This document shows, piece by piece, positions 1 to 20,000 of a DNA stretch of 20,000 bases. A program made the translations under genes and the position numbers. Source of the stretch: Sphaeroforma arctica JP610 (taxonomy: Eukaryota); contig NW_014040153.1 in NCBI RefSeq assembly GCF_001186125.1, positions 46,022 through 66,021 of the forward strand. The letters are read 5' to 3'. Each line of letters opens with the position of its first letter. The first letter of the stretch is position 1. The notes under the pieces are model-generated. The model had not been told where the DNA came from, made no database searches, and saw only the letters and a program-made list of their open reading frames with translations.

Positions 1-362
1 GTGGCAAGTTATTGGTTAAGACAATAACTAAGGACATCAAGAGTATTTTTCTTTTCTTCTAAAGCTAGGATTTTATGAGTCTCTCGGATTCGCCCCAATG
101 AAACATACCATAGTTTCTAATAGAGCGACAACGAAAAACTAAATAAAATCCCTTCGGCGAAAACAGTACTGAGAGGATTATATATAGGCAATGTCTCAGC
201 CTCACAATCCCTCAGAGTATTGCTGTTTTCACGAGGCATACCTAACTTTACTAAAAGTCTTATTTCGTTTATTTACTTTGATATTTTCACGATACTTAGA
301 ATTTACCTACGTGTTTATTTACTCTAAGGCGTTAATATCGCCGTAATAGACCGAATCTTACA
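1..362 (+). repeat. 5' LTR of E1 (3' part only)
   Basis: Aligns with ~7467-7792 with scattered substitutions and two indels. Ends ...GAATCTTACA. Confidence 0.92.
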
Positions 363-460
363 CATTTTAAAGTTAGCAAAGGTATTAATTACTTAGACTA
401 CTTAAGCGTTAAGGTAGATTAACTACCACACAAAAAATCTAGTAGTCATAAGTTAAGATT

Positions 461-2288
461 ATGACCAAGAAAGACAATACTCCTTTTAAAAAGCGTAGAG
501 CTGAAAAGAAGAAGATGGAGAGAGAAGCCGCTAGCGCTGCCGCAGAAGCAACCGCTGCCGCTGCTAAGAAGTGATACAAGGGACACGTCTCAAGACGCCC
601 CAACCCATTCGTCTGACAAAATTCAGAAAGAAAAGTTCACAATTGTAAGGGAGTCCCCAATTATAAGGGACAAGGACAAATCTCAGAAGGAACCTATAAT
701 GGAACCAGAGGAAGAGGCAAGCTCAAGTGGCAACCCCGAATCTACGTCTAAGACTACTAAGCTAACGCGCATAAGTAAGTTAGATACTGAAAACACTGAT
801 CTTAAGAATAAGTTAGCTACCCTTAAGAAAGACTTGACTGTTGAACATGTAGATCGATTGTAAACATCAGGAAAACATACACAGGACTTACCGCCACTTT
901 TACCCAATTGGGATGACAAACGTCGGAAACCAGTTAAGACTGGGTATGTTATCCAAACGCATGAATCACCCAAGATTATAATACCAACCACTATCCGAGG
1001 AACAGCGCACCGAAAGGCCTCGACTATGGCCTTTACAAGGGGTAATAAACACCCCCGTAGACGTGTTAACGAAGTTGAATTTAATCGCTTCGATCGCACA
1101 GCACTACATCAACTCGCAGCGGATTTTCGCTCTGACGAGGTGACCGAACTTAACAAATCGGTCGACGATTATACCATTAAAATGGAAATCGCCCACGATG
1201 CGCATCATGCTGAGGATGTATCATATTTTGCTAATATGATAGCGATTAAGCAAACGCGCATCGATCAGCTACTTCAGGCCCAACGTGGACAAGACTACAA
1301 GGATAACCAGAAGTACAAAGGACAGATCAGTCGACTTAAGTAGAACTGGGATGCCAACAGTAAGCAAGTCGAGTTTATAAACAGCCATGACCTCGACACG
1401 CTAACCCGTACGCTTAATGCGTTTACGGTCATGCTGGAGACGAATGATATCGCTCTCCAGCAAAGGATATCTGCTTTAATGCAGACGTTTGACCCTACAG
1501 GTACAAGTTATTTGATCCTGCAGCGACACCAACATGAGCTAGACACTTGTCGTGACTGGCCAGCTGTATGTTGGTTGGCTACATCCTTGTTAAGTAAGGA
1601 CATGCGTAACCCAGGACTGAGTTCAATTTTAACTGAACCAGTTGAGAACACGCCCATTCAGAGATATATTCTGAAGCTAGATGCTGACCTGAAACGTCCA
1701 GATATAACAAAGGACAAGGCACGGTGATGGTACGAGTCCCTGGTTATGCACGTGTTCTGTAAAAACATAGGAAATAACGACCGTGAGAGCCTGTACACCG
1801 AGTTGCGACGTAAACACGCGACTGAGGCTCGAGACAAGGGACATGAAACAAAGTTTCATCTATCCCGACTTACGTGGGAACAGTTTTATGATACTGTATC
1901 CACCCTTTTCCCCGCACACCGAGTAGCATCGAAGGGAAAAGTGGCTGTTAAGAAGCCGCGGGAGCACACCGATCACGGATACGTATCCAGGTAGACCTCT
2001 AACGAGAGACCCCAACATACACGTGCTCGCGACTCCACTCTATCCACGCGACCCAATAAACGGGCACGCGCGGAGGCGAGGGACAAGGAACCTCCATTTA
2101 AAGAGATTAAGAAATGTGCCGATGCACAGTGTGGGTATGACATGTACCAAATAACCCCTAACGGATATTGGAATGGTAGACATGCATCCATCTGTACACA
2201 CTTTCTTATTAAGTGCGACAAGTGTGAGAAGACAAATGGCTATCACACTAAGTCTTGTGACAAAGAGCCCAACATTAAGGTGGAGTGA
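461..2288 (+). pseudogene. gag: gag-like region of E1 with C-terminal Cys/His clusters
   Basis: ATG at 461 (MTKKDNTPFKKRRAEKKK...). ORF pieces at 1026, 1431 and 1746 share one frame, separated by single stops. Ends CADAQC..H..C and CDKC..H..C directly upstream of the protease. Confidence 0.7.
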
Positions 2289-2339
2289 AGGTACTACCAG
2301 GTACAATCGTTACACAGATAATACAACGACTCTTTAGAT

Positions 2340-2650
2340 GAGCATGTAATAATCCCTGTATACTGCAATGGAAATAAAATCCTTGCGTTGATTGATCCTG
2401 GTTCAGAAATTTCATGTATATCCGATCGCTTTGCATTAATGAAAGATATCGAAAGGAGAACACAAACAACTCACCTCATTTTAGTTGATGATAAAACTTC
2501 TAAGTGTGATACCATGGCCACATATGTTAAAATTTCCCTGGCCGATGATAGGATCATCACTACCCAAGCTGTAATAGTTAAGATGTCACAGAAGTACGAC
2601 AATATAGTCGGAATGAGCGATTTACTCACTCTAGGTATAACCGTAGCTGG
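2340..2650 (+). pseudogene. pol: retroviral-type aspartic protease of E1
   Basis: HVIIPVYCNGNKILALIDPGSEISCIS ... YDNIVGMSDL. DPG is a variant of D[ST]G. Same frame as gag. Confidence 0.85.
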
Positions 2651-2899
2651 TCTACCAAATAACATAGATCCATTAAAGGATCAGTCAGACAATAACTGTC
2701 TGAATTCATATAAGCCCCCGTCATACACAGTCAAGGCATTAACACCTGACTTTGCGAACAAAATCATGGATCTGATTCTAGTAAATAAGAAGATAAAGAT
2801 CACAGATTGAGCAAAATTACGTTTTAACGACGGGTATGTCAGCCTTGACTTAACCAAGGTGGACTTTACACAGTTAAAGTGTCCCTCAAGGAACTATGT

Positions 2900-4130
2900 A
2901 TCCTGGAGACACGAGGCTGTGGTAATAGAACAAGTTGAGAAATGGCTAGCAGATGGAGTTTTTGGCACTGCTAGCCGTAGACCAACATAACTCTGACGGA
3001 TCGTTTAAGAAAGTCAGGGTATATTTAAATATGAGTCCAATAAAAATTATATTGCCGACTCATAGCTTTCACTTACCTCGTATTATCGAGCTACTGCGAA
3101 GGGTGGAAGGTGCTACAGTATTTACAACTATAGACCTTACACAAGGAAACCATCAAATGCAGGTATATGAACCACATCGTAAATACTTTAGTTTTACGTG
3201 GAAAGGTGAACAATACAGGTTCAGAGGTACACCTTTCGGGTTACACTCTTTACCAGCATTCTTCCAACAAGTAATGGAAGAAATGTTTGCAGACTTGCCT
3301 AACTTGCAAGTTTACATAGATGACATAGTCATCTTTTCCAAAACTAATGGTGAACACGCCGCATTAGTCAGACGAGTCCTTTAGAGACTCAACGAGCAAA
3401 ACTTCAAGATTAACGAGAAGAAATATCACTTCGCTATGAGCGAAATACAGCTCTTAGGCTACCGATTATCTGGGGAAGGTATTAAAATCGACCCCGGTAA
3501 GGTAGCACACCTGTTATATTGGCGAACACCAACTACATGAAGAGATGTTAACAGCATGTGTGGGTTTGTAAACTTCTTTTCAGATGAAGCACCACACTTA
3601 GCTGACTACCTTAAACCTTTTGGACACTTAAGATGTCATAAAGGCAAACTAGGATACTTGTGGACTAAAGAGTGTGATGACGCATTTAAAGCCCTCAAAC
3701 ACGCAGTCCAGCAAGCACCTGTTGTACAAGGACCAGTCGATGGCGTGCCGTTTGAAATAGCAACGGACGCCTCCGACTTAGCCTTAGGAGAGGAGTATTA
3801 TATCAGGTTATAGATAACAAACCCAGATATATACAATTCTTTGGTCGAGCAATGAATGCTTCACAGTTGAATTACCCAACAGTTAAACAAGAGCTATTAG
3901 CCACAGTGGCAGCTCTAACACACTTCCGATATTACTTATACAGAACAGCATTTACGCTGATGTGTGATCAGAAATCTCTTCAATATATGAAAGAGATGAA
4001 CCCCGACTCACAATTACTAAGTCGCTGGCATGATACAATATCAAAGTTTCATTTTGATATAAAACATCTGCCAGGAATACATAACCATTTACCGGATATG
4101 TTATCACGCTTCGTACCGGACTCTAATAAA
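2900..4130 (+). pseudogene. pol: reverse transcriptase and RNase H of E1
   Basis: VFTTIDLTQGNHQ, TPFGL, VYIDDIVIFS, LLGYRLS. RNase H: IATDASD, YPTVKQELLA, CDQKSL, HLPGIHNHLPDMLSR. Stops at 3382 and 3538 and a frameshift near 3795. Confidence 0.95.
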
Positions 4131-4154
4131 TCCGTACGTGAGTCACTCGCCACT

Positions 4155-4843
4155 GACTAGAAATATAATCCCAGGTGGTTTAAACTGGCTCAAAAGATAT
4201 TTGGGCCACATACCATAGATATGTTTGCTGCACATCATAATGCACAACTATCCAATTACAGGACTTTAAATCATCCTTTGGGAGACACCTTTCAAATAGA
4301 CCTCTCCAAACATAATGTGTGGGCTAATCCACAATGGCAGTTAATTGCCCAGCTATTAAATTATATTCATATACCTAAAGCTACTATCACGTTGTGTTGC
4401 CCATTATGGAGTAAAGATCCATGGCTTAATAAATTGATNNNNNNNNNNNNNNNNNNNNNNNNNNNNNNNNNNNNNNNNNNNNNNNNNNNNNNNNNNNNNN
4501 NNNNNNNNNNNNNNNNNNNNNNNNNNNNNNNNNNNNNNNNNNNNNNNNNNNNNNNNNNNNNNNNNNNNNNNNNNNNNNNNNNNNNNNNNNNNNNNNNNNN
4601 NNNNNNNNNNNNNNNNNNNNNNNNNNNNNNNNNNNNNNNNNNNNNNNNNNNNNNNNNNNNNNNNNNNNNNNNNNNNNNNNNNNNNNNNNNNNNNNNNNNN
4701 NNNNNNNNNNNNNNNNNNNNNNNNNNNNNNNNNNNNNNNNNNNNNNNNNNNNNNNNNNNNNNNNNNNNNNNNNNNNNNNNNNNNNNNNNNNNNNNNNNNN
4801 NNNNNNNNNNNNNNNNNNNNATACTATAATATGTCGTATAGGT
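4155..4843 (+). pseudogene. Dam-like N6-adenine DNA methyltransferase domain in E1 pol (interrupted by the gap)
   Basis: In frame with RNase H: D*KYNPRWFKLAQKIFGPHTIDMFAAHHNAQLSNY...DTFQIDLSKHNVWANPQWQLIAQLL...ATITLCCPLWSKDPW. The C-terminal strand TIICRIG follows the gap. Confidence 0.8.
4439..4820. other. assembly gap (382 N)
   Basis: Run of N. Confidence 1.
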
Positions 4844-4958
4844 CCCATTGGAACAACCAAATGGACCCCTTCTGAGACCTTCCTTAACAAGGTCAAAGAA
4901 TCTGATATTCCACTCTCTACCCAATTGAACGCTAAGCAGTTCAAAAGCAATACAGCAC

Positions 4959-6359
4959 TTGAAGTCTGCGCACAAAAAAATACAATCTACTAATGACACT
5001 ACTGATAAGAAGCGTCAGTCTCTAGCTAGGACTCTGATTAATAACATACAGTCCAAGCCCGAGGTCTTTCAAACTCTATTTCTAAAGGGATTAATGAAAG
5101 ACAATCCTGAAGCGTATACACGTATAATGCGACTACTTAATAAGTCAGGTGTATCTAACGCACATGAGCGCACTTATGACACTCATGCGAAAGCAGGACA
5201 TGAGTCTGGAAACACTACAGACTTGGAGACCACGCAAGTAGATTCTCAACACCCTACCTTTATTCTGGAGGAGCAGAATGATGAAAACATTCTTGCTTGG
5301 CTGACGCAAAACCATAAGCTGAAGCACCAGAACGTAGTAGACGCACTTAAAGATGCGAAGCGAAATGGGATCGCGCACCCTATGCTGACAACTTTAGTTG
5401 ACAGAGTATATCAGTCATGTACAGACTGTGATCTCAATCAGATCAAGCGCTATGGGTTCGCACCGCTTAAGAGTGTGACTGAAGATGTTCAATGGCGCAG
5501 GGTCATCATTGATCTGACTGACCTGCCCACGTCCGAACACGCAGACGACCTTTACGTATGCCACTTCTTTGATGTGGCGTCACGGTTTATTTTGCTCTAT
5601 CCATTAAAGGATAAGAATACGCAGACCGTGGCAGAATTATGTTGCCAAGTCTTTGCTGACCACGGGTGGCCAGGTATTATGTTCACTGATAACGGTAGTG
5701 AGTTCTGCGATGACGTAATGGAAACGCTAGTACTCGTATCAGGCATATGCAATAAGAGAGGTGTGCCATATAAGTTGCAAACGCAAGGCGCGAATGAAAC
5801 GCGCCATAGAAGATTTAAGTACATCTTGCGTACTGCATTGACGGATGATGCAGATGATTGGCCGTACTACCTTAAGTGGGTACAAACACAGATGAACGAA
5901 TGTGCTGATCCGGTTACAGGAACTACAACCACTCACTATTTTCGTGGCACATATAGTGAGTTACAATTACCCTTTAACAAGGACGAACCTGATCACCATG
6001 AGTTACCATGGTTAGAGAAGGTACAACGTACTTATAACGTTGTATATCCTTGCTTGCGAGAAATACGCAATATAGCCTTATTGAAAAGGCAAAAGCGTTG
6101 GAACACTACCAAGAAGATAGCAGAGTATCAGGTCGGTGACAGAGTTAACATCCGTCAACGTAATCCCGATGCTACTGTATTATCATCTAAATGGATAGGT
6201 CCATATATAATCTCTGTAGCAGACACTAAAAGTGGAATGTACGAGGTAAATAACCCCGATGGTTCTAGTGCGCTTCATATAGGCACAAGTCGTATTCCGA
6301 CTACAGAGATTATACTCGCAAGAAGACATGACTCTAATGCCCCTCTTGATCGTTCTTAA
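4959..6359 (+). pseudogene. pol: linker and DDE integrase of E1
   Basis: HKLKH...CTDC zinc finger, VIIDLTD, FTDNGSEF, GANETRH and SKWIGPYII (GPY/F). This part is an open frame but belongs to a disrupted polyprotein. Confidence 0.93.
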
Positions 6360-6678
6360 TTTAAAGACATTATATGGAGAACGGATAAGGGAGGCTATAC
6401 ATACTATCGTACACGCTTTATAGACGGTACAATAGCTGAGTTAACTTCAGATGCGTTCGATAATCAAGACTATTTAAAAGCCTTTAATCGAAGAGATTAT
6501 ACTCGCAAGAAGACATGACTCTAATGCCCCTCTTGATCGTTCGGAATTTAAAGACAGTATATGGAGAACGGATAAGGGAGGCTATACATACTATCGTACA
6601 CGCTTTATAGACGGTACAATAGCTGAGTTGACTTCAGATGCTTTCGATAATCAAGACTGTTTAAAAGCCTTTAATCGA
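6305..6678 (+). repeat. 187-bp tandem duplication covering the chromodomain-like end of E1 pol
   Basis: 6305-6491 and 6492-6678 are nearly identical. Encodes EFKDIIWRTDKGGYTYYRTRFIDGTIAELTSDAFDNQDYLKAFNR. Confidence 0.93.
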
Positions 6679-7036
6679 AAATGGCCTGCATAAGTCACAA
6701 GCTGAAAAAGATAGCATGTTTCCATCGTCTGAAGGAACGGAAGTTAAAACGTATCCGCCTACAGCATTTATCCCGAGCTTTAATGCTCATCCTTCATATG
6801 TGTTTAAGACACTGAAGCGTAAGAAACGTCCAGTCGACCACCACGGACCTACTGGACCAAAGCCCAAAACTCACAGGGTAACCGAGAACGTTTAACTTCT
6901 CCGCCTGAGAAACATTAATTATATGTTATGCTACTTAAATGTTTCGACCCGTCTTTTTCCTTTCTCGCTTTTTGACCCATAATCAGCTTGAGTGAGCAAC
7001 TTGCTTCTCACGGGTCTCAAAGCTGGGTGAGGGCTG

Positions 7037-7792
7037 TGTAATAAGCCGGGCCTCCACATTAGACTCTATGTTATAAACGTACTCTTAAGCAGTACGTAAA
7101 TTATAAACGTACTCTTAATAGTACGAGGAACTCAAGTTTCCTAACTGTACTCTTAATAGTACGAGGAACTTAAGTTTCCTAAAATGGTTTTTAATGGTTT
7201 AATTAATTAATACCTTTTCCATTTTATATATCAGATATTTGGACGAGGCCATTAAAAGGCCCCAGCAAAATACCAAACATAAGAGTTGGTCTAGTTCTAT
7301 TAATAGAACCATATTTACTTTCCATCTTTATTTATATCTGAATACTTCGGTAGCGAGATGGCTCAACCGAATATAGGTTTCTAGGGACTATGTTACCTAG
7401 TTGATCCTCCGATCAGCCAACTAGATGTGCCAGTCTGATGAAGGCTAAGTCGGTAATTCTTGATAAGTGGCAAGTCAATAACTAAGGACATCAAGAGTAT
7501 TTTTTCTTCTTCTAAAGAAAACCCCAATGAAACATACCATAGTTTCTAATAGAGCGACAACGAAACACTAAATAAAAACCCTTCGGCGGAAACAGTACTG
7601 AGAGAAATATATATAGGCAATATCTCAGCCTCATAATCCCTCATAGTATTGCTGTTTTCACGAGGCATACCTAACTTTACTAAAAGTCTCGTTTCGTTTA
7701 TTTGCTTTGATATTTTTTACGATACTTTGAACTTACCTACTCGTTTATTTACTCTATGGCGTTAATATCTCCTTAATAGACCGAATCTTACA
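7037..7792 (+). repeat. 3' LTR of E1 (~756 bp)
   Basis: TGTAA...TTACA termini, preceded by the purine-rich tract GGGTGAGGG. The 3' part matches 1-362. Confidence 0.88.
7071..7183 (+). repeat. palindromic tandem units in the U3 region of the E1 LTR
   Basis: GTACTCTTAA(T/G)(C)AGTACG three times and AGGAACT(C/T)AAGTTTCCT twice. Confidence 0.8.
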
Positions 7793-8670
7793 AAGACTCC
7801 AGCCGACGTTGAACGCTTCAAAGCACAACTTCTTTCGGAATTCGACTGCTCTGTCCTCGGCAAACCCACCTGGCTTCCCGGCTGTCGCATTATCACTAAC
7901 GTTGATTCTACTAGCATCGTCCGAACCTCATACATTAATGAGGCCCTCGAGCACTTAGATATCCCCACCGCTCATCCAGTCAACACCCCCCTTCCGACTC
8001 CTTTTACTACCCATACCGCGAACTCGTCGGCACCCTTCACTACCTCTTTATCCTAGCGCGCATCGATATCACCATCGCCGTCAACAATCTCTCACGTTTC
8101 ATTTTCAACCCTATCGAAGACCACTGGCTCGCTGCCTGTCGCGTCCTCCGCTATCTCCGAACCAGACCCACGCTTGGCCTCGAGTACAGCAAAACACCCC
8201 AACCGCTCTCCACTGACGCCTACGCTGATTCCGACTATGCCAGCTGCTTCACTACCCGTCGTTCCACCACCGGTTACGTCATTCGCGTATGTAGCACACA
8301 AGTGATTTGGAAAGTAAACGCCAAAAACTGTCAGCACTAGCACTGCTGAAGCCGAATACTTTACTGCCAGTGAAGCCGCTAAACACATACAGTGGCGCCG
8401 CAACTTCTTAACTGAACTTGGCTTTACCCCCGATGCCCCCACTGATATCCATAGCGATAACCAATCCGCCGTACATGTCATCCCCAACTCGGGCACTCCT
8501 AAGCAGCTGAAGCACGTCGTGTGTTCGCGTTCACCATATTCGTGACCTCCAGGACCAAGGTGTCACCGCCACCAAATACGTTAACTCTGCCGATAACATC
8601 GCAGACACCTTGACTAAGAGCCTTCCTCGACCCACCCACTCTAAACATACATCTAACACACTCACCGCCA
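7793..8670 (+). pseudogene. pol: Copia RT C-terminus and RNase H (frameshifted)
   Basis: FKAQLLSEFDCSVLGKPTWL, DITIAVNNLSRF, RVLRYL, AYADSDYA, RRSTTGYV, STAEAEY, SDNQSA, KHV, NIADTLTK. Confidence 0.93.
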
Positions 8671-8804
8671 TCCCCGACCCTGATCAACCGTCTCTTGTTG
8701 CAACACTAGCACATTCGTTCAATAACAACCATACACACATTACCAACACAACATCGTCCATACCTTCAGGAGAGCTCCGCCCGATCGATGCTCACCGCCA
8801 TCCG

Positions 8805-9256
8805 CCCTCTGCTTTGATCCATCCTCCACCCTCCTGTCTATATCTTCACTACTACCCATCTAGACACCAGCCCTACTTACTCTAGACCCACTATCGTACC
8901 TATATACATACGCACATAACGTGCACAACACCCTACTTACTCTAGACCCACTATCCGTAACATCGCTACCCTATACTACACCCACGTACCTATACACATA
9001 CGCACACAACGTGCACAACACCCGACTGGTGACCACCGCCAAGACTCCTCCCCCTTCTACCCTCTGATTTGATCCATCCTCCTCCCTCCTGGCTATATCT
9101 TCACTACTATCCATCTAGACACCCGTCCTACTTACTCTAGACCCACTATGCGTAACATCGCTACCCTATACTACACCCACGTACCTATACCCAGACGCAC
9201 ACAACGTGCACAACACCCGACTGGTGACTACCACCAATACTCCTCCCCCTTCTACT
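8805..9256 (+). repeat. compound imperfect tandem repeats in the Copia A 3' UTR
   Basis: CTACTTACTCTAGACCCACTAT three times, ACGTGCACAACACCC three times and TTTGATCCATCCTC twice. Confidence 0.88.
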
Positions 9257-9526
9257 TTGTCCTCTCAGTTCACGCTCGCCCCCAACGCCTGCGGCCCCAG
9301 GCGCCATCACGAAACTTCTAATATTTATCCGATTCGCTGCCACCACTTAATGAAGCCCCAGTCCATTGCCCCACCACCCTTTTTTGTTTTCATTTAACAA
9401 ATATTCCAGCCTCAATGCAGTCTGAGGAGAGCAAGTCTATATGTTGCTACCAGTACCCTAGTAGAGTATCCAACACATATGCAATTATGTATACACACTG
9501 TCCTTTCGCTTCCAAATTCAGGAGAG

Positions 9527-9709
9527 TGTTGAGACGAATTTATACGACTCAAATCCTAAAACCCCAATAAGCCCAAAGTATATTACGGTTCATATTCTGG
9601 CCGAATAATTGTAATAATATCTTCAAAGAGCACATGATAATTATTATACTATATACCCAATATGTAATATGATAATGAAGTTACTCCGTTAAGCAAATGT
9701 ATATTTCAA
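9527..9709 (+). repeat. 3' LTR of Copia A (~183 bp)
   Basis: Follows the PPT. Aligns over its length with the reverse complement of 12486-12668. The 3' terminus is slightly degenerate. Confidence 0.85.
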
Positions 9710-9874
9710 GTAGCCTGATCTCAGTTCCATAATCAGTAGTTCTGCCTGAACCTATCTTGTAAAATGCCTTTGCTAGTGACGAGCTCCTCATTGATTCTAC
9801 GGGTTCAGGTCGTACCTCAGAAACGAATATTGCCGGTATTATTGTTGCCCGGGTCTCGGGTCTCTTCGGAGACC

Positions 9875-9990
9875 GTGGTGTCAAGAGTGGAATCTTAAAT
9901 TTATCCACATTGTTTTAGAAGTTTTTGATGATGTTCACTTTGTTGTAATCTGTACCTATTCGACATATTATAGTATGTCGCCAGGGCACC
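9875..9990 (-). pseudogene. relic of an E1-related Gypsy: MTase C-terminal strand plus linker
   Basis: PWRHTIICRIGTDYNKVNIIKNF*NNVDKFKIPLLT resembles E1 TIICRIG...FLNKVKESDIPLST. 22 of 23 nt match 4821-4843. Confidence 0.7.
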
Positions 9991-10074
9991 ATTTGAACTG
10001 TTCAGGTACAGATTGGCTCGTAACGAACCATTAGCAAAGTATCTAAAATAAATATTTACAGTCTATGACTTTCT

Positions 10075-10755
10075 CTGACAAAATTGTTTCAATTTTCAAT
10101 TTAAGAGCCTTCGGTTTTGTGATGATTTATTAAAGGGTTAAGAAGAGGGGGATCGTCTCGAGTATTAATTGTTGTCAAAAGATATCCTTTTCAAACTGGT
10201 CATTAGTTTTAATGTCTACATCGTAGCTCGCGTGGTCGGCATTACTTCTTTGTAGAAACATACCAGAATAGTGGATCATAAATTCATTTTCTGGTTCTAT
10301 CATTTTGTTGAACACCCGCGACATAACCGTGTTAACACAACGTCTCCAGATTATTGACAAGCTGTGGGTTTTCACGACCACCACTCTATTTAATACCAGG
10401 TTTTAGGGGTTTAGGGTTTAGGGTTTAGGTACCTGACAAAATCGTTTAATTTTCAATTTAAGAGCTTTCAGCTTTGTAGTAATTTATCAAAGTGTTAAGA
10501 GAGGGATTGTCTCCGAGTATTAATTGTTGTCAAAGGATACCTTTTTCAGACTGGTCATAATAGTTTCAATTTCTAGCTCGTAGCTAGCGTGGTCGGTATT
10601 GCTTCTTTGTAGACACATACCAGAATAGTATATCATAAATTAATTTTCTGGTTCTATCGTTCTGTTGAACACCCGCGACATAACCGCGTGAACACAACGT
10701 CTCTAGATTATTGACGAGCTTTGGGTTTTCACGATCACCACACTATTTCATACCA
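10075..10755. repeat. diverged tandem duplication, period ~358 bp
   Basis: 10075-10398 aligns with 10433-10755. Confidence 0.9.
10399..10430 (+). repeat. interstitial telomere-like tract, about four TTTAGGG units
   Basis: GGTTTTAGGGGTTTAGGGTTTAGGGTTTAGGT. Confidence 0.75.
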
Positions 10756-11338
10756 TATGACAGAGCACCATCATCGGAAAGTCGTTTAAGTATCCTTTGT
10801 AGTGTACCATCTTAGACAGGTAAACGTGTCTTGTTCACTGGTCGCAAAAATATGAGATATTTGCAGTTGCTGTGCTCCTCCCTAATTTCCGGTATCACCC
10901 GTAAGCAATCTTGATCCGAATCGTCTTACTGCCATATGCATGATAATTTCTGAGACGCATTTCCATTAGACATTGTCTTACACACGTTCGAAAAAATCTC
11001 TGGGCAAGCCTAATAGATTCCACTTGCCTCGGCTGCTCTCTCACATATTTCGCCTGTATCCGTTCATCCTTCCCGTTCAGCTCCTCAGCCATTCTTCCTT
11101 GGAAAGGCAACTTGGCACTTTTTGCTAATGGGGGACTGTCTCGATGCATTTCAATGCAATAATATTCAACATCACTCGCTGATTCCATCAGATCAGCCTC
11201 GAAACATAGTCCTATATTAGGCCCATGGTCGTCATCATAATCGCCGGCTGGTTTGCTTTCGCTGTCCAGATCATCTCCAGCTTCGGCTTTGATTTTTACC
11301 TTCTGATGTTGGCGATATCTCATCATCATTTCATCCAC
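10480..11338 (-). pseudogene. degenerate coding sequence of unknown family
   Basis: 147-aa ORF (10895-11338) whose frame appears to continue through scattered stops into the duplicated segment. No motif recognised. Confidence 0.3.
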
Positions 11339-11753
11339 TTTATTTTGGAGTTGCTCTACATATTCTCAAAGGTGTCACCTTTGTATACGCTGGGTGCTTG
11401 AATGAGTTCAATGCGGGTCTCTTCACATTCCTCGAAGTATGTGTCACGTTCACGACGGATGCGGGCGAGGCTGTTTTGTAATGTGGTGTGTTCGGTGGTT
11501 GTGGTGGTATTGATGTCTTGTGTACGTGTAAGATTACGAGGAAGATTGTCACGTTCGAGGGCGATGTCATTGTAATTAGATTGCGCCTGATTGCGTTCAG
11601 TGACGAGGGTAACTCGTTCGGAGTGAATGTGATCAAGTTCAGTGACAAGCTGGTCGCGTTCAGTGATGAGTGTGCCGCGTTCGTTGTGGATGCGATCGAG
11701 GTCATTAGCTAGAGAGTTGGGTTCGATGGTGTGTTGGTCGTGGTCAGCTCGAG

Positions 11754-12200
11754 CTAAATCGCGGGCAGTATTAGCGGTGTTACATTCGGTGAGGATTGTG
11801 TGGCGCTCGTGACGAAGGCGTACAATATCGGCGTTGAGAGCAGCAATGGAGTCAGAATGTTTGGCAGATGCATTGCGGATGGTGTCGAGATCAGTAGATA
11901 AGTTGGCGCGGTCACGTCGAATACGGGCTTGTTGCGATCAGTGATAGCGGAAATGGCATCGAGTTCGGAGAATGCAGAGTGTGCACCTAAGTATATGGCG
12001 GTGTTGTTGATGTTAGGGTTGTCGTTGGTGTCAAGAATAGCAGATATAATGGTGCGGGTAAGCTGGATGTGATGATTGGCGTGGGAGATATTGGTGTATG
12101 GCTGGAGTGTTGAGAAGAAGTCACGTTCGAAACGTTGGGCGCCCTCAAAAGACGAAAAGGTAGTGATAGGGGTTTGGCCCGTGGGCGGAAGTTGACTCAT
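11754..12200 (-). pseudogene. probable gag N-terminus of Copia B
   Basis: First ATG-initiated ORF downstream of the LTR and leader. Assigned by position only. Confidence 0.5.
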
Positions 12201-12248
12201 GGTGATGTGTGAGAAGGAATTGGAGGAGCAGATATGGTGATATCAGAG

Positions 12249-12331
12249 GATCAAAGGTGGTGAGATCAGAGGTGGTGAGATCAGAGGTGGTGAGATCAGA
12301 GGTGATGAGATCAGAGGTGGTGAGATCAGAG
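12249..12331. repeat. 15-bp minisatellite (GATCAGAGGTGGTGA) x5.5
   Basis: Units start at 12249, 12264, 12279, 12294, 12309 and 12324. Confidence 0.95.
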
Positions 12332-12485
12332 AGAAGGGGGGAATCAAAGGATCAGGGGTGGAAATCTAAGCGATGTACATAGGGTATATAATAAAATATA
12401 TTCGATATATCAGCTTATTCTGATAAACTGTAAAAACTGCAATAAAACTAAAAGAAACCTAAGTTCGTGTATTCCGACCACAACC

Positions 12486-12668
12486 TGTTGGAACATGTAT
12501 TTGCCTAACGAAGCAACTTTATTATCACTTCACATATTGGCTATATAGTATAACAATTACCATGTGCCTTTTTAAGATATCATTACAACTACTCAGTCAA
12601 AATATAACCCGTAATTTATTTTGGGCTTGTAAAGTTTTGAGGGTGAGTCTTATAAATTCGTCTCAACA
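12486..12668 (-). repeat. 5' LTR of Copia B (183 bp)
   Basis: Terminal inverted repeat TGTTG/CAACA. Inverted homolog of 9527-9709. Confidence 0.87.
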
Positions 12669-13120
12669 GTTGGGTGATCGGCCTTAATTTTACCTATTTC
12701 GTTATCTGACTGTGAAGTCGTTCGACTGAGCAAAGCGTAAACCGCATTCTCTGTGTCAATCGCATGCGACACCTTCATTTGTTGAACGTTTCGCAGGACG
12801 CTATTGATTAGCCTGCTATGTCGTTTTTGGCCCGCAGCAACTTGACGTCCGCCTAACTCCGTGCCCGAGTCTGGAGTGTCAATTCCGTACTTACCCGTCG
12901 TAGCACTAGTTTCACCTTCCACCTTCTCCAGGGAGCTTTTCAGCATCTTAAGACACATAAATGATTCGCCTCTATACGCTCTTGTAACGGTGTAGCCTTT
13001 GCCCTCTTTGGCACAGTCAATGTCGTAGTTGCAAATTCTTTTGCCTTCATAGTAAATGAAAGTACCTTTCATACTTCCTTCGTACAAGGGAAGGCTTTGT
13101 TCCTTTTTTTAAATTAACCC
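12669..13120 (-). other. unidentified ORF fragment cut by the Copia B LTR
   Basis: The 145-aa open frame 12650-13087 terminates just inside the LTR. No recognisable motif. Confidence 0.3.
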
Positions 13121-13494
13121 TGTAGATATCATTTTGGTCATGTGCTTTACCCTAATCAGTTGTATCCATATTGGATAAACCAGGTTCAAAATGTTGTCTC
13201 TAACAAAACCCTAATATTAAATAAACCGTAATATTAATTAAAAACTCTACTCGGGAACTTCCTGACTATAACACCCCCCCCCCCCCCAAGCTGAAGCGCT
13301 ATAAGTGTACCCAATTCGAGAAATTGAAGGAATGTCCTGAAAAGGTGGTGTGCTAGCATTTAACCACAGAATCCCAGAGAGCTAAGGAATCGTTTATTTG
13401 TTCACCACACGGGCAGGTGACTAGAAGCAAGTAAAAGAAAATATGTATCTATAACGTATATAATAAGTTATATCTGGTCACGACGGCGTTTACG

Positions 13495-13624
13495 TACGCG
13501 TGTCGGTGTGTCCGTCGAATGCCCAAGCAGTTTCTCATGTCGACACCCCCTCAAGCCAGCGTATAATGTATTCGAGTTTACCCGTGTCGTCATTCGTCCT
13601 GTGTTTGATAACATGACGGAATGC
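13495..13624 (-). pseudogene. chromodomain of E2
   Basis: AFRHVIKHRTNDDTGKLEYIIRWLEGVST*ETAWAFDG, in a frame not shown in the ORF track. Confidence 0.75.
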
Positions 13625-14764
13625 GGAGCCCCCTTCTTGTCAGAGATGCCCATATCTATGTGTATGGTCATAGCTCTCACCGTTACAGCTCGTAACACCA
13701 TATGGACCAATAACGGTGGCCGTCTCTCTGGTTTCACCATCACTACTTCGTCTGTATCGAAGTGCACCAGACCATGGGGGTGAAGACGATCGAATGTCTT
13801 CATTAGCTTGTATACGGCTTGGTAATCTTGTGCAACGTGGGTGGAGTTGTGTACTGTAACTGAGGTCAAGTCGTTGAGCCCAAATGTCATTGGTAACCAG
13901 TTATTGCTCAGGTACATCGTCGGTTCAATCAGCAAACGGAACATGTCGGCGGCCGAAATATACGCTAAACGGAGCGCTCTTATGTCGTCGTGAGATACGT
14001 AGATTCTGGTGAGTATCGTAAAGAGTAGGCGTTTGTCCCAGGCCTGGAGTATCGCCTCGCAGTAGAAACGTATCGACCGTGTTATCTATTTGTACCGACG
14101 TTCAGTAGCGCCGAGAACTTGGGTTCGATAAAGTGGTGAGGCTTTATAAAGTATCCCAACCACTTTGACAAGTGGGGCCACCAGTTGGTGAATGCTAGTC
14201 CTATATCCGTTTGCAGTCTGTGTAAGAAGCCATGTTCGCCAGATATCGCCTGTAACGTGCGAGCGGTCGTCTCCATGGACATATCAGGTGTAGCACGTAA
14301 AACTGAGTACCCCGATGCAACGACTAACTCATGCAGAACAAATTTATCCTGTTGGATAGATGTTACCGGCATCGAAATGCAGTCGACCTGGAGATGTGAT
14401 CCCAGAGGTACTGGGCGTCGAAGCTGATCACAGGATGAAACCTCTCGTCCGAAGAGTATTGTCCCAAGCGCTGCCAGCATTGTCCTTTGATTTATGTAGC
14501 CAACTCAAATGCCCCGGGCCAGACATGTCCGTTCTATTGCAACTGTTGGCCTGTGTCCTATTCATGGTGTGCTTGTGTGAGCTGTGTTCGGCGCTGGTGT
14601 TCCGCTGGTGTTCCGTTAATAAAGGCCGGTTGTGCAACGTCGCTTGCTATCGCCACCGAAATCTCTCGTACGGCGTCCATATATTGTTGGTATGGCATGC
14701 GACGAGGCTCTGCATATTCCAGACGTTGAGTAAAACTCTCCGTCAATCGGAAGACCGATGATGG

Positions 14765-15150
14765 TCCTACGTGTGCGACTACTGTATGGCCCCATTGAAT
14801 CTTGCCGCAAGGCTATTTTGCATATTTCAAGAAAGTGTGCGGGCTACGAGGCACCAACACTAGCTCTGCTTGTAGTATCGAAACCACGGTGCTCTTGAGG
14901 TCCACGGTAGGCACACCGTCGTAGTATTCCCGTCTGATATAATTTTCCGGAGCGTACGGTGTATCAATTTCCACGGTCGTTTATTCAACCGTCCACTAGG
15001 GCCCATTCATTATCAAACGCTTCTCTGTGAATGTTTTTTGGTCCAGAAGTGGACAAGCTGTGTATTATGTGGCGCTGCGAATACGTCTATATTATTATGG
15101 CCAAATATCCATTGTGCCTGTTCGAAGTGGCTTAGAAATAATTTTTAGCA
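14765..15150 (-). pseudogene. Dam-like adenine methyltransferase domain of E2
   Basis: *KLFLSHFEQAQWIFGHNNIDVFAAPHNTQLVHFW / EAFDNEWALVDG*IN / PWKLIHRTLRKIISDGNTTTVCLPWTSRAPWF ... QWGHTVVAHVG (slashes mark frameshifts). Confidence 0.78.
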
Positions 15151-16659
15151 ACCTGCATAAAGGATTGCCGGTATATCTGTTTCAGCGGTGTTCATGTATC
15201 CGACTGAGCATGTCAGGTAGGGCGTTCTTCTCACCAAGAATATGTGAAATAGTGAAATTGAATGGCGCGATGATGTGATGCCAATGCTGCATCATAGGGT
15301 TGAGCTTGAGCCGGCTGTTCATGTATACTAATGCCTTGTGATTGGTAAACATTATAAACCGCTGGCCGTGAAGGTATTCCCGGGAGTGTGTCCACCCATA
15401 GACTATTGCTAGAAGTTCCTTCATTGGTGTTGCGTAGTACCGGATTGAGCATCTTACTGAAGAACATGAGGTAGTGCTTCTTGCCTTCGACCCATTGGAA
15501 TAATGCACCGTCTACCTCGTAATCTCTGGCGTCCGTTTCCAGGTTGAGTGGCATATCATCCACCGGAAAGTGGAGTGTTACGGTATTGACGATAGCGTCT
15601 TCATTGCATTTCATGCGTCTGATCAACGCTGGACGCCGTGGGGAAAGCGGACGTTTGTTGGCATGCCGTTCGGCATCAAACCTGCATCGTGAATCATCCA
15701 GGCACGGATGGAGCATGAATTCAAAGTGTGGATGGCCTAGATAGCCTAAAGACATGGGCGTGGGTCACAACAGTGTTAGGAAGCACTGGTCGAGCATGAA
15801 AAATCTCATCGTGGCGTGTGTGAAGCACAACGCTAAATTGAACATCAAGAAGTGTTGCTTTGGGATCTCAGATCGGCCGGTCATCGCGTTGGGGCGAGTG
15901 GTGGATGAGAACGGGTCGTACATTAGTGAGGATCGGATGGAATCCATCATGCGCATGCCGCCGCCCACGGATAAGGATCTCTTGGCCTAGTGGTATCACA
16001 CGATTGGTTATTGGAGCCAATACATCCCTGACTACTCTAGGATCATGTCCCCTATCTCGAATCGGAAGAAAGAAGTACCCTTTATGTGGGATCGGACGCA
16101 GCAGGCAGTCTACGATCGGATTCGGGAGGAGGTGGCCAAGGAAGGGGTGTTGGTCGAGCCAGGATTCGAAGACAAACTGGAGATGTATTGCGATGCCTGT
16201 GACTCGGTAGGAGTAAGTGGGAGGTTGTTTGCTCGGCGCAAGGGTAAGCTATGCCGTGTGGGGTTCTGGTCTTCGAAGTTCAGCCCGGCGCAGTTGGGCT
16301 ACCACATTACGGACAAGGAGGCTATAGCCATCGTGTATTGTCTTCATAAGTCCTGGAGGATTGTCAAGCGTTCGCGCCACCCGCTGACGGTGTTCACGGG
16401 CCATGAGCCGTTGGTGCGTATGCTAGCGCAAGACCCCACGTCGTATGAGTCCACGGTTAGATATAGATATATGGCTAGATACGCGCAGGTGCTGCGTGAT
16501 TTCGACACTATCCTAAAGCATGTGCCGGGAGAATTGAATCCAGTGGCGGATGTGCAATCTCGGCTGGTATACCAAATTGACCCAATCATGCGAGCGAGGC
16601 GTCTACCGGCGAAGGATAGAGCGCGTTGGGCTGAGCAAGCGGTGGTGAAGCCGGAGACA

Positions 16660-17055
16660 GAATCTTATGCAGTGAACAGGGCGCTCTTTGACAAGACCGG
16701 GGACAAGTTTGGTCCGTTTGACGCTGAAAGGTTCGCGCATCCAACGAATTATCGATGAAGCCGTACTACCAGCCTACCTTGGCTGGGGGTGTGTTTGCGT
16801 CGAGGACGTGGATGGGTCCACGTTAGTACTTTAACCCCAGGTGGTCAGACTTGGGCAAGGTTGTCACCAGGATTCGCAGGGACAAGGCTACGGTGACGAT
16901 GGTCTGTCCGTATGCACCGGAGGCACGGTGGTTTATGGAAATGGTACCTCTGCTGTCAGCAGATCCTATGGTGATATATCTCAAGTAGGGGATCTTCCTC
17001 CGACACGGGAATGAGCAGATGGATGCGTCAGGTTTTATTTCGCTGGTCTGCCATA
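16660..17055 (+). pseudogene. Dam-like adenine methyltransferase domain of E3
   Basis: In frame with RNase H: ESYAVNRALFDKTGDKFGPFDAERFAHPTNYR / MKPYYQ...GVFASRTWMGPR*YFNPRWSDLGKVVTRIRRDKATVTMVCPYAPEARWF...SLVCHM. Confidence 0.75.
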
Positions 17056-17819
17056 TGAGACATTACCGGGACCACAAGCTGCGTGGAGACTTCTGGGAGG
17101 AGTTGGAAGCTAAGCGGCCAGCTTGGGAGAAGCTGGCTGCTGCGGCAGTACTACGTGCGGAAGACGTAGTGTCCTGTATGACACAGAGTGGTGTCGTAGG
17201 GGCGGTAGCGCATCCAAGTGGGAAATCGGTGCGTAGAGGAATGCCAGCGGAGGAGGCTGGTATTGAAACAACCCCATGTTAGTGCAGTGAATGCACTAAT
17301 GTTTACCACTCAGTCTTTGCGGGCGGCTAAGGGTGTTCTGAATAAGTATCTGAAGCATGCGGAAGTATGGCTGGGAGGGGCATCTGCTAACCCTAGTGAG
17401 GGATCGCTGGGTGCGATGGCAGAAACTTGGCTGGAGTCAGCTGAGGTGAGCACGAGTGAGGGGTCGCTCGGTGCTATATACACTCGGAGTATGAGTGATA
17501 AGTCGCCGGTGCTTACGCGGCGTGCGCGCAAGGCAGCGGTGGTTGCGAACAGCCACCCGGTCTTGGAGGAAATGGACATTGATAAATCACAGGGTGATAC
17601 ATCAGTGGAGGACCATCCGCGAGAGTGTGAGGAAGCACTCACCAAACAGCAGTTAGTCCAGTTAGAGCAGAATCCGGCGGATGGTGTGCCACTGGATGAC
17701 GCGGAAGAGCCACCAGTGGATAAGCTGGGTGACAAGCTGTTGCGACAACGCTTGCGAAGCTTGAAGCGTTCTGTGTTTGGTGTGGAAGTGGGGGGGGTGA
17801 TGTCTTCGAGCGTATCGTT

Positions 17820-18950
17820 AGGTACATGCCAGTGCCAAGAGGCTGGATGATCTGGTGCGCAGGCTATGGGGTTGGGCTGGCATGAAAAAGATGTATGATC
17901 ATGTCCGGAAGAGCTGCAATGCGTGCCAGGCGTTCGCTGAGGAACTAGGCTTGGCGAAAGGCTTGCTGCTGCTGCCAGTGCGCCCATAAGAGGTCATGCG
18001 CGAGATAAGCATGAATTTCATGGACTTTAACACCGTTAACGGACAATCCAAGGTCTTGCTGGTAGTGGACACGCAGACTAGGATGTTGTTTGCGCGATTG
18101 TGTCCTGTATCGACGGATGGGCCAGGTGTGGTCCGCTTCTTAGAAAAGCATGTGTTGGCGTGGTGATCGCCGGCACGGCTGGTTATGGACGCGGACAAGA
18201 GGTTCCAGAATGACAATGTTAATCCATTCTGAGAACGGTGGGCATCGAACTACACTGGGTGACGGTCGACAATCATCAGAGCAATAGCAGACTGGAGATG
18301 TTGAGTAGGACAATGAAGGATTGGTTGCGCCGGGAGATTGAGGCTAAGGATGAATCGCCTCATGCTTGGTTACACTTAGTTTACGATATGGTGCGGGTGT
18401 ACTGGGTGACGGCCGACAATCATCAGAGCAACGGCAGACCGGAGACGTTGATTAGGACAATTAAGTATTGGTTGCGCCGGGAGATTGAGGCTAATGATGA
18501 ATCGCCTCATGCTTGGTTACACTTGGGTTCACGATATGGTGCGGATGTACAATACCACCAGGACCTCGGTGGCAGGGTTTGTGCCATATTTCCACCTGAC
18601 AGGGAGGGACTTTAATGTACAGGTTAGTCCGAAGTTACAGGACAGGGTGTTGTCCTTGTTGGAGTCAGAGCAAGGCACAGGCGATGGTCCGTGACGCGGT
18701 AGCAGCGGTCAGGGACAGGCGGGCTCGACTGGAACAGCAGACAAGTCGGCGGGAGGATGTCCCTCTGTTGGCAGTCTGCTCGAGGGTCTGGTATCGGCTG
18801 CGAGGGAAGTCTCACGACCTGTCTTCGCGGTGGGGTGGACCGGCGCGTGTAGTGGCGGTTCAAGCACCCTTTACGCATACGGTTGAGATGCCTGATGGAT
18901 CTCGCCGTACTTTCTTGAGGGAGGAGTTGAAGCCGCACGTTGAGAAGCTC
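17820..18950 (+). pseudogene. pol: integrase of E3
   Basis: Zinc finger remnant, core with the first catalytic D read as N (MNF), and a GPY/F-like motif. Several stops and frameshifts. Confidence 0.88.
18254..18548 (+). repeat. 147-bp tandem duplication inside the E3 integrase
   Basis: 18254-18400 vs 18401-18548. WVT(V/A)DNHQSN...SPHAWLHL occurs twice. Confidence 0.93.
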
Positions 18951-19436
18951 TCGGAGCAAGAGGAACGGCGCTCTGTGGTGGCTAATATATCATTCACATC
19001 TGACTGAGCAGCAGGATGGCTACCGTCAAGCGTTGGGTCATGCCATGCGTAGAAGACGCGTGTCTGGTCGGGTGAGCTTTGTTCAGCCTGGGGACGCTGG
19101 GAATTCTGGTGTGACGAGGCGAATCTGCCAGTTTATGCACCACTGGTGGACGGCGAAGACGGGAAGAAGGTGCTTGGTGAGGACTATCAGGTCTTGTTGA
19201 TGCGGGTGTTACCGCTGAAGAAGAGTCGTGATGTATTTAAGAGGAAGATCTTGAATGGCTTCGCTTTTGCACAGTCGGCGTTCTACAAGAAGCAGCATCT
19301 ACACTTGGGGTGAACTACAGATAGCAGATAATGTATCTGAGCTGCCGTCGCGTCATTAGTTATAGTGCCTGCGTTAGTTTGTTGACAAATTCTCAGACCG
19401 TTGAGAAGAACTCTATCCTCCACGAGGGGGTGATGA

Positions 19437-20000
19437 TGTAAGGATATCTTGTGTATAGTGTATATAGTGTAGGTAGTGAGGGCTACCCACAGTCTGGCTA
19501 TGAAAGTTGCATAAGGAACTATGTTATCTATCCTAGCGAGGGGTTGTGATTGACATTGGGTGGAATATTAGGGGTGTTAGCCTGAGAGTATAACCCTAGG
19601 GGTATAAGTAGTTTGGTTAGGTGGCTAACCTAGGCCTGGGACTCGATTAAACCAAGCCTGGGACCTGGGGAAGGGTCAGCTTTAGAGTTACCCATAAGCA
19701 GAGGCCGGGAAGAGCCCGTACATAGAGTTGCCTATATTGTGAGGCCTGAGGGTCTCAGATTTGAGAGACTCGGGTTTTGGCTCAAAGATGAGTCATCATC
19801 AAATATTATGTAGTCGCGACCACTGTTGTGGGGCAGGACTACTTTGGGAGTAAATTGATAATATTACTAACAAACATATTTGACTATATAGATAGAGTGT
19901 GTGGCAGGGGAACTGCCACACGCTACACTACTAAACTAATAACCTAGTGAATAAACCTGTAATTTGTGCTAGTCTATCTATTGTTTAGAATCACTAACAA
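19437..20000 (+). repeat. 3' LTR of E3 (probably incomplete)
   Basis: TGTAAGG directly after a purine tract. Non-coding, with a TATA-like run near 19885 and AATAAA near 19950. No second copy in the window. Confidence 0.6.

Follow-up and report, generated by a model that had tools for sequence, protein, structure and literature searches.

A decayed Ty3/Gypsy retrotransposon of Sphaeroforma arctica from a multi-copy family with a conserved PF05869 methyltransferase domain between RNase H and integrase

In a window of 20,000 nt from the genome of Sphaeroforma arctica JP610 (contig NW_014040153.1, positions 46,022 to 66,021, forward strand) we found an LTR element, E1, which is almost certainly a dead copy of a multi-copy Ty3/Gypsy family with a conserved PF05869 methyltransferase (MT) domain between RNase H (RH) and integrase (IN), i.e. 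a DAM-LTR. The sequence-only reading of this DNA had taken such an arrangement to be possibly new. However, DAM-LTRs have already been described, in five lineages, by Fernandez-Moreno et al. (bioRxiv 10.64898/2026.05.21.726589, a preprint of May 2026), who claim the first Dam domains in non-DIRS LTR retrotransposons; the architecture of E1 is thus already described, and the lineage of E1 apparently with it. Apart from a lumped sentence in the excerpt of PMC6338049, our literature search found no Dam domain in Ty3/Gypsy elements before the preprint. The ichthyosporean DAM-LTR lineage (Pirum, Abeoforma, Sphaeroforma) is described there as having a conventional Ty3/Gypsy organisation and no chromodomains. 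E1 shares with it this organisation, a DIRS-derived Dam domain in pol, the NPP motif and the absence of a Pfam chromodomain, and groups with Abeoforma whisleri proteins in both the reverse transcriptase (RT) and the MT tree; its clade-mates, in contrast, keep a divergent chromodomain-like tail.

DIRS1-group retrotransposons with an MT domain were reportedly described by Goodwin and Poulter in 2004. The available part of Muszewska et al. (PMC3783388) also assigns such a domain to the DIRS1-group tyrosine-recombinase retrotransposons, and, as far as the excerpts go, it is the same PF05869 domain and lies directly 3' of RNase H. DIRS elements are without protease and DDE integrase and have a tyrosine recombinase and inverted or split repeats, whereas in E1 both enzymes are present, the LTRs are direct repeats and the RT is not of the DIRS type. 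Pol proteins with a DNA methyltransferase under purifying selection are known from KnitGypsy-Dnmt3 and SymbioDIRS-Dnmt3 (de Mendoza et al. 2018, PMC5890265, in excerpt), but their enzymes are, in that excerpt, C5-cytosine methyltransferases and unrelated to the E1 domain. For DAM-LTRs, the preprint reports that more copies are 6mA-marked and expressed, an association with AMT1, and a negative nanopore assay of other DAM-LTR and DIRS domains in dam- E. coli; PCIF1, which enters our argument below, has 0 mentions in its main text.

E1 starts outside the window, left of position 1, and ends at 7792 (Table 1). By Pfam its domains follow the order PR-RT-RH-IN, with the integrase 3' of RNase H, and the same holds for intact relatives. 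A DDE integrase and direct LTRs had been read downstream of the MT domain, and both are there: the integrase has D(35)E spacing (D 5688, E 5796), and the LTRs are direct repeats with TG...CA ends, 93% alike over the right 362 nt of the 5' LTR (alignment to 7472-7792: 320 columns, 21 mismatches, K2P 0.069). The left edge of the 3' LTR was placed by means of the terminal inverted repeat and the polypurine tract (PPT). The probable gag frame is interrupted at 861, 1341, 1725 and 1992, and no gag family was among the Pfam matches of the four E1 pieces scanned. The coding part of E1 holds at least nine premature stops and is shifted in frame near 2960, 3790 and 4980-5000, 187 nt are duplicated, and the two LTRs differ by 6.9%; we conclude that E1 is a dead copy. 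No TGG primer-binding site follows position 362 of the 5' LTR, and the window contains no tRNA genes. The leader at 363-405 holds a 14-nt perfect (28-nt imperfect) complement to 7190-7217 within the LTR, starting 15 nt from the LTR end. The self-priming duplex formed by the 16 nt next to the LTR is not better than that of shuffled sequences (90/200); pairing of the wider leader (363-410) was equalled or exceeded by 6/200 shuffles, a weak hint. E1 is inserted into what remains of a Copia-like RT/RNase H, which lies to its right at 7793-8700 and matches RVT_2 below the cut-off (E=0.0015).

Table 1. Features of E1 and of the two further DAM-LTR elements in the window
Feature	Position	Strand	Remarks
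5' LTR of E1	1..362	+	right part only, left part outside window; end ...TTACA
Probable gag ORF of E1	675..2288	+	4 internal stops, Cys/His-rich end; assigned by its position
Aspartic protease of E1	2322..2810	+	DPGS at 2394; Asp_protease_2 E=1e-5
Reverse transcriptase of E1	2950..3582	+	RVT_1 E=5.5e-17; YIDD at 3313; stops 3382, 3538; frameshift near 2960
RNase H of E1, Ty3-type	3660..4110	+	RT_RNaseH E=5.6e-20, RT_RNaseH_2 E=6.3e-10; frameshift near 3790
PF05869 (phage Dam / DIRS MT) N6-adenine methyltransferase-fold domain of E1 (predicted)	4155..4891	+	broken by N-run 4439-4820
MT motif D*KYNPRWF	4155-4181	+	in-frame stop 4158-4160
MT motif FGPHTIDMFAAHHN	4200-4241	+	RNase H frame
MT motif DTF	4284-4292	+	
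MT motif WANPQW	4320-4337	+	NPQW where family has NPPW
MT motif CPLW	4398-4409	+	
MT motif DPW	4416-4424	+	
MT-IN linker of E1	4892..5300	+	poorly conserved, 23% identity P0002 vs P0169
Integrase of E1	5313..6359	+	HHCC-like region, DDE core, GPY motif 6192-6206, premature stop 6357; rve E=3.6e-8
Tandem duplication, 187-nt	6305..6678	+	across E1 integrase C-terminal tail
PPT-like sequence of E1	7021..7036	+	read directly, immediately 5' of 3' LTR
3' LTR of E1	7037..7792	+	~756 bp, TGTAA...TTACA
E3, second DAM-LTR family	13560..15614	-	5'-truncated, badly decayed; RH - MT 15141-14756 - IN; tblastn with intact relatives
E2, third DAM-LTR family	15751..19430	+	5'-truncated; RT end - RH - MT 16657-17027 - IN-like motifs by eye

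The motif series that had been taken for a Dam-like MT lies where it had been read, every motif in the frame of RNase H and downstream of the RNase H end HNHLPDMLSR (4080-4109). Indeed, the 92-aa E1 piece matches Pfam Dam (PF05869) with E=1.7e-4, at 21.7 bits still below the cut-off of 28.1, and an MT profile of our own, made from seven relatives with E1 and its two closest relatives left out, scores E1 at 90.7 bits compared to a maximum of 0.6 bits in 50 codon-shuffled windows. In view of these two scores the match cannot be put down to chance, and the placing of a DIRS-type PF05869 domain between RNase H and an integrase (rve E=3.6e-8) stands. The MT domain of P0002, an intact relative, reaches 30.7 bits against PF05869, above the cut-off. 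The DNA methyltransferase family phrog_111 matches 10/10 rows of the MT alignment, Pfam PCIF1_WW only 1/10 (E=0.054). A word-based search with the 92-aa piece gave 0/6 candidates, and PDB sequence searches with the MT domain or the MT profile found no methyltransferase. For E1, 'Dam-like' refers to PF05869, a phage family; lower structural scores go to E. coli Dam and T4 Dam (see below). A scrap resembling the C-terminal part of the MT domain (38% to P0002, E=0.002) lies at 9939-10043 on the minus strand.

The extent first given to the domain, 4155..4843, was right as to its presence but not as to its end, which lies near 4890: residues 713-735 of P0002 match 4823-4891 at 65%. A run of 382 N (4439-4820) takes up 382 of the 689 bases of that first extent. 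Only ~33 residues (~100 nt) of the relative are missing at the gap, so the N-run exceeds what is required by ~285 nt: either it is too long or an insertion is concealed in it. Such a gap might suggest that an RH-MT piece of a DIRS element was joined over it, by assembly or nesting, to an unrelated integrase. We regard this as barely conceivable: the MT domain resumes past the gap, the RNase H is Ty3-type, the RT is not DIRS-like, and a single LTR pair encloses the whole of E1. Above all, two independent intact ORFs, P0002 and P0169, run collinear with E1 to the left as well as to the right of the N-run, which excludes a mis-join and refutes this reading.

Relatives were sought among 1.84 billion representative sequences. 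P0002 is a single ORF of 1,376 aa with the order RT-RH-Dam-rve, is 67% identical to E1 over RH and MT and 69% over the RT, and has Ty3 Gag-Pol as its best PDB match (E=3.4e-71). Among 21 relatives picked by hand from the 150 matches listed, with matches extending past RNase H, 11 carry RT, RH, Dam and integrase in one uninterrupted ORF by Pfam. The named ones, P0006, P0017 and P0125, come from the ichthyosporean Abeoforma whisleri and are probably the preprint's own sequences.

We computed RT trees, a quick one of 73 rows (with 24 of 47 MT-less LTR proteins) and a careful one of 35 rows, both without named Ty3, BEL or retroviral references. The integrase-less RT-RH-MT proteins, which we call DIRS-like from their architecture, separate from all LTR-type RTs (100/100), and E1 falls into a 9-row clade made up of Dam-bearing LTR elements only, P0006 and P0017 from Abeoforma among them (100/99). 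The AU test rejects nesting of the E1 group in either DIRS-like subgroup (p-AU 3e-7 and 2e-50) and also rejects that the RTs of all DAM-LTRs share a single origin (p=0.0009); a position as the earliest LTR branch, beside the DIRS-like set, is not rejected (p=0.165). Judged from its sequence the RT of E1 is Ty3-like and not DIRS-like, and the initial Ty3/Gypsy assignment is borne out by the tree, by the rejected nesting and by the best named match. E1 as a member of the DIRS1 group itself was considered and rejected: protease and rve are present, the E1 pieces scanned contain no tyrosine recombinase match, and the RT lies outside the DIRS clade. The MT tree of 64 rows, whose bootstrap had not fully converged, places E1 in a 7-row clade with P0006, P0017 and P0125 (96/89). 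The subfamily of E1 (E1, P0002, P0169) is ~1.3 substitutions per site away from the Abeoforma proteins.

A metagenome scan gave 80 loci, 79 of them without integrase and one that combines MT and IN in a single ORF; of the long neighbouring ORFs tested at such loci, 3/7 encode a tyrosine recombinase. In two sequences, P0237 and the locus L023:2354-9736, the Dam domain lies 5' of the RT. L023 is a single 2,461-aa ORF of the order protease - Exo/endo/phosphatase (APE-like) - Dam - RT - RH - integrase, following a zinc-knuckle ORF, and an APE-like endonuclease within a Ty3-type pol is odd. At L018:1-5520 a frame of 1,840 aa overlaps an RT-MT ORF; it has a chromodomain at its end (E=1.7e-6) but no integrase match, and L018 is perhaps a chromodomain-bearing DIRS-like element.

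Chromodomain-like segments were also found at the C-terminus of several clade-mates of P0006 in the Abeoforma clade, where Pfam overlooks them. In P0006 itself a divergent tail of this kind follows the integrase (1345-1398; own profile 28 bits, shuffle maximum 2.2 in 380), and P0169 has one at 1263-1315 (second profile 13.8 bits, shuffle maximum 4.4 in 400). Our profiles gave nothing significant in E1 (window 6360-6684) or in P0002, and Pfam Chromo has no match in E1, P0002 or P0169. The duplicated integrase tail of E1 (6305..6678) occupies the position of this segment in the clade-mates.

The window holds two more DAM-LTR elements, E2 and E3, which stand head to head and are mutually divergent, so that with E1 three DAM-LTR families are present. 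E3 (RT_RNaseH E=2e-12; 3' boundary read by eye) scores 48.4 bits with the MT profile and has a highest MT-tree identity of 36%; for E2 (RT_RNaseH_2 E=4.7e-16), which has a PPT-like sequence at 19421-19430, the values are 41.7 bits and 29%. Between these elements and E1, a short interstitial run of TTTAGGG-like repeats (10398-10430) separates the copies of a 325-nt direct repeat (10075-10398 and 10433-10755), and ~170-nt inverted repeats (80%; 9527-9709 and 12488-12668) enclose 2.8 kb in which the minus strand carries a broken coiled-coil ORF. The inverted repeat pair possibly represents a DNA transposon or the ends of another element.

That the E1 family is large and multi-copy is seen from contigs of public runs: 4,534 pieces of one run map to a stretch of 681 bases, a figure for depth and not for copy number. 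Contigs of runs that we guess to be RNA cover the stretch as well, though such coverage does not show transcription. At the in-frame stop of the MT domain and at the Gln of NPQW, >99% of the mapped depth in run X1 has another letter, and both lesions are therefore private to the E1 copy. Out of 30 listed variants, those that segregate in the family number 22, of which 11 are synonymous and 11 non-synonymous (pN/pS about 0.25, p=0.0014); the other 8 are found in the E1 copy alone (2 synonymous, 6 non-synonymous; pN/pS about 0.74). All are thresholded counts of non-independent contig variants with transition bias ignored. The MT domain thus appears to be under purifying selection in the E1 family. 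P0002 and P0169 are 67% identical in the MT domain, compared to 64% in RT, 77% in RH, 57% in the IN core and 23% in the MT-IN linker.

The domain might nevertheless have a job for which catalysis is dispensable, binding nucleic acid or SAM, or serving Pol as a structural spacer or as a module for interactions. NPP followed by a hydrophobic residue is present in 26/33 LTR-type and 14/28 DIRS-like domains, the sample being biased in favour of the query. It is missing from the other 7 LTR-type domains, including that of the intact close relative P0169 (CPPW), and from 14/28 DIRS-like domains, all still in open ORFs; the loss fits a non-catalytic job, as do the negative E. coli assay and the verdict of Iyer et al. 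(PMC4738411, excerpt), who place the DIRS1 MT in the PCIF1 clade and consider it likely inactive. However, 21/33 LTR-type domains retain NPPW itself, and the SAM-motif strand has its Asp in 10/10 aligned MT rows, again in a query-biased sample. We consider a purely non-catalytic job somewhat unlikely.

The earlier reading of the domain as an MTase is supported by structure prediction on P0002: the AlphaFold2 model of its MT domain (162 aa, 10-row alignment) has a pLDDT of 91.6 and shows a SAM-dependent methyltransferase fold with the motif-I strand Asp and the NPP-aromatic motif, where the E1 copy has NPQW and the upstream stop. Among predicted viral structures, phage DNA N6-adenine methyltransferases come first (E about 1e-8, TM 0.64-0.72). 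The predicted fold of the E1-family domain is that of an N6-adenine methyltransferase and is closest to Dam-family proteins of phages. These phage enzymes (PF05869 / phrog_111) are its best profile and predicted-structure matches, but they are stand-alone proteins with 15-21% identity and not domains of a polyprotein. The top solved structure, in contrast, is PCIF1/CAPAM (Foldseek E=5e-5; VIA-align Z 9.6, rmsd 3.2, 137 aligned), followed by the rRNA methyltransferases KsgA/Dim1/Erm, with E. coli Dam at Z 7.3 and T4 Dam at Z 7.2. PCIF1 (PDB 6irw, 6irx), at 14-15% identity, is a cellular RNA enzyme with ~480+ modelled residues and extra domains.

This ranking raises the question whether the domain could be a PCIF1-like RNA adenosine-N6 methyltransferase that acts on the element's own transcript, next to the cap or internally, and thereby helps with its stability, its packaging or the transfer of strands; the 6mA of genomic copies would then come from the host as a consequence of transcription. 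PCIF1/CAPAM as the top solved fold by two programs is in line with such an activity, as are the matches to viral PCIF1-like proteins (E about 1e-5), and an RNA substrate would account for the negative DNA assay. The PCIF1 clade assignment by Iyer et al. (PMC4738411, in the part available) points in the same direction; the corresponding part of PMC8931429 has nothing on PCIF1 acting on DNA. However, phage DNA methyltransferase models outscore any PCIF1 (E 1e-8 vs 1e-5), and because of this the rank of PCIF1 may only reflect that no PF05869 structure has been solved. Together with the single weak PCIF1_WW match and a domain of 162 aa that is far smaller than PCIF1 and has none of its additional domains, this makes a PCIF1-like transcript methyltransferase unlikely in our eyes. 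The additional domains of PCIF1 have a role in its cap pocket.

The domain could also stay on the integrase and methylate dsDNA of the target or host where the element inserts. It adjoins IN in the polyprotein, its phage relatives are annotated as dsDNA methyltransferases, and 6mA is enriched on insertions according to the preprint. But E. coli dsDNA remained unmethylated in the preprint's assay, DIRS elements carry the same domain without a DDE integrase, the MT lies 5' of the RT in L023 and P0237, and the linker between MT and IN is long and variable. We therefore judge methylation of the target site very improbable.

The reading we favour, at a little short of even chances, is that the MT domain methylates adenines on the element's own reverse-transcription intermediate. 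Pol, MT included, would be packaged in the particle and cut by the element's own protease, and the small MT, which to judge from the 162-aa model may hardly accommodate its own target-recognition domain, would reach its substrate via the neighbouring RT/RNase H and mark single-stranded cDNA or the RNA:DNA hybrid. A new insertion could then arrive with 6mA, which the host's AMT1 system would maintain as permissive chromatin, following the model of the preprint. Three things speak against free dsDNA as the substrate: E. coli dsDNA was not methylated, the domain is small, and DIRS elements use it although they have no integrase. On the other hand, the preprint's heterologous test in dam- E. coli was negative for methylation as such, the nearest solved structures are an RNA-cap enzyme and then rRNA methyltransferases, 7/33 LTR-type domains (P0169 included) have no NPP, and the DIRS1 MT is likely inactive according to the excerpt of Iyer et al. 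(PMC4738411). Moreover, the 6mA enrichment of the preprint is correlative and could be explained by host AMT1 marking transcribed copies.

The architecture of E1 is real and unusual, and its remaining value lies in what the domain methylates. To this our analysis contributes evidence for purifying selection on the MT domain in the E1 family and natural, intact ORFs that either have the catalytic motif (P0002, P0006) or lack it (P0169), and the structural pointer to PCIF1 suggests RNA, ssDNA and hybrids as candidate substrates rather than E. coli genomic DNA. It is rather unlikely, in our estimate, that the 'Dam' domains of DAM-LTRs and DIRS are PCIF1-like single-strand enzymes that act within the particle on the element's own RNA or RNA:DNA intermediate and not on dsDNA; if they were, a retrotransposon would carry its own RNA-cap or hybrid adenine writer beside RNase H, and the negative E. 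coli assay would be explained. If the MT marks the element's own replication intermediate, this would be a strategy by which a transposon, in 6mA-using hosts, arrives already marked as active chromatin.

Follow-up and report, generated by a model that had tools for sequence, protein, structure and literature searches.

A Decayed Ty3/gypsy Retrotransposon Copy with a Dam-Like Methyltransferase Domain between RNase H and Integrase in Sphaeroforma arctica

Methyltransferase-Bearing Retrotransposons and the Present Locus

In DIRS elements, reverse transcriptase (RT), RNase H (RH), and methyltransferase (MT) are combined with a tyrosine recombinase and inverted terminal repeats, in the absence of an aspartic protease or a DDE integrase (PMC3783388), and the DAM domain has been placed in these elements (PMC6338049). 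Gypsy-DNMT3 and other cytosine-methyltransferase retrotransposons carry a captured DNA methyltransferase, as summarised in a recent preprint (10.64898/2026.05.21.726589). The same preprint (Fernandez-Moreno et al., bioRxiv, May 2026) introduces the DAM-LTRs; it names chlorophytes, an ochrophyte, ichthyosporeans, Pyropia, and Euglena as hosts, gives NPP as the motif, and describes an ichthyosporean lineage with Abeoforma, Sphaeroforma, and Pirum elements.

The locus considered here lies in a stretch of 20,000 nucleotides from Sphaeroforma arctica JP610 (the window), which consists in part of several decayed LTR retrotransposons, three of them (E1, E2, and E3) with a Dam-like domain. E2, the main subject, resembles the DAM-LTRs: the backbone is of the Ty3/gypsy type, the domain belongs to Pfam Dam (PF05869), NPP is found in its relatives, and both E1 and E2 cluster with proteins of Abeoforma whisleri. 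Unlike the DAM-LTRs of the preprint, E2 is decayed and falls below the ORF-based screen at E 1e-5. With the DIRS elements, E2 shares a PF05869 domain directly after RNase H; it differs from them in its DDE integrase, in the Ty3 type of its RNase H, and in the protease that its relatives possess. No tyrosine recombinase family was found in the Pfam-scanned pieces, and no inverted pair flanks E2 in the window. Unlike Gypsy-DNMT3 and its kind, which carry a C5-cytosine enzyme, the E2 domain is of the N6-adenine type. The RH-MT-IN architecture (IN, integrase) is already published, and E2 is an extra decayed copy of it. Frameshifts hide two of the three copies in the window, and ORF-based screens therefore undercount DAM-LTRs. 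To the published picture, the window adds the Dam copy of E3, a divergent chromodomain-like tail, and a suggested reading of the fold as a catalytic core without target recognition.

The Decayed Element E2 and Its Intact Relatives

E2 belongs to the Ty3/gypsy LTR retrotransposons and has lost its 5' part; in its Pol, a Dam-like domain stands between RNase H and integrase (Table 1). It is collinear with residues 493-1163 of an intact relative, P0013, and is cut off near 15632 against E3 on the opposite strand; the window contains no gag, protease, or RT of E2, and the nearest relatives, P0013 and P0160, have both protease and RT. The RNase H is of the Ty3 type (Pfam RT_RNaseH, E 2e-12 on 15185-15511) and is identical to that of P0013 at 52 of 122 positions (43%). 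Downstream of it, the DDE integrase region matches P0013 at 95 of 278 positions (34%), with a core profile score of 155 and a Pfam rve match at E 0.18 on a single piece; the retained D, D, and E are presumably the catalytic triad. Beyond the integrase, the tail is the top match in the window to a profile of clade tails, albeit a weak one (iE 0.0066). The candidate LTR start has no second copy within the window, and the LTR end is undefined; downstream of that start, a stop-to-stop frame of 152 amino acids (minus strand, 13108-12650) has no Pfam match.

Table 1. Coordinates of the features of E2 and of the Dam-like domains of E1 and E3 in the window.
Feature	Positions	Strand	Evidence or remark
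E1 Dam-like domain astride the 382-N gap, motif N-P-Q-W	4149..4880	+	Pfam Dam E 1.7e-4
E2 candidate polypurine tract (14 G) then TG, likely 3' LTR start	13272..13287	-	Sequence
E2 chromodomain-like tail, divergent, one stop	13514..13621	-	Pfam Chromo E 0.046, below cut-off, sole family listed
E2 decayed integrase	13670..14570	-	Zinc-finger-like start; core ~14402-13943; D, D, E kept
E2 Dam-like N6-adenine methyltransferase domain	14765..15144	-	3 frameshifts and 2 internal stops; shuffle-tested alignments
E2 catalytic motif IV, N-[break]-P-W	14971..14981	-	Base missing near 14977 interrupts the motif
E2 D-V-F-A (D-x-F-A motif)	15076..15087	-	D and A invariant in the alignment of relatives
E2 end of RT connection region and Ty3/gypsy RNase H	15197..15632	-	Frameshift near 15422; another near 15190 before MT
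E3 third Dam-like domain, N-P-R-W, after RNase H of a decayed gypsy element	16657..17015	+	Profile score 105.8

The peptides by which a first-pass annotation had recognized the domain were all located on the minus strand by three-frame translation. FEQAQWIFGHNNIDVFAAPHNTQL begins at 15126; EAFDNEW follows in a different frame at ~15023-15003; the letters of IN-x-PW occupy 14984-82 (I), 14981-79 (N), 14976-74 (P), and 14973-71 (W), with two bases at 14978-77 between N and P; CLPWTSRAPWF ends at ~14881; and WGHTVVAHVG corresponds to 14794-14765. The frameshifts of the domain fall near 15024, 14977, and 14876-14890, its internal stops at 14987-85 and 14815-13, and an additional stop at 15147-45 stands at its start. 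The D-x-F-A motif is one that we take to be the likely SAM-binding motif I. Along the whole alignment to P0013, 12 frameshifts and 8 stops (20 breaks) are counted; the copy is dead and cannot make the protein.

Pfam Dam responds weakly to the first 43-residue piece of the E2 domain (E 0.034), and the assignment was evaluated by frameshift-aware alignment. The E1 domain (4161-4436) aligned to 14700-15200 with a score of 109 and 30 identities among 74 aligned positions, whereas 100 shuffled queries reached 29 +/- 4.7 with a maximum of 54 (z 17), so that the likeness to E1 stands far above shuffled controls. A profile built from 28 intact relatives scored 110.8 against E2, with columns 15-143 falling onto 15144-14765, against 17.0 +/- 2.0 (maximum 22) for 60 dinucleotide shuffles and 19.9 for the wrong strand (z 48). 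Moreover, the domain is identical to that of P0013 at 49 of 125 positions (39%), and the P0013 domain itself scores 53.8 bits on Pfam Dam, for which the cut-off is 28.1. That E2 is a dead gypsy copy with a Dam-like (PF05869) domain is hence nearly certain.

A search with the RH and MT of E1 together led to two intact Pol proteins, P0002 and P0003, at 67% identity, and HMMER against 1.84 billion representatives yielded the 150 best matches. Among the matches listed, the closest intact relatives of E2 are P0013, P0160, and P0161, gypsy Pol proteins with 47.5-56.2 bits on Pfam Dam (PF05869). The domain is present in 34 of the 160 collected proteins, a set chosen by the query and hence not a frequency. 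These relatives are single ORFs with the Pfam order RT-RH-Dam-IN, to which a protease is added where the start is present (PR-RT-RH-MT-IN). Lesser searches contributed little: the E1 domain alone retrieved none of six candidates when longer proteins were sought through a word index (a weak search), phmmer of the same domain against PDB sequences gave no match at E 10, and a metagenome scan with P0161 yielded one locus of 1457 nt without flanks.

The linkage of RH, MT, and IN, proposed in the annotation to be real and conserved, is borne out by the collinearity of E2 with P0013 and by the same order in the intact single ORFs; since P0013, P0160, and P0161 are intact, this order is no artefact of the gap in E1. 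Both flanks of that gap map inside one domain of P0002, at residues 679 and 713, and therefore the gap lies inside the E1 domain and the linkage of E1 stands by itself. The gap measures 382 N (4439-4820), yet an intact relative needs only ~33 codons there, so either the gap is over-sized or an insertion is present.

It is the sole gap in the window; the E2 stretch holds no N, in agreement with the annotation. Contigs of 20 of 24 runs contain part or all of 13300-15700, and in three of the four runs compared a single contig of 3202-3203 nt spans 13200-15659 with 0 substitutions. Of these three, X4 and X15 are flagged as a possible source and X6 is unflagged; the X6 contig differs by a single-base gap within the poly-G at 13274. 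From X16, the fourth run, came pieces with 0 differences at 14622-14966 and 14938-15441. No RNA run was listed as containing the stretch, which is evidence in neither direction. The breaks of E2 are genomic and no assembly errors, because contigs of other runs carry identical breaks. The spanning contig reaches <31 letters past the junction of E2 and E3 near 15635, and bridging of the junction is not established by it. Contigs 80-95% identical to E2 also exist, some of which join RH and MT pieces (joints 14977-15463, 14717-15452, and 15126-15363).

Constraint, Fold, and Putative Role of the Domain

In eight of eight intact pairs, the MT domain is more conserved (37-80% identity) than the linker between MT and IN (17-42%) and is about as conserved as RT, RH, and IN, and therefore the domain was under constraint. 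Motif IV reads NPP[WFY] in 22 of 30 non-redundant intact relatives and NPPW in the three nearest to E2; within the E1/E2 clade, NPP is kept in 14 of 15 members and D-x-x-A in all of them. The eight intact relatives without NPP read CPPW, FPPT, HPPW, NIPF, and others, and all three window copies have a broken or altered motif: N-x-P-W in E2, NPQW in E1, and NPRW in E3.

An AlphaFold2 model of P0011, made with 32 sequences, is confident across the MT domain. When residues 218-356 of the model were compared by VIA-align, the best matches were PCIF1 (Z 10.5, rmsd 2.7, 130 aligned) and DIMT1 (Z 9.0), with KsgA/Dim1/Erm enzymes above T4 Dam (Z 7.7) and E. coli Dam (Z 7.5). The predicted fold is that of a Rossmann amino-methyltransferase in which the D-x-F-A and NPPW motifs are present and a separate target-recognition domain is missing. 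The structural match spans 7-259 of T4 Dam and 10-270 of E. coli Dam, ranges that give the ends only; since they start at 7 and 10, they suggest, as a lead, that the whole catalytic core may be present and the target-recognition part missing. In the preprint, the domain is instead described as lacking the first catalytic half of Dam. A Foldseek list was filled by RNase H and was uninformative for the MT domain, and a fold of P0127 computed without an alignment was discarded (pLDDT 35).

Taken as a whole, the explanation that E2 is dead, that its domain was inherited from an ancestor shared with E1, and that active copies would methylate their own reverse-transcription product is judged fairly probable. 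Its mechanistic part, in which adenine methylation by active copies would fall on the cDNA or RNA-DNA intermediate of the element itself and host AMT1 would maintain the mark, is tentative, standing slightly short of even. The protease of the element would cut Pol inside the particle; the MT domain, held beside RT and integrase, which supply the substrate, would use SAM and place 6mA on the cDNA or the RNA-DNA intermediate; after integration, the AMT1 system of the host would maintain 6mA and thereby keep the new copy transcribed, following the model in the preprint (10.64898/2026.05.21.726589). For two ichthyosporeans, the preprint reports that DAM-LTRs have higher 6mA and higher transcription; its test of activity by expression in E. 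coli was negative.

The negative E. coli test in the preprint, together with the eight intact relatives without NPP and the altered motifs of the window copies, would also suit a domain kept in Pol for binding or structure and not for catalysis, with the 6mA of the elements originating from host AMT1 alone. This alternative is unlikely: NPP and D-x-x-A are kept in the E1/E2 clade at the frequencies given above, and the window copies are decayed throughout, as the 20 breaks of E2 illustrate, so that neutral decay may account for the changes in their motifs. Somewhat less likely still is a domain that methylates RNA, namely the genomic RNA of the element or single-stranded adenine, and not DNA. 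The top structural match, PCIF1, methylates RNA, the KsgA/Dim1/Erm enzymes also precede T4 Dam, the model is without a target-recognition domain, and the preprint records no activity on E. coli DNA; against this, the sequence family is Pfam Dam PF05869, the differences in Z are small and a common fold proves no function, and the preprint reports 6mA enrichment on DAM-LTR DNA. The intact P0013, P0160, P0161, P0002, and P0003 are suited to testing what the domain methylates.

Descent of E1, E2, and E3 and Other Elements of the Window

E1 and E2 are identical at 50 of 135 positions in RH (37%) and 33 of 92 in MT (36%), with almost no DNA similarity, and therefore represent two separate families. 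The annotation had called E2 a second, independent family; the separateness of the family stands, but a separate capture of the domain is not supported, as both backbone and MT trees unite E1 and E2 in a clade whose rows all carry the Dam domain. The backbone trees were made from RT, RH, and IN with the MT columns excluded, and E2, which has no RT, was placed by RH and IN (286 columns). The all-Dam clade with E1 and E2 comprises 14 of 53 rows in the first tree (SH-aLRT 99), 12 of 31 in the second (SH-aLRT 100), made after 22 rows, E3 among them, had been removed as long, gappy, or redundant, and 9 of 23 in the third (SH-aLRT 99); a tree from RH only was poorly resolved. In the MT tree, E1, E2, E3, and 19 other rows are joined at 90/97 (midpoint root, no DIRS outgroup). 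Three clade members, out of ten looked up, are Abeoforma whisleri proteins from EukProt: P0007 joins E1 and E2 on the backbone, and P0007, P0018, and P0126 do so on the MT tree. Among the matches, none was identified as a sequence from Sphaeroforma or Pirum.

Judged from these sequence comparisons, E1 and E2 very likely share descent, probably through one capture followed by divergence. Separate captures of the domain by E1 and E2 from DIRS elements would be compatible with their identity of merely 36-37%, with the at least four separate transfers overall that the preprint infers, and with the lack of a DIRS outgroup in the trees; they are nevertheless highly improbable, given a backbone clade (SH-aLRT 99-100) in which every one of the 9-14 rows is Dam-positive, an identical insertion site in E1 and E2, and a concordant MT tree. 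A chance likeness, an artefact of assembly, or the insertion of a DIRS fragment into a gypsy element can practically be dismissed, for the weak Pfam Dam match of E2 itself is outweighed by z values of 17 and 48 against shuffles, by the same sequence in contigs of unflagged runs, and by intact single ORFs in RH-MT-IN order.

The Dam-like domain of E3 exceeds its own controls by a wide margin (60 shuffles, 18.2 +/- 2.7, against the profile score in Table 1; HMM iE 3.2e-16). In free trees, the E3 backbone lies outside the E1/E2 clade on a long branch, and an AU test fails to reject membership (p 0.49). E3 is a third decayed gypsy element on the plus strand (15640-19300) with a very divergent RT and RH, arranged head to head with the truncated E2. 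Its 3' LTR may be the TGTTA...TAACA stretch that comes after a purine run and occupies 19575-20000.

The ichthyosporean DAM-LTR lineage is stated to lack chromodomains in the preprint (10.64898/2026.05.21.726589). The tails of the clade proteins give no match above the Pfam chromodomain cut-off. An independent profile was made from 8 Pfam-positive chromodomains of other elements and calibrated with 280 shuffles (best, 10.1 bits); 7 of 14 clade proteins exceed the best shuffle, with Abeoforma P0007 at 27.8 bits, while P0013 and P0160 score ~2 bits and P0002 and P0003 have no score. Divergent, sub-cut-off chromodomain-like tails are seen in E2 (minus strand, 13621-13514), P0007, P0014, P0161, and P0166. 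A broader reading, in which the E1/E2/Abeoforma lineage throughout would pair a minimal adenine-methyl writer without target recognition with a cryptic chromodomain reader, and the writer of E3 would have been captured once more, in the same host, by a gypsy backbone only distantly related, giving three deeply diverged Dam families in 20 kb, is regarded as unlikely. The description in the preprint would be refined by a cryptic chromodomain together with a core that has no target recognition, and the negative result of its E. coli assay could be explained in this way.

Several other features of the window were recorded. E1 has direct repeats at 18-362 and 7472-7792, and a 187-bp tandem duplication (97%) at 6305-6678 lies at the end of its integrase, in a chromodomain-like tail. 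The CpG and ApT ratios are nothing special. Copia-like pieces on the plus strand (7793-9709) include an RVT_2 fragment (E 0.0015) and a likely LTR at 9527-9709; in further copia-like material on the minus strand (12668-11356), a related LTR in inverted orientation (12668-12486) precedes an ORF of gag-like, coiled-coil character and a tandem array of 15-bp units (12249-12331). A 357-bp AT-rich repeat occurs in two copies (81-91%) at 10081-10755. A small relic on the minus strand (10043-9954) preserves PWRHTIICRIG, from the C-terminal portion of a Dam domain of the E1 type, and its DNA is nearly the same as that of E1 just past the gap.

What the first reader, a model, noticed from the sequence alone, without database searches (positions are those of the whole stretch)
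16660..17055. Third, more distant Gypsy family (E3) also carries the MTase, with variant motifs
Seen: FGPFDAERFAHPTN, GVFASRTW, YFNPRW (NPRW at 16833-16844) and ATVTMVCPY...RWF between RH and IN in an element with a very different, G-rich composition and divergent RH. The three catalytic motifs read NPQW, NxPW and NPRW rather than NPPW. Inference: the capture is old and was retained across a radiation. The second-proline changes could be post-insertion decay, altered specificity, or conversion to a non-catalytic nucleic-acid-binding module.
Basis: partly seen in the sequence, partly recalled or inferred. Interest (0 to 1): 0.8.

Follow-up and report, generated by a model that had tools for sequence, protein, structure and literature searches.

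The report
Gypsy retrotransposon with eroded adenine methyltransferase
This broken copy of a Gypsy-type jumping gene carries an adenine-methyltransferase-like domain, a design already described in a 2026 preprint, but its active-site motif is altered in both copies that could be read, so in this family the domain is likely a weakened or non-catalytic version kept for another job.

Summary
Observation confirmed. All quoted motifs are at the stated places, between RNase H and integrase of a G-rich Ty3/Gypsy copy. Pfam Dam misses it, but a profile of 145 homologues scores the X-read domain at 93 bits (shuffles at most 7), and its fold matches amino-methyltransferases (PCIF1, RlmJ).

The 'three variant motifs' split up. 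E1's NPQW is copy decay (an intact relative reads NPPW), and E2's NxPW sits on a frameshift. E3's variant looks family-level: a second copy (Sphaeroforma arctica SARC_09610) reads NPKW, and a sister family reads NAPF. E3 also lacks a D/N found in 135 of 145 homologues, yet keeps the catalytic Asn, first Pro and Trp, and shows purifying selection.

A single old capture is favoured only moderately (89/85), and a separate capture is not rejected (p-AU 0.45). DAM-LTR elements, including those of S. arctica, were described in a May 2026 preprint, and this scan has met them before on other DNA. What is left is a divergent, motif-eroded sub-lineage: a modest new variant.

The parts
15654..15990 (+). 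E3: 5'-truncated, decayed reverse transcriptase remnant (FVGMPFG motif to thumb); gag, protease and most of RT are missing
   Evidence: tblastn of intact DAM-LTR Pols
15991..16575 (+). E3: RT connection and RNase H
   Evidence: Pfam RT_RNaseH_2 E=4.7e-16 and RT_RNaseH E=1.1e-14
16654..16752 (+). E3 methyltransferase-like domain, N-terminal part, in frame with RNase H; holds motif I as E-R-F-A (16726-16737)
   Evidence: HMM positions 6-42; column table
16753..16754 (+). Frameshift in this copy; three other contigs appear to be in frame here
   Evidence: table 7, read by eye
16755..17066 (+). E3 methyltransferase-like domain, C-terminal part: GGVF in place of D/N-A-F (16785-16796), motif IV NPRW (16833-16844), conserved P (16908) and WF (16929-16934); stops at 16824-16826 and 16986-16988
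   Evidence: 59 bits alone on the homologue HMM; hhalign of the E3 clade to canonical homologues 98.9%, E=3.5e-17; fold hits to N6-adenine MTases
17067..17280 (+). Extension behind the domain, found only in E3-clade proteins (P0003-P0007); function unknown
17834..18612 (+). E3 integrase, decayed (zinc-finger C..C and core; stops, frameshifts, 147-nt tandem duplication 18254-18550)
   Evidence: Pfam rve E=6.6e-4, Integrase_H2C2 E=0.019; repeat D6
19424..19999 (+). Probable polypurine tract (19424-19436) and 3' LTR (TG...CA, 19437-19999); no 5' LTR in the window to confirm it
   Evidence: sequence; inference from the termini
4152..4436 (+). E1 methyltransferase-like domain (NPQW at 4326), cut by the N gap 4439-4820
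   Evidence: Pfam Dam E=1.7e-4, below the gathering score; 109 bits; intact relative P0010 reads NPPW
14750..15156 (-). E2 methyltransferase-like domain with several frameshifts, one of them inside motif IV
   Evidence: 85 bits when read with X

Best explanation
E3 is a broken copy of a fast-evolving Ty3/Gypsy family of Sphaeroforma arctica-type elements whose Pol carries a DIRS/PCIF1-type adenine-methyltransferase-fold domain between RNase H and integrase, and in this family the domain is likely a weakened or non-catalytic module that was kept under selection. Shown: the domain and its place; this copy cannot make it (a frameshift and two stops); a basic residue stands in place of the second motif-IV proline in 2 of 2 readable copies; the D/N before the conserved aromatic is lost, also in the sister family; purifying selection among copies. 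Inferred: the domain would be made as part of Pol and packaged with RT and integrase. It would still hold a target adenine (Asn, first Pro and Trp kept) but bind SAM or turn over poorly, and so serve mainly to bind the RNA or RNA-DNA intermediate or to attract the host 6mA machinery. Odds by step: domain identity 0.97; variant is family-level 0.85; domain was under selection 0.85; catalysis lost or much reduced about 0.55.
For: Domain; fold. Of 29 non-E3 homologues scanned, 27 hit Pfam Dam at E<=0.001. Family-level motif: P0003 (SARC_09610, a different copy, 63/76 identical over the domain) reads NPKW. Lys and Arg codons can be one transition apart, while the window's AGG needs two changes from any Pro codon and a Lys codon needs at least two (genetic code). 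Sister family P0007 reads NAPF and shares GGVF. Among 145 homologues the second Pro is kept in 139 and D/N in 135; all 19 rows classed as Gypsy keep the second Pro. Selection: 7 of 9 listed other-copy letters in 16785-16830 are synonymous (expected share 0.23-0.26, p about 0.001-0.002). E3 and P0007 share 48/98 residues in the domain against 22/75 in the extension. Precedent for a non-catalytic role: 41 of 145 homologues lack the catalytic Asn; Iyer et al. call DIRS1 domains likely inactive (PMC4738411, passage); the preprint saw no activity in E. coli.
Against: [quoted passage not shown] Glu at motif I also stands in the active enzyme PCIF1 (ECFAS; weak alignment E=0.13). Motif IV was read in only two E3 copies. 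The whole E3 lineage evolves fast (RT-RH branch 1.96), so the long domain stem need not mean relaxed selection on this domain. No intact E3-family Pol was found. The role of the D/N column in SAM binding is recalled from class I MTase motifs and was not tested. The selection count pools 3-4 contigs over 46 bases.
Confidence: 0.55

Rival explanations
1. The E3-family domain is still an active N6-adenine methyltransferase with altered substrate or specificity (for example RNA or the RNA-DNA hybrid). The basic residue in motif IV would contact the nucleic-acid backbone.
For: Asn, first Pro, Trp, motif-I acidic residue, F-A, the following Asn, P95 and WF are all kept. The change is to K or R in both copies. 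Purifying selection. Active relatives tolerate motif IV changes at the first proline (KsgA/Erm).
Against: Two columns conserved in 139 and 135 of 145 homologues are changed together. The sister family has lost the other proline (NAPF), which looks more like relaxed constraint than a new fixed specificity. No activity has been shown even for NPP-type domains.
Confidence: 0.33
2. All variant motifs are post-insertion decay of an ordinary NPPW DAM-LTR family.
For: True for E1 (P0010 NPPW) and compatible with E2. The E3 copy carries many private breaks.
Against: A second E3 copy reads NPKW, not NPPW, and independent decay would need two or more changes in the same codon twice. The D/N loss is shared with a sister family at 49% identity.
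Confidence: 0.08
3. On origin only: E3's domain was captured from a DIRS element separately from the capture in E1/E2.
For: Forcing the E3 clade into a seven-row DIRS group costs 2.7 log units (p-AU 0.454). Three other Gypsy rows (P0042, P0056, P0082) sit with DIRS rows. The preprint counts at least four transfers. The RT-RH tree does not join E3 to E1.
Against: The best domain tree joins E3 with E1, E2 and the Abeoforma elements (89/85; 83 in the 150-row quick tree). The domain sits in the same place in Pol, in one host.
Confidence: 0.3

Closest known systems
DAM-LTR retrotransposons, ichthyosporean lineage (Pirum gemmata, Abeoforma whisleri, Sphaeroforma arctica); Fernandez-Moreno et al., bioRxiv 10.64898/2026.05.21.726589 (whole main text read; supplements closed)
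   Same: Ty3/Gypsy Pol with a DIRS-related Dam-like domain; no chromodomain found; same host species for E3's closest named relatives; Abeoforma proteins among the best homologues.
   Different: The preprint reports Asn-Pro-Pro in almost all domains. E3 reads NP[R/K]W and its sister NAPF. E3-clade pieces give no Pfam Dam hit, so a screen at E<1e-5 may have missed them; the supplementary lists could not be seen.
DIRS1-type retrotransposon MT domain (Iyer, Zhang, Aravind 2016, PMC4738411; passages only)
   Same: Same domain family; proposed there to be inactive and to bind transcripts or mimic PCIF1.
   Different: Here it lies in an integrase-encoding LTR element, not a tyrosine-recombinase element.
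PCIF1/CAPAM cap-specific m6Am methyltransferase (PDB 6IRY, 6IRX, 6IRW)
   Same: Best structural match of a canonical homologue (Foldseek prob 1.00, E=0.023) and of the E3 piece by VIA (Z 4.9, rmsd 4.3, 103 aligned); Glu at motif I.
   Different: PCIF1 has NPPF, a helical domain and a WW domain. The matches are weak and show the fold, not the function.

Membership tests
DAM-LTR (Ty3/Gypsy with Dam-like domain) | Ty3/Gypsy RT-RH-IN order with DDE integrase | tested here: met
   Pfam RH and rve/H2C2; RT-RH groups on the Gypsy side against 4 DIRS rows, 100/100
DAM-LTR (Ty3/Gypsy with Dam-like domain) | Domain homologous to the eukaryotic (DIRS-type) DAM family inside Pol | tested here: met
   93 bits on the HMM of 145 homologues; hhalign 98.9%. 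The homologues were first retrieved with a profile that held E3 pieces, but 27 of 29 scanned hit Pfam Dam on their own.
DAM-LTR (Ty3/Gypsy with Dam-like domain) | Direct Pfam PF05869 Dam hit (the preprint's screen used hmmsearch at E<1e-5) | tested here: inconclusive
   No hit for the E3 pieces, P0003 or P0007, but only pieces of the domain could be scanned
DAM-LTR (Ty3/Gypsy with Dam-like domain) | Paired LTRs | tested here: inconclusive
   Probable PPT and TG...CA 3' LTR at 19424-19999; the 5' part of the element is missing
Ichthyosporean DAM-LTR clade of the preprint | Domain falls in one clade with S. arctica and Abeoforma DAM-LTR domains | tested here: inconclusive
   89/85 support; alternative not rejected, p-AU 0.454
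Ichthyosporean DAM-LTR clade of the preprint | No chromodomain | tested here: met
   No Pfam hit in the 3' pieces 18600-19307; the copy is decayed, so this is weak
Canonical N6-adenine amino-methyltransferase | Motif IV (D/N/S)-P-P-(Y/F/W) | tested here: not met
   NPRW in the window, NPKW in P0003; consensus from PMC7544214
Canonical N6-adenine amino-methyltransferase | Rossmann-type MTase fold | tested here: met
   Model pLDDT 78, pTM 0.71; 12 of the first 12 Foldseek rows are RlmJ, PCIF1 or CcrM, all at E>0.001; VIA best Z 4.9. Weak; only the C-terminal piece was folded.
Canonical N6-adenine amino-methyltransferase | SAM binding and methyl transfer | not testable with these tools
   needs biochemistry
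EpiLTR (DAM + DNMT + chromodomain) | C5-cytosine methyltransferase and chromodomain in the element | tested here: inconclusive
   No such Pfam hit in the E3 pieces scanned; the 5' half of E3 is missing

The most novel reading that the evidence does not exclude
E3 and its sister family (SARC_12758) form an old DAM-LTR sub-lineage in which the adenine methyltransferase became a pseudo-enzyme yet stayed under purifying selection and gained a lineage-specific extension. This would show that the benefit of the domain to LTR elements does not need catalysis. It would also give a natural catalytic-dead control inside the existing S. arctica 6mA and RNA data.
Probability: 0.35. Interest if true: 0.55.

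Novelty: new variant of a known kind. Interest (0 to 1): 0.3.

Why it matters
What the Dam-like domain of DIRS and DAM-LTR elements does is open. One paper calls the domains likely inactive. The preprint finds 6mA enrichment on DAM-LTR insertions but no activity in E. coli. A family in the same genome with an eroded but selected domain lets this be tested on data that already exist (GSE331346 named). If E3-family insertions are as 6mA-rich as NPPW families, the element's own catalysis is probably not the cause. It also suggests that Pfam-based screens undercount DAM-LTRs and may have put such families in the 'non-DAM' control group (inference).

Tried and rejected
No genome is held for this window, so copies could not be aligned genome-wide.

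Pfam, PHROGs and PDB sequence searches gave nothing for the E3 pieces. E1's domain found no PDB sequence. Word-index protein searches with E1's domain and E3's RH for longer proteins found 0 and 1 hits, the one being a Gypsy without the domain. Pattern and locus scans of metagenome and viral contigs found no E3 relative; an alignment of 13 intact Pols was too divergent to search with. Atlas searches gave unnamed eukaryotic clusters and weak Dam leads only.

One search was meant to read the motif-IV codons in other copies. No difference is listed at 16833-16844, but every listed row lies 33 or more bases from the end of an aligned piece and the motif lies 17-28 bases from it. I therefore do not count the blank as agreement. 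One search showed only 40 of 448 rows. No RNA holder was listed.

In the RT-RH tree I gave E2's first piece in the wrong frame, so E2's place there is ignored. That tree holds only one Gypsy without the domain, so it cannot test monophyly of carriers.

I recall that second-proline mutants of E. coli Dam are inactive (Guyot et al. 1993). The paper is not held, so this is not used as evidence. Searches found no paper on an NP[K/R]W lineage; subscription papers and the preprint's supplements were not searchable.

Rejected: the idea that all three elements carry family-level second-proline changes.

Full report
What is there. The window holds three decayed Ty3/Gypsy copies: E1 (+, about 860-6360), E2 (-, about 15640-13470) and E3 (+, about 15650-20000). 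E3 lacks its 5' half. It runs RT remnant, RNase H, the domain in question, a spacer, integrase and a probable PPT and 3' LTR. The domain is broken in this copy by a frameshift near 16753 and stops at 16824 and 16986. In other contigs from public runs the first stop is a sense codon (2 of 2 contigs covering it) and the frameshift appears absent (3 contigs). The closest named relatives are Sphaeroforma arctica JP610 proteins, so the host is most likely this ichthyosporean or a close relative.

Is it a methyltransferase domain? Pfam Dam hits E1's domain weakly (E=1.7e-4) and the E3 pieces not at all. A profile search of 1.84 billion representatives with the window's pieces plus P0003 gave 1735 hits at E<=0.001, of which the best 150 were listed. 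I set aside the 5 E3-clade rows and built an HMM from the other 145. E3 read with X at the breaks scores 93 bits, E1 109 and E2 85; the best of 2000 shuffles of E3 scores 7.0. The retrieval profile contained E3 pieces, but 27 of the 29 non-E3 homologues I scanned hit Pfam Dam independently. Profile-profile comparison of the E3 clade with 66 canonical homologues gives 98.9%. A model of the C-terminal piece (pLDDT 78) returns RlmJ, PCIF1 and CcrM as the first 12 Foldseek rows, none at E<=0.001, and PCIF1 first by VIA at Z 4.9. A canonical homologue's best match is also PCIF1. The domain call stands.

Are the variant motifs real? For E1, no: an intact Pol of its family (P0010, about 67% identical over RT-RH and the domain) reads NPPW. 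For E2 the motif is cut by a frameshift, the second proline is present, and the nearest relative P0081 reads CPPW. For E3, yes as far as two copies can tell: SARC_09610 (P0003), a different copy with 63/76 identity over the domain and a 19-residue gap behind it, reads NPKW. The sister family SARC_12758 (P0007, 48/98 identical) reads NAPF and shares E3's GGVF where homologues have D/N-A-F. Among the 145 homologues the second proline is kept in 139, D/N in 135 and the motif-I Asp in 142 (Glu in 2). All 19 rows that my crude profiles class as Gypsy keep the second proline (75 DIRS-like, 51 unclassed). One unclassed row on the DIRS side also reads NPRW (P0130). E3 has Glu at motif I, as do the other contigs by eye and zebrafish PCIF1.

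Was the domain under selection? In the 46 bases where could list differences, 7 of 9 other-copy letters are synonymous (expected share 0.23-0.26; p 0.001-0.002). The other two are shared by all contigs covering them, so they look like private damage in the window copy. Between E3 and its sister family the domain is better kept (48/98) than the extension behind it (22/75). These are small samples, but they agree.

How it most likely works. As part of Pol the domain would be packaged with RT and integrase and meet the RNA, the RNA-DNA hybrid and the cDNA (inference from Gypsy biology; the preprint proposes the same setting). In amino-methyltransferases the Asn/Asp side chain and the first proline's carbonyl activate N6 and the aromatic residue stacks on the base (PMC3814359 passages; PMC7544214 passages). 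E3 keeps these three, so it is not plainly dead. But it has lost two strongly conserved neighbours, and its sister has lost the other proline. The family at large often drops the catalytic Asn (41 of 145). I put about 0.55 on a weakened or non-catalytic binding module, 0.33 on an active enzyme with altered substrate and under 0.1 on pure decay. Nothing here measures activity.

Origin. In a 46-row careful tree of the domain (all 19 Gypsy-classed rows, 16 of 75 DIRS rows, 6 unclassed rows, P0003, P0007 and the three window copies), E3, P0003 and P0007 form a clade (100/99) on a long stem. It joins E1, E2 and the Abeoforma elements at 89/85. Forcing it into a DIRS group is not rejected (p-AU 0.454). 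Three other Gypsy rows sit with DIRS rows, in line with repeated captures. In the RT-RH tree E3 is on the Gypsy side with the longest end branch (1.96) and no supported neighbour. A shared old capture is plausible, not shown.

Comparison with what is known. Fernandez-Moreno et al. (bioRxiv 10.64898/2026.05.21.726589; whole main text read; supplements closed) describe DAM-LTR elements. They name an ichthyosporean lineage including S. arctica, at least four transfers from DIRS, an Asn-Pro-Pro triplet in almost all domains, 6mA enrichment on insertions and no activity in E. coli. Iyer et al. (PMC4738411, passages) already proposed that DIRS1 domains derive from PCIF1 and are inactive binding modules. 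PMC8287941, PMC13290413 and PMC3527978 were seen as passages only and add background on NPPF. Earlier notes of this scan report the same architecture in other genomes, two with a degenerate motif (not checked here). My searches found no description of an NP[K/R]W lineage, but the preprint's supplementary lists may hold it.

Verdict. A real feature of a known kind, with a modest new twist: a divergent, Pfam-invisible sub-lineage whose motif IV is eroded at family level while the domain stays conserved. Interest 0.3.

Noticed in passing
window 9884-10043 (-): A fourth, small remnant of the methyltransferase C-terminus of an E1-like element (71% DNA identity to 4821-4916; tblastn to P0010 E=5e-4).
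   Followed up: partly
window 15640-15660: E2 (-) and E3 (+) meet head to head, both cut at their 5' side. Public contigs match each side letter for letter (14800-15659 and 15647-16197), but no listed piece bridges the joint.
   Followed up: partly
window 9527-9709 and 12488-12668: Inverted repeat of about 180 nt, 80% alike, around a region with a coiled-coil-like ORF (11356-11937, -) and short tandem repeats; possibly a terminal-inverted-repeat element.
   Followed up: no
window 7900-8900 (+): Fragment that reads like the end of a Ty1/Copia RT and RNase H, C-rich on its coding strand (family label from recall, not scanned).
   Followed up: no
window 18-362 and 7472-7792: Direct repeat of about 340 nt, 86% alike, flanking E1: probably its two LTRs.
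   Followed up: no
proteins P0027 and P0091: Gypsy-type Pols of over 2100 aa with an APE-like endonuclease (PF03372) and the Dam-like domain placed before RT, an order unlike E1-E3.
   Followed up: no
window 17067-17280 and proteins P0003-P0007: A conserved extension of about 70 aa behind the domain, seen only in the E3 clade and partly duplicated in P0005; no Pfam match.
   Followed up: partly
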